Shown piece by piece: positions 1 to 44,138 of a stretch of 44,138 nucleotides of DNA; within the stretch, counting starts at the first letter, position 1; the number at the start of each line of letters is the position of its first letter. Source of the DNA: Escherichia phage vB_EcoS_XY2; the sequence record MN927226.1. One strand, given 5' to 3'. The position numbers and the translations under genes were made by a program. Under the pieces are notes generated by a model, which had not been told where the DNA came from, did not search any database, and worked only from the letters and a program-made list of their open reading frames with translations.

Positions 1-40
1 TCTGGCAGGCCCCACGCTTTTACCTCATATCTCTGTACCA

Positions 41-223
41 TTACTCCACCCCTTCCACATGTGTAACTGACCCACAGTTCGCGCACTCGACGTAATCAGG
101 GTACTGGTCTTTGTATTTCTGTAGCTCAGCTTCAAGTTTCGCGTAATCTTCGTAAAGCACTAACACGCCCTCAACATCAGGAGTAAACCCGAATATCTGG
201 TCGTAGGTATATCTCTGCACCAT
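41..223 (-). CDS. small early protein (60 aa), tandem paralog of CDS 43783..44052
   Basis: ORF MVQRY...CANCGSVTHVEGVE; AGGAGA RBS before ATG at 223; last 87 nt identical to 3' end of 43783..44052; stop overlaps next ATG (TAATG). Confidence 0.6.
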   Translation of the reverse strand: MVQRYTYDQIFGFTPDVEGVLVLYEDYAKLEAELQKYKDQYPDYVECANCGSVTHVEGVE

Positions 224-225
224 AA

Positions 226-429
226 TCACTTCTCCTGTTTACCAAGTCGCTTAGGTGAGCAGATAGCGCGTACCTCTGAATCGTTTGGCTTGTCGCCCTG
301 AAACAGGAAGTGCGCGTTCTCTGCGGCGCGTGCAGCTGACTGGCACGCCTCCATCGAGTAAAACGTTTCTGATGCCGCGAGTTGCATCTGGCCCGCGGAC
401 AGTACCCAGATAAATAAGATGCTGGTCAT
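226..429 (-). CDS. hypothetical protein (67 aa) with hydrophobic N-terminus
   Basis: ORF track; ATGA overlap with stop of 426..974. Confidence 0.5.
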   Translation of the reverse strand: MTSILFIWVLSAGQMQLAASETFYSMEACQSAARAAENAHFLFQGDKPNDSEVRAICSPKRLGKQEK

Positions 430-974
430 TTCAGTTTAGCCCCGCAATCAAGACACTTTTTAGTAAAACCCGGCGCAAAGCCTTTGCGCAAACCGACGGT
501 ATTAGCGTGTTGGCAATCGCTCAATTCCGATTCTTGCTTACCGCATTTAGCGCAAATGAAGTAGTCCCCTTTTTCATCTAGCACCCAATCATGCTCGCAT
601 TCCTGGGTATCCTCTTTACAGCAACCGGATTGCTCCTGTTTGCGGATAAGTTTGTACGCTTCCGCGTCACCCGTAGCCCGAACCAGCGCCAGATGCAAAT
701 CCTTAATCTGCGACGAAGCATCACGTAACTGGTTTTTAAGTGACTGCACCTCATGCGCCAGGTCTTCGCACTGCTGCTTGTGCGGGTTGTGCTGGTTGTG
801 CTCCAGGCCGATGTAAGCGTCGATTACGGCGTTTTCTTCATCGGTATAGTTACCGCGACCCGCGATACTACGGTCAATACTCCACCGTTTGATTTCACCC
901 ATTACATCCGCGACTGGTAGCTGCTGCCGTAGTTGGTCAATCAGGTACTCGAATACTTCGTTTTTGTTACTCAT
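426..974 (-). CDS. hypothetical Cys-rich early protein (182 aa)
   Basis: ORF track; GAGAGGAGAG RBS before ATG; C-terminal CxxC pairs (CAKCG, CLDCG). Confidence 0.7.
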   Translation of the reverse strand: MSNKNEVFEYLIDQLRQQLPVADVMGEIKRWSIDRSIAGRGNYTDEENAVIDAYIGLEHNQHNPHKQQCEDLAHEVQSLKNQLRDASSQIKDLHLALVRATGDAEAYKLIRKQEQSGCCKEDTQECEHDWVLDEKGDYFICAKCGKQESELSDCQHANTVGLRKGFAPGFTKKCLDCGAKLK

Positions 975-1005
975 ACTACGTCTCTCCTCTCGTTTGTGTA
1001 AATGA

Positions 1006-1034
1006 ATAGTAGCCTATTCTATCTTAGTGTGCAA
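1006..1034 (-). promoter_or_regulatory. sigma70-like promoter TTGCAC-N17-TACTAT with GAATAG-N4-CTATTC dyad
   Basis: Reverse complement reads TTGCAC, 17-bp spacer, TACTAT upstream of CDS 426..974; perfect inverted repeat 1004-1019. Confidence 0.45.
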
Positions 1035-1346
1035 GTAAATTTTATTGGTGTTTTAAAGATAATCGTTCACCCCGAATCCAGTAGTACCTCGGGCGTCGTG
1101 CCCACTGACGCCATCGCATAACAAGGTACTTGTTGCCGTCTGACGCAACAATAAGCCCGAATCGCTTTTCTCCGTTTCTACTGGTCCAGGTTACGGTGTC
1201 ATTCAGTTTCATTGTTGCATCTCCTGCAATAGTCGCTTCGATTGTTGCGTTTGGTGAAAGTGTCGCTTTTTGACGACACTAAGTTAAAGTTGTACGCTGC
1301 TGTGTAGCAGCGTAAGTCACTCAGTAAAATCCCAAACTATTGAACA

Positions 1347-1547
1347 TCACACTTCCGGCGGCTCAGGTAACGGCATCCAGTGGGTCACGTACTTATTGTA
1401 GTGATTCCAGAACGGCTTTCTCTCGTCGTCAGGAACTATGTAATAATCGTGCTGAACTGCGTTATTCAACGTTTCATACACCAGGAACTCCGCATCTGTA
1501 CACCCATTACCCGGCAGCAGTTCACTACACTTAATCCACTTACTCAT
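1347..1547 (-). CDS. DUF551-like phage protein (66 aa)
   Basis: ORF track; C-terminal THWMPLPEPP motif recalled as typical of DUF551. Confidence 0.55.
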   Translation of the reverse strand: MSKWIKCSELLPGNGCTDAEFLVYETLNNAVQHDYYIVPDDERKPFWNHYNKYVTHWMPLPEPPEV

Positions 1548-1550
1548 ATC

Positions 1551-1694
1551 TCACCTCCGATTCGCGATAAACAACGCACCAGCTTTCCACGCCCGCCACG
1601 CGAGACGCGTCTTAACGTTCAGGTACTCTTTCTTTAAACCCTTGCTAACTGGCAGACCCTCGACAACAGCCCACCGTTCGAATGCTTCTCTCAT
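1551..1694 (-). CDS. small hypothetical protein (47 aa)
   Basis: Hand-translated MREAFERWAVVEGLPVSKGLKKEYLNVKTRLAWRAWKAGALFIANRR; AGGTGAGGA RBS; below ORF-track length cutoff. Confidence 0.4.
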   Translation of the reverse strand: MREAFERWAVVEGLPVSKGLKKEYLNVKTRLAWRAWKAGALFIANRR

Positions 1695-1697
1695 AAC

Positions 1698-1919
1698 TTA
1701 GTCCTCACCTAATGCCTGAGTCGCGACCAGGATGATAGCTGACAAGCACTGCGCGCAAGGCTCTTGCCTGAATCCGTTTTCTACGGCGATTAAAGCGTGT
1801 TGGGCATCCTGGAACAGCCATTCACCGTACGATGGATTAGCCCCGCACCACGTTTCTATTTTATTCGTCGGCAATTTAACCCCATCCAGATGGTCTACCT
1901 TAATTATGTGTTTTCTCAT
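1698..1919 (-). CDS. hypothetical protein (73 aa)
   Basis: ORF track; first ATG is at 1919 (track start 1931 is GTG). Confidence 0.5.
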   Translation of the reverse strand: MRKHIIKVDHLDGVKLPTNKIETWCGANPSYGEWLFQDAQHALIAVENGFRQEPCAQCLSAIILVATQALGED

Positions 1920-2019
1920 ACCAACCCCCACAACGCGTGCACCACATAAACGGCGCTGACAATTAAAATAAACGGGTAATTATTCACGGCAACCTCCCTC
2001 AGAGTCGTCGGCACGAGCA

Positions 2020-2238
2020 TCATGATTCGGCGCCGTTGTGAATGATGCGGAAACAACATTGAAGAAAACTAACGGTTAAAGTCTCGCCCACAGTGTCCTC
2101 TAAATCCCATTCATCACCGTCTTCATCTAAAACGTATCGACGGCCGTCGTAATATACTCCTGACGAATATTTGTTACCTTTCACAAACCAATCCTGCACA
2201 TCCTGGCGGGATTCAATACAAATTAATTCTTCCATCAC
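2020..2238 (-). CDS. hypothetical protein (72 aa)
   Basis: ORF track; ATGA overlap with upstream stop. Confidence 0.5.
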   Translation of the reverse strand: MMEELICIESRQDVQDWFVKGNKYSSGVYYDGRRYVLDEDGDEWDLEDTVGETLTVSFLQCCFRIIHNGAES

Positions 2239-2426
2239 TTCACCCCTTTGAATTTAAAATTGTTGCCAATTAGTTTCATTTCATACTCTTGGTAATACGC
2301 CGCGGAACTTAACCCGTGCTCCCTGAGTAAGCTAACGACATAAGAACTTCGGTACACTGCCGATTTCTTTTCAATAATACCTAAGCTACCGTACATCGTT
2401 TTAATCAACTGACCCTTCTTAAACAT
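2235..2426 (-). CDS. hypothetical protein (63 aa)
   Basis: ORF track; ATG at 2426 preceded by GAGGAG; first gene after promoter 2461-2489. Confidence 0.5.
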   Translation of the reverse strand: MFKKGQLIKTMYGSLGIIEKKSAVYRSSYVVSLLREHGLSSAAYYQEYEMKLIGNNFKFKGVK

Positions 2427-2460
2427 AACCACCACTCCTCTGTCTCGTTTCGATAAGTGA

Positions 2461-2489
2461 ATAGTATCCTATTATATTGGGGTGTGCAA
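2461..2489 (-). promoter_or_regulatory. early promoter TTGCAC-N17-TACTAT (leftward operon)
   Basis: Reverse complement cttgcacaccccaatataataggatactattcac; near-identical to modules at 25334 and 34320. Confidence 0.5.
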
Positions 2490-2561
2490 GAGAATAGTTA
2501 CGTTGCCGTTGTGATTCTTCGGGGAGGGTTGTGCCTTTATTCTTATTACTTGGTAACTAAA

Positions 2562-2581
2562 GGGCAGGCTTAAGCCTGCCC
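2562..2581. terminator. perfect hairpin GGGCAGGC-TTAA-GCCTGCCC in divergent control region
   Basis: 8-bp perfect stem with 4-nt loop read directly. Confidence 0.4.
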
Positions 2582-2718
2582 AATAATCGTTACATTTTTA
2601 CGGTTGCGAATCTACGGCACATTAAGAAACAGTAGATATTTCAGCGGGTTACTTCTTTAAATGAGATTTAGATACACTTATCCTTAAACCCCAAGGCAAG
2701 CATCTCAGCTGTCTGGGA

Positions 2719-2756
2719 GGGGTTGACGAATCCCTCGGGGAGGGTTCGTCAACTCC
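2719..2756. repeat. 38-bp nested near-perfect palindrome
   Basis: GTTGACGAA/TTCGTCAAC outer arms around CCCTC-GGG-GAGGG inner arms. Confidence 0.6.
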
Positions 2757-2847
2757 GTAATATATACAAGTCCCAAAACCATTATACAAACATGTGTCAA
2801 GAACTTTCAATAACATTTTTGTAAAGATTAAATATTACAGAGATTGG

Positions 2848-2876
2848 TTGCTTTTACATTCCCGCTATCCTATACT
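2848..2876 (+). promoter_or_regulatory. sigma70-like promoter TTGCTT-N17-TATACT for rightward operon
   Basis: Hexamers read directly, about 30 bp upstream of CDS 2908. Confidence 0.4.
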
Positions 2877-2907
2877 CAGTTTCACCAAACAAACAGGAGA
2901 TATAAAA

Positions 2908-3090
2908 ATGTCGCATTATATGACGCAGAATGAAGTAGCTGAACGTATCGGGGTGACACGTCAGACCATTAATAACTGGTTGCGCAGCGGCAAATTCCCT
3001 GACTGCTGTATTAAGGTTATGGGCCGCCGTTTACCGGGAACATTTGACCGTAATAAAGTCGAAGCATGGATTAAGGAGAACGTGAAATGA
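2908..3090 (+). CDS. small HTH DNA-binding protein (AlpA/excisionase-like, 60 aa)
   Basis: MSHYMTQNEVAERIGVTRQTINNWLRSGKFP; CAGGAGA RBS 7 nt upstream; track start 2794 lacks RBS. Confidence 0.6.
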   Translation: MSHYMTQNEVAERIGVTRQTINNWLRSGKFPDCCIKVMGRRLPGTFDRNKVEAWIKENVK

Positions 3091-3377
3091 AAGGCGTAAT
3101 TTTCCACAATAAAGCAGAAAACGAAGTGTATATGGTTCACTCCGTGGCCGGAGAGTTCGCTTTATGCTTCAATATCTCTTGCCATCTTGATACCTACCGG
3201 CCTTTCTGCGTAGAAACAGAAATGAAGCTAATTAGCTTACGCCAACTAAGCACCATGTCGGCATCGCTTAACGTAAGAGATAATCTCGAGTATATCGACT
3301 TCTATTTCGGCGATGATTTGGTCGAGGAATATTTTGAAGAGTATAAAAATTTGCTGGAAGGGTTGGCTAAACGGTAA
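3087..3377 (+). CDS. hypothetical protein (96 aa)
   Basis: ORF track; ATGA overlap with stop of 2908..3090. Confidence 0.6.
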   Translation: MKGVIFHNKAENEVYMVHSVAGEFALCFNISCHLDTYRPFCVETEMKLISLRQLSTMSASLNVRDNLEYIDFYFGDDLVEEYFEEYKNLLEGLAKR

Positions 3378-3446
3378 AAAGAAACCCCAACGCAAGAACG
3401 TCGGGGTCAAAGCACAAATCATCAAAGTAAGCACAAGGATTATACA

Positions 3447-3575
3447 ATGACGAAGTTAATAGTTCCACAGCTGCGCCGACAGAAACACGGCGCCGATTTC
3501 TTCGCGCCGGTAAAGATGAACCGCGCAATGCGCCGTATGCAGGAAGCCTTAGAACGTGCGGAGAAAAAGAAATGA
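3447..3575 (+). CDS. small basic protein (42 aa)
   Basis: Hand-translated MTKLIVPQLRRQKHGADFFAPVKMNRAMRRMQEALERAEKKK; stop overlaps primase ATG (ATGA). Confidence 0.4.
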   Translation: MTKLIVPQLRRQKHGADFFAPVKMNRAMRRMQEALERAEKKK

Positions 3576-5794
3576 ATATTGTTTTTGCAACGCTGCGTAA
3601 CACATTCGATAAAAACCCTGTAGCGCGTGAAATGCCGCTGGAGCAGTTTGTCGAGTATGTCTGCGATACATCGAAGCGTTTATCCGTGGACCCGTCATGG
3701 ACTAAGGAAGAGTACGACGCTGCCAAGATTAAACAGAAAGCTATTGCGCCTGTTGGTGGTCGCCGTAAAAACGCTATCCTGGAAGACAGTGTGGTTAAGT
3801 TCGATTTCGACCATCTCAACCGTACTCAGTACCGCGACCTGACACGCAAATTCAAGAACGCGCCGTTCTTCAATATTCTGCACACAACGGCATCGCATCA
3901 GCACGCATGTAAAAATGGAGATTACGCTTTCCGCGTTCTGGTTCCAGCTCGCACGCCGTTTAACTCTAACGACGCGTGGATGGTGCAACGTGCTATTTGT
4001 GCAGAGTTAGAAATAGACGAAGCGTTGCGCGACCACTGCACAGAAGACGGCAACCGCCTTATCTACCTGCCGCATAAAGAGTCGAAGATAACGGTTACAG
4101 AAGGGCGTGTTATCCGTGCTGAGCGGTACATCAAGAAAGCCGAAGAGATGGGGTTGCGTAAGCGTGAGGCTAAAACACTTGCCGCCGATGAGTATGGGCT
4201 TAACGCTGATATAGCGCATTTCTGCGAAGCCGAGCTTGGCCTTGACGCTTTATCTTCCGGGCGCGGGTACGAAGTGCCATGCCCTAACGAACATCTGCAT
4301 ACAGGCAAGGGCTCCACCAGCATAATGCTCGACGGTAAAGAAGTGCGCTTTGTCTGCCAGCATACAAACAACGGCGCTTGCACCGAGCTTAACCGTAGGC
4401 AGCATTTGGCCCTGCGTATGTGTGGCCTACCCGACGAGCTTAACATAGATAAGCAACCTATCAGCATTAACAGCATTCGTGCGGCTCTGCCTGATTTACC
4501 GGAAGAAGAGATTGAAGAACTACACCGCACAGAGAACGAGGACCCAGTAACTTGCAGCCTCGACGACCTGGAAGACGATGCGGAATCAGAGGAGGACGAG
4601 TTACCAGAACCGGTAAAGGCTGATTTCGTCGTTGAAGGGTACATGCCGTCGGATTGTATCTGGGATATCGTCGGGGAATCTGGCACGTACAAATCGTTCT
4701 ATACGCTGGGGATGATGTACCTCAGCGCCGCCGGGTACAGGTTTGCGGGGGCGGATACCCAGCGTTGCCACCATTTCTATATTGATGGTGAGGGTGGCGC
4801 AGCTACACGCACCCGTATTGATGCACTAGCGGCTAAATATGGCGGGGAAGGTAAAGATTATGTACACGTCATCGATATGGGCGAAGTCGGCAAACTTAAA
4901 AGCCTGATTAAGTTAATGCGCGAAACTGCTGGCGACGAGCCAATTGGCATGGTTGCGTTCGACACCCTTAACCAGACCCTGGCACTGACGATTGATAAGT
5001 TCGACGAGAACAGTTCATCAACAGCAATCGGCATGGGTAAAGTTATCGCCATTCTGAAAGAAGTACGCGATGCAACTAAAGCCGCAGTAGGCGTTGTCCA
5101 CCATACGCCGAAGGGTGGAAAGAAAGCACGCGGCAGTGGGGCGCTGTATGCGGGTGTTGACGTGGAACTGACAATCGAACGTGCAACCGACCGTCAAATA
5201 AACGTATACCACTCGAAATTTAAGCACGGTCCTCAACAGAAAACGGTTGGCATGGTGCTGGAGTCTGTGCAGTTCCGCGAAGCTCCGCCGCCGAAAGAGT
5301 ACCGTGCGGTTGAGTTCCTGGGGGGCACAGAAGAATACGGCACAATCGTAAACCTGGACCTTCCTGAACCACACAAGGCGCTTGTGTTGATGCCGTGGGG
5401 TTTCGAGCCGTTCAAAACTGACGAGGAGAAAGAGCGGGAAGAAGGGTTGACGAAAGAAGGTAAGCAAAAAGTAAAGGAAGAAGTTAAACGCGGCAGGGAT
5501 GAAGTAAGGAAGGAGTCAATACTTTCGGCACTGGAAGACCTGCAACAGTCAGATGACACAGGTCGCGGTTTTACTCAGCAGCAGATAGTGGCTCGTTCCG
5601 GTGACTTCTCTGTGACTAACACCCATCTTGATAAAATGTTGAAAGATGGAGAACTAATGCTTGGTTGCGATGCTAACGGCGAAGTAGTACCGAGAACATA
5701 TCGTATACCCGAAAGAATAGGGGATAGATTAAGGCCGAAGACACTATACGAACCAAATGAGATGCTGGTGGTGACAGAGGAGGATTTGGAATAG
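3572..5794 (+). CDS. DNA primase/helicase-like replication protein (740 aa)
   Basis: Cys/His cluster CPNEHLHTGKGS...CQHTNNGAC; Walker-A-like GESGTYKS; position at head of replication module. Confidence 0.75.
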   Translation: MNIVFATLRNTFDKNPVAREMPLEQFVEYVCDTSKRLSVDPSWTKEEYDAAKIKQKAIAPVGGRRKNAILEDSVVKFDFDHLNRTQYRDLTRKFKNAPFFNILHTTASHQHACKNGDYAFRVLVPARTPFNSNDAWMVQRAICAELEIDEALRDHCTEDGNRLIYLPHKESKITVTEGRVIRAERYIKKAEEMGLRKREAKTLAADEYGLNADIAHFCEAELGLDALSSGRGYEVPCPNEHLHTGKGSTSIMLDGKEVRFVCQHTNNGACTELNRRQHLALRMCGLPDELNIDKQPISINSIRAALPDLPEEEIEELHRTENEDPVTCSLDDLEDDAESEEDELPEPVKADFVVEGYMPSDCIWDIVGESGTYKSFYTLGMMYLSAAGYRFAGADTQRCHHFYIDGEGGAATRTRIDALAAKYGGEGKDYVHVIDMGEVGKLKSLIKLMRETAGDEPIGMVAFDTLNQTLALTIDKFDENSSSTAIGMGKVIAILKEVRDATKAAVGVVHHTPKGGKKARGSGALYAGVDVELTIERATDRQINVYHSKFKHGPQQKTVGMVLESVQFREAPPPKEYRAVEFLGGTEEYGTIVNLDLPEPHKALVLMPWGFEPFKTDEEKEREEGLTKEGKQKVKEEVKRGRDEVRKESILSALEDLQQSDDTGRGFTQQQIVARSGDFSVTNTHLDKMLKDGELMLGCDANGEVVPRTYRIPERIGDRLRPKTLYEPNEMLVVTEEDLE

Positions 5795-5803
5795 GTAAAA
5801 AGA

Positions 5804-5822
5804 AAGGGGCTTTAAGCCCCTT
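5804..5822. terminator. hairpin AAGGGGC-tttaa-GCCCCTT between converging genes
   Basis: Stem-loop read directly; T-run follows on minus strand. Confidence 0.5.
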
Positions 5823-6027
5823 CACCTAACGCCAGCCACTTGGCGTCTACTTCCAGAACTTCCGCCAGCTTGAACAGCGTCGCCGGCCGGACGTCCTGAG
5901 TTACCCCGAGCGCAAGCTGGTTAATCGCGCCCTGGGAAACGCCAGCCAGGACCGCCAGACGGCGCTGGGAGATGCCGAGTTCTTTACGGCGTTGTTCTAC
6001 GCGGATACCTAGTTCAGATGGTTGCAT
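5812..6027 (-). CDS. XRE/Cro-CI-type HTH transcriptional regulator (71 aa)
   Basis: LGISQRRLAVLAGVSQGAINQLALG HTH motif; solo minus-strand gene divergent from 6152 operon. Confidence 0.75.
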   Translation of the reverse strand: MQPSELGIRVEQRRKELGISQRRLAVLAGVSQGAINQLALGVTQDVRPATLFKLAEVLEVDAKWLALGEGA

Positions 6028-6091
6028 GTCAATTACTCCTTAGTCAGTTGATATGTGAATAGTACCATATTAATTATTTTAGAAAAGCCCA

Positions 6092-6120
6092 TTGACATGT
6101 GAATAGTTCGCTATTATAGT
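6092..6120 (+). promoter_or_regulatory. sigma70 promoter TTGACA-N17-TATAGT with GAATAG-N4-CTATTA dyad in spacer
   Basis: Consensus -35, 17-bp spacer; dyad 6101-6116; second degenerate box 6057-6072. Confidence 0.6.
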
Positions 6121-6151
6121 TAACCCATACCAAACGAGAGGAGAGAAACAA

Positions 6152-6652
6152 ATGTTAGAGAAATTCTTAGTATTGCTGGAACGTTTCGTAGTTGCACATG
6201 AACTGATTGCCGCGAACAGTGCGAAACAAGTTGTTCAGGTTGCCGCGCCGCTGGAAGTAGAGACTGTATCGTACACCAAAGAAGCGGTAGCTGAGTGCGC
6301 TGAAGAAGCAACAAAAGAAATCCCGGTAGAAGGTGAAGACATCGTTGACACTAAACCGGCAGAAGAAGAGAAGCCAAAACGCAAGCCGCGTAAAGCTAAA
6401 GTAGAGGAAACGACGCCAGAGCCGGAAGAAGAGAAAGAAGAAGTAGACTATAAGTCTCTGCGCGACCAGATTCAGGCTATCGACGATGCAATTAACGAAG
6501 GTCCGAGCGATGCCGCGTGCGATGATTCTGATGAACTGCTGGAAGAGTTCACAGGTAAGAAAATGAAGATTGCAGCGATTAAAGACGAAGACCTGGCTGA
6601 ATACCTGGAACGCTTGACAGCAATCAAGAACAAGTATTTCGAAGAAGAATAA
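6152..6652 (+). CDS. highly acidic early protein (166 aa)
   Basis: ORF track; strong RBS; E/D-rich composition. Confidence 0.7.
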   Translation: MLEKFLVLLERFVVAHELIAANSAKQVVQVAAPLEVETVSYTKEAVAECAEEATKEIPVEGEDIVDTKPAEEEKPKRKPRKAKVEETTPEPEEEKEEVDYKSLRDQIQAIDDAINEGPSDAACDDSDELLEEFTGKKMKIAAIKDEDLAEYLERLTAIKNKYFEEE

Positions 6653-6659
6653 CTATCAG

Positions 6660-6678
6660 GCGGCCTTCGGGCCGCTTT
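6660..6678 (+). terminator. hairpin GCGGCC-TTCG-GGCCGC then TTT
   Basis: Read directly after stop of 6152..6652. Confidence 0.5.
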
Positions 6679-6695
6679 AACGGAGGGGCGGAAAT

Positions 6696-6974
6696 ATGAT
6701 TTACCAACTCTACCGCGCCGTAGACAGGCGGGATAACACAGAGGCGTTGTGGCTGTTGCGTGCGCCGTCCGGTGCACACCAGATGGAAGAGATGGCGTAC
6801 TTAGGCAAAGTACCGCGTCCTAAAGATATAGGTCGTCACGTGTCGCGGATTAAACGCACGACATTCGCCAAGCCCGACTTTTATGTCTTCGAGTCGATGT
6901 ATGGATGGGCCTTACATTGCGACCACAAGACACGGCATTTAATTGACCAGTGGGAGAGCAGAGCATGGTTTTAA
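6696..6974 (+). CDS. hypothetical protein (92 aa)
   Basis: ORF track; GGAGGGG RBS. Confidence 0.6.
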   Translation: MIYQLYRAVDRRDNTEALWLLRAPSGAHQMEEMAYLGKVPRPKDIGRHVSRIKRTTFAKPDFYVFESMYGWALHCDHKTRHLIDQWESRAWF

Positions 6975-8206
6975 AGGAACGCGGCGGAAATAACGATGTA
7001 CACGCCTTACTGTCGCCGTCTGGGGCTAAAAAGTGGCTTAGCTGCGCGGCATCACTGGCCTGTGAAAAAGATATTCCTAACACGTCAGGTAAAGCTGCGG
7101 TATTAGGCACAGCAATGCACACCATAGCTGAGATGCACCTTAACCAGTACATCAAAGGTACTGCGCTGCCGTTAGAGCGCGAAGTAGGCGCTTACGTGCT
7201 GGATGAGGGTAAAGGCCAGATTAAGGCGCTAATCAGTCCGATGAAAGGTGCTGTACTGATTACGGCGGATATGATTGAGCAGGTGCGCAAGTACACCGAC
7301 TACTGCAAAGCGATTATAGATGTAGCGACTTACGCCAAGCTGGAAATGCGCGTCAATCTTACTGAGGTATTGCATCCGGGGTATGAAGGCGTTGAGACGT
7401 TCGGAACCGCTGACATTGTTGCCGTTCAGGAACTGGCTAACACCGATGAGCACATGCTAATCATCGGCGACCTTAAAACCGGGCGACATCGTGTCGAAGC
7501 GAAAGAAAACAAGCAGCTTATGCTTTACGCTCTCGGTGTTTATCGCCGACTCAAGAGACGTTATAACATAACAGTTGTTCGTCTGGTAATCTTCCAGCCG
7601 TACACTGGCGGCGCGTCGGAGTGGGACATCTCGGTTGAAGGCCTTGAACTGTTCACTAAGTTCGCACAGAAACGCGCGCTGTTAGCTATCGATGCGTATT
7701 TCCGTGGGAAGAAGAACCTGAAAGCGTCGGACTTCAAGCCGTCGGTCGATGGTTGTCAGTGGTGTCGGTTCTCAGAACAGTGCGCCGCGCGTACAAAAAC
7801 CGTCAACTCTGTGCTGGCGGAAGAACTGGAGGACGATTTTGCGCTTGAGCTTACGCCAGAGCAACTCGTAGCTGAGTATGAGAAGTTGCCGCTGTTGCGC
7901 CAGCACATCGACAAGGTTGAGAAAGCTATGGCCGTCGCATTGCATTCCGGTAAGAAGGTGCCGGGGTACAAGCTGGTTGAAGGACGCCAGGGTAATCGTG
8001 CGTGGAAAGACGCAGAGAAAGTAGCAGAACTCTACGGCGACAAGCTGACTAAAGAAGTGCTCATGTCACCTACCGAAGCTGTTAAAGTGATACCGGAAGA
8101 AGAACTGAAAGACTTCATCACACGTAAGCCGGGTGCACCATGTGTTGCAACGGCAGACGACAAGCGTCCTGAGTGGGATCAGGTAACAGAGGAGGATTTG
8201 GAATGA
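6965..8206 (+). CDS. PD-(D/E)XK nuclease, DUF2800/Cas4-like, with C-terminal Cys cluster
   Basis: GDLKTGRHRVEAKENKQLMLYALGVY nuclease core and CQWCRFSEQC; ATG at 6965 after GGGAGAG. Confidence 0.7.
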   Translation: MVLKERGGNNDVHALLSPSGAKKWLSCAASLACEKDIPNTSGKAAVLGTAMHTIAEMHLNQYIKGTALPLEREVGAYVLDEGKGQIKALISPMKGAVLITADMIEQVRKYTDYCKAIIDVATYAKLEMRVNLTEVLHPGYEGVETFGTADIVAVQELANTDEHMLIIGDLKTGRHRVEAKENKQLMLYALGVYRRLKRRYNITVVRLVIFQPYTGGASEWDISVEGLELFTKFAQKRALLAIDAYFRGKKNLKASDFKPSVDGCQWCRFSEQCAARTKTVNSVLAEELEDDFALELTPEQLVAEYEKLPLLRQHIDKVEKAMAVALHSGKKVPGYKLVEGRQGNRAWKDAEKVAELYGDKLTKEVLMSPTEAVKVIPEEELKDFITRKPGAPCVATADDKRPEWDQVTEEDLE

Positions 8207-8376
8207 TGGTTTATATTCTCACGCGGTATCACCGCCGATATTCTATTCAAGAACTTGATATTGTTTCTGTTCACGCTAAACGCACCGACGCCGACAAAAT
8301 TGCAGAAGAGAAGAACTCGAAGCATGAGGCGGTGCAGCCCTATATTTATAAGGTAGTTCCGAAGAAACTTAAATAA
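8203..8376 (+). CDS. hypothetical protein (57 aa)
   Basis: ATGA overlap with nuclease stop; GAGGAGGA RBS lies in nuclease 3' end. Confidence 0.5.
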   Translation: MMVYILTRYHRRYSIQELDIVSVHAKRTDADKIAEEKNSKHEAVQPYIYKVVPKKLK

Positions 8377-8380
8377 AGTG

Positions 8381-8409
8381 TTGACACCTGAATAGTTAGC
8401 TATTATAGT
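8381..8409 (+). promoter_or_regulatory. sigma70 promoter TTGACA-N17-TATAGT with GAATAG-N4-CTATTA dyad
   Basis: Same architecture as 6092-6120; upstream of CDS 8464. Confidence 0.6.
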
Positions 8410-8463
8410 TCTAATCACTGACCGGGCAGCTTCCCGGAGTAAACTGAAAAGCGAGAAATCACG

Positions 8464-9090
8464 ATGGGTATTAAACTGAATCTGCGTAAAGTAAACACTG
8501 CATGGGTTAACGTATTTGAACGTGAAAAAGACCGTGAAAACGATGATGGCTCAATCACTAAAGGCCAGTACAGCGCGACTATCATCCTGCCGTATGACCA
8601 TGCTCAAATCGATGCACTCTACGGCACCGTTTACGCTGTAGTTGAAGAAGCGTTAGGCGCAGCCGCTGCCGAGAAATGGATGAAGTCCAACTACGGTGAA
8701 GGTAAGCACATGGATAAATGCGCGATTAAAGACATTGCCGAGCGCGACAATCCGTTTGAAGACTTCCCGGAAGGCTTCTACTTCAAAGCGAAGGCACAGA
8801 AACAGCCGCTGATTGTAACCTCTAAAAAAGGTGAGACTCAGGTAGAGCAGGACTTCAACGTAGACGGCGAACAGATTGAAGGTGAACAGGTTTACAGCGG
8901 ATGCTTAGCTAACGTAAGCGTTGAAATCTGGTTCAGCCAGAAATACAAAGTCCTCGGCGTTAACCTGCTGGCGATTAAATACGTTGGCGAAGGCAAAGCG
9001 TTCGGCGGTTCTAAAGTCGCTGCGAGCGTCAATGACCTGGAAGACGACGAAGAAGATGAAGCACCGCGCCGCGAACGTCGCCGCCGCTAA
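8464..9090 (+). CDS. DUF2815-like putative ssDNA-binding protein
   Basis: ORF track; sits between DUF2800 nuclease and DNA polymerase; acidic tail DLEDDEEDE. Confidence 0.55.
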   Translation: MGIKLNLRKVNTAWVNVFEREKDRENDDGSITKGQYSATIILPYDHAQIDALYGTVYAVVEEALGAAAAEKWMKSNYGEGKHMDKCAIKDIAERDNPFEDFPEGFYFKAKAQKQPLIVTSKKGETQVEQDFNVDGEQIEGEQVYSGCLANVSVEIWFSQKYKVLGVNLLAIKYVGEGKAFGGSKVAASVNDLEDDEEDEAPRRERRRR

Positions 9091-9109
9091 TATCTGAATC
9101 AATTTAACT

Positions 9110-9132
9110 AAGGCCCTTCATTGGGCCTTTTT
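9110..9132 (+). terminator. Rho-independent terminator AAGGCCC-ttcatt-GGGCCTT then TTTTT
   Basis: Hairpin plus T-tract after stop of 8464..9090. Confidence 0.65.
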
Positions 9133-9149
9133 ACTAGGGGTCAAAAATA

Positions 9150-11351
9150 ATGAGTTACCTGTTCTTAGACTTTGAAACATTCTCAGAAGCCGATTTGAAG
9201 AAAGTCGGTTCTTACGCTTACGCCGAACACCCGTCAACCGAAGTGCTTATCTGTACATATGCTTTTGACGACGAACCTGTGCGGGTATGGGATTGCACCG
9301 ACGGCAGCGACATGCCGGGGGATTTACACCGCGCACTGCGCCGCCTTGTTAAGCCCAACAGCCGCATCAAGATGGTGTGGCACAACGGTGGACTTTTCGA
9401 TCGCCTAATCATGAAACACTGCTGGGACTTTGATATTCCGGTAAGTAACACCATTGATACTATGATTTGGGCGTTCCGCCACGCGCTGCCGGGTTCTCTT
9501 GATGCGCTGTGCGAAGTGCTGGGCGTGTCTGCAGACAACGCGAAAGATAAACGCGGCAAGGCTCTGATTAAGCGTTTCTCTAAACCGACGCCGAAGAACT
9601 ACAAAATCCGCCGCTACACCGCAGAAACTCACCCTGACGAGTGGGCGATGTTCATCAGGTACGCCGTGAGCGACATCACTGCGATGCGTGAAGTCTTCCA
9701 TAAGCTGCCGCGTTGGGGTAACTCCGAGTTCGAAGACCGTGTACTGGAACTTGACCAGTTAATCAACGACCGCGGATTTAAGGTTGACGTCGCACTGGCG
9801 GAAGCCGCGATTGAAGCCGTAGAGAAGCACAAGGCACAGTTACAGGAAGAAGCTCAACGTAAATACGGCGGCTCGCTTACCGGTAAAGACTTCCTTCCGA
9901 TTCTGCGTGAACTTTCGCCCGCGCACCGCATACACAATGCACAGAAGTCGACGCTTAACGACCTGTTGGCAGATGATGATTTACCGGACGACGCCCGGAT
10001 GATTATCGAAATGCGCCTCGGGGCCGCGTCAACAGCGTCAACGAAATATACCCCGCTGCTGTTGGGCCGCTCGTCGGACGACCGCCGTCGTGGTTGCTTG
10101 CAGTACGGCGGAGCGAAACGTACTCTGCGATGGGCGGGTAAAGGATTCCAGCCGCAGAACCTGGCGCGAGGTTACTATCACGATGATGAACTGGATAAAG
10201 GCATTTCAGCGTTACTTAAGGGTCGAGCGCATCGCCGTTTTGATGTAGCCAAGCTAACAGCATCTACGGTTCGTAGCTGCATTATCCCGGAAGCGGGGTA
10301 TAAGTTTGTCGTTGCCGATTACTCTAACGTTGAAGGCCGTGGTTTAGCGTGGCTGGCCGGAGAAGAAACCGCGCTCGATACGTTCCGCGCCGGACTGGAT
10401 ATTTACTGCGTAACCGCAGGTAAGATGTTCGGCATGGACCCCGATGACATTAAGAAAAACTTCAAGGAAATCAGACAGATAGGCAAGGCTTGCGAGCTTG
10501 GCCTCGGCTATGAAGGCGGCGTCGGAGCGTTCGTTACGTTCGCCAAAAACTTAGGTCTTGACCTTATTGAGATGGCAAAAACAATGGACGGTACATTCCC
10601 CGACCACATCTGGTCAGCCACCGCGAGAGGATATGAATGGGCGCGCATCCAGGAAGCCAAGCGCCCCCCGCATCCAGGTGAAAAGGACGACAGGCCATCA
10701 TATATTCTTGATAAAAAAGTATGGCGTACTTGTGACGCTATCAAGCGTATGTGGCGCGAGTCACACCCGGAAACAGTAGCGTTCTGGCGCGACCTTAAAG
10801 ATGGAATTTTAGCCGCTGTGCGTAATCCTGGTCGTGAATTTTGGGCGGGGGCACACTTGCGCAGAAATGGGGAAAGGGCTATCCGCATATGGCGTACTGT
10901 AGAATTTGATTCATCCGGTAGGAAGGTTCCGGGTTGGTGGTTGTGTATGGAGTTGCCGTCTGGCCGTATCCTCTCGTATCCGGGAATCGGGGTTAGTGTG
11001 ACAAAGGAAACAGATGAAGACGGACGGGTGAACACGAATGTGCGAATCAAGTATCAAGGTGAAAACCAGTTAACCCGCCAATGGACTACCCTGTACACAC
11101 ACGGCGGCAAAGCCTGCGAAAACATTGTTCAGGCGCTGTGCCGGGATTTACTCGCATATGCGATGATTAAGGTTGAGGATGGCGGGTATCCCATCGTGCT
11201 TTCGGTACACGATGAACTGGTGTGCGAAACTCCAGATACGCCGGAATACAGTGTGGCTGAACTGGAACGATTGATGTGCGCGTTGCCTGAGTGGGCAGAA
11301 GGCTTCCCTCTTGTAGCGGAAGGTAGCGAAATGTACAGATATGCTAAATGA
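9150..11351 (+). CDS. family-A DNA polymerase with N-terminal 3'-5' exonuclease domain
   Basis: N-terminal FLDFETFS exonuclease motif; 733-aa ORF. Confidence 0.8.
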   Translation: MSYLFLDFETFSEADLKKVGSYAYAEHPSTEVLICTYAFDDEPVRVWDCTDGSDMPGDLHRALRRLVKPNSRIKMVWHNGGLFDRLIMKHCWDFDIPVSNTIDTMIWAFRHALPGSLDALCEVLGVSADNAKDKRGKALIKRFSKPTPKNYKIRRYTAETHPDEWAMFIRYAVSDITAMREVFHKLPRWGNSEFEDRVLELDQLINDRGFKVDVALAEAAIEAVEKHKAQLQEEAQRKYGGSLTGKDFLPILRELSPAHRIHNAQKSTLNDLLADDDLPDDARMIIEMRLGAASTASTKYTPLLLGRSSDDRRRGCLQYGGAKRTLRWAGKGFQPQNLARGYYHDDELDKGISALLKGRAHRRFDVAKLTASTVRSCIIPEAGYKFVVADYSNVEGRGLAWLAGEETALDTFRAGLDIYCVTAGKMFGMDPDDIKKNFKEIRQIGKACELGLGYEGGVGAFVTFAKNLGLDLIEMAKTMDGTFPDHIWSATARGYEWARIQEAKRPPHPGEKDDRPSYILDKKVWRTCDAIKRMWRESHPETVAFWRDLKDGILAAVRNPGREFWAGAHLRRNGERAIRIWRTVEFDSSGRKVPGWWLCMELPSGRILSYPGIGVSVTKETDEDGRVNTNVRIKYQGENQLTRQWTTLYTHGGKACENIVQALCRDLLAYAMIKVEDGGYPIVLSVHDELVCETPDTPEYSVAELERLMCALPEWAEGFPLVAEGSEMYRYAK

Positions 11352-11364
11352 TGAGGGGCGATTT

Positions 11365-11862
11365 ATGAGAGATTTAATTAATTGGCATGACCATTTCTAC
11401 TACGAACCTGACACGGGGAAGATACGATGGAAGTATTCCCCGAGACACAGTATAAACGCCGGAGACGAAGCCGGTAGCCCAAGTAAGAGGGGCTACATCT
11501 GTATCGTCGTCAGAGGGGTTAGTTACAGGGCTAATCGCATCGCGTGGGAGATGTATAACAATGACCGTTTAGGGCCTGATGATGAGGTAGACCATATAAA
11601 TCACATCCTGGATGATAATCGTGCATGCAACCTTCGGAAAGTATCCCGTACTGATAATAACCGAAACGCATCTCGCAGAAAAGATAACAAGTCAGGCCTC
11701 ACTGGTGTGCACTGGAACGCACGGGCGGATAAATGGAAAGCAGGGATATTCGTTGACGGTAAACTTATATTCCTGGGCCACCATGACAATATATTTGACG
11801 CGGCTTGTGCCCGGAAATCTGCGATTGTTCGCTACGGCTTTCATGAGAATCACGGAGGTTAG
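11365..11862 (+). CDS. HNH homing endonuclease with AP2-like DNA-binding domain
   Basis: VDHINHILDDNRACNLR HNH motif; GVHWNARADKWKAGIFVDGK AP2-like; GAGGGG RBS before ATG 11365. Confidence 0.7.
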   Translation: MRDLINWHDHFYYEPDTGKIRWKYSPRHSINAGDEAGSPSKRGYICIVVRGVSYRANRIAWEMYNNDRLGPDDEVDHINHILDDNRACNLRKVSRTDNNRNASRRKDNKSGLTGVHWNARADKWKAGIFVDGKLIFLGHHDNIFDAACARKSAIVRYGFHENHGG

Positions 11863-11863
11863 A

Positions 11864-11995
11864 ATGCCAAGTAAACTGATTATCGCGGTACTGGCGGGAT
11901 TTGCCGCCGGTGTCTACTGTCACGAGGGACAATACGGCATGATGGTTGCCATATTGGGCATGTTCATCGCAATTTATATGTGGGTGCTGGAATGA
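11864..11995 (+). CDS. small membrane protein (43 aa)
   Basis: Hand-translated MPSKLIIAVLAGFAAGVYCHEGQYGMMVAILGMFIAIYMWVLE; GGAGG RBS. Confidence 0.45.
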   Translation: MPSKLIIAVLAGFAAGVYCHEGQYGMMVAILGMFIAIYMWVLE

Positions 11996-12081
11996 AAATT
12001 TACTGGTTTTATGAAGAAGACTGCCGAATCTGCCCGCGCTGCGGGATTGAGCATACGAAACGTGAGGGGTGCGTATTATGA
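11992..12081 (+). CDS. tiny Cys-rich peptide (29 aa)
   Basis: MKIYWFYEEDCRICPRCGIEHTKREGCVL; ATGA overlaps on both sides. Confidence 0.35.
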   Translation: MKIYWFYEEDCRICPRCGIEHTKREGCVL

Positions 12082-12230
12082 CAATGTTTGTATTTAGGAC
12101 CATAGTAACCATGCTCGCACTGTTACTCGGTGCGGGAATAGCTGCTATGTTCTGTTACGGCCTGTTCTTTCAGTTTGCCGGTGTTGCCATTCTAGGCTGG
12201 GTTTTCCTTACCTGGATGCTGCGGTCATGA
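12078..12230 (+). CDS. small membrane protein (50 aa)
   Basis: MTMFVFRTIVTMLALLLGAGIAAMFCYGLFFQFAGVAILGWVFLTWMLRS; ATGA overlaps. Confidence 0.45.
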   Translation: MTMFVFRTIVTMLALLLGAGIAAMFCYGLFFQFAGVAILGWVFLTWMLRS

Positions 12231-12559
12231 CTAAAGAGGGCCGCATCCAGAAATACGCAAAAGAGCGATTCGAGGCCATTGGTGGCCTCGTTCGTAAACT
12301 TTCCTACGAAGGACGTTCAGGCGCTCCTGACCTGCTGGCAATTCTACCCGGCGGCATCGTCTGGTTCGTCGAGGTGAAGAAAGACGAAAACACTAAGCCA
12401 GACCCGCACCAGCTACGGGAACACGAGCGTATACGTAAACGTGGCGCAAATGTTTTTGTCGTTGGTTCGATAAAACAGATTGACACCCTAATAGCAGACT
12501 ATTATAGTAAGCACATACCCCAACAATATAAGGAATTTAGAAATGAAACACGAATATGA
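12227..12559 (+). CDS. VRR-NUC domain nuclease
   Basis: GAPDLLAILPGGIVWFVEVKK core read as VRR-NUC. Confidence 0.7.
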   Translation: MTKEGRIQKYAKERFEAIGGLVRKLSYEGRSGAPDLLAILPGGIVWFVEVKKDENTKPDPHQLREHERIRKRGANVFVVGSIKQIDTLIADYYSKHIPQQYKEFRNETRI

Positions 12560-12734
12560 CCGCAAACCAGCACGTGACATCGTACCAGGCGACATGATTT
12601 TCAACGTTAAGACCCGTCGTCCTGTTGCCGTTGATACGGTGTTCGTCGAGTCGAACGGTAAACTGGTTATTGAAGACGTAACCGGTAACGTTACGGCGTT
12701 CGGGCGTAAAGAGTTAGTTCTGGTGGCGAAATGA
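12543..12734 (+). CDS. hypothetical protein (63 aa)
   Basis: ORF track. Confidence 0.5.
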   Translation: MKHEYDRKPARDIVPGDMIFNVKTRRPVAVDTVFVESNGKLVIEDVTGNVTAFGRKELVLVAK

Positions 12735-13528
12735 ACTATTACAACGAATGGGATAAAGGCGCAGCCGCGTGGCTGCGTGAATTAATTAACAATAAACTAA
12801 TTCCTTACGGATATGTCGATGAACGATCAATCACCGAAGTCACCCCTTCAGACCTGGAAGGATTTACACAGTGTCACTTCTTTGCCGGAATCGGAGGGTG
12901 GCCCCTTGCACTCCAGCTGGCAGGAATACCAGAAAGCACTCGACTCTGGACAGGATCACCACCTTGCCAGCCGTTTAGCGTTGCCGGTAAGTCTCTCGGA
13001 TTTGACGACGATCGACACCTTGCCCCAGCATTTCTCAGGCTCATCAGAGAGTGCAAGCCTGAATTGCTGTTTGGAGAGCAGGTTGCAGCAGCAATTGGGA
13101 AGCACTGGCTCGATTTTGTATTCCTTAACCTGGAAGACAAAGGCTACGCCTGCGGGGCGTCAGTATTGCCAGCTTGCAGCGTCGGCTCTCCACAGGAAAG
13201 GAAAAGAATCATCTTTGGCGCGAGGATGGGCGACACCAACGGCGCGAGGATGGAAGGATTACGGGGATCTCAGCAAGACATTTTACAGAAAGGACGGAAA
13301 ATTCAGGAACGATACTCTTTATCGCCAGATGTGGCTTCATGTTTATGGGATTCATGGAAACCCAACCATGGAGCAGATAAGGAAACTAGAGTCATACCAG
13401 GCGGATTTTGCGAGGCAACTCATGGGGTATCCGCAAGAGTGGGACGATTGCGCGGTTACGGCAATGCCATCGTCCCGCAAGTAGCCGCTGAATTTATAAA
13501 GGCGTTCATGGGGGCAGTAAATGAGTAA
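12731..13528 (+). CDS. DNA cytosine-5 methyltransferase (compact; possibly frameshifted)
   Basis: FAGIGGW, SPPCQPFSVAGK, PQERKRIIFGAR, GNAIVPQV motifs in this frame; a GYP-type motif lies in overlapping frame. Confidence 0.65.
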   Translation: MNYYNEWDKGAAAWLRELINNKLIPYGYVDERSITEVTPSDLEGFTQCHFFAGIGGWPLALQLAGIPESTRLWTGSPPCQPFSVAGKSLGFDDDRHLAPAFLRLIRECKPELLFGEQVAAAIGKHWLDFVFLNLEDKGYACGASVLPACSVGSPQERKRIIFGARMGDTNGARMEGLRGSQQDILQKGRKIQERYSLSPDVASCLWDSWKPNHGADKETRVIPGGFCEATHGVSARVGRLRGYGNAIVPQVAAEFIKAFMGAVNE

Positions 13529-14945
13529 GTTTCAAAGGCGTGAGTACCAAAAGCTCATGACTTCGTTCATGCTGCAGCATCCACGCTGTAATATCTGGTG
13601 CGGCATGGGAGGGGGTAAAACCTCCTCCACTATGTGGGTGCTAAACCGCTTGTTCCGCAACGGGAAGCTTACGGAAGAGGACCGTGTGTTAATCCTCGCC
13701 CCGTTGCGTGTTGCGTCCGGCACATGGCCTGCTGAACAAACTAAGTGGGGTTTCCCGTGTCTGCGTGTCGTCGATGCGACTGGTTTGGAGAAGCGCCGCA
13801 TCGCGGCGCTGGAGTCAGATGCTAACGTGGTGTGCACGAACTACGAAGTTATCGAGTGGCTTATTGACTACTACGGCAAAGACGACTGGCCTTTTACGGT
13901 TATCGTCGCCGATGAAAGCACGAAGCTCAAGTCATTCCGTAGCCGTTCTGGAGGCAGCAAGAGGGCAAAGGCGCTTAGTAAAGTGGCATTTGGCAAAGTT
14001 AAGCGTTTCATTAACCTGACTGGCACGCCGTCACCAAACGGCCTCAAGGACTTGTGGGGGCAGAACTGGTTTATCGACGCTGGCGAGCGCCTCGGTTCTT
14101 CGTACACGTCATTCACTGACCGCTGGTTTAACTCGGTACAGAAAGGTAAGTCCGCGATGGCGCGCGAGTATCATGCCCGCCCTGGTGCGGATAATGAGAT
14201 TCACCAGAAGATGAAAGACATCAGCCTGACTATCGACCCTGCTGAGTGGTTCGGTTGTGAAGCGCCTGTTATCGTGCCGGTTGAAATCGACCTGCCGAAG
14301 AAAGCGCGTCAGGCGTACATCGATATGGAGGAGAAGTTATTCGCGGAACTTGAGAGCGGGGAAGTTGAAGCGGCTAACGCTGCGGCGAAAACATCAAAAT
14401 GCTTGCAGATTGCATCCGGTGCCGTATATGTATCAGGGCCGGACGGAGAAGCAACCAAAGACTGGGAGAAAGTGCACGACACGAAGCTGGATGCGCTGGA
14501 GTCCATCGTGGAGGAGTTACAAGGTGCGCCGTTGCTGGTGGCCTATCAGTTTAAGCACGAACTGGAGCGCATCCTTAAGCGATTCCCACAAGCACAGGCC
14601 TTTGCCAAAGGTGCCGGGGGTAATAAGCAGATGGAAGCGTGGAACCGCGGTGAAGTAGAAATCTTATGCGTACATCCTGCGTCAGCGGGCCATGGTTTGA
14701 ATTTACAAGACGGCGGACATCATCTGGCATTCATCTCACAAGGCTGGAACCTTGAGCACTATTTGCAGGTTGTCGAGCGTATAGGCCCGGTCCGTCAGAA
14801 ACAGGCGGGCCACGAGCGCCCGGTGTTCCTCTATCACATCGTTGCTAAAGACACGCTGGATGAGGTTGTTGCGGCGCGTACGGACGAGAAGAAATCGGTC
14901 CAGGAAGAGTTGCTTAATTACATGAAGAGACGAGGTAAGAAATGA
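13521..14945 (+). CDS. SNF2-family helicase
   Basis: Walker A GMGGGKTS, DEST box VIVADEST, C-terminal helicase motifs. Confidence 0.8.
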   Translation: MSKFQRREYQKLMTSFMLQHPRCNIWCGMGGGKTSSTMWVLNRLFRNGKLTEEDRVLILAPLRVASGTWPAEQTKWGFPCLRVVDATGLEKRRIAALESDANVVCTNYEVIEWLIDYYGKDDWPFTVIVADESTKLKSFRSRSGGSKRAKALSKVAFGKVKRFINLTGTPSPNGLKDLWGQNWFIDAGERLGSSYTSFTDRWFNSVQKGKSAMAREYHARPGADNEIHQKMKDISLTIDPAEWFGCEAPVIVPVEIDLPKKARQAYIDMEEKLFAELESGEVEAANAAAKTSKCLQIASGAVYVSGPDGEATKDWEKVHDTKLDALESIVEELQGAPLLVAYQFKHELERILKRFPQAQAFAKGAGGNKQMEAWNRGEVEILCVHPASAGHGLNLQDGGHHLAFISQGWNLEHYLQVVERIGPVRQKQAGHERPVFLYHIVAKDTLDEVVAARTDEKKSVQEELLNYMKRRGKK

Positions 14946-15079
14946 ACATCATAGCTCCTATTCCAGCATTGCAAAAACGTATCAAGGAACTGGAAGAAGA
15001 GGTTCTACGCCTACGGCAACAGAGAGATGCCGCTAATGCGCAACTGGCGTTTGTGCTGGAGAAGTTATCGGAAGAGTAG
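14942..15079 (+). CDS. small coiled-coil protein (45 aa)
   Basis: Hand-translated MNIIAPIPALQKRIKELEEEVLRLRQQRDAANAQLAFVLEKLSEE; ATGA overlap. Confidence 0.45.
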   Translation: MNIIAPIPALQKRIKELEEEVLRLRQQRDAANAQLAFVLEKLSEE

Positions 15080-15083
15080 AGAA

Positions 15084-15103
15084 AAGGCCCCAAACGGGGC
15101 CTT
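15084..15103. terminator. bidirectional terminator AAGGCCCC-aaac-GGGGCCTT
   Basis: Perfect 8-bp stem between converging plus module and tailspike gene. Confidence 0.7.
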
Positions 15104-15107
15104 AGTT

Positions 15108-17291
15108 TTAATCGCAAAGTAATGCTTTGGTGAAGTTTGGAACCCACGGCATCCTGTCAGAAATTACTAAATCTCTAATCAGAATCCCACAATCAGCAGA
15201 TGCGCCGCTGTACGTAACTTGAATGTTAAAACTTGTAGCCTGACTTCTTGCAAGGCTAATGGCTGCAAAATAATCAGTCCCTGTCTGTGGTGAGATAGTT
15301 ACATATGACGTTCCAAGCCCTATTTTCACAACAGTATTAGTTCCGTAGCTAGTGAACTGGTGGCGGAACAAAACATAAACTCTGTCGTGGTTATTAAAAA
15401 CAGCATTTGACGTAGTTATAGGGATTGTGAACGTTTTAACAGTCGCGTCTCGCTGGAAATTAACCTGCAAGTTATCCACAGAAGTTGTCATTACAATGCC
15501 AGACTGTTGCGGGTAGGCTGCGCCATTATTGGCATTAAGCGCAGACCTTTTAAAAAGAACAAATGGTTTTGAAGACATCTGTTCACTCTCCCAGGTACTT
15601 GTCCCGCTGTCGTCCCAAAAAAGACCTTTAAAATAGTACATTACACTGGCGGCCACAGTCCAACCGGCTAAATCAAACATGCTGCCGGTGGCATCTGTTA
15701 AGTCGCAGTTGATGAATCTATTAAATCTGTTAGTAGAGTTTTGGTATACACACCGTGGTGTAGTCGTTCCAGATGTGATATTAGGGTCTGCAAACGATAC
15801 CGAGTTGAATGTCACATACTCGCACCCATCCATGACAATACCGCCGCGAGTCACTGCGCCAGAACGTTGGATGTTAGTAAATGTACTGTTACGCATCTTT
15901 GTAAGAAGGGCGAACGTACAATCTGATGTCAGAGAACCATCGGCGTTATGCGCTTCTCCGTGGAAATCTGTGAAATGGATATCTCGGAAACCTTTTACAT
16001 CTGTCGCGGTATTCCCCGCGAGACTTTCTGAGTAGATAGCGTATGTCGCACGGCTCGCCCAACCCACTCGGTCAAAGGTGCACGCAAAAATCTGTCGGTC
16101 TGTGTGGCAGGAGAACCTAATACTAGGGTTGCCGGATGTTGCCCATGAAGGGTTGTCGTCGATTGTGCTAAAGAACATGCAATCCCGGAATGACAGACCC
16201 GTTAAATTGCCGCGGGCGATGTCTGTATTAGAACGGAGTACAACCCCACCGCCTAATGTCCATACGTGGCTTAATTCCAGGTTCTCTACGTCTCCAGATG
16301 TTGCGTTTTTAGGGTGGATAACAACACCGGCATCGAATGTTCCAGATACAGATACTCGACGGACGACGGCATTACGGCTTCCACCAATGTGCAGTCCAAC
16401 CACATTCGGTTGTGAACCATCTGCGTTTATCTGGAAACCTTCAATATAGAAAGGGTCTTGCCCTGAGTTATCAATAGCGACGATAGCTGGTCCTGTAGCG
16501 CCAGCAATTACGTTGGTGCCCGTGAAGCTAGGGAGCGCCATGAAATATGTTTCTGGATAGACCCCAACAATACGCGTCCTACGCGGTAGGTTAAGAGTAG
16601 AATCAAGCCAAAAGAATCCAGCCGGGAAACGTAAAGTAACCCCGGTACCAATATTAGCGCTCGTTGCTGCCGTCAAAGCCTGCTCGATGTATGTCCGTAC
16701 GCTTCCTAGAGCTTTTGATGCGCTAACATCGTTTAGCGCTGCGATAACGTTAGCCGGGAGGTAGTCGAGTATGTTTATCTCTGTTTTTTCTGCTTGAGTG
16801 CTAAGGTAATCAAACTCTTCCTGTACGGTCCTACCAGATGTTGTGCCAACTAACCCTGCACCAGTGCTTAGGGCCAAATCGCGGCGCAATGCAGCTTCGC
16901 TAACAACAACAACCCATGCGGTCTGACCCACTCCGCCCGTCGAGGCTGGCGTCGAAGATGCAGGTATAGTTTTTGGCAGAGCACCTTTCCACGCATAATA
17001 GTTGCCGTCGCCAGATGGCCCTGGCCACAACACCGCCAAGTCGGCGTCATTCGCGCCCAACGTCCCACCTGTTTCGAATGTGAAAGACGCAGGTCTGAAA
17101 CCGGCGTCACGCAACACGGCGGGGAGTGTCTTCTGCGTCTGCCCTGTAACCTGATTTGTTGCGTAATCAATATCAGCACCAGTAGCAACACCACCGGATT
17201 TACCAGTAATAACCTCAGCTTCGAAAATCTGGTGTTTCTTGGCGGTCTGTAAATCCGCCAGGCTTAAAACGTCACCGCATCCGCTTGACAT
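15108..17291 (-). CDS. tailspike / depolymerase-type receptor-binding protein
   Basis: 727-aa ORF last in tail module; WKGALPKTIPASSTPASTGGVGQTAW linker motif; repetitive beta-helix-like body. Confidence 0.75.
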   Translation of the reverse strand: MSSGCGDVLSLADLQTAKKHQIFEAEVITGKSGGVATGADIDYATNQVTGQTQKTLPAVLRDAGFRPASFTFETGGTLGANDADLAVLWPGPSGDGNYYAWKGALPKTIPASSTPASTGGVGQTAWVVVVSEAALRRDLALSTGAGLVGTTSGRTVQEEFDYLSTQAEKTEINILDYLPANVIAALNDVSASKALGSVRTYIEQALTAATSANIGTGVTLRFPAGFFWLDSTLNLPRRTRIVGVYPETYFMALPSFTGTNVIAGATGPAIVAIDNSGQDPFYIEGFQINADGSQPNVVGLHIGGSRNAVVRRVSVSGTFDAGVVIHPKNATSGDVENLELSHVWTLGGGVVLRSNTDIARGNLTGLSFRDCMFFSTIDDNPSWATSGNPSIRFSCHTDRQIFACTFDRVGWASRATYAIYSESLAGNTATDVKGFRDIHFTDFHGEAHNADGSLTSDCTFALLTKMRNSTFTNIQRSGAVTRGGIVMDGCEYVTFNSVSFADPNITSGTTTPRCVYQNSTNRFNRFINCDLTDATGSMFDLAGWTVAASVMYYFKGLFWDDSGTSTWESEQMSSKPFVLFKRSALNANNGAAYPQQSGIVMTTSVDNLQVNFQRDATVKTFTIPITTSNAVFNNHDRVYVLFRHQFTSYGTNTVVKIGLGTSYVTISPQTGTDYFAAISLARSQATSFNIQVTYSGASADCGILIRDLVISDRMPWVPNFTKALLCD

Positions 17292-17303
17292 ATAGAGTCC
17301 TCT

Positions 17304-19871
17304 TTAATTAAAACCATTGCTGAATCCGTCGGAGAAACCGCTGCCGTATGGCGCGACGCCGTCGTATTTATAGAATCCGTCGTCATAGTTGTAGCCTGTA
17401 ATCTTGACCGTGCGGTCATCGCCCGGGTCGATTGAAGAAACAACTATCTTCTGAGCATTATGCCTTGCTTCGTTGCCGAATGAAAACTCAGTTTTTAGCG
17501 CACTATTCCCCGTGTAGATTGCCTCCTCCGGCGCAGAGAGCATAATCACTTCGCGGTCGTGGCTCCCTTTGATAACAGAGATACTCTGAACAGAGCCGTC
17601 GCGCTTCTTAAGAATGATGGAGTGGTCGTCGCCGGGTGTGAACGTAACGGGCTGTGACAACGTCAGCGTAAGCCCATTAACGGCAACAACATAACCATCC
17701 TGCGGCGCGATGCGTGAGCCTTTAACCACGCTGATTACGCCGCCCGGTGTAGCGAGTGCCCCCTCTTCGGTAGCTTCGAACTCTACGACAACTTTACTTA
17801 ACGCGTTGCGCTGGTAGCGACGCCACGCCAGCCAATATGCCTGCTGATAGTTACGTACGCCCTTCGATTCATATTCCTCGGTGTTTGCTCCGAGTTCTTC
17901 CGGGATATAAATCGTTTCCTGTACGTTAGTATCCGGGTCGATGTATGAGAACGACAGGCTATCATAGGTTGTCGAATCGTTGAACGTGCGCGTCCATTTC
18001 TCTGTACCAGTAGTTTTGCTGCGGTGGGTGAACACCATCTCAGGCCCAGCAACCGGACGGTCGAATCGCAGCATAATATCCGCACCTTTACGGTACGCAG
18101 TACAGAACACGGCTTCCGCTATAGTCTGAACGATGTCCTGCATCGTGGTGTCGTAGTCGTCGAACGTGTAGCAGAATTGTCCCGCTAATTCACTGCCGAA
18201 ATAGGACTCAATTTCTTCCTGCACAGCGAGTAACTTGTCCATGTTTGCGGTTGTCAGTTCTAAGTTACCTACCGCCGGGTCACGGGCCAGTCTGATTAGC
18301 GACTGCACCGCCTGAGTATTTGTGGTCATTACAGTATCGAATATGCCGTTACCTAAGTATTTGTAACACATCTCGGTTGCTATCATGCGTAGTTCCGGTT
18401 CTGACACCTCCGCGGCACGTGGCGTTTGTTTACGAGCGCAGTGTACGGTGGTTCTGTTGCCGTAGTGTGGGGTTGTGTCCAGAGACTGCCCGTACAGATT
18501 AGTGAAAGTAACCTCATCACTAACAGTACCTTCAAAATCTTTATCGGTGTCGGAAACACGACGCATACGGGCGCGGAATCTGGAAGCAGTTGGTAAACTT
18601 CCGTAAAGAGTAATACCTGTGTAATCCGTGTTCCGGCCTGTTACGGTTCCTTGTACAGTAAATATATCACCTACAGGCTGTTTCAGCTCATCAACCATCT
18701 GGTATTGCAGTTCCACTGTCACTGAAGCGCGGTTATAGTCGCCGTTGTATTTATACATGCCGTTGCTGGCGGCGACATTGGCTACAACACGGTCGACAGT
18801 ACCGCGGGTGATGTACGCCCATTCAGAGAGAGAAGCCGCGTAAGTGTCCGCCGGGCCTATAAGATGGTTACCCTCTTCACCTATAAACCACACAGACGCC
18901 CCTAGCTGGTTCCATACTGATTGATTTGTACTGACGTCCACAATAAGGGTGGTTTCACTAACCGAAAGAACCGTGTACCTCCCGTCCAGGTTAACCTCAT
19001 TACCCAAAGACCCTGGGGTTGTATCTGCATATACGTTATCGAAGTATGCCAGGTCCCCGACCGCCAAAAACTCATCGAAACCAGCGTCATCGCCTACTAC
19101 AACGCCGGTTGTTCCCTGCCGCTGGACAGTGTAGTCCTGCACGTCTATAGCGATATCATTAGGGGCGGGAAGAACAGCGCCATCGACATCGGCGTTTTTA
19201 AATGTAACGTACAATTTCTGGTCTATAGGGTCGCCGATATGCAATTGTGGTGTGCTGGTGTTATTCGGCGAAGTGTAAGGAGAATACACCGTCACCGACG
19301 AGCCAGTTATCTCGCTGATTCGGGTATCTGCCTCAGTTACACCGTCTTCCTCAATATGCAGATACCCTCGACCGGCGTCATAGTACGCATATTCAATAAG
19401 CGCACCCGCGGCATTAAACACCTTATATGTCTGCATCAGGTCATTGGGGATGGTCTGCACTGTCCCGCAGATATCATAGGAACGCTCATAAGGTCGTGGC
19501 TTGTTTGAGCGGTCGGTGAGACTGTTGTTAGGCGACGTAGCCTGATTGTTGGTAGCGGAATAATTAGCGTTAGCCGCTGTGTTTAGCCCGAACAATTTGG
19601 CGATTGGCTTAAGGATGAAACTGAATACACTCCCGATGGCGTCGCCAATGCCGCCACCAGCGCCCTCAATAATGTGGTACACGGCGTCCTCGTCTTTGAG
19701 CGCGTCGAAGTCGTCTGTAACATCAGTATCATCACCAATCTCGCCAAGATAGACGCGTACCGGAACGCCGTCCGGGATACGGTTAACGACAAACTCCATC
19801 GGCATCCCGACGTGTTTTGTACGGTTGAAAGCGCCATCAGCGTTTCGCGTGTAGTGCAGGATTATCGCCAA
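17304..19871 (-). CDS. tail tip / central fibre protein (lambda J-like)
   Basis: 855-aa ORF after NlpC/P60 gene; start codon uncertain (TTG at 19871 or ATG at 19805). Confidence 0.65.
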   Translation of the reverse strand: MAIILHYTRNADGAFNRTKHVGMPMEFVVNRIPDGVPVRVYLGEIGDDTDVTDDFDALKDEDAVYHIIEGAGGGIGDAIGSVFSFILKPIAKLFGLNTAANANYSATNNQATSPNNSLTDRSNKPRPYERSYDICGTVQTIPNDLMQTYKVFNAAGALIEYAYYDAGRGYLHIEEDGVTEADTRISEITGSSVTVYSPYTSPNNTSTPQLHIGDPIDQKLYVTFKNADVDGAVLPAPNDIAIDVQDYTVQRQGTTGVVVGDDAGFDEFLAVGDLAYFDNVYADTTPGSLGNEVNLDGRYTVLSVSETTLIVDVSTNQSVWNQLGASVWFIGEEGNHLIGPADTYAASLSEWAYITRGTVDRVVANVAASNGMYKYNGDYNRASVTVELQYQMVDELKQPVGDIFTVQGTVTGRNTDYTGITLYGSLPTASRFRARMRRVSDTDKDFEGTVSDEVTFTNLYGQSLDTTPHYGNRTTVHCARKQTPRAAEVSEPELRMIATEMCYKYLGNGIFDTVMTTNTQAVQSLIRLARDPAVGNLELTTANMDKLLAVQEEIESYFGSELAGQFCYTFDDYDTTMQDIVQTIAEAVFCTAYRKGADIMLRFDRPVAGPEMVFTHRSKTTGTEKWTRTFNDSTTYDSLSFSYIDPDTNVQETIYIPEELGANTEEYESKGVRNYQQAYWLAWRRYQRNALSKVVVEFEATEEGALATPGGVISVVKGSRIAPQDGYVVAVNGLTLTLSQPVTFTPGDDHSIILKKRDGSVQSISVIKGSHDREVIMLSAPEEAIYTGNSALKTEFSFGNEARHNAQKIVVSSIDPGDDRTVKITGYNYDDGFYKYDGVAPYGSGFSDGFSNGFN

Positions 19872-20227
19872 AATTCAATCTCCGTGTACGTGTCTCTGAG
19901 ATCCGCCAGCCTGTCAAGCCGTACCTGACGGGAAGCAAGCTCGCAATGGCTCACCATCCCGTCGAAGTAAACTCCTGCGTGCCACACGATACGACCGCCG
20001 CGGCGATACCCCATAAGCACCGCACAGAAGTTTTCAGGCTTATCAATTTTTGTAAGTCCCTTCGTGTCACGATGGCCTTCGTCGAACGCTTCGTTAATCG
20101 CCGTTGGGCTTGTAACGTCGAACGCCGGGGTTTCTAACCCGGCATCGGCCCGTACAATGCGAACGTGATGCCAGCAATTGCGCTTGCGAAAGTCGTAAGG
20201 TATGCCCGTGTAGTCGTTAATATTCAT
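19862..20227 (-). CDS. NlpC/P60-like tail assembly protein (lambda K-like)
   Basis: Conserved Cys/His (NCWHH); position in tail-tip cluster. Confidence 0.55.
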   Translation of the reverse strand: MNINDYTGIPYDFRKRNCWHHVRIVRADAGLETPAFDVTSPTAINEAFDEGHRDTKGLTKIDKPENFCAVLMGYRRGGRIVWHAGVYFDGMVSHCELASRQVRLDRLADLRDTYTEIEFWR

Positions 20228-20739
20228 GTGGTCAACAGGCCGCGTAATAACGGTATCTCTTTAGGTGTCATCAGTATACCAGTGCTTCGCTGGTTCAGCA
20301 TAGGTGTACCAACATCCGCGGAGAACTCGCCCTTCTCCTGGTTGATGGCCTGCAACTCATACATGACAGGACCGTCAGCCGGATAAGACAGGTCTGTGCT
20401 GACGTAACGACGGAAGACGAACTTCGGCAACTCGGTGTTACTCATAGGGATTTTATCCATCTCATCGTCAAGTTGATTGAGAATATCCGGTAAAGTAAAC
20501 GTGGTCATCTGGTCCATATCACTGTTGTTAGCAGCTCCCGACGCCTCCATCGGGGTGGGTTCGAATGTGATTGTTTCGCCCGTCTCCAGTGTTGCCGTAA
20601 GTTCCTGTAACCCGCGCACAAGATAGTACGTCTTCGATAGCAACGGGTGGCTGATTTGCAACGTGATGTAGTCCATCTCGCCGTCGGGATTTGAGGCCAG
20701 CTTACGGCGATAGGCGGCTTCTACAGATTCCTGGCTCAT
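20224..20739 (-). CDS. minor tail protein
   Basis: ORF track; position between distal tail and K-like genes. Confidence 0.55.
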   Translation of the reverse strand: MSQESVEAAYRRKLASNPDGEMDYITLQISHPLLSKTYYLVRGLQELTATLETGETITFEPTPMEASGAANNSDMDQMTTFTLPDILNQLDDEMDKIPMSNTELPKFVFRRYVSTDLSYPADGPVMYELQAINQEKGEFSADVGTPMLNQRSTGILMTPKEIPLLRGLLTT

Positions 20740-20742
20740 AAA

Positions 20743-22143
20743 TTAACCGTCCACATTAAAATCAATACGAGTGATGTACTTGCTACCCCATGCAGAATCC
20801 GCTTGTGGGATGGTGGCGTAATCGCCAACTGCCGGAACAGTTACCACAGAGCCGTCGGAATACATAATGTCGATGCTTGTTGCGCCATTCATTGCCACTT
20901 TTGCTGATGCCGTTGGACGAGTTACCGGTGACTCCTCGGTCACTATCGGGGAGGAGGCAAACTCTGAAGGCTCCATCTGGATTAGGGCTATAATGAACCC
21001 ACTGACATCATCCCCTGTGAAGGTGAGGGAGTTAGACGGAGACAACATGTTTATCTGCGAATAAATCAATCCGCCGGAGTCGTTAGTGTCCGCTGACATT
21101 GAAACGTGATACCACCCACCACCAAGATTGCTTACGAACGACCTTGAGGTGTCGCCTGATATCAAATAGCCGGAGGCTAAGTCAACATAGGCATACTGGA
21201 AATTATCTAAAGCGGCTCGGTTGCCGATGGCTACCGCTGCCGACTGGTACTCATCTGCTTTTATAATAGCACTAATAGAGTATCTTGTTTCTTGTTCTGG
21301 GGCCTCTGCCTTGTTTATATAATGGTTACCTGATACCGACGTTGCGGTTAATTTAGCAGCATAAGTTTCTTGGAATAACGCCAAAGAACTCGCCGTGGTT
21401 GTTGTTCTGGCACGTGAAAATGATGTAGATAGTAAGTTGTTAGAATGTTCTACCACATTGGTAGCAGCCTTTTCCGGCGGCACACGCCCAACTGCAGTTC
21501 CGTCAATAAACGTAAGAGGCCATTCATTAGTGGCGGACTGCACAAGATTGCCGTTGCGGTTGATGTAATAAACCTGCGGCCCTTCATACACAATGCGGCT
21601 ATCAAGAGTCGACGCCAGAAGGTTAATCGGCGGATATCCGGCAGGGCCTTCATTACTCCAGATTCGTGGAAACGTTGATTGCGCGGTTCCGTAGGCTTTA
21701 AGGAAACACCCCAGCCCGTCACCATAGCAACCATACAAATCCGGCAGATTATTGACAAGACACTGGTTCTCGAGGTCCTGGAACGGGGATTTCTCGGCGG
21801 TTGCCGTGAAAGTAATCGTCCAGTTAATGCCGTCTTCGGTGGACTCCGCGATGGTGGACGTGATGGTTACCTGATAATCTTCAATACCCATGCCGAAGTC
21901 ATGCGCCATCCAGAAACTTGACGCGCCGCCGTCCACTTTCTCAAGGAACGACAGGAACGCCTGTCGCCCTAGTGCAGATGTAATCAGGGTTACGCTTATC
22001 GGGAACACATCATAATACGTGTCACGGCCTTGACGCACTCCGCCACCGGCTAAATCTACACTCCAGACGTTGTTGCGTCTGGTCATTGAGTAGCCTTTCG
22101 ATACCACCGGCTTAAGGCTACGTGGGAAATATAAGTCGCTCAT
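20743..22143 (-). CDS. minor/distal tail protein with long C-terminal extension
   Basis: 466-aa ORF directly after tape measure; TAATG coupling. Confidence 0.6.
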   Translation of the reverse strand: MSDLYFPRSLKPVVSKGYSMTRRNNVWSVDLAGGGVRQGRDTYYDVFPISVTLITSALGRQAFLSFLEKVDGGASSFWMAHDFGMGIEDYQVTITSTIAESTEDGINWTITFTATAEKSPFQDLENQCLVNNLPDLYGCYGDGLGCFLKAYGTAQSTFPRIWSNEGPAGYPPINLLASTLDSRIVYEGPQVYYINRNGNLVQSATNEWPLTFIDGTAVGRVPPEKAATNVVEHSNNLLSTSFSRARTTTTASSLALFQETYAAKLTATSVSGNHYINKAEAPEQETRYSISAIIKADEYQSAAVAIGNRAALDNFQYAYVDLASGYLISGDTSRSFVSNLGGGWYHVSMSADTNDSGGLIYSQINMLSPSNSLTFTGDDVSGFIIALIQMEPSEFASSPIVTEESPVTRPTASAKVAMNGATSIDIMYSDGSVVTVPAVGDYATIPQADSAWGSKYITRIDFNVDG

Positions 22144-24455
22144 TATTTAAACCCCGGCGCGTTTCTTGTGGCCTTGCGGGCCTTGCTAATCTTACTGTTG
22201 CTGTTCTGCAAAGATGCAGCAACTTGCTCTTCTATGATGATACGCAGACGGCCTTCATCATCCTGCTCGGTGGATACGTTGCCAATCTGACTCGATGTAT
22301 TATTTACAATGGTAACATTAGATGGGCCGGAAGAAGACCCGTTTTGCCCCATAATTTCTTTCATCTGCTGTGCGGTGCGTACACGTGACGCACCAGCGGG
22401 CATGATAACTTCTGGTTTACCACGTTCAGCGATGGTTGAAGCCTGCCCGGCTGATAACTGTCCGCCCTGTTCACGTGCGGACCTGATAGCGGAAATCTGC
22501 GCCATACCCGCCCCAACGGCAGCGGCGGCAGCTACAGGAGCCAGGAACGGACCAACTACAGGGATAGCCGCTGTGGACTTGTACGCCTCGATAGCCGCGG
22601 TGTACGTGGCGATAGTGGCCTGTACGATAGCGAATGCCTTATACGCGCCAGAAGCCTCGCCCAAAGCCGAACCGATGTTTGAAGCCATGTTACCGAAGGC
22701 GGTTGCCGTTGCGTCGGCACGCTTCGTAGCATACTGCTCATTGATGGCGTTAAGCGCCGCCTGGTACTGCTTCTCACTAATAAGCCCCTGCTCACGGTAC
22801 TTATCCGCTACCTCCAGTTTCTGCTGTTCCTGGATGTCGAGAAGCTCAAGCTCAGTAGCGTTCTGACCCATAATCTGCGCCATGAAGTCCTCGCCTTTCT
22901 GCTGCTTTTCCTGCTGCTCTTTTCTTTTCTTATCCAGTTCTTCCTGTCTGGCCTGCTCGGCTGTGAGCATAATTTGAGTTTTGGCGTTTTCATACTGCTG
23001 CTGGCTTATCGTTCCGGCGCGGTTGAACTCCTCCAGTTTCGCCAGTTTCTGTTCTTCCGCAGCGGTAATGCGCGAAATCTCATCTCCGGTTGTGCGGTCG
23101 ACAGTAGCCAGGAAATCTTCCGCCGCTTTTTTCTGACGTTGTGCCGCTGTTTCTTCGCGTTTGGCTTGTGCCGCCAGACGTTCCTCGTTCGATTTAGCCT
23201 CGCGGTCGGCCTTCTCTTTCTCGGTCTTGTCAATGCGGGCGATGTCTTGCTGCGCTTCCGCGTCGCGGGCCGCATTATACGCGGCTATCTGTTCTTTGGT
23301 GACAGCTTCACGTTTAGCGAACGCCTGCTTATCCAGTTCAGCTTGCGCACGGATACGCTCGCGGTCACTTAAGATAGCGATTTGCTGGTTTTTGACGATA
23401 GCTTCGTTCTGTTCCTGGAATCTCTGCGTTGTTGAGTTGACGTTACGACCAAGATTCTTTTGGGCCTCTGCCGCCGCGTTTGCTGACTTCTCCGCGTTCT
23501 CCAGTGCCGTGGCGTTCTTGTTGGCGTTGTCCGTCAGGCGGATAAGTTCCGGGTTCAACTGTTTTGTGTTACCGAGCCAGTCGGTAAACACATCGGCGAT
23601 GCGACGGGCATTCTCGGCGGTTGGCTCTTTGTTAAACGCACTCTGCGCCGCTATCATCTCCAGCGCCTGGTCACGGTTAACTCCGAACTTACTGCTAAGC
23701 TCCGCGATATTCTGCGCCAGCATGTTGACGCCTACGATGTTGCCCTCGTAAGTGCCGCCGAGTTTTTCTAATGTGTCGCCTACATCTGCGCCCTTAGAGA
23801 CTAATGCATCATACTGGCTAATCGCCGATGCCGTGGAGGCTTTCCACGTTTCCCATGATTCGGCATCTTCACGAACAGCTTTAGCGGTTTGCTGCGCGAT
23901 AAGGTCCGCGTTAGCCTTAGCCAGAGCAAGCTGAGTCTCTGCTGCTTCTCTGCTGATTTGGGTAAGCTGAATAAGGCCGTCTGTCAGTTCAAGAGAACCG
24001 GATGCCGTTTGCTGGAAGGTGTCTTTTAACTGTTTCTGCGCGGCTTCGAGGTCTTTTGAACTGCCTTCTGCTTCGGTTAGCGATTTGTACAGGACACCAC
24101 CGATTGCTGACGCAAGAGCAATTACGGCCCCAAGCACCGCGCCACCAGGGCCGAAAGCACCCGCAAGCTGAGAGCCTTGTTGCCCGATTGCTACGAATGC
24201 AGACGTGCCGGACTGCAACTGGACGACCATGTCCTGCACCTGGAAGCCTACCTGCCCGGCGGCGTTACGGAATTTAGCGAAACCGTCAGAAGCCGCTTTA
24301 GACGTAGCGGAGTTTACTTTATTAACATCCGGCGTTAGTTTGTTTACGGATGTGTCCGCACGGTCTGCGGATGCCGCCATAGCGTCAAGCTGTTTAGCGG
24401 CTACATCAGCGCCTTCTGTTTTTACTCTGGCAATTAGGGAAGCCGTATCAGCCAT
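22143..24455 (-). CDS. tail tape measure protein
   Basis: 770-aa Ala/Gln/Glu-rich coiled-coil ORF after chaperone pair; ATG 24455 with GAGGG RBS. Confidence 0.85.
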   Translation of the reverse strand: MADTASLIARVKTEGADVAAKQLDAMAASADRADTSVNKLTPDVNKVNSATSKAASDGFAKFRNAAGQVGFQVQDMVVQLQSGTSAFVAIGQQGSQLAGAFGPGGAVLGAVIALASAIGGVLYKSLTEAEGSSKDLEAAQKQLKDTFQQTASGSLELTDGLIQLTQISREAAETQLALAKANADLIAQQTAKAVREDAESWETWKASTASAISQYDALVSKGADVGDTLEKLGGTYEGNIVGVNMLAQNIAELSSKFGVNRDQALEMIAAQSAFNKEPTAENARRIADVFTDWLGNTKQLNPELIRLTDNANKNATALENAEKSANAAAEAQKNLGRNVNSTTQRFQEQNEAIVKNQQIAILSDRERIRAQAELDKQAFAKREAVTKEQIAAYNAARDAEAQQDIARIDKTEKEKADREAKSNEERLAAQAKREETAAQRQKKAAEDFLATVDRTTGDEISRITAAEEQKLAKLEEFNRAGTISQQQYENAKTQIMLTAEQARQEELDKKRKEQQEKQQKGEDFMAQIMGQNATELELLDIQEQQKLEVADKYREQGLISEKQYQAALNAINEQYATKRADATATAFGNMASNIGSALGEASGAYKAFAIVQATIATYTAAIEAYKSTAAIPVVGPFLAPVAAAAAVGAGMAQISAIRSAREQGGQLSAGQASTIAERGKPEVIMPAGASRVRTAQQMKEIMGQNGSSSGPSNVTIVNNTSSQIGNVSTEQDDEGRLRIIIEEQVAASLQNSNSKISKARKATRNAPGFK

Positions 24456-25226
24456 CTTCTCTGCCCTCAAATATTCCGTCTAAGCCCATGATAACCTCGG
24501 CTTCGAACAAACTTATGCCGTAACCGGCGACATCACGAAACGCTACCAAATCTTGCCATTTGAGCGCATCGCGCGGGATTATAACGATAGTATCATCTGT
24601 TTCGCGCTGTAGGAATTTAATGGCACGGTATTTCTCGAACACGTCGATAAGAGAAACGGGGCATTCCGGCCCCGTCGCTTCTTTCATCTGCGGTTCTTTA
24701 ATCACGCCCATTGCAATCAAAGCCGCCTGGTGGCCCGCCGCGATGTCGTCGAATTGCTTACGTTTGTGGCGGTCGACAAAGCACCATTGCGCAAATTCAT
24801 ACAGCGCTTTTACTTTTCCGAGAGTTTCTCACGGCTATCGGTGTGATGCTTAACTACGGCCTCTGCCAACCCACTGTACTGGTCGAACAGGTTAGCAAGC
24901 GCCTCTTTGCTGAATGGTTCGTCGAATGACCAACCGGTGACGATTTCCACGGCAAGCTGCTTGTTCAGGTCCATCACCCGCCAGCCCTTCTCATCATTAT
25001 AGCGCGCCCAGTTATTCAGCGCCTCGCACTCTTTATCTAATGGCGCAAGTTCTTCCGTAAGGCGTCGAATTGCCGTTGTGTAGGCACGGCCCGCACGAAC
25101 ACCAGCGTCACAATCGGGGCCGATGACCTGCAACCATTCACCGGAGTCTTTACCACTCGGCAGAAGGATAGGCATTTTAGTACCGGCGGCGTGGCGGTCA
25201 GCAAAATAGAAATCAGAAAGTTTCAT
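24448..25226 (-). CDS. tail assembly chaperone G-T fusion via putative -1 frameshift
   Basis: -1 frame open from 24828 to 24448 with no initiator ATG until 24711; heptamer GGAAAAG at G 3' end. Confidence 0.45.
24810..25226 (-). CDS. tail assembly chaperone (lambda G-like)
   Basis: 138-aa ORF upstream of tape measure; AAAGGA RBS. Confidence 0.6.
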   Translation of the reverse strand: MKLSDFYFADRHAAGTKMPILLPSGKDSGEWLQVIGPDCDAGVRAGRAYTTAIRRLTEELAPLDKECEALNNWARYNDEKGWRVMDLNKQLAVEIVTGWSFDEPFSKEALANLFDQYSGLAEAVVKHHTDSREKLSEK

Positions 25227-25333
25227 TCTTTAATCCTTTGGTTAAGAGGTTACAGGTTAAGGTTAATGCGCCAGACGGGAACCACCCGCTTTTCGTGTGC
25301 GACACTAGGCGCAAACTTATTCTAACACACTAC

Positions 25334-25362
25334 TTGCGCGCCCCAATATAATAGGGTACTAT
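25334..25362 (+). promoter_or_regulatory. early-type promoter TTGCGC-N17-TACTAT for plus-strand island
   Basis: ttgcgcgccccaatataatagggtactattca; near-identical to 34320-34350. Confidence 0.55.
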
Positions 25363-25390
25363 TCACCAGTAACTTACTGAGGGTATAATT

Positions 25391-25717
25391 ATGCGTAAAT
25401 TAGTATTAGCTCTGGGGTTTATGTCTTTTGCTACTTTTGGAGCCCCGTGCGAACAGGTATTTAGTGAATCTGTTCTTATGACTTCTGGTGTGCTCGAGAA
25501 AGCCGACCCTACTATTGTAAAGGCGTTCAAGGACTCTACAGTTCGCGAGTGTGAGGCCGCCGTGGAGGTTGGTAAATCGGGCCTACCCCCGCAGGCCGTA
25601 ACCTACACAGTGATACGTTCGGTAGAGAAAAACGGAGATGCTTTCTATAGCCTACTGACAGCCACCCGTCTGCAAATGGTAATGACAGGGTGGGCGATAG
25701 GCGCAGAAAGTAAATAG
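25391..25717 (+). CDS. secreted/periplasmic protein (108 aa)
   Basis: N-terminal MRKLVLALGFMSFATFGAP signal-like segment, two Cys; GAGGG RBS. Confidence 0.65.
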   Translation: MRKLVLALGFMSFATFGAPCEQVFSESVLMTSGVLEKADPTIVKAFKDSTVRECEAAVEVGKSGLPPQAVTYTVIRSVEKNGDAFYSLLTATRLQMVMTGWAIGAESK

Positions 25718-25782
25718 TTGCCTTTATTTAAAGGAATCCACTGTGGTTAAATAGGACAAATCCTAAACACGAGGAAGTAAGC

Positions 25783-26913
25783 ATGGCCCAGAAGAAAATA
25801 ACCGACGAACAGTTACAGGAAGAATTGAACGCCGGGATGAAGAATGTAGACATCGCCCGTAAATACGGCATCTCAGACCGAGTTATTCGTATCCGTAAAG
25901 CGAAGCTGGCTAAGAAAGGTGTAGGCCACGGGCGTGACGTTAGCCACCTTGTCCCAGACGGCTACAAGATTAAAGGGACGTCGTCTCTGGTAGACGAGTT
26001 CGGCAATACTAAGTTGCAATGGGTTAAGACAGACACCGACGCTGAACGTCAGGTCGAGTTGATGAAAGCCGTGATTGAAGGCATGAAGTCAGAGATTACG
26101 CCAGTTGCGCCGGCTAAAGCGACTCGAGCCAAACGCGACGACAAGCTACTCAATCTTTACACGGTATCTGATTTCCATCTCGGTATGCTTGCCTGGGCCG
26201 ACGAGAGCGGCGACGACTGGGATATAAAGATTGCGGAAGACCTGTTCTCTCGTTGGTTCGACGCGGCGTTTCAGAAAGCACCGGATGCAGGAACAGGAGT
26301 TATTAACCTGCTGGGTGATTTCGCGCACTTCGATAGTCTGGATGCCGTTACACCTGAGTCGCGTCACGTGTTGGACGCAGACACTCGCTACCAGAAACTC
26401 GTCCGCTACATGATTCGTATGGTACGCCGTGTTGTAGATATGGCACTGGTTAAACATAAAAATGTTCGCTTGCTTATCGTACAGGGGAACCATGACCCTG
26501 TAGGCTCTGTATGGCTGGCTGAAATGTTCACAGTTTTATATTCGAACGACAGCCGAGTGATTGTCGATACGTCGCCGGATGTTTACAAGATGGTGCAACA
26601 CGGAAAAACGACGTTGTTCTTTCACCACGGGCATAAGGCGCGATTCGATGCTATCGAACCGGTTATGATTGCCAAGTTCCGCAAAGCGTTCGGTGAGAGT
26701 GTTTACAGCTACGCCCACGTAGGCCACCTGCACCACCAGAAGATTGTAGAAAGCCGTAACATGATTGTTGAGCAACACCGCACCTTAGCGGCGAAAGACG
26801 CCTACGCCTCGCGCGGCGGATGGATGTCAGGCCGTAGTGCAAATGTAATTACTTATAGCGCCGAATATGGCGAGGTCGCACGTTTAACTATTTCACCGGA
26901 GATGCTGGGATGA
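25783..26913 (+). CDS. HTH domain fused to calcineurin-like metallophosphoesterase
   Basis: Ordered motifs SDFHLG, LLGDFAHFD, VQGNHDP, FFHHGH, HVGHLHH after an HTH-like N-terminus. Confidence 0.75.
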   Translation: MAQKKITDEQLQEELNAGMKNVDIARKYGISDRVIRIRKAKLAKKGVGHGRDVSHLVPDGYKIKGTSSLVDEFGNTKLQWVKTDTDAERQVELMKAVIEGMKSEITPVAPAKATRAKRDDKLLNLYTVSDFHLGMLAWADESGDDWDIKIAEDLFSRWFDAAFQKAPDAGTGVINLLGDFAHFDSLDAVTPESRHVLDADTRYQKLVRYMIRMVRRVVDMALVKHKNVRLLIVQGNHDPVGSVWLAEMFTVLYSNDSRVIVDTSPDVYKMVQHGKTTLFFHHGHKARFDAIEPVMIAKFRKAFGESVYSYAHVGHLHHQKIVESRNMIVEQHRTLAAKDAYASRGGWMSGRSANVITYSAEYGEVARLTISPEMLG

Positions 26914-27140
26914 CTTCAAAATACAACCGAACAATGACAAACACTCACGGCAGCACTATGACCGTAGACGTTTACGATGTTCTCCGTGCCTTCGACATCC
27001 GTGACCCCGCACTACAGCACGCATTGAAGAAGTTATTGTGCATGGGTCTTCGCGGGCATAAGGACACCGGAACCGACTTAGCAGAAGCAATTGAAAGTCT
27101 GGAGAAGTTACGGGAGTATCGAAGTAATATTGATGAGTGA
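26910..27140 (+). CDS. hypothetical protein (76 aa)
   Basis: ORF track; ATGA overlap with upstream stop. Confidence 0.55.
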   Translation: MTSKYNRTMTNTHGSTMTVDVYDVLRAFDIRDPALQHALKKLLCMGLRGHKDTGTDLAEAIESLEKLREYRSNIDE

Positions 27141-27143
27141 GAA

Positions 27144-27165
27144 AAAGGCCCCTTTCGGGGCCTTT
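27144..27165. terminator. bidirectional terminator AAAGGCCCC-tttc-GGGGCCTTT
   Basis: Perfect 9-bp stem between island end and major tail gene stop. Confidence 0.7.
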
Positions 27166-27168
27166 TCC

Positions 27169-28335
27169 TTACGCGTAGCTAATACGCTGTATTACAATAG
27201 AAGATTGGTATTGATTGCCTGTGGACTGTCCTTCTATGCTCTGAGTGATTGACTCAGGTCCGCCGATCTCTGGCGTAACCGCCGTGAGTTCTGCGCGTTT
27301 CAGACTGAAAGACATAGCCCCGTTTACCCCCGCCAGAATAGAGTTAATCTCTACCTGCTGTTCGTTGATAAACTTCTGAATCATAGCCATGTCATACAGC
27401 TTACCGGAGATGGAGAAGGTGTTAGCTGCGCGGCTACGTTCCACAAACGCAACGTTAGAGTTGCCGAGTTCGAACTGTGCGGACGCGCTGTTGTCGTTGG
27501 TGATGGTAAGGCTATCACAACGCAACGGCGTAGAGCCATCGAACACGGAAACGTCAACCGAAGAGAATGGCTCATCACCAAAAGTAATAGATGAGAAGTT
27601 GGAACCGGTCGGCGGCGTAGTGAGAATCTCCTGACTGCGACCGATGAATGGGAAGCTGCCGGTTACCATAGCGTTAACTGCCTGCTCAATAGTGAAACCA
27701 GAAACTTCCACGCCTTTGGTTAACGTGTACGCGTCAGTGCCGCCGCACTGGCCTTTGTACCAGGTAAGGATAGAGAACGTCTTACACGTGTTACCGGTTT
27801 CCAGCGTGTCGCCAGTTTTAGCCTTACTAGTTTTTGTCTCGGTGGTCAGGGTGTGTTGGATACCAGCACCAGTAACGACCGTAGCTGTTACTGCAGTAAC
27901 GATAAATGGTTTTGCGTTATCGCCTGTTAAGTCGGTAAACGCAATCAGGTCGCCTACCACAACTCCGTCAGTGATAAAGCTGCCGGTGGCACGTGTGAAC
28001 GTCTTGCCAGCCGGTGCGACGGTAATCGATAACCCTGACAGAGATGCGCCAGCCTGCCACGTAGAGCCTAAAGCCCCGGCTAACCAGTCGTCCTGGCTTT
28101 TAGAGCTAAGCTCAATTGCGTATTCACCGCTAACCTGTTTGTTACCGGTGCGGATGGATGTAGTTTCACGGCTGCCGTCCAGTTCGTTGGAGGTCAGCGT
28201 GTCGCGGGTAATAGCAGGAACGCCGCCAGTGTTACGCAACGGCGACCATACCGGGTTAGTCGGTGTTACGCCCGGGGTAGTTTCCGCCACATAGAATTGC
28301 GCGGTATTCGCGCCCTTAAAAGGAGTTGTAGCCAT
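27169..28335 (-). CDS. major tail protein
   Basis: 388-aa ORF before chaperone/tape-measure genes, followed by strong terminator; ATG 28335 with AAGAGG RBS. Confidence 0.65.
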   Translation of the reverse strand: MATTPFKGANTAQFYVAETTPGVTPTNPVWSPLRNTGGVPAITRDTLTSNELDGSRETTSIRTGNKQVSGEYAIELSSKSQDDWLAGALGSTWQAGASLSGLSITVAPAGKTFTRATGSFITDGVVVGDLIAFTDLTGDNAKPFIVTAVTATVVTGAGIQHTLTTETKTSKAKTGDTLETGNTCKTFSILTWYKGQCGGTDAYTLTKGVEVSGFTIEQAVNAMVTGSFPFIGRSQEILTTPPTGSNFSSITFGDEPFSSVDVSVFDGSTPLRCDSLTITNDNSASAQFELGNSNVAFVERSRAANTFSISGKLYDMAMIQKFINEQQVEINSILAGVNGAMSFSLKRAELTAVTPEIGGPESITQSIEGQSTGNQYQSSIVIQRISYA

Positions 28336-28337
28336 AT

Positions 28338-28751
28338 TCACAGCCTCTTGGTGAATGCAATAAAGTTAATTGACAATGGTCGTTTGGCCCATCCGTTTTC
28401 TACAATCAGCGGCCCCAGGCTAACCGATTGAACCTCGGCGCAGATGTCGTTACGCGAAAATGACTTACCTGCTTTAAACGCCGTGTTAAGTAAGTCTGCC
28501 ATTTTATTGATTGGCGCGCTACCTTTCACCGATGCGTAGTTAATGTCTACCTGATAAATACCAGAGCGTTGCTCAGTGAAGAACAAATCCGCCTGCTCGG
28601 TATCTGCCAGTAGCATGTAACTCGCCAGATACGGCGTATCGGTTGACGTCGGCGCGTCGATGTTTTCAAGCGCAACCTTGATGCCGTTGGCGGTTCCGAA
28701 GGCTACCAGCGGAACATCGAACGCTTTTGTTAAGTCCTCAAAGTAGCCCAT
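28338..28751 (-). CDS. tail completion / neck protein
   Basis: ORF track; TAATG coupling. Confidence 0.5.
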   Translation of the reverse strand: MGYFEDLTKAFDVPLVAFGTANGIKVALENIDAPTSTDTPYLASYMLLADTEQADLFFTEQRSGIYQVDINYASVKGSAPINKMADLLNTAFKAGKSFSRNDICAEVQSVSLGPLIVENGWAKRPLSINFIAFTKRL

Positions 28752-29251
28752 TATTTATACTTCCTCGCTTCTTCTTCGAGCAGTTTATTGAATCGCTGAA
28801 CGTTAACCCGGACAACACCTTGCGGAGCCTGAAGGGAATATCCGTCTGTGGTTGTTCTGCTGGGCGCTTTCGGCCTCAATGGGCCAACAAATTTAGAGCC
28901 TAAGTTAGAAGGACGCTTAGGGCCATGGAAGCCGGTAGCGTAACCCCCGAACTCTATAACTTCCGCATACGGCAGATTATTTGTCAGGGTGAACTCGCTC
29001 CAGTCGGGTAAACCAGACACGGTAGAAACCATGGCACTTATTGCGTTCGCCCCGCTAGGGTCAGTACCGCGGCTTGTACCGGAAGCGGGGGTACTGCCAG
29101 AGGCCATCCAGTTCATTCGGAACCGGCCTGTATCTACCGGACTCGCCTTTATAATAGCGGAAAACAGCTTGATAGACACCTGACGCATCACCTTCTCGGG
29201 GTTCTTCTTCGCCTTTTCCACGAACTTAGAGACATCAAGCGCGAAACTCAT
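28751..29251 (-). CDS. head-tail joining protein
   Basis: ORF track; ATGA coupling. Confidence 0.5.
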   Translation of the reverse strand: MSFALDVSKFVEKAKKNPEKVMRQVSIKLFSAIIKASPVDTGRFRMNWMASGSTPASGTSRGTDPSGANAISAMVSTVSGLPDWSEFTLTNNLPYAEVIEFGGYATGFHGPKRPSNLGSKFVGPLRPKAPSRTTTDGYSLQAPQGVVRVNVQRFNKLLEEEARKYK

Positions 29252-29607
29252 TTTCTCACCTGAATAAAGTATGCCACGACATCATCGTTAACCATCTTCT
29301 TCTCGATAGCTACAACAGACCATTGCTCGCCGCCAAATTGTACCTTGTCTTCCATCTTCGGAACGACACTGCAATCCGCTTTAACAATCATGTCGCCAGC
29401 CTGAATCGTCGTACCGTTCACCAGTCCTGCGTTTACCGGAACCGGAACAGCCTTCAACGGCAACACTTCATCCGCAGACCAGACGTACTCACCGAGAACT
29501 TCATCCCACACTTTCGAACCAGCGCGAATCAGAGATACCGTGCTACCGAATTTGGTTAACAGGCGTGTACCAACACCTTGCATACGTTTACTGAAAGCTG
29601 TTCCCAT
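29248..29607 (-). CDS. head-tail joining protein (119 aa)
   Basis: ATG 29607 with GGAGG RBS; TAATG overlap. Confidence 0.5.
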   Translation of the reverse strand: MGTAFSKRMQGVGTRLLTKFGSTVSLIRAGSKVWDEVLGEYVWSADEVLPLKAVPVPVNAGLVNGTTIQAGDMIVKADCSVVPKMEDKVQFGGEQWSVVAIEKKMVNDDVVAYFIQVRK

Positions 29608-30221
29608 TACGCGGCCTCCAGTCTCGAAATGACCAGTAGCGCGGATGGTGCTGTGCCCCATGCAGTTACGGTAGCCGCTTGTGGGTACACGCCGCCGAAG
29701 TTGCTCCCGGCGCTATCCCGCATAATCTGAACAGCAAACGTCTGGCCTGCGGTCGGGTTAATAACGACGCGGGACTCAATCGGGATTGTTATGTCGGTGC
29801 TAACCAGTTTCGTGGCGGCGGGCGAACCATACTGAGCGCCGTTAAGAAGAATGCGCGATAAAAGGATTGAGGTACCGCTAGCACCCGTGCGCCCAGCCTG
29901 TGACTTGATGCGAACGGCGTAGTTACCCACGGTGTTGAATGTAACCAGCCCGGCGGCATTAATCATTACCGGGTCAGATGCGCTTCCCTGAGCTGCACCG
30001 AAAGTTAACTGCAATGCTGTATCTACCGCGGTAGGCGCTTGTATTACGGTAGACGCAGCGCGGAGAACTTCAACCTCTTTAACCCCCGGAGTGGTGTAAA
30101 TAGGCGAGTCAGCCATCTGCGTCATTACTTCGCGTAATTTCGCGGGGGTGATAAGCCCGGTAGTGTTATCGGGAAGATTCGCTCCGATAAGGGTAAACAT
30201 CTCTGACTTAGTCTTCGCCAT
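29607..30221 (-). CDS. structural protein (204 aa)
   Basis: ORF track; within morphogenetic operon. Confidence 0.5.
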   Translation of the reverse strand: MAKTKSEMFTLIGANLPDNTTGLITPAKLREVMTQMADSPIYTTPGVKEVEVLRAASTVIQAPTAVDTALQLTFGAAQGSASDPVMINAAGLVTFNTVGNYAVRIKSQAGRTGASGTSILLSRILLNGAQYGSPAATKLVSTDITIPIESRVVINPTAGQTFAVQIMRDSAGSNFGGVYPQAATVTAWGTAPSALLVISRLEAA

Positions 30222-30223
30222 TT

Positions 30224-30736
30224 TTAACCCCGGTACACGTTAAACGAGAATCCATTGTTAAGCCCACCACACAGTAACGGGCGTAAGGCGTCGTCAGCAG
30301 CGGTAATAGAAGTTGTAGTGCCACTGTTGCCGTTGTTGAAGTATGTTACTGTTACCGCACCCTCAACACGCTCAGTCTGCACGGAACGCCCATCTGAGTT
30401 AGCCCGAACATCAGTACCCGCCCCGTACGTGGTGGACGCGATTACCTGCGCAAGAATCACCTGTTTTGGGATGGCATTGTTCGATACAGGGAACCCATTC
30501 AACGTCACGCCAGTGCGAGGGTACGCAAGAGACTGTTCGGCGGATACACGGCGACCGCACATCTGCGGTTCTGCAAGCCCGACATAAGTAGCACCGTTGC
30601 GCAGGGCCACCTCTGCGGCGGTATCGTCTGCAGGTAGCTCCAGACCATAATTAGCCGCTAACGCGCGGGCGTCAGCCAGACTAATGTAACTGTCAGCATT
30701 AGGTACTATTGACCCATCTTCCACGATTAGCGGCAT
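30224..30736 (-). CDS. head-tail connector / head completion protein
   Basis: ORF track; GAGGAA RBS. Confidence 0.5.
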   Translation of the reverse strand: MPLIVEDGSIVPNADSYISLADARALAANYGLELPADDTAAEVALRNGATYVGLAEPQMCGRRVSAEQSLAYPRTGVTLNGFPVSNNAIPKQVILAQVIASTTYGAGTDVRANSDGRSVQTERVEGAVTVTYFNNGNSGTTTSITAADDALRPLLCGGLNNGFSFNVYRG

Positions 30737-30739
30737 AAA

Positions 30740-30919
30740 TTATTCCTCTGACTTACGGCGGCGATGCTTAGTACCACCGCCGTTGTTGTGCGCTTCTTCG
30801 TTGTCCGGTTGAGTCGCAACCAGTTCATCCGCTTCTACCACACCGCGAACAGGCATCACCTGACCGTATAAAATATCAACGTGGGTGTACTTTTCGCGGA
30901 TTACATAATTATCTGCCAT
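30740..30919 (-). CDS. small structural-module protein (59 aa)
   Basis: Hand-translated MADNYVIREKYTHVDILYGQVMPVRGVVEADELVATQPDNEEAHNNGGGTKHRRRKSEE; AAGGAAAGG RBS. Confidence 0.4.
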   Translation of the reverse strand: MADNYVIREKYTHVDILYGQVMPVRGVVEADELVATQPDNEEAHNNGGGTKHRRRKSEE

Positions 30920-30955
30920 GACCTTTCCTTATTACGGCCCCGAAGGGCCGCTGTA

Positions 30956-31297
30956 TTAAGACACAGTTGCTACAGTGCTGCTGGAGATAATATTACCATA
31001 CGCATCGTGAACAACCACTTTATACGTGCCTGAATCTGCGCTAGTAGTAGACGCCTTCACATAGGAAGCAGCGTTTGCCCCGGCGATAGCGTTGTTGTTC
31101 TTGTACCACTGGTAGGAGTATGGCTCCAGACCGCCAGTTACGGTTACGGTCAGTGTCATAGTTCCCCCTGTGCTTACTGAGGTAGTACTCGCCAGCGCAG
31201 ATGAGAAAGACGCGGGGGCGATATTTGCCATATCGATTTTAGCGCCTACGGTATCGGCTGAAACACCGGTAATGCGACGTTTGATTACATCAACCAT
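30956..31297 (-). CDS. Ig-like domain head protein (113 aa)
   Basis: YQWYKNNNAIAGA...SGTYKVVVHDAYGN Ig-like pattern; AAAGGAG RBS. Confidence 0.55.
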   Translation of the reverse strand: MVDVIKRRITGVSADTVGAKIDMANIAPASFSSALASTTSVSTGGTMTLTVTVTGGLEPYSYQWYKNNNAIAGANAASYVKASTTSADSGTYKVVVHDAYGNIISSSTVATVS

Positions 31298-31309
31298 TTT
31301 TAAGCTCCT

Positions 31310-31609
31310 TTAGCTTACAGTTCCTGCGTTTTTAAGCGCAGTCAACAGATTTGCTACGGTAGTGCGCAGCGCGGTAACATCGGTTCGGAGTTTGTTGTAC
31401 TCCGCTACAAGGGCGTCGAACTCTTCCTTAGTCGGTGCCGCGGCGGACTGCACCCCGGCGGCGGCGGTAATGGCCGCAGGTGCAGCCACAGTAGCTGACT
31501 TTTTAACCCCACCAACTACGCTGGTAGTAGCAGGCGTGACTGGGATATCAAAGTCACCGAAGTCGACATTCTGAAGGCTGCGCGGCAAGCCTTTTCCGGT
31601 CTTAGCCAT
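31310..31609 (-). CDS. Ala-rich head-associated protein (99 aa)
   Basis: ORF track; AAGAGG RBS. Confidence 0.55.
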   Translation of the reverse strand: MAKTGKGLPRSLQNVDFGDFDIPVTPATTSVVGGVKKSATVAAPAAITAAAGVQSAAAPTKEEFDALVAEYNKLRTDVTALRTTVANLLTALKNAGTVS

Positions 31610-31632
31610 AATTTACCTCTTAGTAAATGAAA

Positions 31633-31652
31633 AGAGGGACCGAAGTCCCTCT
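31633..31652 (-). terminator. hairpin after major capsid gene
   Basis: AGAGGGAC-cgaa-GTCCCTCT; T-rich tract follows on minus strand. Confidence 0.5.
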
Positions 31653-31668
31653 CGATTATAGCTTAACC

Positions 31669-32718
31669 TTAAGCACCGACACCAGTTACCAGGAAGGCAA
31701 TCGGTACGTGCTTGCGGTCAACCACACGGTTCCAGTTGGAGGCGTTCGCCAGGTCCTGCCAGGAAGCAGAGCGCGGGGTAGTCTCGGTGCCGTTGCCAGT
31801 GATTACTGCACTGGTGAAGCTGTAACCAAACGGATGTAGCAACCAGGTCTTACGGGTCCACAGGGTTTCAACGCCGCCGCCGTTGGCACGGGACGCTTCG
31901 CGCTCGTATTCCAGCGGGTTGGACGGAGAACCTTCACCGTAACCGATAGCGCCGTTGCCGAAGATGATGGAGATGAACTTACGGGTCGGGCCAGTGCCGA
32001 CTACGGTCATGCTGTCGTCAACAATCACGCGGTAGCCCTGGTATGTGGCGAACATGGTGTTGTTGTCCGCGTCACGGATGAAGTCGATAAGCTGCTGCTT
32101 ACGTGCCTGCGCATAAACGAAGCTATGCATCGCGATAGCCCCCAGCACTTCACCGCCGTTGCCCATCAGAGCATCGCCCATAGTCTGGGTAGCGTCGATG
32201 AACGCGCCCGCATCGAAGCCCAGAGTAGCAGACACGTCGATTACCATGTCATTCTGCTCGTGGTATGCGTCGGTAGCGGCTACGTTGTCATTGTACAGCC
32301 CGAGCGCGGTAGCAATCAGACGGCGTTGTGCCTGACGCTGCCAGAAGTTATCCAGACGTGACGCTACGGATTGCAGCGGGTTCTGGCTGGTCAGTTCAAC
32401 GGTCAAATCCGCCTGACCGAAACCTTCGTTCAGGTACGCAACGCGCGCCATCATCTCGCCGGTCTGCACGTTACGCGGGGTGGCGATGTCCTGGTATACG
32501 TCGTTCGAGTAGTTCGGCTCGATAGAGGTATCAATCGCTTTCCAGAAAGGAATATTAGCGACGTTGGACGGGCCGCGGGCAATCTCGGCGGCGTATGGGG
32601 TCGGGGTGAGAATACCAGACTGGAAGAACGCGGTTTTTTCTACCGGGTCCTCGGTCATATAAGACGCCAGGACCGGGATGTTGCCAGTTACGATATCGCC
32701 GATAGTGGTAATTGCCAT
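31669..32718 (-). CDS. major capsid protein
   Basis: 349-aa ORF after scaffold gene and before terminator hairpin; GAGGAA RBS. Confidence 0.8.
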   Translation of the reverse strand: MAITTIGDIVTGNIPVLASYMTEDPVEKTAFFQSGILTPTPYAAEIARGPSNVANIPFWKAIDTSIEPNYSNDVYQDIATPRNVQTGEMMARVAYLNEGFGQADLTVELTSQNPLQSVASRLDNFWQRQAQRRLIATALGLYNDNVAATDAYHEQNDMVIDVSATLGFDAGAFIDATQTMGDALMGNGGEVLGAIAMHSFVYAQARKQQLIDFIRDADNNTMFATYQGYRVIVDDSMTVVGTGPTRKFISIIFGNGAIGYGEGSPSNPLEYEREASRANGGGVETLWTRKTWLLHPFGYSFTSAVITGNGTETTPRSASWQDLANASNWNRVVDRKHVPIAFLVTGVGA

Positions 32719-32720
32719 TA

Positions 32721-33422
32721 TTATTTCCTCAGGGCTTTAAGTTGCCGTTCAAATTCGGCAGGGTTCGATTTATACAGGGCTAAACGCTCTGCTTCACTCA
32801 TGTCTTTAAACGCTGGTGCGGCCCCGCCGCCTTTGCCACCGGAAGCCCCGCCGCCGGAAGCTGCATTTGCTTTAATCAAATGCGAAAACGCTTTGTGTTC
32901 ACGCAGGTATTTGCGGAACTGTTCCGGGTCAGTCGTGATTACGTTACCGTCTGCGCCGACAAACTTAGTAACCACATCATCACCTTCGAACTCAGTCTTA
33001 ACGAACGGCGCAAGGATGTCCACTGCTTCCGGGGTAATAAAGTCACCCGCGAAAGAGCCTAGCACCGCTTTACGTTCGCTGCCGAGGATGCGCTCTGCCA
33101 TTTTGGAGATGCGGCCATCTTTCTCGGCTAACACCGGGTCATACTGGCTACGAATCGTCTTTTCAAACTCGTCCATCTTACCGGCGGCCTTTAACGCCTC
33201 CTGGTGCGCACGCTGCCGTTCTTCTTCGGCCTCTTTTGCTTTACGGGCGGCTTCTTTCTTCTCCGCCAGCAATGCTTCCTGATTGGCCTTAAGCCCGGCA
33301 ACTTCTTTCTCAATCAGCGCCTGAACTTCTTCAGCGGTGAACATTTTAGGAGCGTCACCGCCACCAGCTTTATCTTCTGCTCCAGCTTCTTCCTGGAACG
33401 GATAACGTAAAAAACGATTCAT
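32721..33422 (-). CDS. head scaffolding protein
   Basis: Charged coiled-coil-like ORF immediately upstream of capsid; ATG 33422. Confidence 0.6.
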   Translation of the reverse strand: MNRFLRYPFQEEAGAEDKAGGGDAPKMFTAEEVQALIEKEVAGLKANQEALLAEKKEAARKAKEAEEERQRAHQEALKAAGKMDEFEKTIRSQYDPVLAEKDGRISKMAERILGSERKAVLGSFAGDFITPEAVDILAPFVKTEFEGDDVVTKFVGADGNVITTDPEQFRKYLREHKAFSHLIKANAASGGGASGGKGGGAAPAFKDMSEAERLALYKSNPAEFERQLKALRK

Positions 33423-33504
33423 AGTCAGTATGTCCCCTGGACGTTGGAATCCGGGCCACCCGGATTTACATGTCAAGAATAAATTATTCCAACATGCAAG
33501 GCAA

Positions 33505-33768
33505 CTATTCCAGAATATTCCTCACGTAATCCTGCAACATGAACACTTTCAGTCTCAGTTGCCGTACGCATTCAGCATTCTGAACGTCGACGGCCAAATC
33601 CTCATCAGCGTCGCTACTTGGCTGCGCCAGTTTGCACGGCGGCTGCATCATCGTCGTATCCGGGGATGGAATTGGCGTTGGCGACGGCGTGGGACTTGAG
33701 CTGCACGCGCTCAGGGTCAAAAGTGCACACGCTGCGACCAGGCGTTTTAATGTACTTAACGACTTCAC
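33505..33768 (-). CDS. o-spanin (Rz1-like outer-membrane lipoprotein)
   Basis: Lipobox LSAC after hydrophobic signal; Pro-rich mature region; overlaps i-spanin in another frame. Confidence 0.55.
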   Translation of the reverse strand: MKSLSTLKRLVAACALLTLSACSSSPTPSPTPIPSPDTTMMQPPCKLAQPSSDADEDLAVDVQNAECVRQLRLKVFMLQDYVRNILE

Positions 33769-34000
33769 GGGTAATCACCTCTGATTTCGTCTTGCCTTCG
33801 TTGTCAGCGGCGGCGGCCTTCGATTCATCCTGCTGCTGCCGTTGTGTTTTCTCCGCTAACTCAGCCTGTGCTTTCTGCTGTTGCTGCGAAACGAGATTAG
33901 CCCGGCCTTCGTTCCATCCGCTGCGATACTGGTAGATGCCGTGTGCGTAAACCAGGATGATGAAACATGCTCCTGCTACGACAGTTGCTTTAAGATTCAT
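33614..34000 (-). CDS. i-spanin (Rz-like)
   Basis: N-terminal TM ATVVAGACFIILVYA then Gln/Glu-rich coiled coil. Confidence 0.6.
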   Translation of the reverse strand: MNLKATVVAGACFIILVYAHGIYQYRSGWNEGRANLVSQQQQKAQAELAEKTQRQQQDESKAAAADNEGKTKSEVITREVVKYIKTPGRSVCTFDPERVQLKSHAVANANSIPGYDDDAAAVQTGAAK

Positions 34001-34011
34001 GTTTCCCCTTT

Positions 34012-34044
34012 CTCGATAAGTAAAGCCCCGCCATAAAGCGGGGC
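34012..34044 (-). terminator. hairpin GCCCCGC-N6-GCGGGGC then T-rich tract
   Basis: Read directly; 12 nt upstream of i-spanin start. Confidence 0.35.
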
Positions 34045-34251
34045 GCTAGTCCTTATCATTTAAACATAGAAACGGCGTAATCTCAGTAAACCAGTTACTT
34101 TTTACACAAGCAATAGAGTATGGCCCTTCCGAACGCGTCAGCGTAACTACACTCAGGACTTACGTCCAGCTCCGTTACCTGCCCGCGCCGCGGTCGCTTG
34201 TTCATACTTCACAAGCTCAGGTGGAGCTTAGCACATTTTTAGTGAAAAGTC

Positions 34252-34267
34252 AACTATTCGAATAGTT
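34252..34267. repeat. perfect 16-bp palindrome AACTATTCGAATAGTT
   Basis: Read directly, about 55 bp upstream of promoter 34320. Confidence 0.6.
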
Positions 34268-34319
34268 TATTCCAGAATTTACAATTGAGTGGAATAACTT
34301 GAATAAGTAAATAAATAGT

Positions 34320-34348
34320 TTGCGCACCCCAATATAATAGGGTACTAT
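34320..34348 (+). promoter_or_regulatory. early-type promoter TTGCGC-N17-TACTAT for DnaN-like gene
   Basis: ttgcgcaccccaatataatagggtactatcca; near-identical to 25334-25364. Confidence 0.55.
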
Positions 34349-34375
34349 CCAGTTAACTTAAACAGGAGATGAGAA

Positions 34376-34897
34376 ATGGTTACTACAGTAATTACTTTCC
34401 CTGCGTATGTAGGGGCGAAAATATGCAGGGCTAAAAATGATGTTCGCTACTATTTGAACGCTTTTTACATAGACCCTGAAGGATTGATAGTGTCTACGGA
34501 CGGTCATAGATTGTTCTGCGACAACGTGAAGACAAACGTCGAAACTGGAGTTCTAATAGACATCAAAGGGAGGGAGCCTTCTAAATTTAATTACGCGGAG
34601 GTAGACCACGACAACGGCAGTGTTTCTTTCTATGACGATAGTCGTGCGCTTATATGTACACTTCCGGTGTATGTTGTAGACGGAAAATTTCCTGACTGGC
34701 GACGCGTAGCGCGCATTACACCTGGTTCAGTTGATAGCATAGGGTTTACTCTGTGTTATTTGGCAGACGCGCACAAGATTTCTAAGGCATATAAAAATGA
34801 AATTGCTCGTTTCGATTTCCAGGACAAAACCAGAGGATGCAAAATATCATTTTCAAACACAGCATTTATGGTGTTAATGCCTGCGCGAGTTAAATAA
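34376..34897 (+). CDS. truncated beta sliding clamp (DnaN) homolog, domain II plus C-terminal part of domain III
   Basis: DVRYYLN, TDGHRLF, VDGKFPDWRRV, IGFTLCY and C-terminal FMVLMPARV match recalled E. coli DnaN segments; 173 aa vs 366. Confidence 0.75.
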   Translation: MVTTVITFPAYVGAKICRAKNDVRYYLNAFYIDPEGLIVSTDGHRLFCDNVKTNVETGVLIDIKGREPSKFNYAEVDHDNGSVSFYDDSRALICTLPVYVVDGKFPDWRRVARITPGSVDSIGFTLCYLADAHKISKAYKNEIARFDFQDKTRGCKISFSNTAFMVLMPARVK

Positions 34898-34901
34898 AAC
34901 T

Positions 34902-34921
34902 AAGGCCCCTTACGGGGCCTT
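34902..34921. terminator. bidirectional terminator AAGGCCCC-ttac-GGGGCCTT
   Basis: Perfect 8-bp stem right after stop of 34376..34897. Confidence 0.7.
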
Positions 34922-34924
34922 TTA

Positions 34925-35386
34925 TCATTCTGGCTTAGTGACCTTCGCCGCTTTACTTACCGCCTCTACCCCATCGGCATCGGTAACTTTAACGAAGTAT
35001 TCACCGACTGCGTTAACCGTCAGAGACAAAGCCTCTTCAGGTGCGTTTACAACTTCCTTACCGTCTTTGTACCATGTCAGCGCATATGGTGCTTTGCCCG
35101 CCTTAACTTCAACAGCGATAGTTGCACTGCCGTCTGTCAGTTCAGTGTCCTGCGGTTGCACAGAGAAATACACGTCGCCAGCGTCCGCCAGATACGGAAT
35201 CTCATAAAGCATACCCGCCGCTGGCAGCGCAATACCGGTCTTGTCTGCAAACGGCATATCATCCACTGGTGTACCGAGTACACTTTCATCCTCAATAAAT
35301 ACCACGTTCTCGCCAGAGCCAGACACGCGGGCGTACTGGACAACACGGCGCGACGGTACATCAGTTACTTTGAAAAAGCCCATCAT
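34925..35386 (-). CDS. Ig-like domain protein (153 aa)
   Basis: ALTWYKDGKEV...GEYFVKVTDADG Ig-like pattern; TAATG coupling. Confidence 0.55.
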   Translation of the reverse strand: MMGFFKVTDVPSRRVVQYARVSGSGENVVFIEDESVLGTPVDDMPFADKTGIALPAAGMLYEIPYLADAGDVYFSVQPQDTELTDGSATIAVEVKAGKAPYALTWYKDGKEVVNAPEEALSLTVNAVGEYFVKVTDADGVEAVSKAAKVTKPE

Positions 35387-36462
35387 TAATCCCCTTTCAG
35401 ATAATCAGCAACACGTTTATCGAGTTCCGCCATCTGCTTAAGCGTGAGCGGATTCCCGAAACCATCTACAGATATTACGCGAAACTCTTCCGGCGATATA
35501 CCGCTGTTACGGAAAATCTTACCGCGAACAGGACCGAGCGCCTGGTCCTGAAACCATGCTGGTTGTTGTTTCAGGAACTCGTAATAGGTGGTGTCCGCGC
35601 TTACCTGAGTACCGCCGTCCGCACCCTTAGCCGCACGTTTTGCGCCTTTATCAAGGAAGTCGAACTCTGAACTGATTACCGGTGCAGTGGTACTTCGGCA
35701 ATTAGGATGGGCTGGTGGCATCGGACCTTTACCGATTTCCCACGTCATTCCGTCTCTGGCCCTGCAAATCGTGCTGGTACGGCTGTCCAAAGTTGACACC
35801 CACTCATATTTCTCGATGATGTCGTCGTTCTGGCGGTACGTCTCGTTACGGGCCTCGTTGGATACGTGGGACAGCGCGGTGCGGATTACCGTAGTCGCGT
35901 TACGTTCTGAGATGTCGGCTAGCCCACCAGCGCCAACAACATTCTTAACAATCTGCCGTGTGGTTTGACCTTGCACAAAGCCCATCTTAACTCCAGTTAC
36001 AAGACGTGCTACTTCCGTTTCACCCCAGCCGTCCATCAGCTTAGTGAAATCAACGGGCTTGTCGCTCAATGATAATGGTTGAAACTCGGCAGCGGCCCAT
36101 ACCTGCTCAGCGGTAGGCGTAACAAATTCCGCGTCTACGTTGGCGGTCAGTGTCTTTACGTTCCACTCAGCCTCGTACGCCGCCAGTTCCTTAAGGTCGT
36201 CTGTTAGCTTTGTTTGCCAGTCACCCGTAATACCGGTTAGTGCTTCTTCCAGGTCGCGTAACAGTTTATTCAGTCGCGCAGTGCTGCGACCGTCGTCACC
36301 GAATAACAGCACCTGCCGTTTGATTTCATCCCTTATCTCCTGAATGAACGGCGTGAGGTCTTTCACTTCACCGGATGCGGTGCGTTGCAGCCATATCTGA
36401 TGGCTGATTAGGGATGTAAGTAAGCTCATAGATAAACCCTGTGGCGCTAAAGTTAATAGCAT
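35386..36462 (-). CDS. head morphogenesis / minor head protein
   Basis: 358-aa ORF immediately after portal gene. Confidence 0.6.
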   Translation of the reverse strand: MLLTLAPQGLSMSLLTSLISHQIWLQRTASGEVKDLTPFIQEIRDEIKRQVLLFGDDGRSTARLNKLLRDLEEALTGITGDWQTKLTDDLKELAAYEAEWNVKTLTANVDAEFVTPTAEQVWAAAEFQPLSLSDKPVDFTKLMDGWGETEVARLVTGVKMGFVQGQTTRQIVKNVVGAGGLADISERNATTVIRTALSHVSNEARNETYRQNDDIIEKYEWVSTLDSRTSTICRARDGMTWEIGKGPMPPAHPNCRSTTAPVISSEFDFLDKGAKRAAKGADGGTQVSADTTYYEFLKQQPAWFQDQALGPVRGKIFRNSGISPEEFRVISVDGFGNPLTLKQMAELDKRVADYLKGD

Positions 36463-36498
36463 ACTATAAGAAAGCCCCTTTCGGGGCTATAGGTGAAC

Positions 36499-37980
36499 TT
36501 ACTGCTGAGTGGTGTCCTGTTGCTGCGCCGACTGCGGAATCTCTCCCGCTACCTGAGCAACAGAACCCAACGGCAGAGGTGCGTCTTCAATAGCGTTCTG
36601 AATGTCCTCATCTGTCCAGTCAGTCACACCTGCCTTGCGCAACGCAGCATAGTAAGCGGTGGCGGGTAGCAGGCCAGCGTTAATATCCGCCATCCACTGA
36701 GCGCGGTCCTGAGCTGTCATAGGTTGCAGGAAGAATTCCATATTCAGCTTGAACTCAATCTCAGTATCTTCACTAAGCCCAAGCATACCCGCAACCCAGC
36801 GCAACGCATCGGTATACGCCATGCTTACATTACGTGCTATTGTTGCCATGACTGACGTGTCGGCGCCGCGTTGCAGGCGGGCCGATTCCGCGGTGATTTG
36901 CTGCGTCGGGGTGATAAGCTGCGCGCCAATCTGGATGGCCTGATTCTCTTTATCCAGCATATTCTGTTTGGCGAGGTTAGTTTCCGCCGCCTGAACCAGA
37001 AACGCATTTCCGCCGGAGCCGATGTTGTGGCCTGAACGCGACCCCATGCGTATGCCGTGTGGGTTGGCTTCTTTCCACTGCTCCATGCTCATGTTCTCGC
37101 CGGGGGCAATGAACAGTGTCGGTTGACCTACTATAAAGCTGGCCTCTTCCACATCGGCCGAATTTCTGAAGTGTCCTATATTTAGCTCAGCTAACGGCAG
37201 TAAAGGCGCATCGTCTATAGTGGCGTCGTTGTTGCTTGCGCCAATGAACGTGAACGGGATTTTACCGCGCAACTGTTCGCCGAGTTCCGGGAAGATTTCG
37301 ATTACTTCATCCTGTGCGCCACCTTCGGCATCGAAGCGGTAGATGCGCTGGCGGTAGCGACCGTCAATCAGGTCAAGGACGCGGTATTGCTCGCCGAATT
37401 TTGTTTCAAACTCAGCGCCTGGTTCCGAGTATTCCCATGCCTCACGCAATACAACCATCGTCACGCGGTTCACTGAACCGATGCGGGTGAGTCTCCAGTT
37501 GATAATGTTCTCCGCGGTATAGAATGCGATTACCGGGTTTAATAATCCCGCGTTCTGCTCTGCCGCCGTTGCTGCGGCTGTTTCCGGGGCGTCCACCAGC
37601 AACCCGCCACGGCCTATCGAGTTAATCTCCATCAGCGTATCCTGCGCGTGCTGCCACAGCCCGACACCTGAACCGTCAGCGTTGTGCAACAGGTACTCAA
37701 GTTCAGGCGGGATAATCTGCTCAGGGTCTTTGCGCATCACTGACCCAGTCATCCCCGCCAGCGTGCGTTTGGTGAAATTGTAGCAGATAGCGCCGTTCTC
37801 GTATTCTTCCTGTCGCTGTGCTGCGTAGGTCTGGTCAGGCTCGTTCTTCCCGACGTTGCGCAGATAGCGGATAAGGTCGCCTTCAAGAGCGTGGCGTACC
37901 TTCTGCCATTTATCGAAGTGATGCAGCCATTCCCGGTGTTTTGTCTTAACACCCTGATTCTGACCGTTCATAGTTAACAT
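36499..37980 (-). CDS. portal protein
   Basis: 493-aa ORF immediately after terminase large subunit; AAGAGGA RBS. Confidence 0.8.
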   Translation of the reverse strand: MLTMNGQNQGVKTKHREWLHHFDKWQKVRHALEGDLIRYLRNVGKNEPDQTYAAQRQEEYENGAICYNFTKRTLAGMTGSVMRKDPEQIIPPELEYLLHNADGSGVGLWQHAQDTLMEINSIGRGGLLVDAPETAAATAAEQNAGLLNPVIAFYTAENIINWRLTRIGSVNRVTMVVLREAWEYSEPGAEFETKFGEQYRVLDLIDGRYRQRIYRFDAEGGAQDEVIEIFPELGEQLRGKIPFTFIGASNNDATIDDAPLLPLAELNIGHFRNSADVEEASFIVGQPTLFIAPGENMSMEQWKEANPHGIRMGSRSGHNIGSGGNAFLVQAAETNLAKQNMLDKENQAIQIGAQLITPTQQITAESARLQRGADTSVMATIARNVSMAYTDALRWVAGMLGLSEDTEIEFKLNMEFFLQPMTAQDRAQWMADINAGLLPATAYYAALRKAGVTDWTDEDIQNAIEDAPLPLGSVAQVAGEIPQSAQQQDTTQQ

Positions 37981-37992
37981 TGAATAATCCTC

Positions 37993-39264
37993 TTAAAGTG
38001 CGAAAGTCACCGGGACGTTAATAACTGGTTTGCGAATCGGCATTTCATACGCGATAGGGTATGTGGTTCCATCATTCTGGTGGTCCACACCGCCTGATTT
38101 ATCCGGTTCGCCGTTCTTGTCGTAAGCCTGTTGCTCCAGACATCGTGCGGTAACCGGGCAAGCCTGCTCATTAATCATGACCATACCAGATTCAAGCGCC
38201 TTATTCATCGCCGCTACGCGGTCTTTAACCGGTGGGTTTGTCGATTTAGCGCGCACTTCGAAGCCGGCCTGCTGTAACTGGGCAATATCAGATGTGCTGG
38301 CGTTGTTACTTTTACGGTTTTTACCGCTTGCGTCGGGGTACATAACGATATAGTGGCCCTTACTTTTCCAGCGCTCTGTTACGGCTCTCACCACATCGGG
38401 CGTATCGAACATATCCACCAACTCGGCGACTGCATGCCAGACTTTGCCACGTTGCACGTAAACTGTACTAGCCATGTGGCCTACGTTAAAGTCCTGCCCG
38501 ATATACAGAGTCTCGCCTGGTTTTATTGTTTCGCGGCTGCTGTTTTTCCTGCGGTCATAGGCGTAATAGACAGTCCCCGCCGTCAGGTTGACGAACTCGC
38601 CGTTGATGTAGGCGTCAATCAACTGACCCGGGTATGTGTCGCGTAACGACTGCACATAATCTTCTGGCAGGAACGGGTTAGACAGGGTGGACGCCTGAAT
38701 CATCTCGTAGCCTGGATTCTTTTTGACTACCCAGCGGTCATGTACGAAACGGAATCCTTCCGGGGTAGTGAACACGGAAACGGTATTAGCAGGTTTCGGT
38801 GTAATAGGTTTATATGTCCGCGGCAACTGGCGGTTACGGGCGATGACTTTGTTCCACGCGTGCTCGGCGTGCTCCATGTTAAGGGTGTCCAACTCGTCGA
38901 TTTTCGCACGAAACGATTCGTAGCCAACGATTCGTGCTGGATTATCAAGTGTACGCAGAACAAAATCCCCAAATTGTCCGGAAGACGTATAGATTATGTT
39001 GTCAGACTTGTTGTATTTGTACCGGATACCCCAGTCGGTGAGCTTTTCTTCCATACGCGGTGCAAGGATGAGGCGCACCAGGTCATAAGTCGGCTCATAC
39101 ATGGCGATGATAGAATCGCTACCACCTTCCATGCTGTCGAGTAGTGCAGAGTTGCACATAACTTCGGATTTACCCGTACCGAAGCCAGCTACGAATGCCG
39201 GAAACTTGCAATGCATACCGAGAAACGCGCCTTGCGGCTCCGTTGCCGTGATATTAACGTTCAC
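37993..39264 (-). CDS. terL: terminase large subunit
   Basis: Walker A GFGTGKSE near N-terminus; between small terminase and portal; start codon uncertain. Confidence 0.85.
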   Translation of the reverse strand: MNVNITATEPQGAFLGMHCKFPAFVAGFGTGKSEVMCNSALLDSMEGGSDSIIAMYEPTYDLVRLILAPRMEEKLTDWGIRYKYNKSDNIIYTSSGQFGDFVLRTLDNPARIVGYESFRAKIDELDTLNMEHAEHAWNKVIARNRQLPRTYKPITPKPANTVSVFTTPEGFRFVHDRWVVKKNPGYEMIQASTLSNPFLPEDYVQSLRDTYPGQLIDAYINGEFVNLTAGTVYYAYDRRKNSSRETIKPGETLYIGQDFNVGHMASTVYVQRGKVWHAVAELVDMFDTPDVVRAVTERWKSKGHYIVMYPDASGKNRKSNNASTSDIAQLQQAGFEVRAKSTNPPVKDRVAAMNKALESGMVMINEQACPVTARCLEQQAYDKNGEPDKSGGVDHQNDGTTYPIAYEMPIRKPVINVPVTFAL

Positions 39265-39763
39265 CGGACACCACCTTAATTGTTACTTCGCTGATTGGCT
39301 CGTCGCGTACTTCTTCGGCGACAACTGTTTTATTCAACCCCAGTTTCGCAGCAGCAAACGTAGCAGAGATACCTGCGGCCCCTGTCTCGGTGAAGTACGC
39401 CTCTTCCAGCGCCTGCGCCGTTTCATAGGCTTCTGCAAATGCGGGAATCTCACGCAGCCAAAGCTTAATAATCGGGATAGTGACTCCGATGTGTAAGGCG
39501 AAGCGGGCCAGTGACGGTGGTTTATCCTGAATCAGCGGGCGTTCGTCACCCTTAGACGTTGGCACAAGCTCCCACGACGTGCGGTCGAAGAACTCGATTA
39601 ACGCGTCACAGTAGTCCGGGTCCCACAATGCCGCAGAATTACGGGATGATTGATAAAGGCTCTGTTTACCGCGCGGTCGTTTACGGCGACGGTTTGCGCT
39701 AACAGCTTCTTCATGTGCAGCTTGCACCACCTCTGGTGATGGCTGCTTAAGTTTCAGCTTCAT
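39254..39763 (-). CDS. terS: terminase small subunit (putative)
   Basis: Basic N-terminus; position immediately upstream of terL; ATG 39763 with AAGGGG RBS. Confidence 0.55.
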   Translation of the reverse strand: MKLKLKQPSPEVVQAAHEEAVSANRRRKRPRGKQSLYQSSRNSAALWDPDYCDALIEFFDRTSWELVPTSKGDERPLIQDKPPSLARFALHIGVTIPIIKLWLREIPAFAEAYETAQALEEAYFTETGAAGISATFAAAKLGLNKTVVAEEVRDEPISEVTIKVVSGER

Positions 39764-39828
39764 AGAATCCCCTTGCATATGCGTCTGACCATCAGAGCGC
39801 ACCAGACGCGCCCTACGCGTCTAAATGG

Positions 39829-39858
39829 ATTATATAAGGGGATTGGGCGGGATGTACA
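39829..39858 (-). promoter_or_regulatory. candidate late promoter TGTACA-N18-TATAAT upstream of terminase
   Basis: Hexamers read on minus strand between terminator 39863-39880 and terS. Confidence 0.3.
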
Positions 39859-39862
39859 GAAA

Positions 39863-39880
39863 AGCCCTCCGTAGAGGGCT
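39863..39880 (-). terminator. hairpin AGCCCTC-cgta-GAGGGCT then TTT on minus strand
   Basis: Follows stop of small gene 39891..40046. Confidence 0.5.
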
Positions 39881-39890
39881 TGTGGGTTGG

Positions 39891-40046
39891 TTATTCTGTT
39901 ATATCGCCGCCGTCTACCAGTGCGATTGGTATTCTCACTTCACCGTTGAATGTTTCGGCATACCAGAACTTTTCACACTGCGTTACGCTGAAAACATCGA
40001 GTTCTGACGTAGCCCCTGTTTTCCAGTAGATAGTTAACTTTTTCAT
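39891..40046 (-). CDS. small hypothetical protein (51 aa)
   Basis: Hand-translated MKKLTIYWKTGATSELDVFSVTQCEKFWYAETFNGEVRIPIALVDGGDITE; strong RBS AAGAGGAGAGTGGAGA. Confidence 0.45.
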   Translation of the reverse strand: MKKLTIYWKTGATSELDVFSVTQCEKFWYAETFNGEVRIPIALVDGGDITE

Positions 40047-40279
40047 TCTCCACTCTCCTCTTTAGCAATACGTTGCTCAGTTTTAGTGATACCACGGCGC
40101 GTGAATAACACCGGGCTAGTCTTAACGTGCGTCATCAGACGATTGTTATAAATTACGTGGCGCTCACAATCAACGTCTTTACTGTACTTAGCAATCGTCA
40201 TTTCGTTGATACCGGTTTGTCGGCATGTCTCCGCCATCGTACCAAATTCTTTAATCAGGTTAGGAATGCTGGTAATCAT
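40043..40279 (-). CDS. small protein with HTH-like segment (78 aa)
   Basis: ORF track frame; ATG 40279 forms ATGA with upstream stop. Confidence 0.5.
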   Translation of the reverse strand: MITSIPNLIKEFGTMAETCRQTGINEMTIAKYSKDVDCERHVIYNNRLMTHVKTSPVLFTRRGITKTEQRIAKEESGE

Positions 40280-40446
40280 CCTAAGAAATTCCTCGTTGTC
40301 CACATCGCATTCGGATATTTGTTATCGCGGTCCTGCACCACGGCGACCATGTTACCACGTTGCACCAGGCAGAAGTGACGCTGTTGCTCGCCGTTGTAAC
40401 GGCGCCAGATTGCTTCTTCGATTGCTGCGTTGATGTCGCTGAACAT
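40276..40446 (-). CDS. small hypothetical protein (56 aa)
   Basis: Hand-translated MFSDINAAIEEAIWRRYNGEQQRHFCLVQRGNMVAVVQDRDNKYPNAMWTTRNFLG. Confidence 0.45.
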   Translation of the reverse strand: MFSDINAAIEEAIWRRYNGEQQRHFCLVQRGNMVAVVQDRDNKYPNAMWTTRNFLG

Positions 40447-40529
40447 TAGTATCTACCCCACAGAAAACCGACCAATAGCCCAATGAAGTAACTAAGACCA
40501 ACCAGACTTATAACAACCTCAAGACTCAT
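40446..40529 (-). CDS. tiny hydrophobic peptide (27 aa)
   Basis: MSLEVVISLVGLSYFIGLLVGFLWGRY; fills gap between coupled genes. Confidence 0.25.
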   Translation of the reverse strand: MSLEVVISLVGLSYFIGLLVGFLWGRY

Positions 40530-40533
40530 GCTC

Positions 40534-40731
40534 TCACCCCACTATCTCATCGCCAAGCCACGCCGTTTCTCGTATATCGTCTACTACACACGCAGCGTGC
40601 TCACGGCTAATCGCAAAAATGTAGAAACTGAACTTCTTCCCATCGGCGTCGATGTGGTTAACCGAGTAAGGTTTCCACAGGACGCCATCGATAACTACCG
40701 GCTCAGGCGTGCTCATCTGGCGCCTCAACAA
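40534..40731 (-). CDS. hypothetical protein (65 aa)
   Basis: ORF track. Confidence 0.5.
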   Translation of the reverse strand: MLRRQMSTPEPVVIDGVLWKPYSVNHIDADGKKFSFYIFAISREHAACVVDDIRETAWLGDEIVG

Positions 40732-41011
40732 GACAACTCAGCATGTCAGTAATCTCCGTCTCAAGCCGTTTTCCTAACGCCGATTTAGTGCAGTGTTCGG
40801 CCCACTCCCCGGATTGCAACAATCCAATCATATTTTCTATGTCAGACGCGATGGCTTGTAGCTCTTTAAACGCCTCTAGAAGTTCTTTATACGCCTCCAG
40901 TTGAAACTCACCGTTAATTGACAGTTGCCCGCCTAACGTCTGTTTCTCCGACTCAAGCACCATAATACGGCGCTCGAGCGATGCAATTGTGATTTTATGC
41001 ATTGGTGTCAC
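40703..41011 (-). CDS. coiled-coil hypothetical protein (102 aa)
   Basis: ORF track. Confidence 0.55.
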   Translation of the reverse strand: MTPMHKITIASLERRIMVLESEKQTLGGQLSINGEFQLEAYKELLEAFKELQAIASDIENMIGLLQSGEWAEHCTKSALGKRLETEITDMLSCLVEAPDEHA

Positions 41012-41180
41012 CTTTGTTCAGGTTGAAGCGGTTAATCAGTTCGCGGCGCGCCTCATAAAGCGACTCCACCATTTGCTCGGCTACCGCGATTTTATTATTC
41101 AGGACGCACATCACGTGGCTAATGTCTACGCCGCCGTTAACGGCCTCTACCATCATCTTTTCATATTCACGGTCAGTCAT
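40995..41180 (-). CDS. hypothetical protein (61 aa)
   Basis: ORF track; overlapping coupling with upstream gene. Confidence 0.5.
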   Translation of the reverse strand: MTDREYEKMMVEAVNGGVDISHVMCVLNNKIAVAEQMVESLYEARRELINRFNLNKGDTNA

Positions 41181-41334
41181 TTTTACGCTCTCCCCACATG
41201 CGGTTGAGATACTTGTTCTTGTCCGGCCCAGGGAAACTGTTACGTTTCATCAGTTCCTCGCGTGTCGGGAACGGGGTGTGACTCACCTTACGGCCTACTC
41301 GTAATGGTTGGCTTACTTGACCTTGTTCGCTCAT
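41173..41334 (-). CDS. small hypothetical protein (53 aa)
   Basis: Hand-translated MSEQGQVSQPLRVGRKVSHTPFPTREELMKRNSFPGPDKNKYLNRMWGERKND; ATGA overlap. Confidence 0.45.
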   Translation of the reverse strand: MSEQGQVSQPLRVGRKVSHTPFPTREELMKRNSFPGPDKNKYLNRMWGERKND

Positions 41335-41528
41335 TCTACAACCTCCCATTTAACGCCGTGGAAACCATCACCGTCATCGTTACCAAAGTCTATGAAAATA
41401 TGGCAGTCGTCGTCGGAGTCTATATAACCGAAACCAGTAGCTGTCGGGTTGTATACATCATACACTTTACCCTCTGTGACATAGTCAAGGGCGGCTAACC
41501 AGAGAATTTTAGCGGCTTTAACTTTCAT
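41331..41528 (-). CDS. acidic hypothetical protein (65 aa)
   Basis: ORF track. Confidence 0.5.
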   Translation of the reverse strand: MKVKAAKILWLAALDYVTEGKVYDVYNPTATGFGYIDSDDDCHIFIDFGNDDGDGFHGVKWEVVE

Positions 41529-41773
41529 TTCTTCTCTCCTGCATAAGCTGCTTTCAGTGTCTGCATAGCAGCGAACCAGAACGCATCCGCAGGGATATTG
41601 CGGCTCAGGTTACTAACGGCGATATGCGCCATCAGTTGTGCGTCTTTGAATGCTTCGGTATCTGTGATTTTCATTGGAAATTTACGCATAGCAACCGGGT
41701 CATTACCCATAGTCCATGCGATACATTTGGCTTCAAGTTCCTCGGTTATTGCGATTGTCTGTACGTTACTCAT
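41525..41773 (-). CDS. hypothetical protein (82 aa)
   Basis: ORF track; first gene after promoter 41807-41835. Confidence 0.55.
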   Translation of the reverse strand: MSNVQTIAITEELEAKCIAWTMGNDPVAMRKFPMKITDTEAFKDAQLMAHIAVSNLSRNIPADAFWFAAMQTLKAAYAGEKK

Positions 41774-41806
41774 CTTCTCTACTCCGTTCTCGTTGTCGAT
41801 GGAGTA

Positions 41807-41835
41807 AATATAATAGGGTCATAGATAATAGTCAA
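41807..41835 (-). promoter_or_regulatory. sigma70-like promoter TTGACT-N17-TATATT
   Basis: Read on minus strand; spacer contains CCCTATTA element. Confidence 0.45.
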
Positions 41836-41856
41836 CTAGTCATCGCAGAAAATAGA

Positions 41857-41889
41857 TAAAAAAAATCCCGGCTGGGTCAGGGCCGGGAT
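41857..41889 (-). terminator. Rho-independent terminator after lysis cassette
   Basis: ATCCCGGC/GCCGGGAT stem followed on minus strand by 8 T. Confidence 0.7.
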
Positions 41890-41953
41890 AAAACTGGAGA
41901 GCAGAGGGATGGAACAGGAGGTGACTTAAGTATCGTCTGATTAGTCCTAAGTG

Positions 41954-42442
41954 TCAACCTTTCACCGCGCGCCCGATAGCCTCTGCCTCCTGCCACGGTT
42001 TACCGTCGAACAGCGCCAGACGACCAGCTGTACGGCGGCGCAGGCCGAGTAATGGTTTGCCGTTCTGGTTGATGAACAACGCCAGCTTAGCCCGCAGCGT
42101 CGCAACATCACCGGAACGCAGTGCCTTACCCGTACCGGTGGCAGCGGCAATCACACCAGCACCAGCGTTATAGACCAGGTCGCACACTGCATCGAACTGT
42201 GCCTGTGTCAGGGAGTGGTGTGCCGCTGCGTCAACCGCAGCTACGGCCTTAGCCATATCACGATTCAGTAACAGGAGTCCCTGACCCTTCGTAATCTTCT
42301 GCCCTTCATACACATGAGGGCCGTAGCTTCCGTAGCCAATAGTAAGGTACTTCTCGTTCGGCGTAGCACGATACGCAGTTCCACGGAACCCCTCGAATGC
42401 AGCGGTAAAATGCAATCCATTATCTGAAATGTTTCGAGACAC
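41954..42442 (-). CDS. endolysin (T4-lysozyme-like, GH24)
   Basis: FEGFRGTAYR...YLTIGYG and TQAQFDAVCDLVYNAGAG motifs; GTG start 42442 with GGAGG RBS. Confidence 0.8.
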   Translation of the reverse strand: MSRNISDNGLHFTAAFEGFRGTAYRATPNEKYLTIGYGSYGPHVYEGQKITKGQGLLLLNRDMAKAVAAVDAAAHHSLTQAQFDAVCDLVYNAGAGVIAAATGTGKALRSGDVATLRAKLALFINQNGKPLLGLRRRTAGRLALFDGKPWQEAEAIGRAVKG

Positions 42443-42692
42443 GCTTATGTCCTCCGTATGACAGCCACGCCTGACGAATCTGGCGCAGCGCAACTAATGT
42501 GATTAATGTCTCAGGCAGCGTCGGAGACATGCTGCCCTGTAACAGGTGGATACATCCTGCGGCGCAGACAATAGCAGTCAGGATATAGAGCACCCGGCCA
42601 AATAGCCCGTCGTCAACGCTGGGATGATACACATTAAACAGCGATGTGCCTCCGATTGCCAGCATTACGGCAAACCAGAATAGCTCAGTCAT
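42420..42692 (-). CDS. two-TM holin/antiholin-like protein (90 aa)
   Basis: Two hydrophobic helices then basic C-terminus; internal ATG 42692. Confidence 0.5.
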   Translation of the reverse strand: MTELFWFAVMLAIGGTSLFNVYHPSVDDGLFGRVLYILTAIVCAAGCIHLLQGSMSPTLPETLITLVALRQIRQAWLSYGGHKRVSKHFR

Positions 42693-42993
42693 GTGGTCCT
42701 CCTGGGCGGGCAATATCGCCGCCCGATACGATACCGGACAGACGGGAATAGATAGGCATCCAGAGAATAGCGATAATGAAGCCCAGGCCTGCGATTTCAC
42801 GGTCGCCCGTGATTCCAAACCATTGAGCTGCGAGAGGTGCGCCAAATACGGCGCAAGTGAAGCCAGTTGCAATAAAGCAGAAGCCGTCGATAGGGCCGGA
42901 AATAGCGGACTTATGTTGCCTTAGTCCGATTACCCCTCCGGCTAGTGCGGCAGCGAGAAGCCACCCCGTCACAGTTTCAGTAAATTTATCCAA
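42685..42993 (-). CDS. holin (three predicted TM helices)
   Basis: Three hydrophobic segments in 102 aa upstream of endolysin; TTG start after GGAGGA. Confidence 0.6.
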   Translation of the reverse strand: MDKFTETVTGWLLAAALAGGVIGLRQHKSAISGPIDGFCFIATGFTCAVFGAPLAAQWFGITGDREIAGLGFIIAILWMPIYSRLSGIVSGGDIARPGGPHD

Positions 42994-43052
42994 GATGAAT
43001 CCTCCAGGTGCGTATTAAGTATGCAGTAACTGGAGGATACCACGGGTAGGAA

Positions 43053-43493
43053 TTATCCTAATAGTTGTTTGGTAATAATCTTGCCGCCGGTGTCAGGGTC
43101 GAACTTCGATGCAACTGCTACACCACCTTGCGCCGAATACCCACATTCCATAGCCGCTAGGGCATAAGGGGCGCCTGAACCAACGGCGGAAAAGCTGTCC
43201 GCAATCTGAATAACCAAACTAAGAGCACAATCCCAAGATTTATAGAACTCCACCCTACACAACGTTTCGATGTCTTTAACCCACACCAAGGCAGAGAAAT
43301 CAAAATCGTAGTGCTTAGGCACTAAAATACTATCGTCCTCCACTAAAAGGATACCAACCCCTGCATCGCCAGCCGCCCCAATAACAACAAATTCGTTCTC
43401 GTATATCTTTGTGTCTGTGTTGTAACTGTTACTCCCGCACACAACACGGGTATCACAGGCCATTGTCTTTCCGTCAAACGCGATAGTAGTCAT
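43053..43493 (-). CDS. HslV/proteasome-beta-like Ntn-hydrolase peptidase homolog (146 aa)
   Basis: N-terminal Met-Thr-Thr; AVGSGAPYALAA matches recalled HslV AIGSGGPYAQAA; ATGA coupling. Confidence 0.65.
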   Translation of the reverse strand: MTTIAFDGKTMACDTRVVCGSNSYNTDTKIYENEFVVIGAAGDAGVGILLVEDDSILVPKHYDFDFSALVWVKDIETLCRVEFYKSWDCALSLVIQIADSFSAVGSGAPYALAAMECGYSAQGGVAVASKFDPDTGGKIITKQLLG

Positions 43494-43783
43494 TTATGTC
43501 TCCAGATGTATTGTCGTCTCTGTGGTTTCGTCGGAATATCATCGTACCCCAGCGATTTCCAGTAATTAAATAGCCGGTTCGCGATAGCTGCGCGTTCCTT
43601 TGTTTTAAACTCACCGAGATTCACTGCCTTTCCGTTCTGGAATCCACAGGCGCGGATAGCTTTACGCCGTTCTTGTATCTCTGGGTACAGCACGTTACGG
43701 CGACGCTTGTGTATACGTGTCTTCGCTCTCGGTGACAGCGGCGCAAGGCCGCTTCGTTTCAGGATGTCAGTTGCTAACGACAT
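43490..43783 (-). CDS. basic hypothetical protein (97 aa)
   Basis: ATG 43783 overlaps stop of upstream paralog (TAATG). Confidence 0.55.
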   Translation of the reverse strand: MSLATDILKRSGLAPLSPRAKTRIHKRRRNVLYPEIQERRKAIRACGFQNGKAVNLGEFKTKERAAIANRLFNYWKSLGYDDIPTKPQRRQYIWRHK

Positions 43784-43869
43784 TACTCCACCCCTTCCAC
43801 ATGTGTAACTGACCCACAGTTCGCGCACTCGACGTAATCAGGGTACTGGTCTTTGTATTTCTGTAGCTC
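43781..43869. repeat. 89-bp direct repeat, copy 2 (copy 1 at 39..127)
   Basis: Exact 89-nt identity read directly; covers 3' end of a paralog plus start codon of next gene. Confidence 0.9.
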
Positions 43870-44052
43870 GGCGTTTACTTCTGCCAGTCTCGACACAAGC
43901 CCTTCTATTTCCTTGTCGGCGTCGGCTAGACGTTCCTGGTAATAGTCGTCCAGTTCCTTATAGCTGTCGTACTCTACATAATCGCCGTATGCGTACTCAG
44001 CCATCTCAGGCTCTGGCAGGCCCCACGCTTTTACCTCATATCTCTGTACCAT
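43783..44052 (-). CDS. small early protein (89 aa), tandem paralog of CDS 41..223
   Basis: MVQRYEVKAWGL...CANCGSVTHVEGVE; shares N-terminal MVQRY and identical C-terminal 29 aa with the 41..223 product. Confidence 0.6.
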   Translation of the reverse strand: MVQRYEVKAWGLPEPEMAEYAYGDYVEYDSYKELDDYYQERLADADKEIEGLVSRLAEVNAELQKYKDQYPDYVECANCGSVTHVEGVE

Positions 44053-44138
44053 TACTCCACCCCTTCCACATGTGTAACTGACCCACAGTTCGCGCACTCG
44101 ACGTAATCAGGGTACTGGTCTTTGTATTTCTGTAGCTC
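44012..44138. repeat. 127-bp terminal redundancy identical to positions 1..127
   Basis: Exact identity of window ends; runs through coding sequence. Confidence 0.95.

What the first reader, a model, noticed from the sequence alone, without database searches (positions are those of the whole stretch)
11864..12230. Chain of three translationally coupled micro-ORFs between the HNH endonuclease and VRR-NUC genes
Three ORFs of 43, 29 and 50 aa fill the gap exactly, each joined to its neighbour by an ATGA stop/start overlap. The first and third are predicted two-helix membrane peptides; the middle one has C-x2-C-x2-C plus a fourth Cys. Such a tightly coupled membrane-peptide set inside a replication module is unusual; it is below the ORF-track length cutoff and easily missed. 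Function unknown.
Basis: seen in the sequence. Interest (0 to 1): 0.4.

Follow-up and report, generated by a model that had tools for sequence, protein, structure and literature searches.

The report
Three small genes before phage nuclease
The three tiny reading frames are real, conserved phage genes already listed in public databases with no known function. They are not a fixed trio: a 29-residue cysteine-rich peptide found in every related phage is flanked by two optional small membrane peptides, at a spot where short genes are often swapped.

Summary
ORFs of 43 aa (o1, 11864-11995), 29 aa (o2, 11992-12081) and 50 aa (o3, 12078-12230) fill the gap between the HNH and VRR-NUC genes. ATGA overlaps join o1/o2, o2/o3 and o3/VRR-NUC. 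The window is a Kagunavirus (Guernseyvirinae), identical here to BASEL phage Bas73.

All three are under purifying selection in their own frame (pN/pS 0.17-0.25, against about 1-2 off frame), as strongly as the neighbouring enzymes.

They are not novel. They match PHROGs 10404, 38225 and 14925, all of unknown function, and are annotated as hypothetical proteins in Bas73/Bas74.

They are not an obligate set. Among 50,697 phage records, o2 occurs in about 443, o1 in about 221 and o3 in about 120. The slot after o2 holds, in different relatives, nothing, o3, other tiny TM peptides, a 64-aa protein or an HNH gene.

Stop/start overlaps are normal in this genome (20 of 74 junctions).

o2 is a Zn-knuckle-like mini-protein (CPRCG) that annotators often miss. 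o1 is predicted as a helical hairpin; the topology of o3 is ambiguous. Function is inferred only: o2 as a core replication or recombination accessory, o1 and o3 as dispensable inner-membrane accessory peptides.

Interest is low to moderate.

The parts
11864..11995 (+). o1: 43-aa hydrophobic peptide MPSKLIIAVLAGFAAGVYCHEGQYGMMVAILGMFIAIYMWVLE (phrog_10404). It is a predicted helical hairpin with a conserved polar turn, Y18-C-H-E-G-Q-Y24.
   Evidence: E 8e-32. In-frame pN/pS is 0.25. AlphaFold2 predicts a hairpin at pLDDT 94. Conservation is shown. It is found in about 221 phage records.
11992..12081 (+). o2: 29-aa charged, Cys-rich peptide MKIYWFYEEDCRICPRCGIEHTKREGCVL (phrog_38225). It has a CPRCG knuckle plus H21 and C27. 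It is the only part present in every Guernseyvirinae relative examined.
   Evidence: E 2.5e-22. pN/pS is 0.17 and pS is 0.40. It is present in 53 of 53 related loci and in about 443 phage records. There are no distant relatives.
12078..12230 (+). o3: 50-aa very hydrophobic peptide MTMFVFRTIVTMLALLLGAGIAAMFCYGLFFQFAGVAILGWVFLTWMLRS (phrog_14925). It is an optional cassette in the slot between o2 and VRR-NUC.
   Evidence: E 2.7e-28. pN/pS is 0.23. AlphaFold2 predicts a single helix, 2-49. It is present in about 120 phage records and in 26 of 54 loci.
11854..11859 (+). Shine-Dalgarno-like GGAGGT, ending 4 nt before the o1 start codon.
   Evidence: Read from the sequence. A GGAG-type motif lies upstream of o1 in relatives.
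12064..12069 (+). Shine-Dalgarno-like GAGGGG inside o2 (codons E25-G26), 8 nt before the o3 start. In relatives without o3, the same motif precedes VRR-NUC or whichever other cassette follows.
12227..12559 (+). VRR-NUC-type nuclease gene (annotated as Holliday junction resolvase in Bas73/74). Its ATG overlaps the o3 stop, and no Shine-Dalgarno motif is visible in the last 15 nt of o3.
   Evidence: phrog_93, E 1.6e-32; a weak VRR_NUC hit at 18.4 bits, below Pfam's 23.8-bit cut-off.
11341..11862 (+). HNH endonuclease gene inserted between the polymerase gene and o1. It is absent from most relatives.
   Evidence: phrog_99, E 1.3e-59. Only 2 of 444 matching records cover this part. Architectures are listed.
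9150..11351 (+). Family-A DNA polymerase gene, the upstream neighbour in the same operon.
   Evidence: with annotation.
8381..8409 (+). Sigma-70-like promoter, TTGACA-17-TATAGT (11 of 12 matches). It is the likely start of the transcript that carries the ssDNA-binding gene, pol, HNH, o1-o2-o3 and VRR-NUC.
   Evidence: This is a consensus match only; the scan found no more sites than in shuffled sequence.
15084..15103 (+). Intrinsic-terminator-like hairpin after the helicase gene, the likely end of the operon.
   Evidence: consensus match only.

Best explanation
The region holds three separate, expressed micro-genes inside the rightward replication/recombination operon of a Kagunavirus. The gene order is ssDNA-binding protein, DNA polymerase, HNH, o1, o2, o3, VRR-NUC, a 63-aa ORF, methyltransferase and helicase.

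Shown:
- Each ORF is kept open and evolves under amino-acid-level purifying selection as strong as that on the neighbouring enzymes.
- The stop/start overlaps are conserved.
- o2 is universal in the subfamily, while o1 and o3 are individually dispensable.
- The position after o2 is a cassette slot. Across relatives it holds nothing, o3, a 23- or 25-aa single-TM peptide, a 64-aa protein, the 64-aa protein plus o3, an HNH gene, or an HNH remnant. Every cassette starts at the same GTATTATGA junction.
- The architectures are scattered over incongruent trees of the two flanks, which indicates frequent recombination.

Inferred mechanism of expression:
- All three are translated from one polycistronic mRNA.
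- o1 and o3 have their own Shine-Dalgarno motifs, GGAGGT and GAGGGG. The second lies inside o2.
- o2 and, in this phage, VRR-NUC have no good Shine-Dalgarno motif. They are most likely started by ribosomes that terminate at the overlapping ATGA.
- If so, o3 also passes ribosomes on to the nuclease gene.

Inferred function:
- o2 is a zinc-knuckle-like mini-protein (CPRCG, H21, C27). I think it acts as a core accessory of the replication or recombination machinery.
- o1 (a helical hairpin) and o3 insert into the host inner membrane as optional accessory peptides. They would act on the host envelope, for example by excluding superinfecting phage or by blocking or modulating a membrane protein, and would not be part of the replisome.
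For: Identity and context:
- The window is 100% identical to Bas73 over 11864-12230.
- 444 Guernseyvirinae records match the region.

Coding status:
- pN/pS is 0.25, 0.17 and 0.23 in frame, against 0.85-2.2 off frame.
- Bootstrap intervals lie below 0.41. The baselines are VRR-NUC 0.16 and the polymerase C-terminus 0.20.
- The antisense 115-aa ORF is broken in relatives.
- There is no Rfam match.

Modularity:
- 13 different architectures were found in 54 loci. The o1/o3 presence table reads both 24, o1 only 23, o3 only 2, neither 5.
- Phage records carrying each ORF number about 443 (o2), 221 (o1) and 120 (o3).
- Cassette boundaries are shared.
- The 43-aa ORF in L038 is the N-terminus of the HNH found in L016.
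- In Jerseyvirus variants without o1, the o1 start and its first 6-7 codons are fused in frame to o2 (MLSKLI-IYYF..EEDC..), a 116-nt indel that keeps o2 translated.

Coupling and signals:
- Junctions and upstream sequences are, and promoter and terminator matches.
- Stop/start overlaps are common across the whole genome.

Structure:
- o1 is predicted as a hairpin.
- The only PDB resemblance for o2 is the CP(R/K)CG knuckle of zinc ribbons, and it is not significant.
Against: - No experiment or homology assigns a function. Pfam, NCBIfam, PADLOC, PDB sequence search, BFVD fold search and an exhaustive HMMER search gave nothing significant.
- Zinc binding by o2 is inferred from a motif alone. C11, C17 and H21 are each substituted in a few metagenomic sequences.
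- AlphaFold2 does not predict a hairpin for o3.
- Termination-reinitiation is inferred from sequence geometry and was not measured.
- The promoter and terminator scans are no richer than shuffled sequence.
- The only transcriptomic study of a Kagunavirus that I found worked with 57 genes and gave no data on these small ORFs.
- An envelope-directed role for o1 and o3 rests on hydrophobicity and patchy distribution only.
Confidence: 0.65

Rival explanations
1. Bridge ORFs. o1 and o3 are kept open only so that ribosomes are handed from gene to gene. Any DNA inserted between the polymerase gene, o2 and VRR-NUC must stay an ORF with overlapping stop and start codons. On this view the peptides themselves have no function.
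For: VRR-NUC has no visible Shine-Dalgarno motif after o3, and o2 has none after o1. Every cassette in the slot, whatever it encodes, keeps the overlaps. Natural deletion of o1 restored the frame so that o2 stays translated. Hydrophobic peptides arise easily from U-rich sequence (general knowledge).
Against: Amino-acid sequences are constrained as strongly as in the neighbouring enzymes: pN/pS is 0.25 and 0.23, with upper bounds of 0.40 and 0.35. Specific motifs are nearly invariant, including the o1 turn YCHEGQY and G12/G16, and the o3 motifs LLLGAGIAA and FCYG. A pure bridge would drift towards pN/pS of about 1.
Confidence: 0.12
2. An obligate three-part membrane-plus-zinc-finger complex. 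o1 and o3 would form a membrane anchor for o2, tethering replication or the nuclease to the inner membrane, comparable to phi29 p16.7.
For: The three genes are adjacent and translationally coupled, and lie between the polymerase and nuclease genes. o1 and o3 are two of only three small, strongly hydrophobic ORFs in the genome. Each peptide has a conserved Cys.
Against: o2 occurs without o1 in about half of relatives and without o3 in about three quarters. Five of 54 loci have o2 alone. o1 and o3 have no soluble domain that could bind DNA or o2. Close relatives with nearly identical polymerase sequence differ in whether they carry o3.
Confidence: 0.08
3. o1 and/or o3 are lysis-timing or membrane-depolarising factors, of the holin, antiholin, pinholin or type-I-toxin kind.
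For: They are small, hairpin-like and very hydrophobic. Such peptides are often toxic when expressed (general knowledge).
Against: The lysis cassette (two holins, endolysin) and the spanin genes lie elsewhere in the genome. These ORFs are co-transcribed with replication genes. There is no charged C-terminal tail and no match to a holin family. They are dispensable in many relatives.
Confidence: 0.1
4. The conservation reflects a nucleic-acid element and not peptides. Candidates are an RNA structure, a promoter, or the target site of a homing endonuclease. This would apply especially to the o2 segment, which is the only part detectable by DNA search in most Salmonella phages.
For: In many records only query positions 150-212, inside o2, match at the DNA level. 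HNH genes insert on both sides of this block. The SD-like GAGGGG motif lies inside o2.
Against: Synonymous sites in o2 vary freely (pS 0.40) while replacement sites do not (pN 0.068), and variable columns by codon position number 11, 9 and 24. There is no Rfam match. The reading frame is intact in all 47 variants.
Confidence: 0.05

Closest known systems
PHROG families phrog_10404 (o1), phrog_38225 (o2) and phrog_14925 (o3), and the GenBank CDS Bas73_0041/0040/0039 and Bas74_0040/0039/0038
   Same: These are the same proteins. The matches are full length, with E-values of 8e-32, 2.5e-22 and 2.7e-28. The window is 100% identical to Bas73 over 11864-12230, and both BASEL genomes annotate all three ORFs as CDSs at these positions.
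   Different: Nothing differs at the sequence level. Neither the PHROG families nor the GenBank records carry a function. The phrog_38225 profile is the 36-aa Jerseyvirus form, in which the o1 start is fused to o2.
Small phage-encoded inner-membrane peptides expressed before lysis, for example T4 Ac (acridine resistance protein, about 50 aa) and T4 Imm (superinfection immunity)
   Same: They share the size class, a helical-hairpin shape, expression outside the lysis cassette and dispensability. A T4-like Ac protein is among the best shape matches to the o1 model (TM-score 0.85/0.78, rmsd 1.1 A).
   Different: The fold match is not significant (E 3.3, 12% identity). There is no sequence homology, and no exclusion or resistance phenotype is known for o1 or o3. 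The roles of T4 Ac and Imm are quoted from general knowledge.
Zinc-ribbon or zinc-knuckle mini-domains with a CPxCG knuckle (RpoM/TFS, ribosomal protein S27ae, Nop10), and the retroviral-type CCHC knuckle C-x2-C-x4-H-x4-C
   Same: o2 has the I-C-P-R-C-G knuckle, identical to those in RpoM and S27ae. It also has a 14-residue C...C...H...C span, as in CCHC knuckles.
   Different: All matches are non-significant (E >= 0.63) and cover only 6-7 residues. o2 has no second CxxC pair. Its spacing is C-x2-C-x3-H-x5-C and not x4/x4. No Pfam zinc-finger model hits. Metal binding was not tested.
Insertion hot spots for free-standing HNH homing endonuclease genes, and 'moron'-type accessory gene slots in phage genomes
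   Same: Both junctions flanking the o1-o2 block carry HNH or endonuclease VII genes in some relatives. One relative keeps an HNH remnant. Gene content at the slot varies between near-identical phages.
   Different: The swapped units here are mostly 23-64-aa ORFs with no promoter or terminator of their own. They are spliced in by stop/start overlap and do not form independent transcription units as classical morons do.
Translational coupling through overlapping ATGA stop/start codons (termination-reinitiation) in bacterial and phage operons
   Same: The geometry is the same. The overlaps are conserved, and the downstream genes o2 and VRR-NUC lack a Shine-Dalgarno motif.
   Different: The coupling is not special to this locus. 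Twenty of 74 junctions in Bas73 have the same overlap. Coupling was not measured here.

Membership tests
phrog_10404 / phrog_38225 / phrog_14925 (uncharacterised phage protein families) | Significant full-length match to the family profile HMM | tested here: met
   E-values are 8e-32 (residues 1-43 of 43), 2.5e-22 (1-28 on profile positions 5-32 of 36) and 2.7e-28 (1-50 of 50).
Real protein-coding gene, as opposed to a chance ORF | Frame-specific purifying selection and an intact frame across relatives | tested here: met
   pN/pS is 0.25, 0.17 and 0.23 in frame, against 0.85-2.2 off frame. There are no internal stops in 42, 47 and 24 distinct variants.
   The genes occur in about 443 (o2), 221 (o1) and 120 (o3) phage records. 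The 54 loci show 13 architectures, including o2 alone, o1-o2 and o2-o3.
Two-TM helical-hairpin membrane peptide | Two hydrophobic helices of roughly 15-20 residues separated by a short polar turn | tested here: met
   This row concerns o1. AlphaFold2 predicts H2-20 and H23-42 at pLDDT 94. Hydrophobic windows lie at 5-19 and 26-42, with the conserved turn HEGQ between them. Membrane insertion itself was not tested.
Two-TM helical-hairpin membrane peptide | Two hydrophobic helices separated by a turn (o3) | tested here: inconclusive
   AlphaFold2 gives one continuous helix, 2-49. Hydropathy shows a strong segment at 8-26 and a borderline one at 33-48, with only K/Q32 between them. No dedicated topology predictor was available.
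Holin (class II, two TM) | Encoded in the lysis cassette next to the endolysin, with a charged C-terminal tail and a match to a holin family | tested here: not met
   The holins and endolysin are annotated about 13 kb away in Bas73. There is no holin hit in PHROGs or Pfam. The C-termini are ..WVLE and ..MLRS.
Zinc ribbon (two CxxC knuckles) | Two CxxC/CPxCG knuckles, or a match to a zinc-ribbon model | tested here: not met
   o2 has one CPRCG knuckle and no second CxxC pair. Pfam gave no hit at E <= 10 for the 32- and 36-aa forms. PDB profile hits cover only the knuckle, at E >= 0.63.
CCHC zinc knuckle (PF00098, C-x2-C-x4-H-x4-C) | Exact ligand spacing and a Pfam match | tested here: not met
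   The o2 spacing is C14-x2-C17-x3-H21-x5-C27. There is no PF00098 hit.
Zinc-binding mini-protein in general | Binds Zn(II) through four Cys/His ligands | not testable with these tools
   C14, C17, H21 and C27 are nearly invariant, while C11 is R or F in 5 of 47 variants. Metal content needs biochemistry.
Ferredoxin-type 4Fe-4S motif (CxxCxxCxxxCP) | Invariant CxxCxxC followed by CP | tested here: not met
   The first Cys is not invariant, the fourth Cys lies 9 residues on and has no Pro after it, and no Pfam hit was found.
Anti-phage defence protein (PADLOC models) | Match to a defence-system HMM | tested here: not met
   There were no hits at E <= 1 for o1, o2, o3, the 64-aa cassette protein or the downstream 63-aa ORF.
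phi29 p16.7-like membrane organiser of replication | A TM anchor plus a soluble DNA-binding domain | tested here: not met
   o1 and o3 are hydrophobic almost from end to end and have no soluble domain. The defining features of p16.7 are quoted from general knowledge.
Translationally coupled genes (termination-reinitiation) | Translation of the downstream gene depends on translation of the upstream ORF | not testable with these tools
   The geometry fits. The (A/G)TGA overlaps are conserved, and no Shine-Dalgarno motif precedes o2 or, after o3, VRR-NUC. Showing dependence needs reporter assays.

The most novel reading that the evidence does not exclude
The polymerase/VRR-NUC junction of Guernseyvirinae may be a dedicated micro-gene exchange site, anchored on a universally required 29-aa zinc-knuckle protein whose last codons carry the ribosome-binding site for whatever follows. 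At this site, unrelated tiny membrane peptides (o1, o3 and the 23- and 25-aa peptides) are gained, lost and swapped as host-specific determinants, for example of superinfection exclusion or counter-defence. One of them, o1, may have been created or removed by a 116-nt indel inside the 5' end of the o2 gene, so that two genes share one ancestral start codon. That would be a clean natural case of micro-gene birth or fission.
Probability: 0.25. Interest if true: 0.5.

Novelty: already known. Interest (0 to 1): 0.22.

Why it matters
As it stands, the finding matters little. The genes are already catalogued hypothetical proteins of a common, well-sampled phage subfamily, and their tight packing is the norm for the genome.

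Three points have some practical value:
- The 29-aa o2 is the one universally conserved gene between the polymerase and the nuclease, yet many deposited annotations omit it. Annotation pipelines and synthetic-genome designs for Kagunavirus and Jerseyvirus chassis phages should keep it. The BASEL paper, PMC11990801, cites CM001 as such a model.
- VRR-NUC translation probably depends on the upstream micro-ORF. Careless deletion of 'hypothetical' genes here could therefore silence the nuclease.
- The natural presence/absence series (o2 alone; o1-o2; o2-o3; o1-o2-o3; other cassettes) is a ready-made set of isogenic-like comparisons for testing what small phage membrane peptides do.

Tried and rejected
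- **o1 and o3 as paralogues.** They share a VAILG stretch and a mid-point Cys-Tyr pair. Profile-profile comparison gave probability 0.7% over 5 columns, so I rejected this.
- **Homology of o3 to the 69-aa two-TM ORF upstream of a distant VRR-NUC (L055).** hhalign probability was 0.1%. Rejected.
- **Searching for o2 in the large protein collection.** A tandem-duplicated o2 query and a 33-aa GTG-extended form searched against 1.84 billion representatives found only the same family, frameshift fusions and one junk repeat protein (P0162).
- **Other database searches.** Pfam, NCBIfam, PADLOC, a PDB profile search and a BFVD fold search gave nothing significant. The weak EMC6 (E 0.0014), PufX, SPC12 and EccE hits are below threshold and look compositional.
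- **An RNA element.** There was no Rfam hit at E <= 1, and synonymous sites vary freely.
- **The 115-aa antisense ORF (11765-12112).** Its open stretch varies from 52 to 97 aa in relatives, with extra stops. I treat it as spurious.
- **Transcriptomic evidence.** The one Kagunavirus RNA-seq paper I found (PMC12645636) classified 57 genes and gave no data on these small ORFs.
- **Literature on the function of these peptides.** The searches and the BASEL paper gave context only.
- **Deciding whether o1 arose by insertion or was lost by deletion.** The trees of the two flanks are incongruent because of recombination, so the direction stays open.
Full report
**What the window is.** The 1.3 kb around the finding matches 444 phage records. 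Almost all are Salmonella and Escherichia siphophages of the subfamily Guernseyvirinae, genera Kagunavirus and Jerseyvirus. Over 11864-12230 the window is 100% identical to BASEL phage Bas73, and the Bas74 match of 99.9% also covers this interval. The annotated sister genomes give the gene order: ssDNA-binding protein, family-A DNA polymerase, an optional endonuclease, three small hypothetical proteins, Holliday-junction resolvase (VRR-NUC), a 63-aa ORF, DNA methyltransferase and helicase. All lie on one strand.

**Checking the observation.** The sequence shows three ORFs:
- o1, 11864-11995, 43 aa.
- o2, 11992-12081, 29 aa.
- o3, 12078-12230, 50 aa.

VRR-NUC starts at 12227. ATGA overlaps join o1/o2, o2/o3 and o3/VRR-NUC. 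The HNH gene stops at 11862, one base before the o1 ATG, so that junction is not an ATGA overlap. o2 reads MKIYWFYEEDCRICPRCGIEHTKREGCVL, with C11, C14, C17 and C27 as described.

**Are they genes?** I fetched 70 loci around VRR-NUC homologues from IMG/VR and three annotated records. Fifty-three of these are Guernseyvirinae-type.
- None of the three ORFs has an internal stop in any locus that carries it.
- Pairwise Nei-Gojobori pN/pS in the proposed frames is 0.25 (o1), 0.17 (o2) and 0.23 (o3). The other two sense frames give 0.85-2.2.
- Codon-bootstrap intervals are 0.15-0.40, 0.08-0.33 and 0.15-0.35. The same loci give 0.16 for VRR-NUC and 0.20 for the polymerase C-terminus.
- The peptides are therefore constrained about as strongly as the enzymes beside them.
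- In o2, synonymous sites vary freely (pS 0.40) and variable columns by codon position number 11, 9 and 24. Its striking DNA-level conservation is thus explained by protein constraint and not by an overlapping nucleic-acid element. Rfam finds nothing.
- The 115-aa antisense ORF is not conserved.

**Already known.** The three proteins are full-length members of phrog_10404, phrog_38225 and phrog_14925, all of unknown function. All three are annotated CDSs in Bas73 and Bas74.

In the 5.8-billion-protein collection, o1 has 67 clusters and o3 has 88. All are at least about 70% identical and sit on contigs up to about 45 kb, so they come from the same phage group. o2 has only 13 clusters, mostly longer 32- or 36-aa forms or frameshift fusions. 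Many GenBank and RefSeq records, K1G among them, have no feature over o2. An exhaustive HMMER search found no distant relatives of o2.

**Not a fixed trio.** In the 54 loci, window included, I found 13 architectures between the polymerase and VRR-NUC genes:

| Architecture | Loci |
|---|---|
| o1-o2-o3 | 15 |
| o1-o2 | 13 |
| o1-o2-64aa-o3 | 5 |
| o2 alone | 5 |
| o1-o2-64aa | 3 |
| o2-o3 | 2 |
| o1-o2-HNH | 2 |
| HNH-o1-o2-o3 (this window's form) | 2 |
| EndoVII-o1-o2-o3 | 2 |
| o1-o2-TM25 | 2 |
| o1-o2-TM23 | 1 |
| o1-o2-43aa | 1 |
| HNH-o1-o2 | 1 |

tblastn against 50,697 phage genomes gives the same picture: o2 in about 443 records, o1 in about 221 and o3 in about 120.

Neighbour-joining trees of the upstream (polymerase) and downstream (VRR-NUC) flanks disagree with each other. 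The architectures are scattered over both trees. For example, L015 (o1-o2) and L021 (o1-o2-o3) have nearly identical polymerase ends. The region is a recombination mosaic, and o3 in particular is gained and lost often.

**Anatomy of the slot.** Every cassette after o2 begins at the same junction..GAGGGGTGCGTATTATGA.. The o2 stop overlaps the next start, and the GAGGGG in o2 codons 25-26 sits 8 nt upstream as a Shine-Dalgarno motif. Where nothing is inserted, the same motif serves VRR-NUC.

After o3, VRR-NUC has no recognisable Shine-Dalgarno motif, and o2 has none after o1. Translation of both is therefore most simply explained by termination-reinitiation at the ATGA overlaps. This step is inferred and was not measured.

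The 43-aa ORF in L038 is the N-terminal remnant of the HNH gene seen in L016 and L025. Homing-endonuclease genes therefore enter this junction and decay there.

In the o1-less Jerseyvirus variants, the single 33-36-aa ORF reads MLSKLI-IYYF(R/H)EEDCRICPRCG... This is the o1 start codon and its first 6-7 codons, fused in frame to o2 from codon 3. It differs from the two-gene form by a 116-nt indel. This fused form is the one modelled by phrog_38225. Whichever way the event went, o2 stayed translated, which fits o2 being the required element and o1 being dispensable.

**How unusual is the coupling?** In Bas73, 20 of 74 same-strand gene junctions are 4-nt overlaps, 43 of 74 overlap in some way, and 31 of 81 genes encode 70 aa or fewer. 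A run of ATGA junctions between small genes is the house style of this genome. What stands out is that o1 and o3 are two of only three small, strongly hydrophobic ORFs in the genome.

**Structure.**
- o1: AlphaFold2, run on 39 sequences, predicts a helical hairpin, H2-20 and H23-42, at pLDDT 94. The most conserved residues are small-xxx-small motifs (G12, A15, G16) and the turn Y18-C-H-E-G-Q-Y24.
- o3: the model is one continuous helix, 2-49, at pLDDT 92. A simple sum on the biological hydrophobicity scale shows a strong segment at 8-26 and a borderline one at 33-48. The scale values were taken from memory. The two-helix claim is therefore open for o3.
- o1 and o3 are not detectably homologous to each other.
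- o2: the only recognisable feature is the I-C-P-R-C-G knuckle typical of zinc ribbons. The PDB profile hits (RpoM, S27ae, Nop10) have E >= 0.63 and cover six or seven residues.
- o2 ligands: C11 is replaced by R or F in 5 of 47 variants. C14 and C27 are invariant, and C17 and H21 nearly so. A C14/C17/H21/C27 ligand set is at least as likely as the four-Cys set. The spacing C-x2-C-x3-H-x5-C resembles the CCHC knuckle but does not match it, and Pfam gives no hit.

**Transcription.** A near-consensus sigma-70-like promoter, TTGACA-17-TATAGT, lies at 8381-8409, upstream of the ssDNA-binding and polymerase genes. An identical pair of hexamers lies at 12480-12508, inside the 3' end of VRR-NUC. A terminator-like hairpin follows the helicase gene at 15084-15103. 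No terminator-like site on the coding strand lies between the polymerase gene and VRR-NUC. These are consensus matches only, and the scan as a whole is not enriched over shuffles. The one Kagunavirus RNA-seq study I found worked with 57 genes and says nothing about the micro-ORFs.

**Best explanation.** The region holds three independent micro-genes of the replication/recombination operon.
- o2 is a core zinc-knuckle-like mini-protein, universal in the subfamily. It probably works with the polymerase, the nuclease or DNA. Its 3' codons double as the ribosome-binding site of the next gene.
- o1 and o3 are optional inner-membrane peptides sitting in a cassette hot spot. They are selected for their sequence, but many natural relatives do without them. 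Their most likely role is at the host envelope (exclusion, or modulation or blocking of a membrane protein) and not in replication.
- In this phage, o3 probably also relays ribosomes to VRR-NUC.

The coding status, modularity and junction anatomy are shown. Coupling, zinc binding, membrane insertion and all functions are inferred.

**Rivals.**
- Pure 'bridge' ORFs: contradicted by pN/pS.
- An obligate membrane-anchored complex: contradicted by the independent distribution and by the lack of soluble domains.
- Lysis or depolarisation factors: the lysis genes lie elsewhere, and there are no family hits.
- A nucleic-acid element: contradicted by the free synonymous variation.

**Verdict.** The coupling is ordinary for this genome, and the 'set' is three separable modules. 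The modest points of interest are a universally conserved 29-aa gene that annotators under-call, and a natural series of micro-gene swaps around it.

Noticed in passing
window 11330-11880: The HNH gene starts at the ATG that overlaps the polymerase stop (ATGCTAAATGA..). In relatives without the insertion, that ATG is the o1 start (ATGCTAAGTAAACTG = MLSKL). After the HNH stop, the sequence ATGCCAAGTAAACTG restores an o1 start with a new GGAGGT Shine-Dalgarno motif. The cassette is therefore flanked by a 7-nt near-repeat, ATGCYAA.
   Followed up: partly
L014:2398-2508, L019:2254-2355, L050:2397-2498: In Jerseyvirus-type relatives without o1, a single 33-36-aa ORF, MLSKLIIYYF(R/H)EEDCRICPRCG.., joins the o1 start and first 6-7 codons in frame to o2. 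It differs from the two-gene form by a 116-nt indel. The direction of the event (birth of o1 by insertion, or loss by deletion) is unresolved.
   Followed up: partly
L038:2361-2492 compared with L016:2008-2505: The 43-aa ORF in the slot of L038 (MCIMKAPSADIKDFLSYGPDTGVFKWVK..) is a truncated remnant of the 165-aa HNH endonuclease that occupies the same slot in L016 and L025.
   Followed up: partly
L029:2424-2501, L053:2424-2501, L044:2430-2501: Two other tiny single-TM ORFs occupy the o3 slot in some relatives: a 25-aa peptide (MTMLTTIMIIVAVFLGVAVLSKVTD) and a 23-aa peptide (MITIIAVLVALLLGAAIFSRIIG). Both keep stop/start overlaps at each end. The 25-aa peptide shares MTM.. and F(L/V)GVAVL with o3 and could be an internally deleted o3.
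   Followed up: no
L005:2161-2355, L034:2310-2504 and similar loci: A 63- or 64-aa soluble cassette protein (phrog_25645, unknown function) carries a C-x2-C..H motif and gives a weak A2L zinc-ribbon hit (E 0.0047, below cut-off). It occurs between o2 and o3, or between o2 and VRR-NUC.
   Followed up: no
L055:2295-2504, L056:2295-2504: In a distant, GC-rich phage group (VRR-NUC 44% identical), an unrelated 69-aa hydrophobic ORF lies immediately upstream of the VRR-NUC gene, also with an ATGA overlap. It shows no homology to o3 (hhalign probability 0.1%). This may be coincidence, or small membrane ORFs may recur next to this nuclease.
   Followed up: partly
window 8381-8409 and 12480-12508: Two sigma-70-like promoter matches share identical hexamers and spacing (TTGACA-17-TATAGT, 11 of 12 matches). 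The second lies inside the 3' end of VRR-NUC, just upstream of the 63-aa ORF at 12543.
   Followed up: no
proteins P0149, P0151-P0153, P0155, P0159, P0160 (o1-o2 fusions); P0076, P0156, P0083 (o2-o3 fusions): Several public protein clusters are frameshift fusions. The frame leaves o1 at different positions and runs into o2, or runs from o2 into o3. They may be assembly indels or natural knock-outs of o1 that keep o2 translated. This was not resolved.
   Followed up: no
L074:9911-10042 (Bas73_0017): The only other small, strongly hydrophobic ORF in the sister genome is a 43-aa single-TM peptide inside the head-tail connector gene block.
   Followed up: no
L062:777-1118, L067:2432-2773, L071:2432-2773: Distant VRR-NUC homologues have an in-frame N-terminal extension, MVYHCFEVCNGLNFETCG.., rich in Cys and His. 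If it is real, a metal-binding module is fused to the nuclease there, whereas o2 is a separate peptide here.
   Followed up: no
L001-L053, flanks of the slot: Neighbour-joining trees of the last 600 nt of the polymerase gene and of the 700 nt from VRR-NUC onward are strongly incongruent. Recombination breakpoints therefore lie at or near the micro-gene block.
   Followed up: partly

What the first reader, a model, noticed from the sequence alone, without database searches (positions are those of the whole stretch)
12731..13528. C5-cytosine methyltransferase with a fully open overlapping frame that carries a missing catalytic-domain motif
Frame A (12731..13528) carries motifs I, IV, VIII and X (FAGIGGW, PCQ, QERKR, GNAIVPQV). 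A second frame is open across 12813..13484 (223 codons with no stop, unusual by chance) and near its 3' end encodes FARQLMGYPQEWD, which matches the GFP/GYP-type motif usually just upstream of motif X. A 13-bp direct repeat GGCGCGAGGATGG occurs twice around 13227-13265. Possibilities: a frameshifted or recently disrupted gene, sequencing indels, or a compact enzyme with a coincidental open frame.
Basis: partly seen in the sequence, partly recalled or inferred. Interest (0 to 1): 0.5.

Follow-up and report, generated by a model that had tools for sequence, protein, structure and literature searches.

The report
Methyltransferase gene with nested second gene
This phage DNA cytosine methyltransferase gene carries a second gene read one base out of step along about 84% of its length. 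The arrangement is conserved and under selection in hundreds of phages and bacteria, and it most resembles the one known two-subunit enzyme of this type, M.EcoHK31I.

Summary
Frame A (12731-13528, 265 aa) and frame B (+1 frame, 12813-13484, 223 aa) are both open, and the 13-bp repeat is real.

The window is a Kagunavirus-like coliphage.

- **Conservation:** in 159 of 165 related loci found through frame B, frame A is one contiguous ORF. In 78 loci found through frame A, the +1 frame is open over a median 89% of the gene; the +2 frame reaches only 21%.
- **Chance:** synonymous shuffles predict 7-9 stops in the window, and 0 of 300 shuffles were open.
- **Selection:** substitutions follow frame A at the 5' end and at motif X. 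They follow frame B in the variable middle, and both frames in two blocks.
- **Family size:** frame B proteins form a large family, 27,686 clusters, with no Pfam or NCBIfam model.

Best reading (confidence 0.6): a two-subunit C5 methyltransferase. Alpha (A) carries motifs I-VIII and X. Beta (B) starts at an internal ATG and carries the variable modules plus a motif IX-like helix, as in M.EcoHK31I. Subunit assembly and the motif IX assignment are inferred, not shown.

The parts
12731..13528 (+). Frame A CDS: the alpha polypeptide of a C5-cytosine DNA methyltransferase (265 aa). The start ATG overlaps the stop of the upstream 63-aa ORF (ATGA). The 3' end overlaps the helicase start at 13521.
   Evidence: ORF. 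PF00145 E=1e-21. hhalign of A 36-164 against M.HhaI 3-170, probability 98.6%. phrog_363 E=6e-75. At least 8000 homologues.
12813..13484 (+). Frame B ORF, +1 relative to A: the proposed beta polypeptide (223 aa), entirely nested in the alpha gene.
   Evidence: ORF. 309 homologues by word search. 27,686 representative clusters by profile search. phrog_1008. No Pfam or NCBIfam model.
12819..12821 (+). The ATG typical of the family for the frame B start. It is formed by gAT-Gaa of alpha codons D30-E31. A second in-frame ATG lies at 12813.
   Evidence: 205 of 207 genes have an ATG upstream of the B core, clustered at alpha positions 26-40. The D30 codon is GAT in 57% of genes, against 40% for all Asp codons. 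Shine-Dalgarno-like pairing is stronger than at control ATGs (median -5.8 vs -2.5 kcal/mol), but it is weak in the window itself at -3.3.
12813..13043 (+). Beta leader (residues 1-77). Its sequence is the out-of-frame 'shadow' of alpha motifs I-V. It is kept open but is not constrained at the amino-acid level.
   Evidence: Substitutions peak at alpha codon position 3, which is beta position 2: 0.47 vs 0.18 and 0.16. AlphaFold pLDDT is about 40 and the region is predicted disordered. This region is stop-free in frame B in 57 of 63 loci found through frame A, against 36 expected.
13044..13187 (+). Beta conserved core (residues 78-125: LNCCLESRLQQQL..YSLTWKTKATPAGRQYCQLAAS). It is dual-coded with alpha motifs VI-VIII.
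   Evidence: Predicted helix 78-96 and hairpin 103-125, pLDDT 67-83. Mixed substitution phases of 0.22/0.15/0.30. Entropy at alpha synonymous sites falls from about 1.6 to 0.78-0.89 bits under Y.LTWK.K.TP.GR.
13227..13418 (+). Beta W-x-T-P-T module (GWATPTARGWKD) and a variable cassette. Positions 13245-13418 have no nucleotide homology to K1G or K-01. In alpha this stretch is a low-complexity linker.
   Evidence: The blastn gap runs 13245-13418 while the flanks are 78-91% identical. Family-wide, the middle region evolves as frame B coding: B3 0.39, B1 0.18, B2 0.11. The window against L088 and L172 gives 37 vs 18/14 and 44 vs 21/18 differences. Module number varies from 0 to 5 across the family.
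13401..13445 (+). Beta motif IX-like segment (ADFARQLMGYPQEWD). It is dual-coded with the alpha segment ...GGFCEATHGVSARVGRL.
   Evidence: The frame B profile aligns to M.HhaI 262-289, which is motif IX, at E=0.012-0.051. A chimera of B motif IX plus A motif X aligns best, at E=0.002. Alpha synonymous-site entropy here is 0.55-0.79 bits.
12881..12901 (+). Alpha motif I (FAGIGGW), the AdoMet-binding motif.
   Evidence: Invariant in alignment A2. Aligned with HhaI FAGLGGF.
12959..12979 (+). Alpha motif IV (PPCQPFS), containing the catalytic cysteine.
   Evidence: Invariant P78 and C79. Aligned with HhaI FPCQAFS.
13070..13084 (+). Alpha motif VI (FGEQV, an ENV-type motif).
   Evidence: Invariant G-E-Q-V. 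Aligned with HhaI FMENV.
13190..13207 (+). Alpha motif VIII (PQERKR).
   Evidence: Aligned with HhaI PQKRER.
13460..13483 (+). Alpha motif X (GNAIVPQV). The beta tail (VTAMPSSRK, then stop) is its out-of-frame shadow.
   Evidence: Invariant Y-G-N-A. Substitutions here follow frame A only: 0.06/0.10/0.40. Weak hhalign match to HhaI FGNSVVINV.
13217..13253 (+). Two copies of GGCGCGAGGATGG (13217-13229 and 13241-13253), 24 nt apart.
   Evidence: The copies are in phase and read 'ARGW' twice in beta. They are not a frameshift site.

Best explanation
The locus holds two genuine protein-coding genes on the same strand. The longer one (frame A, alpha) contains the shorter one (frame B, beta, +1 frame).

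Alpha is the large catalytic part of a C5-cytosine DNA methyltransferase. It has motifs I-VIII, then a sequence-unconstrained linker, then a conserved C-terminal segment with motif X.

Beta starts at an internal ATG about 85 nt into the alpha gene. It has four parts: a roughly 77-residue unconstrained, disordered leader; a conserved helix-hairpin core; one W-x-T-P-T module with an exchangeable cassette; and a motif IX-like helix.

I propose that alpha and beta assemble into the active enzyme. Beta would supply the variable, target-recognising small-domain elements that the alpha linker lacks. This is the layout shown experimentally for M.EcoHK31I.

What is shown here:
- both frames are conserved as open frames;
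- selection is frame-specific along the gene;
- the start region of frame B is conserved.

What is inferred:
- translation of beta;
- physical association of alpha and beta;
- beta's role in DNA recognition;
- anti-restriction as the biological purpose.
For: 1. Both frames are open in K1G, K-01 and a Rhodobacter phage, even though their middle cassettes differ.
2. Among 165 loci found through frame B, frame A is one contiguous ORF in 159. The mean probability of this for the middle region alone is 0.26.
3. Among loci found only through alpha motifs I and IV, the +1 frame is open over a median 89% of the gene. The +2 frame reaches 21%, with a maximum of 48%. Frame B is stop-free over about 245 codons in 55 of 63 of these genes, against 3.4 expected.
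4. Substitutions are frame-specific: A-type in the first 108 codons and at motif X, B-type in the middle, and mixed in two blocks. The window's own subtype shows the same pattern.
5. Synonymous-site conservation in alpha peaks exactly under beta's two conserved motifs.
6. In GC-rich genes, GC is highest at beta position 3 in the middle regions and at alpha position 3 elsewhere.
7. The beta start ATG is conserved in position and has a Shine-Dalgarno-like context. Called beta proteins start at the same profile position.
8. AlphaFold predicts a disordered leader and a structured C-terminal 145 residues for beta.
9. Beta's C-terminus aligns with M.HhaI motif IX, and a chimera of beta IX plus alpha X aligns best.
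10. There is an experimental precedent. M.EcoHK31I beta is encoded entirely in another frame of the alpha gene and both chains are required. Silently removing the beta start codons abolishes activity, and the N-terminal 40-67 residues of beta are partly dispensable (PMC2836561, PMC3404938).
Against: - No expression or biochemical data exist for this family.
- The motif IX match is weak: hhalign probability is 1-13% and E is 0.002-0.05. Pfam and PDB sequence searches do not see it.
- Alpha's own C-terminal segment is also conserved, and it too aligns weakly to HhaI motifs IX-X (E=0.07). Alpha might therefore be self-sufficient.
- The beta model matches no known fold, so its role as a target-recognition domain is unproven.
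- The alpha model failed (pLDDT 36).
- In the literature, M.EcoHK31I alpha is said to carry the TRD, unlike the arrangement proposed here.
- The Shine-Dalgarno-like sequence before the window's own beta ATG is weak.
- Homology to M.EcoHK31I could not be tested.
Confidence: 0.6

Rival explanations
1. Both genes are real, but beta is not a methyltransferase subunit. It would have an independent function, for example a regulator, a DNA-binding factor or an anti-defence protein, and is simply overprinted on the methyltransferase gene. Alpha alone would be the active enzyme.
For: Alpha keeps a conserved C-terminal segment that aligns weakly to HhaI motifs IX-X by itself. Beta has no detectable fold or family relationship to methyltransferase target-recognition domains.
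Against: Constraint is complementary: alpha is unconstrained exactly where beta is constrained. Beta carries the better motif IX match, and the beta IX plus alpha X chimera scores best. Nesting is strict across phyla. The M.EcoHK31I precedent points the other way (PMC2836561).
Confidence: 0.17
2. A single polypeptide is made by programmed frameshifting. Ribosomes would move from A to B by a +1 shift after motif VIII, and perhaps back from B to A by a -1 shift before motif X. This would rebuild a canonical enzyme with the order I-VIII, TRD, IX, X.
For: The A-B-A reading restores the canonical motif order, and the chimeric IX-X block aligns best to HhaI. The window has AAA-AGA at 13202-13207, a Lys codon that can re-pair in the +1 frame, followed by an Arg codon I recall as rare in E. 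coli (sequence).
Against: Frameshifting would not require frame B to be open upstream of the shift site or frame A to be open across the middle, yet both are conserved. No nucleotide motif is conserved at the boundary after motif VIII; entropy there is 0.8-1.6 bits at all three codon positions. AAA-AGA is not conserved: K1G has HKRERLFF and the family consensus is HIRQRLY. A conserved ATG with a Shine-Dalgarno-like context argues for independent initiation. In M.EcoHK31I, removing the beta start codons abolishes activity (PMC2836561).
Confidence: 0.1
3. Only frame A is functional. The frame B ORF would be a by-product of composition, a recently broken gene or an assembly error, which are the reader's alternatives.
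For: The leader region alone has a moderate chance of being open, about 0.4-0.56 per locus.
Against: 0 of 300 synonymous shuffles were open in the window. 55 of 63 loci found through frame A are open, against 3.4 expected. The +2-frame control behaves as chance predicts. The middle region shows B-type purifying selection. The arrangement recurs in independent isolates.
Confidence: 0.02

Closest known systems
M.EcoHK31I alpha/beta (a C5 methyltransferase of a type II R-M system, target YGGCCR; Lee et al. 1995, as described in PMC2836561 and PMC3404938)
   Same: Beta is encoded entirely inside the alpha gene in another reading frame. [quoted passage not shown] Beta has its own internal start codons. 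The N-terminal tens of residues of beta are partly dispensable, which parallels the unconstrained 77-residue leader here.
   Different: This enzyme is an orphan in a phage replication module with no restriction enzyme nearby. The variable region evolves in the beta frame here, whereas the literature places the EcoHK31I TRD in alpha. Sequence homology was not tested because no EcoHK31I sequence was available.
M.AquI alpha/beta (a natural split C5 methyltransferase; PMC3404938)
   Same: A C5 methyltransferase built from two polypeptides, split within the variable region.
   Different: In M.AquI the small subunit carries motifs IX and X and is not nested in the large one. I recall adjacent, briefly overlapping ORFs. 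Here motif X stays in alpha and the overlap is nearly total.
Monomeric C5 methyltransferases such as M.HhaI (PF00145)
   Same: Alpha motifs I-VIII align with high confidence. The catalytic chemistry is presumably the same.
   Different: There is no end-to-end match; only profile positions 59-165 of 324 align. The small-domain and motif IX region is not in the alpha frame.
Lambda Rz/Rz1 spanin genes (from general knowledge)
   Same: A phage gene is fully embedded in the +1 frame of another on the same strand, and the two products act as one complex.
   Different: The proteins and function are unrelated. Rz1 is much shorter, about 60 codons, and covers a small part of Rz.

Membership tests
C5-cytosine DNA methyltransferase (PF00145), frame A | Motif I (FxGxG, AdoMet binding) and motif IV (PCQ, catalytic Cys) | tested here: met
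   FAGIGGW and PPCQPFS are invariant in alignment A2. They align to HhaI with probability 98.6%. PF00145 E=1e-21.
C5-cytosine DNA methyltransferase (PF00145), frame A | Motifs VI (ENV) and VIII (QxRxR) | tested here: met
   FGEQV and PQERKR align with HhaI FMENV and PQKRER.
C5-cytosine DNA methyltransferase (PF00145), frame A | Motifs IX and X in the same polypeptide, with an end-to-end profile match | tested here: not met
   Pfam covers only profile positions 59-165 of 324. TIGR00675 scores 63 bits, below its 100-bit cutoff. Motif X (GNAIVPQV) is present by eye and through a weak hhalign match. Motif IX in frame A is only a degenerate resemblance, E=0.07.
M.EcoHK31I-type nested alpha/beta C5 methyltransferase | The beta ORF lies entirely within the alpha gene in another reading frame | tested here: met
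   12813-13484 lies within 12731-13528 in the +1 frame. This is conserved in 159 of 165 loci and 70 of 78 loci.
M.EcoHK31I-type nested alpha/beta C5 methyltransferase | Alpha has motifs I-VIII and X; beta has motif IX | tested here: inconclusive
   The alpha motifs are met. The beta motif IX match is weak, E=0.012-0.051, and the chimera gives 0.002. Pfam and PDB sequence searches are negative.
M.EcoHK31I-type nested alpha/beta C5 methyltransferase | Beta is initiated independently at internal start codons | tested here: inconclusive
   An ATG is present in 205 of 207 genes, clustered at alpha codons 26-40, with an enriched Shine-Dalgarno-like context. There are no expression data.
M.EcoHK31I-type nested alpha/beta C5 methyltransferase | Both polypeptides are required and associate | not testable with these tools
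   This needs biochemistry or a multimer structure prediction.
M.EcoHK31I-type nested alpha/beta C5 methyltransferase | Sequence homology to M.EcoHK31I alpha and beta | not tested
   No EcoHK31I sequence was available. The primary paper is not held and the later paper has no supplement.
M.EcoHK31I-type nested alpha/beta C5 methyltransferase | Part of a restriction-modification pair | tested here: not met
   The neighbours are a VRR-NUC/Holliday junction resolvase, a 63-aa ORF and an SNF2-type helicase. This is an orphan phage methyltransferase.
M.AquI-type split methyltransferase | The small subunit carries motifs IX and X and is encoded downstream of the large subunit | tested here: not met
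   Motif X is in the alpha frame and beta is nested in alpha, not downstream.
Programmed ribosomal frameshift gene | A conserved slippery site at the frame junction, with the alternative frame open only downstream of it | tested here: not met
   No nucleotide motif is conserved at the boundary after motif VIII. Frame B is open from near the 5' end and frame A is open throughout.

The most novel reading that the evidence does not exclude
An entire, very large family of phage and prophage orphan C5 methyltransferases would be obligate heterodimers encoded by nested +1 overlapping genes that predate the divergence of bacterial phyla. The family has at least 8000 alpha proteins and about 27,700 beta clusters. 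It appears in Proteobacteria and Desulfovibrio genomes and in metagenome bins labelled Spirochaetes, Planctomycetes, Verrucomicrobia, Acidobacteria and Thermaceae. The target-recognition modules would be written in the embedded frame and swapped as cassettes that must stay open in two frames at once. If so, this would be one of the longest (about 0.7-1.3 kb), oldest and best-supported same-strand overlapping gene pairs in prokaryotic viruses. It would also mean that most database entries for these enzymes describe only half of the enzyme.
Probability: 0.5. Interest if true: 0.75.

Novelty: new variant of a known kind. Interest (0 to 1): 0.62.

Why it matters
- **Overlapping genes:** long same-strand overlapping genes in bacteria and phages are rare and often disputed. 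This one has unusually clean comparative evidence and an experimental precedent, so it could serve as a benchmark for methods that detect overlapping genes.
- **Annotation:** most records list only the alpha frame as a complete methyltransferase. The beta frame is listed as a hypothetical protein, "Mte8-like" or even "restriction enzyme", and has no Pfam or NCBIfam model despite about 27,700 clusters.
- **Function:** if beta carries the specificity modules, predicting or engineering the methylation specificity of these phage enzymes requires reading the second frame. The same applies to anti-restriction studies, phage therapy host range and split-methyltransferase tools.
- **Synthetic biology:** codon optimisation of the alpha gene would silently destroy beta.

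Tried and rejected
- **Pfam on an A-B-A chimera:** the score did not improve (77.5 vs 78 bits), and frame B fragments gave no hits.
- **PDB sequence searches:** neither the frame B profile nor the C-terminal fragments gave a methyltransferase hit.
- **Foldseek of the beta model against PDB:** nothing below E=0.4. The model has pTM 0.36, so this is inconclusive.
- **AlphaFold of alpha:** failed with pLDDT 36, probably because the alignment was too shallow (70-98% identity). No fold search was run on it.
- **Search for a single-chain relative:** I looked for a methyltransferase with the W-x-T-P-T modules and motif IX in frame with the catalytic domain. tblastn of phage genomes returned only dual-frame genes. 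Among the profile hits, P0344 carries what looks like an inserted HNH-type nuclease segment and P0297 reads through into the next gene; neither is such a fusion. P0039 and L056 are A-to-B fusions caused by a 1-nt shift that removes motifs VI-VIII, so they are probably pseudogenes or errors.
- **M.EcoHK31I primary paper and sequences:** not held.
- **Literature:** no paper describes this dual frame in phage methyltransferases. The only traces are the "Mte8-like protein" label in the K1G annotation (GenBank record) and in PMC5582158.
- **The 13-bp repeat as a slippage or indel site:** rejected, because the copies are in phase.
- **AAA-AGA at 13202-13207 as a +1 shift site:** not conserved, so not a family mechanism.
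Full report
**1. Observation**

The window holds an ATG-initiated ORF at 12731-13528 (frame A, 265 aa). A second ORF at 12813-13484 lies in the +1 frame (frame B, 223 aa).

Frame A carries methyltransferase motifs I (FAGIGGW), IV (PPCQPFS), VI (FGEQV), VIII (PQERKR) and X (GNAIVPQV). Pfam PF00145 matches only residues 67-169, which are profile positions 59-165 of 324. Frame B has no Pfam hit.

The 13-mer GGCGCGAGGATGG occurs at 13217 and 13241. The copies are 24 nt apart, so they are in phase. In frame B they read "ARGW" twice.

Synonymous-codon shuffles show the double openness is not compositional:
- Preserving the frame A protein gives 6.8 expected stops in the +1 frame, and 0 of 300 shuffles were open.
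- Preserving the frame B protein gives 9.0 expected stops in frame A, and 0 of 300 shuffles were open.

**2. Context**

The window is a Kagunavirus-like coliphage, 97.8% identical here to the BASEL phages Bas71 and Bas76.

The gene sits in the replication module. Upstream are a VRR-NUC/Holliday junction resolvase and a 63-aa ORF whose stop overlaps the frame A start (ATGA). Downstream is an SNF2-type helicase whose start overlaps the frame A end. No restriction enzyme gene is nearby.

In the type phage K1G both frames are annotated. ORF31 is a C-specific methylase, and ORF30 is "Mte8-like" in the GenBank record and "DNA methyltransferase" in RefSeq. Both frames are also open in K-01, although its middle region is longer and unrelated.

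**3. The two-frame layout is a family property**

Frame B has many homologues that gene callers predicted as proteins. They share this layout:
- a variable N-terminus;
- a core, LQSSLxSRL..GSTxYxLTWKxKxTPAGR..AS..RT;
- 0-5 "GWPTPTARDxKGG" modules;
- a C-terminus, GQLNPAHSRWLMGxPxEWDDCA.

I fetched 160 loci using frame B patterns. They include Gamma-, Alpha- and Betaproteobacteria and Desulfovibrio genomes, plus metagenome bins labelled Spirochaetes, Planctomycetes, Verrucomicrobia, Acidobacteria and Thermaceae, and IMG/VR contigs. These taxon labels come from MAG record titles and were not checked.

With the window and four phage loci this makes 165 loci. In 159 of them the frame A N-terminal domain and motif X lie in one uninterrupted ORF. 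Frame B is +1 to it and covers a median 89% of it.

To avoid ascertainment bias I also fetched 80 loci using only frame A motifs I and IV:
- 78 have a full-length frame A.
- The +1 frame is open over a median 89% of the gene, and over more than 80% in 70 of the 78.
- The +2 frame has a median longest open stretch of 21% and a maximum of 48%.
- Among the 63 unique genes, frame B is stop-free across about 245 codons in 55. Frame A synonymous shuffles predict 3.4.

Frame A's openness across the middle is likewise unexpected if only frame B were coding. The mean probability is 0.26 per locus for that region alone, yet frame A is contiguous in 159 of 165 loci.

**4. Which frame is under selection, and where**

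I compared 207 unique genes in 14,869 blastn pairs and counted substitutions by codon phase. The rates below are for pairs at 70-85% identity. A1, A2 and A3 are the three codon positions of frame A, and they correspond to frame B positions 3, 1 and 2.

| Region | A1 (=B3) | A2 (=B1) | A3 (=B2) | Reading |
|---|---|---|---|---|
| Codons 1-30, upstream of B | 0.16 | 0.12 | 0.54 | Frame A coding |
| Codons 31-108, motifs I-V (B leader) | 0.18 | 0.16 | 0.47 | Frame A coding; B leader not constrained |
| Motifs VI-VIII (B core) | 0.22 | 0.15 | 0.30 | Both frames |
| Variable middle | 0.39 | 0.18 | 0.11 | Frame B coding; A is the shadow |
| C-terminal block | 0.25 | 0.15 | 0.22 | Both frames |
| Motif X | 0.06 | 0.10 | 0.40 | Frame A coding |

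Other lines of evidence agree:
- Entropy at frame A synonymous sites falls from about 1.6 bits to 0.8 under "Y.LTWK.K.TP.GR" and to 0.55-0.79 under "LNPAHSRWLMG.P.EW".
- In GC-rich genes, GC is highest at A3 in the A-only regions and at A1 (=B3) in the middle regions.
- The window's own subtype behaves the same way against L088 and L172. In the middle and motif IX region the differences are 37 vs 18/14 and 44 vs 21/18, concentrated at B3. In the leader they concentrate at A3.

**5. Start of frame B**

205 of 207 genes have an in-frame ATG upstream of the B core. These cluster at frame A codons 26-40, often as gAT-Gaa of the conserved V-D-E-R-S-I. The window has this ATG at 12819 and another at 12813.

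The D30 codon is GAT in 57% of genes, against 40% for Asp codons overall.

The upstream sequence pairs with the anti-Shine-Dalgarno sequence better than control ATGs do: median -5.8 vs -2.5 kcal/mol, p=7e-22. That sequence is itself part of conserved frame A codons, and the window's own site is weak at -3.3.

In the profile search, called frame B proteins begin at the same profile positions.

No nucleotide motif is conserved at the boundary after motif VIII. There is therefore no family-wide slippery site.

**6. Structure and motif identity**

- AlphaFold on a 108-sequence frame B alignment predicts residues 1-77 as disordered (pLDDT about 40). It predicts a helix at 78-96, a hairpin at 103-125 and helices at 146-214 (pLDDT 67-88).
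- Foldseek against the PDB finds nothing significant.
- The frame A model failed with pLDDT 36.
- The frame A profile aligns to M.HhaI motifs I-VIII with 98.6% probability.
- The frame B C-terminus aligns to HhaI 262-289, which is motif IX, at E=0.012-0.051.
- Frame A's own C-terminal block aligns to HhaI 268-310 at E=0.07.
- A chimera of frame B's block plus frame A's motif X aligns best, at E=0.002.

All of these C-terminal matches are weak, so the motif IX assignment is an inference.

**7. Cassette exchange**

Relative to K1G and K-01, window positions 13245-13418 have no nucleotide homology, while the flanks are 78-91% identical. The three phages carry three different cassettes of 174, 198 and 318 nt. 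Each is open in both frames. This is what swapping of specificity modules would look like, under the added constraint of staying open in two frames.

**8. Comparison with what is known**

The literature describes two natural two-polypeptide C5 methyltransferases (PMC3404938).
- In M.AquI the small subunit carries motifs IX and X.
[quoted passage not shown] Alpha has motifs I-VIII, X and the TRD, beta has motif IX, and both chains are required. Silent removal of the beta start codons abolishes activity, and the N-terminal 40-67 residues of beta mainly contribute affinity (PMC2836561).

The window's gene matches the EcoHK31I architecture, including a partly dispensable beta leader. It differs in four ways:
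- it is an orphan phage enzyme;
- beta spans about 84% of alpha;
- the variable region evolves in the beta frame;
- alpha keeps a conserved, dual-coded C-terminal block.

Homology to EcoHK31I could not be tested.

I found no paper on this layout in phage methyltransferases. Databases treat frame B inconsistently:
- PHROGs has a separate family for it, phrog_1008.
- NCBIfam and Pfam have none.
- PGAP annotates only frame A in E. coli prophages.
- A profile search finds 27,686 representative clusters for frame B, and frame A has at least 8000 homologues.

**9. Verdict**

The finding is real and is not an artefact. It is a conserved nested gene pair, best explained as an alpha/beta split C5 methyltransferase of the EcoHK31I type (confidence 0.6).

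The rivals are an independent function for beta (0.17), frameshift fusion products (0.1) and chance or damage (0.02).

BASEL phenotyping reports Kagunavirus phages as highly sensitive to the tested R-M systems (PMC11990801). The enzyme's target and benefit therefore remain unknown.

Noticed in passing
window 12480-12508: A strong sigma-70-like promoter match, TTGACA-17-TATAGT (11 of 12), lies inside the 3' end of the VRR-NUC gene. It is just upstream of the 63-aa ORF, methyltransferase and helicase cluster. It may drive this tightly coupled operon.
   Followed up: no
window 12543-12734, 12731-12734 and 13521-13528: A conserved 63-aa ORF (phrog_4879, unknown function; nearly identical in K1G and K-01) ends in ATGA, which overlaps the methyltransferase start. 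The helicase start overlaps the methyltransferase end by 8 nt. This suggests translational coupling of three genes.
   Followed up: partly
P0344 (metagenomic frame B homologue, 547 aa): An insertion of roughly 190 residues lies between the beta leader and the beta core. By eye it resembles an HNH-type nuclease (CxxC...CxxC...N-V-R-I-V-C-W motifs). In the alpha frame this would fall between motifs V and VI. It could be a homing endonuclease or an intron-like insertion in a dual-coded gene.
   Followed up: no
P0039; L056 (Erwinia tracheiphila); L068, L071, L119, L152: A few loci break the two-frame rule. P0039 and L056 are 1-nt frame fusions that join the alpha N-terminus directly to the beta frame and lose motifs VI-VIII. 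In L068, L071, L119 and L152 the frame A N-terminal and C-terminal matches lie in different ORFs. All are probably decaying prophage genes or assembly errors.
   Followed up: partly
window 13202-13207: The sequence AAA-AGA lies in the alpha frame. The Lys codon could re-pair in the +1 frame, and it is followed by an Arg codon I recall as rare in E. coli. This would allow a low-level alpha-beta fusion in this phage only. It is not conserved in relatives.
   Followed up: partly
window 13401-13459 and family block R4: The same DNA encodes motif IX-like peptides in both frames. Alpha reads DGK.RPVEPG.FPLA.G.P and beta reads LNPAHSRWLMG.P.EW. Both align weakly to HhaI motif IX. A run of four G gives Gly in both frames (cat GGG Gta / atg GGG tat). 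How this arose and whether it matters is unexplained.
   Followed up: partly
L246 (E. coli EC6868 chromosome, P2-like prophage early region): A 70.7%-identical copy of the gene, spanning the position of the window's variable cassette, sits in a prophage. It lies between a DUF5405 gene and the replication endonuclease. PGAP annotates it as a single DNA cytosine methyltransferase. This suggests the gene moves between unrelated phage types.
   Followed up: no
window 1-44138: No tRNA or tmRNA genes are present in the whole window.
   Followed up: yes

What the first reader, a model, noticed from the sequence alone, without database searches (positions are those of the whole stretch)
24813..24831. 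Putative programmed -1 frameshift site joining the tail chaperone to a downstream frame
The chaperone ORF ends at 24810-24812. The -1 frame is open from 24828 down to 24448 and only acquires an ATG far downstream (24711), the usual G/G-T signature of siphoviruses. The minus-strand heptamer G-GAA-AAG (plus 24813-24819) immediately precedes the stop. It is not the canonical X-XXY-YYZ form (GAA instead of GGA), so the exact shift site is uncertain.
Basis: partly seen in the sequence, partly recalled or inferred. Interest (0 to 1): 0.4.

Follow-up and report, generated by a model that had tools for sequence, protein, structure and literature searches.

The report
Tail chaperone -1 frameshift site
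This is the expected "G/GT" programmed -1 ribosomal frameshift of a Kagunavirus (E. coli siphophage) tail-assembly chaperone, already annotated in near-identical phages; the only unusual feature is that the slip signal is a minimal A_AAG placed directly against the stop codon, not a textbook heptamer.

Summary
On the minus strand a 138-aa tail assembly chaperone ORF (25226-24810) ends ...TCG GAA AAG TAA. The -1 frame is open from 24828 to 24448. Its first ATG is at 24711.

The window is a Kagunavirus, 99.4% identical to phage Bas73. The predicted 259-aa fusion (...LSEK|VKALYEF...) is identical to the annotated frameshift product of phage K1H (YP_009168853.1), so the feature is already known.

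In 96 related loci (82 distinct contexts, G proteins down to about 46% identity) the core A_AAG plus TAA/TAG is invariant. The preceding codon varies: GAA, GCA, GTA, AAA, GGA. Two lineages carry canonical A_AAA_AAG or G_GGA_AAG at the same spot. In two loci the shift window is only 7 nt.

Codon-position conservation switches from frame 0 to frame -1 exactly at the site. No start codon is conserved in the -1 frame. No conserved stimulatory RNA structure was found.

Best reading: low-level -1 slippage of tRNA-Lys from AAG to AAA, possibly helped by the adjacent stop codon.

Side finding: a conserved terminator-like hairpin lies inside the T-only region (24676-24655).

The parts
24810..25226 (-). 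G-like tail assembly chaperone ORF (138 aa, ATG 25226, stop TAA 24812-24810). An AAGGA ribosome-binding site lies at 25238-25234.
   Evidence: Pfam Phage_TAC_4 E=1e-8, 35.9 bits against a cut-off of 21.1. PHROG 15027 positions 1-138.
24813..24816 (-). Invariant slip core A_AAG: the third base of the penultimate codon plus the last sense codon, Lys.
   Evidence: Invariant in 96 loci / 82 distinct contexts and 25/25 representatives. A_AA.G is the most shift-prone tetramer in E. coli (PMC4066793).
24813..24819 (-). Heptamer G_GAA_AAG (non-canonical). The first G would let tRNA-Glu re-pair on GGA with a G.U in the middle position.
   Evidence: The -7 base is G in all 61 distinct G_GAA_AAG contexts, although the codon is TCG, TTG, GCG, ATG, CAG or CTG. 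It is free (A/C/G) when the P-site codon is GCA.
24810..24812 (-). G stop codon TAA, directly 3' of the slip codon. A candidate 'shifty stop' stimulator.
   Evidence: The stop sits at this position in all 96 loci: TAG 67, TAA 29, TGA 0. The fourth base is A in 81 and C in 15.
24813..24831 (-). Shift window: the -1-frame stop TGA (24831-24829) plus the 16 nt in which both frames are open.
   Evidence: In relatives this window ranges from 7 to 205 nt. The 7-nt cases (L053, L055) restrict the shift to the last two codons.
24802..24807 (-). Invariant GCGCTG block 5 nt after the stop (Ala-Leu in the T frame). Its synonymous third positions never vary. Function unexplained.
   Evidence: No conserved pairing partner was found.
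24448..24813 (-). T segment in the -1 frame: 121 codons from GTA 24813-24811 to stop TGA 24450-24448. Read only by frameshifted ribosomes.
   Evidence: Pfam Phage_TAC_18 E=8e-18. PHROG 15027 positions 139-259. Nine invariant residues lie upstream of the first Met. Three-nucleotide periodicity is in the T frame.
24448..25226 (-). GT fusion product, join(25226..24813, 24813..24448) on the minus strand, 259 aa.
   Evidence: Identical to the K1H ORF19B product YP_009168853.1.
22143..24455 (-). Tape measure protein gene. Its ATG at 24455 overlaps the end of T (ATGGCTGA).
   Evidence: PHROG 1538 E=8.5e-199. Bas73 annotation.

Best explanation
Most ribosomes translating the chaperone gene terminate at TAA (24812-24810) and make the 138-aa G-like chaperone. 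A small fraction slip back one nucleotide on ...GAA AAG TAA. The single E. coli tRNA-Lys (anticodon mnm5s2UUU) leaves AAG and re-pairs with the overlapping AAA. In this phage tRNA-Glu may partly re-pair from GAA to GGA. The next codon read is GTA (Val). Translation then continues for 121 codons in the -1 frame to give a 259-aa G-T fusion (...LSEK-VKALYEF...).

By analogy with lambda gpG/gpGT, the G part would bind the tape measure protein and the T part would recruit the tail tube protein. The fixed low GT:G ratio would be set by the slip frequency.

Shown here:
- the two-frame architecture and its conservation;
- the location of the shift on the last two codons;
- that the region upstream of any start codon is under protein-coding constraint;
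- family membership of both halves.

Inferred, not shown:
- that slippage actually occurs, and at what rate;
- which ribosomal sites hold the tRNAs when it happens;
- that the adjacent stop codon and its 3' context act as the stimulator in place of an RNA structure.
For: 1. Architecture.
2. Position directly 5' of the tape measure gene, in a tail module.
3. Both halves belong to tail-chaperone families. Pfam PF08748 and PF23812 both score above their cut-offs. PHROG 15027 spans the fusion.
4. A_AAG plus TAA/TAG is invariant in 96 loci / 82 distinct contexts, while the preceding codon changes among GAA, GCA, GTA, AAA and GGA.
5. The third base of the penultimate codon is always A although the amino acid varies (E, A, V, K, G). 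That is a nucleotide-level constraint.
6. Canonical heptamers occupy the same place in L038/L041 (A_AAA_AAG) and L096 (G_GGA_AAG).
7. The shift window is only 7 nt in L053 and L055.
8. The variable codon position switches at the site. Upstream, mean information by G-frame position 1/2/3 is 1.02/1.25/0.46 bits. Downstream, by T-frame position 1/2/3 it is 1.33/1.41/0.54 bits.
9. Residues V139, A141, L142, A146, F159, D160, I162, G165 and H166 are invariant and lie before the first Met.
10. No start codon is conserved in the -1 frame. ATG at codon 35 occurs in 18 of 25 representatives, almost never with an SD-like motif. Three representatives have no ATG, GTG or TTG in the first 70 codons.
11. 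Literature: A_AA.G is the best -1 tetramer in E. coli. Natural NNA_AAG sites are known in B. subtilis cdd and IS1222. Lambda uses G_GGA_AAG. E. coli has a single tRNA-Lys.
Against: - No protein or reporter data exist for this phage group, as far as the literature search shows.
- A_AAG alone is barely above background in E. coli without a stimulator (about 0.15%; 5.6% with a strong pseudoknot).
- No conserved stimulator was found. RNAalifold gives 3 pairs and -0.09 kcal/mol. The window's 90 nt downstream fold no better than shuffles (z = +1.15). A tested long-range helix shows no covariation. No conserved upstream SD-like motif was evident on inspecting the aligned upstream sequences.
- The stop codon's fixed position could also be explained simply by selection against a 12-31 codon extension of G.
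Confidence: 0.85

Rival explanations
1. The downstream frame is translated independently, from ATG 24711 or TTG 24720, as many gene callers annotate it (87- or 90-aa 'hypothetical protein'). No fusion is made.
For: The 87-aa and 90-aa products are in public databases from hundreds of contigs. ATG at T codon 35 is present in 18 of 25 representatives. The Pfam Phage_TAC_18 match starts at T residue 32.
Against: - The 34 codons upstream of that ATG carry 9 invariant residues and codon-position periodicity in the T frame.
- They are open in all 96 loci.
- The ATG is missing in 7 of 25 representatives. Three have no canonical start codon in 70 codons, and SD-like motifs are almost never present.
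- It does not explain the invariant A_AAG plus stop.
Confidence: 0.05
2. T is made by termination-reinitiation, or weak independent initiation, at the conserved YTG codon 8 nt after the stop (CTG 24804-24802; TTG in Jerseyviruses). The purine-rich GGAAAAG would serve as a weak SD.
For: YTG at +8..+10 is invariant in 25 of 25 representatives. Annotators call CDSs from this codon in Bas73 (CTG), SE2, VSt10 and Kenya-K53 (TTG). The 118-aa product is in NCBI.
Against: - 23 of 25 representatives have CTG, a very poor initiator in E. coli (own knowledge).
- Lineages with GCA_AAG or GTA_AAG have no SD-like sequence.
- It does not explain the invariant A at the third position of the penultimate codon, the canonical heptamer variants, or the -7 G correlation.
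- In the lambda paradigm T must be tethered to G.
Confidence: 0.05
3. The frame change is made at the RNA level: RNA polymerase slips on the A run and deletes one A (or adds two), giving an mRNA that encodes the fusion in one frame.
For: The site contains an A4 run (GGAAAAG). L038 and L041 have A6.
Against: Many relatives have only A3 (GCAAAG, GTAAAG) at the same site. Productive transcriptional slippage normally needs runs of about 7 or more identical bases (own knowledge; reviewed in PMC5009743).
Confidence: 0.02
4. The open -1 frame is a non-functional remnant and nothing downstream of the G stop is translated.
For: No direct protein evidence is available.
Against: The frame is open for 119-122 codons in 96 loci that have diverged to about 46% identity in G. 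It shows protein-like conservation and clear Pfam and PHROG matches.
Confidence: 0.01

Closest known systems
Annotated frameshift chaperone pair of Kagunavirus K1H (ORF19A/ORF19B; YP_009168854.1 / YP_009168853.1) and equivalents in K1ind2, fFiEco02/03, Shemara, Smarc3
   Same: Same genes. The fusion protein predicted from the window is residue-for-residue identical to K1H ORF19B. The junction is the same, after K138.
   Different: Nothing of substance. The closest genome (Bas73, 99.4%) and many others annotate two separate CDSs instead, one starting at a CTG. Annotation is therefore inconsistent, and none of it is experimentally backed as far as I could find.
Bacteriophage lambda gpG/gpGT (-1 frameshift at G_GGA_AAG; Levin et al. 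1993; Xu et al. 2004, 2013, 2014, as reviewed in PMC5009743)
   Same: A chaperone gene just 5' of the tape measure gene. The -1 shift lies near the 3' end of G, with AAG (tRNA-Lys) as the second codon. A low-level fusion is expected. One relative (L096) has exactly G_GGA_AAG at this position.
   Different: - The heptamer here differs by one base (GAA for GGA), so P-site re-pairing is imperfect.
- The slip codon abuts the stop codon in every relative.
- The proteins fall in other Pfam families (TAC_4 / TAC_18), and no sequence similarity to lambda G/T was tested.
- Two opposite-strand genes separate the tail tube gene from the chaperone.
NNA_AAG 'hexanucleotide' / A_AAG tetranucleotide -1 sites: B. 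subtilis cdd (A_CGA_AAG), IS1222 (G_CGA_AAG)
   Same: The slip relies on tRNA-Lys moving from AAG to AAA without cognate re-pairing of the 5' tRNA. The GCA_AAG and GTA_AAG variants of this family fit that class exactly. The distant relative Serbin carries C_CGA_AAG.
   Different: Those sites use an upstream SD-like element and/or a downstream structure. Neither was found conserved here.
E. coli dnaX (A_AAA_AAG with an upstream SD-like element and a downstream hairpin)
   Same: The same A-site codon and tRNA-Lys dependence. L038 and L041 carry A_AAA_AAG at the homologous position.
   Different: dnaX shifts at high efficiency with two defined stimulators, and the shift shortens the product. Here no stimulators were found and the shift extends the product.
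'Shifty stop' frameshifting (Weiss et al. 1987; prfB CUU_UGA +1)
   Same: A stop codon lies immediately 3' of the slip codon, so a slow A-site event could give the P-site tRNA time to re-pair.
   Different: The classical programmed case (prfB) is +1 and uses UGA and RF2. Here the shift is -1 and the stop is always UAA or UAG. A stimulatory role for the stop is only inferred from its invariance.

Membership tests
Phage G/GT tail assembly chaperone frameshift pair (Xu, Hendrix & Duda 2004 type) | Two ORFs lying immediately 5' of the tape measure protein gene within the tail module | tested here: met
   G 25226-24810, T 24813-24448, TMP 24455-22143 (PHROG 1538, E=8.5e-199). Tail terminator and tail tube-like genes lie upstream. 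Two opposite-strand genes (25391-26913) are inserted between the tube gene and G.
Phage G/GT tail assembly chaperone frameshift pair (Xu, Hendrix & Duda 2004 type) | The second ORF overlaps the end of the first in the -1 frame and lacks its own start codon and RBS | tested here: met
   The -1 frame is open from 24828. The first canonical starts are TTG 24720 and ATG 24711, with no SD-like motif. No start is conserved in 25 representatives.
Phage G/GT tail assembly chaperone frameshift pair (Xu, Hendrix & Duda 2004 type) | Canonical X_XXY_YYZ slippery heptamer in the overlap | tested here: not met
   The only candidate in the 16-nt overlap is G_GAA_AAG. Canonical heptamers occur at the same place only in L038/L041 and L096. 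A Z_ZZN tetramer (A_AAG) is present and invariant.
Phage G/GT tail assembly chaperone frameshift pair (Xu, Hendrix & Duda 2004 type) | Sequence membership of both halves in tail assembly chaperone families | tested here: met
   PF08748 Phage_TAC_4, 35.9 bits (cut-off 21.1). PF23812 Phage_TAC_18, 64.7 bits (cut-off 27). PHROG 15027 covers both halves.
Phage G/GT tail assembly chaperone frameshift pair (Xu, Hendrix & Duda 2004 type) | Conservation of the two-frame arrangement among relatives | tested here: met
   96 loci, 82 distinct contexts, G identity down to about 46%.
Phage G/GT tail assembly chaperone frameshift pair (Xu, Hendrix & Duda 2004 type) | A fusion protein is made at a low fixed ratio, is required for tail assembly and is absent from virions | not testable with these tools
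   Needs western blot or mass spectrometry and genetics. No such data were found for Guernseyvirinae.
Tetranucleotide/hexanucleotide -1 sites (Z_ZZN; NNA_AAG as in cdd, IS1222) | A_AAG in the zero frame with an open -1 frame | tested here: met
   24816-24813, invariant in all relatives.
Tetranucleotide/hexanucleotide -1 sites (Z_ZZN; NNA_AAG as in cdd, IS1222) | The host decodes AAA and AAG with a single tRNA-Lys (UUU) | not tested
   Hosts of the relatives are E. coli, Salmonella, Serratia and Enterobacter. E. coli has one tRNA-Lys according to PMC5009743. Host tRNA sets were not examined here.
Tetranucleotide/hexanucleotide -1 sites (Z_ZZN; NNA_AAG as in cdd, IS1222) | A flanking stimulator (upstream SD-like element and/or downstream hairpin or pseudoknot 5-9 nt away) | tested here: not met
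   RNAalifold: 3 pairs, -0.09 kcal/mol. Window fold z = +1.15. Long-range helix without covariation. No conserved SD-like motif seen on inspecting the aligned upstream sequences. An invariant GCGYUG 5 nt after the stop remains unexplained.
'Shifty stop' recoding sites | [quoted passage not shown] | tested here: met
   AAG TAA here. AAG TAR in 96 of 96 loci, never TGA.
'Shifty stop' recoding sites | Frameshift efficiency depends on the stop codon and on release factor level | not testable with these tools
   Needs reporter assays with the stop replaced, or with RF1 level altered.

The most novel reading that the evidence does not exclude
The frameshift is one half of a two-part dosage device. 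A structure-less 'shifty stop' signal (A_AAG-UAR-[A/C]N-GCGYUG) sends a few percent of ribosomes into the T frame. The conserved intrinsic-terminator-like hairpin inside the T-only region (24676-24655) ends most transcripts after G. Only transcripts whose leading ribosome has frameshifted and is translating T, so that the hairpin is melted, or that escape termination, would extend into the tape measure and tail-tip genes. This would couple TMP and GT supply and keep G in large excess.
Probability: 0.1. Interest if true: 0.6.

Novelty: already known. Interest (0 to 1): 0.25.

Why it matters
For genome annotation it settles a practical inconsistency. Records of this phage group variously show a joined frameshift CDS, two separate 'chaperones' (one starting at CTG), an 87-90-aa hypothetical protein, or an explicit statement that no slippery sequence exists. 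The comparative evidence says the joined CDS with the junction ...EK|V... is right for the whole subfamily.

For recoding biology it adds a well-populated natural series in which the 5' codon of an NNA_AAG site varies while A_AAG plus UAR stays fixed. That series could be used to test how much P-site re-pairing and an adjacent stop codon contribute to -1 slippage when no RNA structure is present.

It does not change the general picture of tail assembly.

Tried and rejected
- Downstream stimulatory structure. RNAalifold on 25 representatives (-9..+89) found only a 3-bp stem with no covariation. The window's 90 nt fold no better than shuffles.
- Partners for the invariant GCGCUG (pattern YRGYGY). 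None is positionally conserved.
- A long-range helix suggested by single-sequence folds (CUGU.GAAUU with AAUUC.ACAG). 84% of cells pair, equal to the shuffle mean, so it reflects conserved amino-acid motifs (E-F, F-D-S). Rejected.
- Upstream SD-like element. None seen on inspecting the aligned upstream sequences.
- Structure of the fusion. A single-sequence AlphaFold2 model gave pLDDT 35, which is unusable, so no fold search was run.
- PDB sequence search. No meaningful hit.
- Literature search for 'GGAAAAG' with frameshift or chaperone. No paper found.
- The cdd paper (Mejlhede 1999) is not held. It is cited only through the review.
- Junction one codon earlier (...LSGKV...). Not in the protein collection.
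- The large protein-database searches were not used, because 96 DNA loci already answered the question.

Full report
OBSERVATION

Read on the minus strand, the region is ...AGC CGT GAG AAA CTC TCG GAA AAG TAA AAG CGC TGT ATG....

- The 138-aa ORF 25226..24810 ends with TAA at 24812-24810.
- In the -1 frame a TGA lies at 24831-24829. The frame is then open from 24828 to the TGA at 24450-24448.
- Its first ATG is at 24711. A TTG is at 24720.
- G_GAA_AAG occupies 24819-24813 and touches the stop.

Every coordinate in the finding is correct.

An open -1 frame beyond a stop is not rare in this window, because neighbouring genes overlap. What is special is that no start codon lies near the junction. 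This is also the only long frame in the window that ends in A_AAG plus a stop. The 15-mer AAAGTARNNGCGYTG occurs once in the window and in none of 100 shuffles.

WHAT THE WINDOW IS

The region is 99.4% identical to Escherichia phage Bas73 and 94-99% identical to some thirty other Kagunavirus genomes (Guernseyvirinae).

Gene order on the minus strand (Bas73 annotation):
- tail terminator, 28751-28341;
- tail tube-like protein, 28341-27169;
- two plus-strand genes: an exonuclease at 25783-26913 and a hypothetical gene at 25391-25717;
- the chaperone G;
- the -1 frame (T);
- the tape measure protein, 24455-22143, PHROG 1538, E=8.5e-199.

G matches Pfam Phage_TAC_4 and T matches Phage_TAC_18, both above their curated cut-offs. 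PHROG 15027 is a 259-position profile. G fills its positions 1-138 and T fills 139-259.

ALREADY ANNOTATED

- Joined (two-piece) CDSs for this pair exist in K1H (ORF19A/19B), K1ind2 (ORF21A/21B), fFiEco02, fFiEco03, Shemara and Smarc3.
- The fusion built from the window (...REKLSEK|VKALYEF...) is an exact match to ADA82316.1 / YP_009168853.1, 'tail assembly chaperone [Escherichia phage K1H]'.
- A version with the junction one codon earlier (...LSGKV...) is not in the collection.
- Other records annotate an 87-aa ORF (ATG), a 90-aa ORF (TTG) or a 118-aa ORF (CTG) instead.

I found no experimental test of it.

COMPARATIVE ANALYSIS

I collected 16 annotated relatives and 80 IMG/VR loci. The IMG/VR loci were found with N-terminal peptide patterns of G, which are independent of the site. 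The window plus 95 of these loci (96 in all, giving 82 distinct 240-nt contexts) share the arrangement. G identity falls to about 46%.

1. All 96 end G with NNA AAG TAR. The -1 frame continues for 119-122 codons and stops just inside the tape measure gene (two contigs are truncated).

2. The codon before AAG varies among the 82 distinct contexts:
 - GAA, 61 contexts;
 - GCA, 14;
 - GTA, 4;
 - AAA, 2;
 - GGA, 1.
 The amino acid changes (E, A, V, K, G) but the third base is always A. That points to a nucleotide-level constraint for A_AAG.

3. The AAA and GGA variants give the canonical heptamers A_AAA_AAG (as in dnaX) and G_GGA_AAG (as in lambda) at exactly this position.

4. In L053 and L055 a -1-frame TAA lies 7 nt before the G stop (...CT TAA CGCAAAG TAA). 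The shift must therefore occur on the last two codons.

5. The base before the heptamer's second codon (position -7) depends on the P-site codon:
 - G in all 61 G_GAA_AAG contexts, although the codon carrying it is TCG, TTG, GCG, ATG, CAG or CTG;
 - A with AAA;
 - G with GGA and with GTA;
 - free (A, C or G) with GCA, where re-pairing of tRNA-Ala is impossible whatever the base.
 This pattern suggests partial P-site re-pairing is used where it is available (GAA to GGA keeps positions 1 and 3 and gives a G.U in the middle). It is dispensable elsewhere.

6. Among 25 representatives less than 88% identical to each other, the poorly conserved codon position is G-frame position 3 upstream of the site (0.46 bits against 1.02 and 1.25). 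Downstream it is T-frame position 3 (0.54 bits against 1.33 and 1.41). The switch falls exactly at the site.

7. Nine invariant residues of T (V139, A141, L142, A146, F159, D160, I162, G165, H166) lie upstream of the first Met.

8. No start codon is conserved in the T frame. ATG at codon 35 occurs in 18 of 25 representatives, almost always without an SD-like motif. L047, L048 and L056 have no ATG, GTG or TTG in 70 codons.

Together these points show that the T frame is translated from the junction onward and that entry occurs at A_AAG.

MECHANISM

Established knowledge from the literature:
- A_AA.G is by far the most shift-prone -1 tetramer in E. coli. It reaches 5.6% with a strong pseudoknot but is barely above background alone (PMC4066793).
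- NNA_AAG sites are used naturally: A_CGA_AAG in B. subtilis cdd and G_CGA_AAG in IS1222. Efficiency depends on the 5' codon's tRNA (PMC5009743).
- E. coli has a single tRNA-Lys for AAA and AAG.
- Lambda G/GT uses G_GGA_AAG. G and GT are needed at about 30:1.

I therefore propose a -1 slip of tRNA-Lys from AAG to AAA, after which GTA (Val) is read.

I looked for a stimulator and found none:
- RNAalifold predicts 3 pairs at -0.09 kcal/mol.
- The window's downstream 90 nt have z = +1.15 against shuffles.
- A candidate long-range helix pairs no better than column shuffles.
- No conserved upstream SD-like motif was evident on inspecting the aligned upstream sequences.

What is conserved instead:
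- The stop codon directly after AAG: TAG 67, TAA 29, TGA 0 of 96. TGA would keep Val in the T frame through GTG.
- The fourth base: A in 81 and C in 15, never U or G.
- An invariant GCG YTG at +5..+10 whose synonymous third positions never vary, although neighbouring four-fold sites are saturated.

A 'shifty stop' effect is a reasonable inference. With peptidyl-tRNA-Lys in the P site and slow release-factor action at a weak UAR-A/C context, the tRNA would have time to slip. This is only an inference. Three caveats apply:
- The stop is also held in place by selection against a 12-31 codon extension of G.
- The fourth base is also the second base of a T-frame codon.
- The GCGYUG block remains unexplained.

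I put about 0.4 on the stop being a true stimulator. I put 0.85 on the frameshift itself.

RIVALS

- Independent initiation at ATG 24711 or TTG 24720. It fails on points 6-8 above.
- Reinitiation at the invariant YTG 8 nt after the stop. It is not excluded. But that codon is CTG in 23 of 25 representatives, lineages with GCA or GTA have no SD-like sequence, and it explains none of points 2-5.
- Transcriptional slippage. It is unlikely because many relatives have only three A's at the site.

SIDE FINDING

The consensus scan flagged a terminator-like hairpin on the minus strand at 24676-24655, GACGGGGCCGGAATGCCCCGTT followed by TCTCTTATCG. It lies inside the part of T that only frameshifted ribosomes read. 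It is about 137 nt 3' of the slip site and about 200 nt 5' of the tape measure start.

- At the same position, 47 of 86 distinct relatives have a GC-rich stem of at least 6 bp. In 32 of them at least 6 of the next 10 bases are U. K1ind-type phages have GGGGTGGGC/GCCCGCCCC followed by TTTTTATATC.
- The base of the stem shows compensatory changes, including at synonymous and flanking codon positions. Pair 22-41 is GC in 10 and AU in 7. Pair 23-40 is AU in 9, CG in 3 and GC in 3. Pair 24-39 is GC in 11, UG in 4, GU in 2, CG in 1 and UA in 1.
- The covariation score is 0.247 against a shuffle mean of 0.118, reached by 0 of 500 shuffles. The slide-by-+3 control is nearly as high (0.244), so this is suggestive, not conclusive.
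- Cornellvirus-like and phiEap-2-like lineages lack the hairpin, so RNAalifold on all 25 representatives predicts nothing.
- It is too far from the slip site to be a frameshift stimulator. A partial transcription terminator after G, lowering TMP relative to G, is a plausible function. Coupling to frameshifted ribosomes is speculation.

VERDICT

The feature is the ordinary G/GT frameshift of a known phage group. It is already annotated with the identical product, so it counts as already known.

The modest added value has three parts:
- a clear comparative definition of the signal, A_AAG plus UAR, with the heptamer being optional;
- the absence of a conserved RNA stimulator;
- two unexplained conserved RNA-level elements nearby, GCGYUG and the intragenic hairpin.

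Noticed in passing
window 24655-24676 (minus strand): A terminator-like GC-rich hairpin with a U-rich tail lies inside the T-only coding region. It is present at the same position in 47 of 86 distinct relatives, with compensatory changes at the stem base. It is absent from Cornellvirus-like lineages. It may be a partial terminator or attenuator between G and the tape measure gene.
   Followed up: partly
window 24802-24807 (minus strand): GCGCTG 5 nt after the G stop is invariant (GCGYTG) in 25 diverged representatives, including two synonymous third positions, while nearby four-fold sites are saturated. No pairing partner or known motif was found.
   Followed up: partly
window 24810-24812 and homologous positions in L001-L097: The G stop is TAG (67) or TAA (29) and never TGA in 96 loci, although AAG TGA would keep Val (GTG) in the T frame. 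The base after the stop is only A or C. This could reflect RF1-type termination or a weak termination context, or protein constraints.
   Followed up: partly
window 25391-26913 (plus strand): Two opposite-strand genes, a hypothetical gene (PHROG 14165) and a DNA repair exonuclease/metallophosphoesterase (PHROG 704), sit between the tail tube-like gene and the chaperone gene. The chaperone-TMP block must therefore have its own promoter in the ~165-nt spacer 25227-25390. The consensus scan found no promoter-like site for the minus strand there.
   Followed up: no
L015 (Serratia phage Serbin) 1300-1340: This distant relative (30% identity in G) lacks A_AAG at the stop. It has C_CGA_AAG three codons before the stop, the same hexamer as B. 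subtilis cdd and IS1222, with the -1 frame open. It is annotated as two separate hypothetical proteins.
   Followed up: partly
window 24448-24813; public records of relatives: Databases hold four different versions of the downstream product: a 259-aa fusion, and 118-aa (CTG start), 90-aa (TTG) and 87-aa (ATG) ORFs. All are grouped in one 90% cluster together with the 138-aa G protein. This is an annotation inconsistency worth correcting.
   Followed up: yes
L096, L038, L041 (IMG/VR contigs): Natural single-base variants turn the site into the canonical heptamers G_GGA_AAG (L096) and A_AAA_AAG (L038, L041). They would serve as ready-made comparators for measuring how much the heptamer adds over A_AAG alone.
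   Followed up: no

What the first reader, a model, noticed from the sequence alone, without database searches (positions are those of the whole stretch)
25243..25270. Four direct TAACC repeats upstream of the tail chaperone gene
The minus strand reads TTAACC-TTAACC-TG-TAACC-TCT-TAACC immediately upstream of the chaperone RBS, in the divergent gap facing the island promoter. It may be an iteron-like protein-binding array or a late-gene regulatory element; it could also be chance low complexity.
Basis: seen in the sequence. Interest (0 to 1): 0.25.

Follow-up and report, generated by a model that had tools for sequence, protein, structure and literature searches.

The report
Repeat tail of a structured mRNA leader
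The TAACC repeats are not a DNA iteron: they are the single-stranded tail of a conserved folded RNA leader in front of the phage tail-chaperone gene, one repeat base-pairs with a hairpin loop of that fold, and the fold is a diverged relative of the orphan 'int-alpA' RNA motif of bacterial genomic islands.

Summary
The repeat is real: four TAACC on the minus strand at 25240-25265, 3-4 nt left of the stated coordinates. It is the only such 5-mer cluster in the window; about 1% of simulated windows have one for any word. The window is a Kagunavirus. In 77 distinct leaders of related phages, copies 2-4 are 73-100% conserved per column. Copy 1 is variable and changes by 6-nt slippage (3, 4 or 5 ACC words). 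Directly upstream lies a three-way-junction RNA (25267-25313) with compensatory changes in all three helices. It matches Rfam RF02996 (int-alpA) over the full model but below threshold (31.3 vs 35.8 bits). The loop of its second hairpin (UGGUU) pairs with copy 2: when the loop becomes UGGUC or CGGUC, copy 2 becomes GACCA or GACCG, in at least four separate lineages. Copy 4, which abuts the Shine-Dalgarno sequence, can form the same pairing (98% of sequences). Bona fide bacterial int-alpA elements have the same plan: the loop is complementary to a downstream word and to the SD region. Best reading: a cis-acting RNA leader with a pseudoknot that sets translation of the chaperone/tape-measure operon. 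The structure is shown; the regulatory effect is inferred. It is a new variant of a known orphan motif, of moderate interest.

The parts
25345..25365 (-). Copy of the phage's repeated sigma70-type promoter motif (TGAATAGTACCCTATTATATT). The -10-like TATATT is at 25345-25350 and the -35 is weak (GTTACT). Candidate upstream promoter of the chaperone operon. Its palindromic core may also serve the divergent island genes.
   Evidence: About 8-9 copies in the window against 0.9 expected. The line-up shows TTGACA-17-TATAGT in several copies. It matches the PHIRE consensus reported for Kagunaviruses (PMC9825357).
25319..25327 (-). Extended -10-like element TGTTAGAAT (TAGAAT = 25319-25324), 5-6 nt before the outer stem. 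This would put the transcription start at or next to the first base of the fold (inferred).
   Evidence: Kept across distant clades as TAGAAT, TAAACT, TATTCT, TAAAAT or TAATAT, always with A2 and T6, 3-6 nt before the outer stem. Not found by the consensus scanner because the -35 is weak.
25267..25313 (-). Three-way-junction RNA. Outer stem 25308-25313 with 25267-25272; hairpin 1 25295-25305; junction GAAAA 25290-25294; hairpin 2 25275-25289.
   Evidence: MFE and centroid fold. RNAalifold gives 12 pairs, 11 of them compensatory. Pair counts: 91.9% paired against 33-48% when slid, and 15 of 20 pairs changed on both sides. Rfam RF02996 int-alpA 31.3 bits, E 1e-4, model 1-71.
25280..25284 (-). 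Loop of hairpin 2, UGGUU: the complement of the AACC(A) words.
   Evidence: G40, G41 and U42 are invariant or nearly so in 77 leaders. Position 43 is U in 68 and C in 8, always matched by A or G in copy 2.
25261..25265 (-). TAACC copy 1: part of the 8-9 nt linker between the outer stem and the pseudoknot partner. Not conserved; appears to be a 6-nt slippage duplicate of copy 2.
   Evidence: 58-69% column conservation. Replaced by ATTTTCC, GTCAATC, ATTTATCG and others in close relatives. L214 has one extra TTAACC.
25254..25259 (-). TAACC copy 2 (UAACCU): 3' strand of the pseudoknot with the hairpin-2 loop. 4 bp in this phage, 5 bp where the next base is A or G.
   Evidence: Pair 43-71 is UA in 68, CG in 8 and unpaired in 0. 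Pair 39-75 is UA 41, UG 5, CG 4. The double changes arose in at least 4 lineages on the chaperone tree.
25248..25252 (-). TAACC copy 3: CC invariant, rest variable (AACC, ACCC, AGCC, TACC). No covariation with the loop; role unexplained.
25239..25244 (-). TAACC copy 4 (UAACCA), abutting the SD. The most conserved copy and a possible alternative partner of the loop (5 bp here).
   Evidence: A87, C88 and C89 are invariant. 98.2% of cells can pair with the loop. Pair 43-86 is UA 67, CG 5, UG 1, other 3.
25224..25238 (-). Shine-Dalgarno AAGGA (25234-25238), 7-nt spacer, and ATG (25224-25226) of the tail assembly chaperone gene (24810-25226). The gene is followed by the second chaperone frame and the tape measure gene (22143-24470).
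   Evidence: annotation of Bas72.
27142..27166 (.). Context: hairpin AAAAGGCCCC-GAAA-GGGGCCTTTT plus T, directly after the major-tail stop codon (27169-27171). Likely a bidirectional terminator, so the chaperone operon needs its own promoter in this phage.
   Evidence: Read from the sequence. The consensus scan missed it.

Best explanation
The TAACC words are the G-poor 3' tail of a roughly 90-nt cis-acting RNA leader of the tail-assembly-chaperone/tape-measure mRNA. The leader starts with a three-way junction that is a diverged relative of the int-alpA motif (RF02996). The UGGUU loop of its second hairpin docks on the first conserved ACC word (copy 2) and forms a pseudoknot. Copy 1 is only the linker that lets the tail reach the loop. 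Copies 3 and 4 continue the unpaired A/C-rich tract up to the Shine-Dalgarno sequence. Docked on copy 2, the fold sits about 30 nt upstream of the start codon, outside the ribosome's footprint, and the ribosome-binding site lies in an unstructured landing zone. Because copy 4 carries the same word (AACCA) right next to the SD, the loop could instead dock there, which would pull the fold onto the ribosome-binding site. The element would therefore set, and possibly switch, translation initiation of the chaperone gene. Shown: the junction, the loop-copy 2 pairing, the conservation of copies 2-4, the strand, and the position relative to the SD. Inferred: the transcription start, the effect on translation, the alternative docking, and any trigger.
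For: Structure: (91.9% paired against 33-48% slid; 11 of 12 RNAalifold pairs compensatory). Pseudoknot: pair 43-71 is UA 68, CG 8, other 0, with at least 4 independent double changes plus one at the other end of the helix. L228 keeps pairing by U-G wobble (AGCCA). RNA on the chaperone-sense strand: 27-28 G-U pairs at 34-48 would be C-A on the other strand. Tied to the chaperone start, not to a promoter gap: the element follows the major-tail stop codon directly in L022, L165 and L167. The spacing from copy 4 to SD to ATG is fixed. The tail is 4.6% G against 33% in the junction and is unpaired in the centroid fold. The AACC-rich leader is unique among 44 SD-preceded ORFs, and there is a single copy of the element in the window. 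Family logic: in 18 of 18 tested bacterial int-alpA members (48.8-74.4 bits) and 71 distinct leaders, the loop is complementary to a word 8-12 nt after the outer stem, with at least 10 different pair types (CCTTC/GAAGG, CCCTG/CAGGG, CCCTA/TAGGG, AGCCT/AGGCT, CCGTG/CACGG, CCTAC/GTAGG and others). The observed helix is 5.32 against a null of 4.16 (0 of 500 permutations). The loop is also complementary to the SD segment once the first word is excluded: 4.52 against 3.88 (0 of 1000). Copy 4 can pair with the loop in 98.2% of cells, with 5 both-sided changes.
Against: There are no expression data. The transcription start is inferred from sequence only, and there are two candidate promoters. The pseudoknot is short: 4 bp in this phage, with a 5-nt loop unless the closing G-C pair opens. 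Copy 3 keeps an invariant CC but shows no covariation with the loop, so pairing does not explain every copy. A clade of chaperone relatives (L170-L180 and others) has no junction yet still has AACCA twice in its short leader. That suggests the words may have a role independent of the loop. Covariation for loop-copy 4 comes from essentially one clade, and 3 loop-C sequences keep AACC there. The association between bacterial loop class and SD type may partly reflect shared ancestry.
Confidence: 0.6

Rival explanations
1. Sequence-specific single-strand platform. The AACC(A) words are recognised directly, by ribosomal protein S1 or the 30S subunit as an A/C-rich unstructured enhancer or standby site, or by a phage or host RNA-binding protein that titrates chaperone/tape-measure synthesis. 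This would resemble T4 gp32 spreading from a 5' pseudoknot over repeated UUAAA words. On this view the loop-copy 2 pairing is secondary.
For: The tail is 4.6% G and unpaired in the centroid fold. Copy 3 has an invariant CC without covariation. The junction-less L170-L180 clade still has AACCA twice before the start codon. The 7-8 nt spacing of ACC words is kept across clades.
Against: It does not explain why loop and copy 2 change together at least 4 times. It also does not explain why bacterial relatives use quite different words that always match their own loop. No candidate protein was identified.
Confidence: 0.2
2. Processed small RNA acting on repeated targets, as in P1/P7 C4 and P4 CI. 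The three-way junction would be cut out of the leader as a stable RNA whose loop binds the AACC words of nascent or other transcripts in cis or trans. This would block the ribosome-binding site and possibly cause Rho-dependent polarity on the tape-measure operon.
For: Rfam classifies int-alpA as a candidate sRNA. The logic of a loop complementary to several downstream words, the last at the RBS, is that of C4/CI (from memory of that literature). Bacterial int-alpA islands are P4-like, and some carry C4/isrK RNAs.
Against: There is no Rfam C4 or isrK match in the phage region even at E up to 10. Only one gene in the window has AACC-rich targets. There is no evidence of processing sites. Complementarity of 4-5 nt is too short for efficient trans pairing.
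Confidence: 0.08
3. Mainly an mRNA-stability or insulation element. The junction would be a 5'-terminal (or intercistronic) protective fold that shields the chaperone/tape-measure mRNA from RNase E and RppH, or stabilises the 3' end of the upstream major-tail or integrase mRNA. The tail would simply be a spacer selected to stay unpaired.
For: The fold begins at the inferred +1. In L022, L165, L167 and in bacteria it starts 8-20 nt after the upstream stop codon. All 10 upstream ORFs tested were integrases.
Against: A spacer would not keep invariant ACC words nor co-vary with a loop. The highly conserved junction nucleotides (CUAG, CGAAAAGCGG, CCUGG) are not needed for a generic protective hairpin.
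Confidence: 0.07
4. DNA-level array, the first reader's idea: direct repeats bound by a phage DNA-binding protein (iteron, operator or roadblock) controlling late transcription.
For: Direct repeats in a divergent promoter gap. The gap also holds a copy of a repeated promoter motif.
Against: Units are 5-6 nt with 6/7/8-nt spacing. The position is downstream of both candidate -10 elements. The array is retained where there is no gap or promoter. It co-varies with an RNA loop and tolerates G-U, which is not symmetric in DNA. It is found only once in the genome.
Confidence: 0.04

Closest known systems
int-alpA RNA motif (Rfam RF02996; Weinberg et al. 2017, PMC5737381), an orphan candidate sRNA of proteobacterial genomic islands
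   Same: Same three-way-junction plan and near-identical junction nucleotides (CUAG, CGAAAAGCGGG, CCCGyCUGG). Full-length model match, 1-71. A reciprocal weak match of the phage model to bacterial members. In both, the hairpin-2 loop is complementary to a word 8-12 nt after the outer stem, a further copy lies at or next to the SD of the next gene, and the element sits just after an upstream gene's stop codon.
   Different: The score is below Rfam's gathering threshold: 24.7-33.5 bits in phages against 35.8. The loop is shorter (5-7 nt against 7-10). The polarity of the loop-tail helix is inverted: loop UGGUU with tail AACCA, instead of loop CCUUC with tail GAAGG. The distal copy abuts the SD rather than being the SD, and there is no SD-presenting third hairpin. 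There are three to five copies instead of two. The context is a lytic siphovirus tail operon, not a P4-type integrase island.
C4 antisense RNA of phages P1/P7 and CI RNA of P4 (Rfam RF01695). From memory: a processed RNA whose loops pair with repeated target words in the same operon, one covering an RBS.
   Same: The logic of a compact folded RNA whose loop is complementary to several direct-repeat words downstream, the last at a ribosome-binding site. Both belong to phages or P4-like elements, and C4/isrK occur in the same bacterial islands as int-alpA.
   Different: No sequence or structure match (no RF01695 hit). The complementarity is far shorter. No evidence of RNase P processing. The context is a tail gene, not immunity.
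H-type pseudoknot leaders that position or sequester an SD, such as the preQ1-I/II and SAM-II riboswitches and the T4 gene 32 autoregulatory leader (from general knowledge)
   Same: A hairpin loop pairs with a 3' tail just upstream of the SD. As in T4 gene 32, a structured 5' element is followed by an unstructured tract of repeated short words that runs into the RBS.
   Different: No Rfam match to any riboswitch class. No ligand or protein partner is known. The pseudoknot is attached to a three-way junction. The paired word is repeated.
Iterons and direct-repeat operators (DNA)
   Same: Short direct repeats in an intergenic region.
   Different: Unit length, spacing, location in a tail module, absence of a nearby initiator or origin, and strand-specific RNA covariation all argue against it.

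Membership tests
int-alpA RNA (RF02996) | Score at or above Rfam's gathering threshold (35.8 bits) | tested here: not met
   Window 31.3 bits (E 9.6e-5 in 400 nt, 0.011 in the whole window). Related phage loci 24.7-33.5 bits. Bacterial members 48.8-74.4 bits.
int-alpA RNA (RF02996) | Three-way junction: outer stem enclosing two hairpins, supported by covariation | tested here: met
int-alpA RNA (RF02996) | Conserved junction nucleotides CUAG / CGAAAAGCGGG / CCCGCCUGG | tested here: met
   The window has CUAG, CGAAAAGCGGG and CCCGUCUGG, one change. These are invariant or nearly invariant columns in 77 phage leaders.
int-alpA RNA (RF02996) | Genomic context: just downstream of a P4-type integrase gene in a genomic island | tested here: not met
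   Bacterial members: 10 of 10 tested upstream ORFs are integrases, with the stop codon 13-20 nt before the element. In the phage the element lies upstream of the tail assembly chaperone, after the major tail gene or an inserted island.
int-alpA RNA (RF02996) | Hairpin-2 loop complementary to a downstream word. This feature was seen here in the family; whether the original description includes it could not be checked. | tested here: met
   Phage. Bacteria. The sequence of the helix differs (UGGUU/AACCA against CCUUC/GAAGG).
DNA iterons | Tandem repeats of about 17-22 bp in helical phase, next to an origin or AT-rich region and a cognate initiator gene | tested here: not met
   5-6 nt units with start-to-start spacing of 6, 7 and 8 nt. 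The neighbours are tail and island genes.
C4 / CI antisense RNA (RF01695) | Match to the covariance model; processed stable RNA | tested here: not met
   No hit at E up to 10 in 25100-25500, although the model finds true C4 RNAs in L059 and L087. Processing is not testable with these tools.
Known riboswitch classes with SD-proximal pseudoknots (preQ1, SAM-II, fluoride, ZTP) | Match to the class model | tested here: not met
   No such hit in the region or the window.

The most novel reading that the evidence does not exclude
The int-alpA fold is not an sRNA. It would be a widespread cis-acting translational riboregulator shared by P4-type genomic islands and lytic Guernseyvirinae-like siphophages. 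Its invariant junction would bind an unknown ligand or protein and make the hairpin loop shift register between decoy words and the SD-proximal word. The TAACC array would be the phage's multi-step version of that switch, tuning the chaperone/tape-measure dose relative to major tail protein.
Probability: 0.2. Interest if true: 0.75.

Novelty: new variant of a known kind. Interest (0 to 1): 0.5.

Why it matters
int-alpA is one of many orphan structured RNAs with no known function, and Rfam files it as a candidate sRNA. This work gives three new leads. First, the fold sits immediately upstream of a start codon in both bacteria and phages. Second, its hairpin loop pairs with a repeated downstream word, which the structure line of the Rfam model does not show. 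Third, a diverged version heads the chaperone/tape-measure operon of a large, easily handled group of E. coli and Salmonella phages (Kagunavirus, Jersey-like and relatives). That makes the function directly testable with simple reporter fusions and phage mutants. It also bears on how siphophages set the ratio between major tail protein and the low-abundance chaperone and tape-measure proteins. For annotation, it explains a conserved 'empty' gap and flags a probably spurious small ORF call over it.

Tried and rejected
1. Generic repeat finder on the gap: found only an unrelated 11-nt pair and missed the 5-nt words.
2. Consensus promoter/terminator scan: found only a plus-strand TATAAT that overlaps the 108-aa ORF's SD spacer and a weak hairpin. 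It missed both minus-strand -10 elements and the terminator after the major tail gene.
3. Single-sequence folding z-score: not significant (z = -0.56). The structure is supported by covariation, not by stability.
4. Literature: the Weinberg 2017 main text has nothing on int-alpA and its supplements are not held. The only other paper merely lists the motif. Kagunavirus genome papers give only predicted promoters. One search failed on a syntax error.
5. Pfam census of the genes downstream of bacterial int-alpA elements: essentially no families, so there is no functional clue from cargo.
6. MAFFT alignment of bacterial elements for a formal pseudoknot count: the tails were out of register because the linkers vary in length, so it was not used. 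Position-free permutation tests were used instead.
7. Loop-copy 3 pairing: tested, no covariation.
8. 'AACC before the SD is a general RBS context in this phage': rejected.
9. Terminator reading of the Rfam consensus U-run after the outer stem: rejected. It is the pyrimidine-rich linker to the pseudoknot partner.

Full report
**1. The observation**

The minus strand of the window reads ...GGCGCA-TTAACC-TTAACC-TG-TAACC-TCT-TAACC-AAAGGATTAAAGA-ATG. Exact TAACC words lie at 25261-65, 25255-59, 25248-52 and 25240-44. It ends one base before the SD (AAGGA, 25234-38) of a 138-aa ORF (24810-25226, minus).

That ORF is the tail assembly chaperone of a Kagunavirus. The window is 99% identical to Escherichia phages Bas72 and Bas73 and 94% to K1H. 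The Bas72 annotation gives chaperone, second chaperone frame and tape measure downstream. Upstream on the other strand is a three-gene island, and beyond it lies the major tail gene on the minus strand.

The cluster is the only 5-mer in the window with four non-overlapping same-strand copies within 27 nt. Such a cluster arose for any word in 3 of 300 Markov simulations. The expectation for TAACC is 4e-4.

**2. Conservation**

BLAST with the gap alone showed that the non-coding DNA itself (about 25207-25337) stays roughly 74% identical out to Salmonella Jersey-like phages. I collected about 190 loci around chaperone homologues from IMG/VR and metagenomes. These gave 77 distinct leaders, which I aligned (A3). 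The chaperones in this set are as little as 42-48% identical to the query.

| Copy | Per-column conservation | Notes |
|---|---|---|
| 1 | 58-69% | Replaced by unrelated sequence in near-identical phages |
| 2 | 90-100% | First conserved ACC word |
| 3 | 73-100% | CC invariant |
| 4 | 92-100% | ACC invariant; abuts the SD |

One phage (L214) has an extra TTAACC. Leaders have 3 (42 cases), 4 (30) or 5 (2) ACC words. So three words are conserved, and the fourth is a slippage-prone duplicate. The tract between the fold and the SD is 4.6% G, against 33% in the fold.

**3. What lies next to the repeats**

Immediately 5' of the repeats is a three-way junction (25267-25313): an outer stem enclosing two hairpins. 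Single-sequence folding finds it, although its stability is unremarkable (z = -0.56). Comparative evidence is strong:

- RNAalifold predicts it independently, with 11 of 12 pairs compensatory.
- In the pair count for the junction plus the loop-copy 2 helix, 91.9% of cells pair, against 33-48% when partners are slid. 15 of 20 pairs changed on both sides, and no shuffle reached the observed values.
- The outer stem is GCGCC/GGCGC here but GCGTC/GACGC, GCGGC/GCCGC, GCCGTGG/CCACGGC, GCCGAGG/CCTCGGC, TCGTGA/TCACGA and others elsewhere.
- Frequent G-U pairs (27-28 at one position) work only on the chaperone-sense strand.

Rfam matches this block to RF02996 'int-alpA RNA' over the whole model at 31.3 bits, E 1e-4, below the gathering score of 35.8. 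It is the only such match in the window. The same sub-threshold match recurs at the same place in 10 of the 16 loci scanned. A covariance model built from the phage leaders finds exactly one copy in the window (106 bits). It finds none in the chaperone relatives that had appeared to lack the element.

**4. The repeats pair with the fold**

The loop of hairpin 2 is UGGUU, the complement of AACCA. Across the 76 distinct rows of the alignment:

- **Copy 2.** The last loop base and the first base of copy 2 are U-A in 68 and C-G in 8, and never unpaired. At the other end of the helix the pairs are U-A 41, U-G 5, C-G 4 and unpaired 26.
- **Independent origins.** On a chaperone tree the U-to-C / A-to-G double change appears in at least four separate places, each beside UGGUU/AACC relatives: L028, the L043+L045 clade, L234 and L014. 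The CGGUC/GACCG change is a fifth event.
- **Wobble variant.** L228 has AGCCA, which still pairs through a U-G wobble.
- **Copy 3.** The same loop tested against copy 3 shows no covariation and no more pairing than shuffles.
- **Copy 4.** 98.2% of cells can pair and 5 show both-sided changes, but essentially from one clade.

So a loop-copy 2 pseudoknot is well supported. Docking on copy 4 is possible but weakly tested. Copy 3 is not explained by pairing.

**5. The bacterial relatives show the same logic**

A pattern search for the junction core in one genome per species gave 89 hits, mostly in Beta- and Gammaproteobacteria. All 18 loci tested are bona fide RF02996 members at 48.8-74.4 bits. 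The element starts 13-20 nt after the stop codon of a same-strand upstream ORF. All 10 of those ORFs tested are P4-type tyrosine integrases. It is followed about 36-45 nt later by the start of a highly variable orphan gene.

In these sequences the hairpin-2 loop is complementary to a word 8-12 nt after the outer stem, with many different pair types: CCTTC/GAAGG, CCCTG/CAGGG, CCCTA/TAGGG, AGCCT/AGGCT, CCGTG/CACGG, CCTAC/GTAGG, CCTCA/TGAGG, ATCCCG/CGGGAT and more. The longest Watson-Crick helix between a loop and its own tail averages 5.32 nt, against 4.16 for permuted loops (0 of 500).

A second, similar word forms the SD, usually in the loop of a small covarying hairpin. With the first word excluded, the SD segment is still more complementary to its own loop than to others: 4.52 against 3.88 (0 of 1000). 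CCTTC loops go with GAAGG SDs in 15 of 18 cases, and CCCTG loops with AGGG/GGGG SDs in 13 of 14. Shared ancestry may inflate that last association.

The structure line of the Rfam model leaves the tail unpaired. I could not check whether the original paper drew the pseudoknot. The phage model finds the bacterial elements weakly (12-27 bits). So the two groups share a plan and junction sequence but are clearly diverged. In the phage the loop-tail helix has the opposite polarity: G/U-rich loop and A/C-rich tail.

**6. Transcription context (inferred)**

Right after the major-tail stop codon there is a strong hairpin flanked by A and T runs (27142-27166). It is probably a bidirectional terminator between the convergent major tail gene and the island. 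The chaperone operon of this phage therefore probably needs its own promoter.

The gap offers two candidates on the minus strand. The first is a copy of the phage's repeated sigma70-type promoter motif (25345-25365; about 8-9 copies in the window). Kagunavirus papers describe this as the PHIRE 'phage promoter' (PMC9825357). The second is an extended -10-like TGTTAGAAT (25319-25327). Distant clades keep this second element, with the diagnostic A2 and T6, 3-6 nt before the outer stem. That would start the RNA at the first base of the fold.

In L022, L165 and L167 there is no island and no such -10. There the fold follows the major-tail stop codon by about 8 nt. The element therefore belongs to the chaperone start region, not to a divergent promoter gap.

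**7. Mechanism**

The shown facts fit a cis-acting translational leader. With the loop docked on copy 2, the fold lies about 29-33 nt upstream of the AUG, outside a 30S footprint, and the RBS sits in a G-poor unpaired tract. Copy 1 is the 8-9 nt linker needed to reach the loop, and the bacterial linker has the same length. Because the same word recurs 7 and 15 nt further on, the last time abutting the SD, the loop could re-dock and bring the fold onto the RBS. In the bacterial relatives the distal word is the SD itself.

I commit to 'pseudoknotted leader that sets chaperone/tape-measure translation' at about 0.6. A true register-shifting switch with an unknown trigger at the invariant junction is about 0.2.

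Rivals:
- Direct recognition of the ACC words by the ribosome, S1 or a protein. This is supported by copy 3 and by a junction-less clade that still has AACCA twice.
- A processed C4/CI-like small RNA.
- A stability or insulation element.
- A DNA operator or iteron, the least likely.

**8. Verdict**

The interpretation as a DNA iteron is not supported. 'Late-gene regulatory element' is right in spirit, but at the RNA level. The element fails two membership tests for RF02996, score and context, while sharing its fold, junction sequence and loop-tail logic. I therefore file it as a new variant of a known but functionally orphan kind. Interest is moderate (0.5). It is not a new class, but it turns an orphan motif into a testable cis-regulatory hypothesis in tractable phages.

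Noticed in passing
window 1003-1023(+), 2458-2478(+), 6056-6076(+), 6100-6120(+), 8389-8409(+), 12488-12508(+), 25345-25365(-), 34331-34351(-), about 41822-41842(-): A family of about 8-9 promoter-like motifs (TGAATAGTAnCCTATTATAkT). Four copies have a consensus TTGACA -35 and a 17-nt spacer, so they look like plain strong sigma70 promoters. Three copies (2458, 25365, 34351) have weak -35 hexamers and share a downstream GGGGYGYGCAAG. They may form a separately regulated class. Kagunavirus papers call these 'phage-RNA-polymerase promoters' (PHIRE), which seems unwarranted.
   Followed up: partly
window 27142-27166: A strong GC hairpin flanked by A and T runs directly after the major-tail stop codon and the end of the island's last gene. 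Probably a bidirectional terminator between convergent transcripts. The consensus terminator scan missed it.
   Followed up: partly
window 25391-27140 (+): A three-gene island transcribed against the tail module. It holds a 108-aa ORF with a signal-peptide-like N-terminus, a 376-aa metallophosphoesterase annotated as 'DNA repair exonuclease', and a 76-aa ORF. It is inserted exactly between the major tail gene and the RNA leader. In Bas74, K1ind2 and K1ind3 the first gene is replaced by a 'superinfection immunity protein'. L022, L165 and L167 have no island. It looks like a moron or accessory-gene hotspot.
   Followed up: partly
L001 6560-6652 (Bas72_0024), about window 25259-25351 (+): A 30-aa 'hypothetical protein' is annotated in Bas72 on the strand opposite the conserved RNA fold and repeats. 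It is probably a spurious gene call.
   Followed up: no
L170, L171, L174, L176, L178, L180, L242, L245, L277 (upstream of the chaperone start): A clade with no three-way junction, whose short leader still reads GCAACCAACAAATCAACCATAGCGGG..ATG (AACCA twice). This is either a remnant of a deleted element or a sign that the words act without the loop.
   Followed up: partly
L052-L131 (bacterial int-alpA loci): The element sits 13-20 nt after the stop codon of a P4-type integrase gene and directly before an SD presented in a small covarying hairpin. The downstream genes are extremely diverse orphans: 4 of 51 have any Pfam hit, all marginal. This looks like a cis leader of the first cargo gene rather than a free-standing sRNA. 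L059 and L087 also carry C4 antisense and isrK RNAs, and tRNA or tmRNA genes flank several loci.
   Followed up: partly
L214 (leader, 512-603): Five TAACC words instead of four, from one extra TTAACC unit. This is direct evidence of 6-nt slippage in the linker part of the tract.
   Followed up: yes
window 27713-27722 (-): A second exact TAACCAAAGG inside the major tail gene. Compatible with chance: 4 matches at up to 1 mismatch against 2.55 expected.
   Followed up: no

What the first reader, a model, noticed from the sequence alone, without database searches (positions are those of the whole stretch)
25334..27168. Three-gene plus-strand island inside the tail module: secreted protein, HTH-fused metallophosphoesterase, small protein
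Between the major tail gene and the chaperone/tape-measure genes (all minus strand) lies an opposite-strand operon with its own promoter (25334-25362) and terminator (27144-27165). Gene 1 (25391..25717) has a signal-peptide-like N-terminus and two Cys. Gene 2 (25783..26913) joins an HTH-like N-terminal domain to a full calcineurin-like phosphoesterase motif set (SDFHLG, GDFAHFD, GNHD, HHGH, GHLHH) resembling SbcD/Mre11 or cyclic-nucleotide phosphodiesterases. Gene 3 (26910..27140) is translationally coupled. I do not recognise this combination as a described phage system; candidates are anti-defence (nuclease or signal-degrading phosphodiesterase) or superinfection exclusion.
Basis: partly seen in the sequence, partly recalled or inferred. 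Interest (0 to 1): 0.75.

Follow-up and report, generated by a model that had tools for sequence, protein, structure and literature searches.

The report
Accessory-gene island with conserved phage phosphoesterase
The three genes are real and separately transcribed, but they are not a dedicated three-part system: a widespread, already catalogued, untested phage nuclease-like phosphoesterase is flanked by two swappable accessory genes, one an exported protein that alternates with a superinfection-immunity gene.

Summary
The window is a Kagunavirus-type E. coli siphophage (96-98% identical to phages KMB35 and Bas73). Three plus-strand ORFs lie between the tail-tube gene and the tail chaperone/tape-measure genes. 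They have a phylogenetically conserved sigma-70-type promoter and a strong hairpin with the form of a bidirectional terminator.

The interpretation as one undescribed three-gene system does not hold. Across relatives only gene 2 is constant.
- Gene 2 is a full-length member of PHROG 704 ('DNA repair exonuclease', E=1.5e-162). Homologues occur in 2,036 phage records, and a published survey found the gene persistent in 508 of 522 Drexlerviridae.
- All five metallophosphoesterase motifs are invariant.
- The best structural matches are the nucleases Mre11 and PolD-DP1, but they are weak.
- Its neighbours elsewhere are DNA-metabolism genes, not defence genes.

Gene 1 is a narrow family of Sec-exported, two-cysteine, all-helical proteins with no structural match in the PDB. 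Its slot is otherwise filled by a T4 Imm-like superinfection-immunity gene (98 versus about 350 of 449 records).

Gene 3 is a small, widespread phage domain of unknown function. It alternates with a phosphatase plus kinase cassette and with homing endonucleases.

Best reading: an early/middle accessory cassette built around a DNA-acting nuclease. No enzymatic function has been tested.

The parts
25334..25362 (+). Sigma-70-type promoter TTGCGC-N17-TACTAT for the island
   Evidence: The -35 (TTGC) and -10 (TA[C/T]TAT) hexamers and the 17-nt spacing are conserved across Kagunavirus, Jerseyvirus and phage Esher4. The consensus match is weak (8 of 12) and the scan did not list it. No transcription start site has been mapped.
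25391..25717 (+). Gene 1: exported 108-aa protein. Predicted Sec signal peptide is residues 1-17, with cleavage near TFG|APCE. The mature domain is all-alpha with conserved C20 and C54.
   Evidence: ORF. Matches phrog_14165, function unknown, E=1.1e-55. No Pfam, NCBIfam or PADLOC hit. Found in 98 phage records and only 13 matches among 1.84 billion representatives. Signal peptide and both Cys are conserved in all homologues. AF2 model pLDDT 83 and all-alpha, with residues 1-15 disordered. No structural match in the PDB, best E=2.9.
25783..26913 (+). Gene 2: 376-aa HTH-metallophosphoesterase. HTH at about aa 8-44, beta-hairpin at 61-85, helix at 87-104, MPE core at 119-375.
   Evidence: Full-length match to phrog_704, E=1.5e-162. 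Pfam Metallophos_2 and Metallophos are below their cut-offs, and GerE-type HTH is weak. D130, H132, D179, N236, H237, H282, H284, H315 and H317 are invariant in 123 sequences. AF2 pLDDT 78.6. Best Foldseek matches are Mre11 and PolD DP1 at E about 1e-7.
26910..27140 (+). Gene 3: 76-aa protein, overlapping the gene 2 stop codon by ATGA.
   Evidence: ORF. Matches the C-terminal ~70 positions of phrog_2452, 17613, 13223, 18443, 35158 and 23361. Found in 773 phage records, either stand-alone or as the C-terminal domain of 190-250-aa proteins. No Pfam or PDB match. Not homologous to the K1H P-loop protein that fills the same slot.
27144..27165 (.). Hairpin with the form of a bidirectional intrinsic terminator (AAAAAGGCCCC-TTTC-GGGGCCTTTT). 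It would be shared by the island (+ strand) and the tail-tube gene (- strand).
   Evidence: Folds at -26.1 kcal/mol, z=-5.15, 0 of 200 shuffles as stable. The stem is conserved in K1H, NTEC3 and Bas73 while the loop varies. Termination itself has not been tested.
24810..25226 (-). Left boundary: tail assembly chaperone gene, divergent from gene 1.
   Evidence: Phage_TAC_4 E=1e-8 and phrog_15027 E=1.2e-65.
27169..28341 (-). Right boundary: tail tube gene, convergent with gene 3.
   Evidence: Phage_tube_2 E=1.6e-37.

Best explanation
The island is a separately transcribed accessory and DNA-metabolism cassette. It sits in a recombination hotspot of the Guernseyvirinae tail module and is oriented like the replication genes, not like the late structural genes.

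Its constant anchor is gene 2, a binuclear-metal phosphoesterase with an intact active site and an optional N-terminal HTH. This enzyme most likely acts on DNA as a nuclease, in the way Mre11/SbcD or PolD-DP1 do. The likely role is phage replication or recombination, or host-DNA breakdown that feeds nucleotide salvage.

Gene 1 is an independent, swappable gene. Its product is exported by Sec into the periplasm, loses its leader, probably forms a C20-C54 disulfide, and most likely acts at the cell envelope. Superinfection exclusion is the leading guess, because the alternative gene at this slot is a T4 Imm-like immunity protein.

Gene 3 is another swappable cassette: a small, widespread phage domain of unknown function, translated by coupling to gene 2.

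Cassette turnover at the 3' end of gene 2 is plausibly driven by HNH homing endonucleases, which are found at that same junction.

Shown here: gene structure, conservation, family membership, intact catalytic motifs, export signal, mosaic distribution.

Inferred: DNA as substrate, the timing of expression, the envelope or exclusion role of gene 1, and the homing mechanism.
For: Layout:
- The window's + strand carries the island and also the primase-helicase, exonuclease, polymerase, methyltransferase and helicase genes. The structural genes are on the - strand.

Gene 2 as a DNA-acting enzyme:
- Full-length PHROG 704 match.
- Homologues in 2,036 phage records.
- Persistent in 508 of 522 Drexlerviridae (PMC13164509).
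- Catalytic residues invariant in 123 sequences at about 40% identity.
- Motif II (GDFxHxD) and motif III (GNHD) have the Mre11/SbcD style rather than the PPP-phosphatase style. This comparison is from my own knowledge.
- Top Foldseek hits are Mre11 (E=5e-8) and the PolD DP1 exonuclease.
- Recurrent neighbours in independent lineages are DNA-metabolism genes. In PP99 the order is 5'-3' exonuclease, endonuclease VII, MPE, HAD-PNKP phosphatase, P-loop kinase, DNA ligase. In Campylobacter phage F365 it is resolvase, ligase, MPE. In T1-like phage PHB17 it is dam methylase, MPE. In environmental phages the neighbours include Q antiterminator, NinG, endonuclease VII and HAD_PNKP.
- One precedent exists for a phage MPE acting as a DNase on host DNA (PMC12287305).

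Mosaic structure:
- Among 26 Guernseyvirinae-type loci the MPE is always present. The upstream slot holds gene 1 or Imm_superinfect (PF14373, E=2.3e-15; phrog_1039). The downstream slot holds gene 3, HAD plus P-loop, HNH plus gene 3, gene 3 plus Rha/ANT, or nothing recognised.
- Collection-wide, the region occurs in 449 records, gene 1 in 98, and the Imm-like gene at >=60% identity in 350.
- HNH genes sit directly after the MPE in NTEC3, L017 and a Vibrio phage, and in Drexlerviridae.

Gene 1 export:
-.
- Distant homologues occupy the same first position of the island.
Against: - No enzyme activity has been measured for any member of this MPE family.
- Structural similarity to nucleases is weak (TM <= 0.42, 12-14% identity). 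Phosphodiesterases (Rv0805, GpdQ), LpxH, YfcE and Vps29 follow within about two orders of magnitude in E-value.
- Sequence profiles find no solved MPE relative.
- No Rad50/SbcC-type partner is annotated in the near-identical Bas73 genome, and none appears among the 25 families shown for the 119 scanned neighbours.
- Pfam scores fall below the gathering cut-offs.
- Expression timing is inferred from orientation and promoter type only. The one Kagunavirus transcriptome (PMC12645636) is coarse and does not discuss the MPE.
- The exclusion role of gene 1 rests only on slot-sharing with Imm. Gene 1 has no similarity to Imm and no structural match to any solved protein.
- The 98 + 350 = 448 of 449 complementarity compares totals, not record lists.
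Confidence: 0.5

Rival explanations
1. Gene 2 is a signal-degrading phosphodiesterase. It would hydrolyse cyclic nucleotide or oligonucleotide second messengers of CBASS, Pycsar, type III CRISPR or Thoeris-like systems, so the island would be an anti-defence locus.
For: The MPE fold includes class III cyclic-nucleotide phosphodiesterases, and Rv0805 and GpdQ appear among the Foldseek hits at E about 4e-6 to 1e-5. The island behaves like a hotspot for accessory genes. No activity data exclude this reading.
Against: The neighbours are consistently DNA-metabolism, nin-region or lysis genes, not known anti-defence genes. The gene is near-universal in Drexlerviridae (508 of 522) and constant in Guernseyvirinae, which is atypical for anti-defence genes; these tend to be patchy. 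A DNA-binding HTH is fused in most members. Nuclease members rank above phosphodiesterases in the fold search. From my own knowledge, the known signal-degrading phage enzymes (Acb1, Apyc1, AcrIII-1) use other folds.
Confidence: 0.1
2. Gene 2 is an end-healing phosphoesterase (2',3'-cyclic phosphodiesterase or 3'-phosphatase). It would belong to a nucleic-acid break-repair pathway with the Pnk-type phosphatase, kinase and ligase seen next to it in other phages, for example repairing tRNA or DNA cut by host nucleases. This window would keep only the MPE component.
For: An MPE followed by a HAD_PNKP phosphatase (PF25109, E=6.7e-20; PDB Pnkp1 E=1.7e-6; T4 Pnk phosphatase domain E=1.6e-5 and full-length T4 Pnk E=1.8e-4) and a P-loop kinase recurs in Kagunavirus, Autographiviridae PP99 (with a ligase) and Drexlerviridae. 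From my own knowledge, bacterial Pnkp uses a calcineurin-type phosphoesterase domain for end healing.
Against: The P-loop partner matches the PHROG 'deoxynucleoside monophosphate kinase' family (E=2.6e-46). The Drexlerviridae survey reads these genes as nucleotide-supply genes. The HAD domain already supplies a 3'-phosphatase, so the MPE would be redundant. The cassette is absent from the window and from most Guernseyvirinae (about 72 versus about 403 records), yet the MPE is retained. No ligase is annotated in the near-identical Bas73 genome.
Confidence: 0.15
3. The three genes form one co-functional system, for example a superinfection-exclusion or abortive module in which the exported protein senses, the MPE executes and the small protein regulates.
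For: They share one promoter and terminator, and genes 2 and 3 are translationally coupled. The same trio is present in several Kagunavirus and Jerseyvirus genomes.
Against: Genes 1 and 3 are each replaced independently in close relatives while the MPE stays. The MPE occurs in more than 2,000 phages without gene 1, which has 98 records. Gene 3 occurs in hundreds of phages far from any MPE.
Confidence: 0.04
4. Gene 2 is mainly a transcription regulator that acts through its HTH, for example as an activator or repressor of the tail or island promoters, and its phosphoesterase domain is vestigial.
For: A GerE/LuxR-type three-helix HTH is present. There is a weak hit to the PHROG 'late transcriptional activator' (E=8.8e-4). 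Q antiterminators are frequent neighbours. A conserved intergenic block with short inverted repeats lies upstream.
Against: All metal-binding and catalytic residues are invariant across about 40% sequence divergence, which argues for a working enzyme. The HTH is missing in Campylobacter-phage and several environmental homologues, so it is the dispensable part.
Confidence: 0.05

Closest known systems
PHROG 704, the 'DNA repair exonuclease' / metallophosphoesterase of T1-like (Drexlerviridae), Guernseyvirinae, Dhillonvirus and Webervirus phages
   Same: Full-length match (residues 3-375, E=1.5e-162). It has 41-45% identity to Drexlerviridae members. The pattern of a variable slot directly downstream, holding PNK plus dNMP kinase or an HNH, is the same.
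   Different: In Drexlerviridae the gene sits between the replication genes and the lysis cassette. Here it is embedded in the tail module on the opposite strand. The family name is an annotation only, and no member has been tested.
Mre11 / SbcD and the PolD DP1 proofreading exonuclease (nuclease branch of the calcineurin-like superfamily)
   Same: Same fold and the same five motifs, and these are the best Foldseek matches (E=5e-8 to 1e-6). The context is DNA metabolism.
   Different: Only 12-14% identity and TM <= 0.42. No sequence-level match. No capping domain is evident in the model. No Rad50/SbcC partner is annotated in Bas73 or seen among the neighbour families shown. The protein has an N-terminal HTH plus beta-hairpin instead.
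Mycobacteriophage cluster-A metallophosphoesterase (A10ZJ24 Gp48, Bxb1 gp47)
   Same: A phage-encoded MPE with five motifs, located among replication genes. It was shown to degrade DNA and to help the phage overcome host defences (PMC12287305).
   Different: A different family. hhalign of the 123-sequence profile against Bxb1 gp47 aligns only the GNHD motif, with probability 6.8%. It is about 255 aa, has no HTH, and motif I is at residue 10.
T4 Imm-type superinfection immunity protein (Pfam PF14373), compared with gene 1
   Same: It fills exactly the same slot, as the first gene of the island divergent from the tail chaperone, in about 350 related phages. Both act outside the cytoplasm.
   Different: No sequence similarity. 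From my own knowledge, Imm is a small inner-membrane protein. Gene 1 is a cleaved-leader soluble periplasmic helical domain with a conserved cysteine pair.
Lambda nin-region phosphatase NinI (lambda-PP), from my own knowledge
   Same: A phage MPE-superfamily enzyme encoded next to NinG and the Q antiterminator. The same neighbours turn up for this family in environmental phages.
   Different: From memory, lambda-PP is a PPP-type protein phosphatase with a GDxVDRG/GNHE motif style. This family has GDFxHxD/GNHD and an HTH. No sequence comparison was run.

Membership tests
Calcineurin-like metallophosphoesterase superfamily | Five signature motifs with metal-ligand and catalytic residues: DxH, GD, GNH[DE], H, GHxH | tested here: met
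   D130/H132, G178/D179, G235/N236/H237/D238, H282/H284 and G314/H315/H317 are invariant in 123 sequences.
Calcineurin-like metallophosphoesterase superfamily | Beta-alpha-beta-alpha-beta sandwich fold | tested here: met
   In the AF2 model (pLDDT 78.6), all 50 listed Foldseek PDB hits are MPE-fold proteins and 100 hits have E<=0.001.
Calcineurin-like metallophosphoesterase superfamily | Score above the Pfam gathering threshold (PF00149 / PF12850) | tested here: not met
   22.1 bits against a cut-off of 27, and 17.0 against 21.5. This is a divergent branch. Some near-identical cluster members do carry a precomputed PF12850 hit.
PHROG 704 (phage 'DNA repair exonuclease') | Full-length profile match | tested here: met
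   E=1.5e-162, residues 3-375 against profile positions 1-389 of 390.
Mre11/SbcD nuclease family | Sequence-level homology to solved members | tested here: not met
   phmmer and two profile searches of the PDB find no Mre11 or SbcD. Similarity is at fold level only.
Mre11/SbcD nuclease family | Partner Rad50/SbcC ATPase encoded alongside | tested here: not met
   None is annotated in the near-identical Bas73 genome, and none is among the 25 families shown for the 119 neighbour ORFs scanned.
Mre11/SbcD nuclease family | Mn-dependent exo- or endonuclease activity on DNA | not testable with these tools
   This needs a biochemical assay.
Class III cyclic-nucleotide phosphodiesterases (CpdA/Rv0805) | Sequence or fold closer to this family than to other MPE branches | tested here: not met
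   Rv0805 ranks 18-19 (E about 4e-6), behind Mre11 and DP1. There is no sequence-level hit.
Mycobacteriophage cluster-A MPE (Gp48 / Bxb1 gp47) | Profile-level homology beyond the shared motifs | tested here: not met
   hhalign probability 6.8%, with 19 aligned columns around GNHD.
Known anti-phage defence system proteins (PADLOC-DB 2.0) | Match of any of the three proteins to a defence-system model | tested here: not met
   No hits at E<=1 for any of the three. The library dates from 2023 and holds no anti-defence models.
Sec (SPase I) secreted proteins, for gene 1 | Positively charged n-region, hydrophobic h-region, and small residues at -3/-1 before the mature part | tested here: met
   The window sequence reads MRK-LVLALGFMSFATFG|APCE. 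Homologues show SAIA|G, AKA|T, AGA|S, VAA|E and ASA|M. AF2 leaves residues 1-15 disordered. SignalP itself was not available.
Bacterial lipoproteins (SPase II), for gene 1 | Lipobox [LVI][ASTVI][GAS]C | tested here: not met
   The residues before C20 are G-A-P, and proline at -1 does not fit. The spacing varies among homologues.
T4 Imm superinfection immunity (PF14373), for gene 1 | Pfam or PHROG match | tested here: not met
   Gene 1 has no Pfam hit. Its only PHROG hit is phrog_14165, function unknown. The occupant of the same slot in relatives does match PF14373 and phrog_1039.
T4 Spackle-like periplasmic lysozyme inhibitors, for gene 1 (a lead from memory) | Structural similarity to a solved Spackle structure | tested here: not met
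   A Foldseek search of the gene 1 model against the PDB gives no hit better than E=2.9.
Pnk-type end-healing module (HAD 3'-phosphatase plus P-loop kinase) | Presence of the phosphatase and kinase genes | tested here: not met
   Both are absent from the window. Gene 3 fills their slot and is not homologous to them. They are present in K1H, PP99 and others.

The most novel reading that the evidence does not exclude
Two things could both be true. First, the HTH-phosphoesterase, present in about 4% of sequenced phages and core to T1-like phages but never assayed, could be a counter-defence enzyme rather than a housekeeping one. It might shred host DNA to silence defences, as the unrelated mycobacteriophage MPE does, or it might destroy a nucleotide-based immune signal. 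Second, gene 1 could be a new-fold periplasmic superinfection-exclusion factor that is functionally interchangeable with T4 Imm-type proteins.
Probability: 0.15. Interest if true: 0.65.

Novelty: new member of a known kind. Interest (0 to 1): 0.3.

Why it matters
The locus is an ordinary, conserved feature of Guernseyvirinae phages, and near-identical copies are already deposited and annotated. Its value is as a pointer to two known unknowns.

First, the phosphoesterase family occurs in more than 2,000 phage genomes and is persistent in Drexlerviridae. It is labelled 'DNA repair exonuclease' purely by annotation transfer. A single biochemical and knock-out study in a BASEL Kagunavirus would put that label on an experimental footing, or correct it, for thousands of genomes. 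Bas75 encodes a 100% identical protein.

Second, the near-perfect alternation of gene 1 with an Imm-type gene at one slot gives a cheap, testable hypothesis for a small exported protein with no structural match in the PDB.

The recurrent HNH genes at the 3' end of the phosphoesterase gene may also explain how cassette exchange happens in these therapeutic-candidate phages.

Tried and rejected
- I first suspected gene 3 was a remnant of the ATPase found in K1H. BLASTP finds no similarity, and the DNA alignment shows a clean cassette replacement at the ATGA junction.
- The 'long' gene 3-domain ORFs in L046 and L062 look like over-extended mechanical ORF calls in GC-rich DNA. Genuine longer proteins do exist: SE1 gp79 at 251 aa and an A2.1 protein at 193 aa. 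They have no Pfam or PDB relative.
- From memory I suspected gene 3 resembled DUF3310. Pfam gives no such hit for gene 3 or its homologues, so I dropped the idea.
- Sequence searches of the PDB with gene 2 alone and with two profiles gave only weak HTH hits.
- A profile-based homologue search still returned almost only Kagunavirus proteins. Diversity came from querying with a Rhodobacter-phage member instead.
- The search for related loci failed with the 8-sequence alignment.
It worked with proteins from the representative search.
- The T4 Spackle analogy for gene 1 is not supported by the fold search.
- The retron Eco2 paper and the Metis preprint turned out not to concern this enzyme.
- The conserved intergenic block upstream of the promoter does not fold better than shuffled sequence (z=-0.47). 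Its 6-nt inverted repeats are too short to interpret.
- The consensus scan's best promoter (25362-25389) was rejected. It is not conserved, and it would place the transcription start inside gene 1.


Full report
**What is there**

The window is a Kagunavirus-type E. coli siphophage of the subfamily Guernseyvirinae. A 4-kb stretch around the finding is 97.7% identical to phage vB-Eco-KMB35 and 96.0% to BASEL phage Bas73. In all, 449 phage records match it.

- Gene 1: 25391-25717, 108 aa.
- Gene 2: 25783-26913, 376 aa.
- Gene 3: 26910-27140, 76 aa.

They lie between the tail tube gene (27169-28341, minus strand; Phage_tube_2, E=1.6e-37) and the tail assembly chaperone and tape-measure genes (24810-25226, 24448-24720 and 22143-24470, all minus strand).

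The stated motifs of gene 2 are at residues 129, 178, 235, 281 and 314. Gene 1 has two cysteines. Genes 2 and 3 overlap by ATGA.

**Regulatory signals**

It is a weak consensus match and the scan did not report it. However, both hexamers and their spacing are conserved in Kagunavirus, Jerseyvirus and a 46%-divergent relative.

The better-looking TATAAT at 25384-25389 that the scan found is not conserved. It would also start transcription downstream of the gene 1 ATG.

The hairpin at 27144-27165 folds at -26.1 kcal/mol (z=-5.15). It has an A-run on one side and a T-run on the other, so it can end both the island transcript and the convergent tail-tube transcript.

The island shares its strand with the whole replication module: primase-helicase, exonuclease, DNA polymerase, methyltransferase and helicase at about 3.5-15 kb. 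The structural genes are on the other strand. This fits expression apart from the late operon, although no start site has been mapped.

**Gene 2: family**

Gene 2 is a full-length member of PHROG 704, 'DNA repair exonuclease' (E=1.5e-162). Pfam's two calcineurin-like models and a GerE-type HTH score below their cut-offs. NCBIfam and PADLOC give nothing useful.

tblastn finds homologues in 2,036 phage records, at 28-100% identity. They include Drexlerviridae, Guernseyvirinae, Klebsiella, Vibrio, Rhodobacter and Campylobacter phages.

A published pangenome survey found the homologous 'DNA repair exonuclease' persistent in 508 of 522 Drexlerviridae. The slot just downstream of it holds an SH3 protein, or polynucleotide kinase plus dNMP kinase, sometimes with an HNH (PMC13164509).

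All metal-binding and catalytic residues are invariant in eight distant homologues. They are also invariant in a 123-sequence alignment at about 40% identity. The HTH is absent from Campylobacter-phage and several environmental members, so it is an accessory domain.

**Gene 2: structure**

The AF2 model has pLDDT 78.6. It shows:
- a three-helix HTH at residues 8-44;
- a conserved beta-hairpin at 61-85;
- a helix at 87-104;
- the phosphoesterase core at 119-375.

The best PDB matches are Mre11 (E=5e-8) and the PolD DP1 exonuclease. TM-scores are at most 0.42. Rv0805, GpdQ, LpxH, YfcE and Vps29 follow.

The viral structure library returns only unnamed or uncharacterised phage phosphoesterases. 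Sequence profiles find no solved relative.

The one experimentally studied phage MPE class is mycobacteriophage Gp48 / Bxb1 gp47. It is a DNase that degrades host DNA (PMC12287305). It is not the same family: hhalign gives a probability of 6.8%.

**Gene 2: context elsewhere**

- Pectobacterium phage PP99 (Autographiviridae): 5'-3' exonuclease, endonuclease VII, MPE, HAD-PNKP phosphatase, P-loop kinase, DNA ligase.
- Campylobacter phage F365: resolvase, ligase, MPE.
- T1-like phage PHB17: dam methylase, MPE, holin.
- Sixty environmental phage loci: of 119 flanking ORFs, 11 are Q antiterminators, 4 endonuclease VII, 4 HAD_PNKP, 4 lysozymes and 3 NinG, plus terminases, HNH and a dUTPase.

None of these points to defence or counter-defence. 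Most point to DNA metabolism or the nin-like region.

**The island is a mosaic**

In 26 Guernseyvirinae-type loci the MPE is always present and both flanks vary.

The upstream slot holds either gene 1 or a 59-70-aa protein. That protein matches Pfam Imm_superinfect (E=2.3e-15) and PHROG 'immunity to superinfection'.

The downstream slot holds one of:
- gene 3 alone;
- a HAD phosphatase plus a P-loop kinase;
- an HNH plus gene 3;
- gene 3 plus a Rha/ANT protein;
- nothing recognised.

The HAD phosphatase matches Pnkp1 at E=1.7e-6, the T4 Pnk phosphatase domain at E=1.6e-5 and full-length T4 Pnk at E=1.8e-4. The P-loop kinase matches PHROG dNMP kinase at E=2.6e-46.

All these cassettes join the MPE gene at the same four-base stop/start overlap.

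Collection-wide counts:
- Region: 449 records.
- Gene 1: 98 records.
- Imm-like gene at >=60% identity: 350 records.
- Gene 3 at >=60% identity: 403 records.
- HAD gene at >=60% identity: 72 records.

The sum 98 + 350 = 448 suggests near-complete alternation of gene 1 and the Imm-like gene. I compared totals, not record lists.

An environmental relative carries eleven ORFs in the same island. HNH genes sit directly after the MPE in three lineages. This suggests homing-endonuclease-driven exchange.

**Gene 1**

Gene 1 has no Pfam, NCBIfam or PADLOC match. An exhaustive search of 1.84 billion representatives finds only 13 matches.

Every homologue has a textbook Sec leader, followed closely by a conserved Cys and then a second Cys about 34 residues later. 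There is no lipobox.

Distant homologues (37-39% identity) sit at the same position, as the first gene of the island divergent from the chaperone.

The AF2 model (pLDDT 83, pTM 0.73) is a small all-alpha domain with a disordered leader. It has no significant PDB neighbour; the best E-value is 2.9. My recalled analogy to T4 Spackle is therefore not supported.

**Gene 3**

Gene 3 matches only the C-terminal ~70 positions of several PHROGs of unknown function. One of them is labelled 'ATPase'.

Homologues occur in 773 phage records. Some stand alone among small early genes, for example Sf12 gp69 and vB_Ec-G8. Others form the C-terminus of 190-250-aa proteins. One of these lies inside the 7-deazaguanine cluster of Nonagvirus SE1.

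The invariant core reads DVY...P..QH..KK...G.RGHKD...D. There is no Pfam or PDB relative. In two environmental lineages a gene 3-type gene lies within 1 kb upstream of the MPE, which is a weak recurrent link.

**Verdict**

The most likely picture is a separately transcribed accessory cassette built around a conserved, catalogued, never-assayed nuclease-type phosphoesterase. On one side is an exported protein that may mediate superinfection exclusion. On the other is a small domain of unknown role.

Confidence in the DNA-nuclease reading is moderate (about 0.5), because it rests on motifs, weak fold ranking and gene context.

A signal-degrading phosphodiesterase (0.1) and an end-healing phosphoesterase (0.15) remain open.

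Novelty is low. Near-identical genes are already deposited, and Bas75 encodes a 100% identical gene 2 protein. The main value lies in the testable hypotheses listed under next steps.

Noticed in passing
window 25262-25315: A block in the divergent intergenic region is almost invariant from Kagunavirus to Jerseyvirus, more so than its surroundings. It contains TGCGCC / GGCGCA / TTGCGC 6-mers in inverted orientation, the last of which overlaps the -35 hexamer. Its GC hairpin plus T-run does not fold better than shuffled sequence (z=-0.47). It could be an operator or the promoter region of the chaperone/tape-measure operon.
   Followed up: partly
L003:4011-4481, L017:6137-6610, L006:5241-5750: HNH homing-endonuclease genes sit immediately after the phosphoesterase gene in two Kagunavirus relatives and in a Vibrio phage. 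The same was reported for 25 Drexlerviridae. The conserved 3' end of the MPE gene may be a homing site that drives cassette exchange.
   Followed up: partly
window 24810-25226 and the equivalent in L001-L033: The tail chaperone allele co-varies with the neighbouring slot gene. A chaperone about 99% identical to the window's goes with gene 1, and a chaperone about 50% identical goes with the Imm-like gene, within otherwise about 95%-identical MPE backgrounds. So the recombination unit spans the chaperone and the first island gene.
   Followed up: no
L095:1919-2674 (Salmonella phage SE1, Nonagvirus): A 251-aa protein whose C-terminus is a gene 3-type domain lies between QueE and the glutamine amidotransferase, inside the 7-deazaguanine DNA-modification cluster. 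It has no Pfam or PDB relative.
   Followed up: partly
window 24448-24720 and 24810-25226: The two chaperone ORFs correspond to the two halves of one PHROG (phrog_15027, positions 1-138 and 170-259). K1H annotates them as a joined product. This is the usual programmed frameshift of siphophage tail chaperones.
   Followed up: no
L098:5001-9102: An environmental Guernseyvirinae-like phage carries an expanded island of eleven plus-strand ORFs at the same site: a gene 1-like gene, the MPE, a P-loop kinase without the HAD gene, an anti-repressor fragment and several unknowns. This shows the site is a general accessory-gene hotspot.
   Followed up: partly
L002:2878-5044 (K1H) and relatives: The MPE followed by a HAD phosphatase looks superficially like the newly described bacterial Metis defence pair, which has a calcineurin-like MisA and a HAD MisB (bioRxiv 10.1101/2025.11.05.686725). 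The phage HAD belongs to the PNKP family (PF25109), not the HAD family cited in that preprint (PF13419). No homology test against Metis proteins was possible.
   Followed up: no
window 25259-25351: Bas73 annotates a 30-aa 'hypothetical protein' on the plus strand here. It overlaps the conserved promoter and the conserved intergenic block, and is probably not a gene.
   Followed up: no
gene 2 residues 136-145 and 184-201 (window about 26188-26217 and 26332-26385): Two loops next to motifs I and II have pLDDT below 50. Yet they contain family-invariant residues: E141, G143, W146, T190, P191, H195, D198 and R202. They are likely substrate-binding or dimer-interface elements specific to this family.
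   Followed up: no
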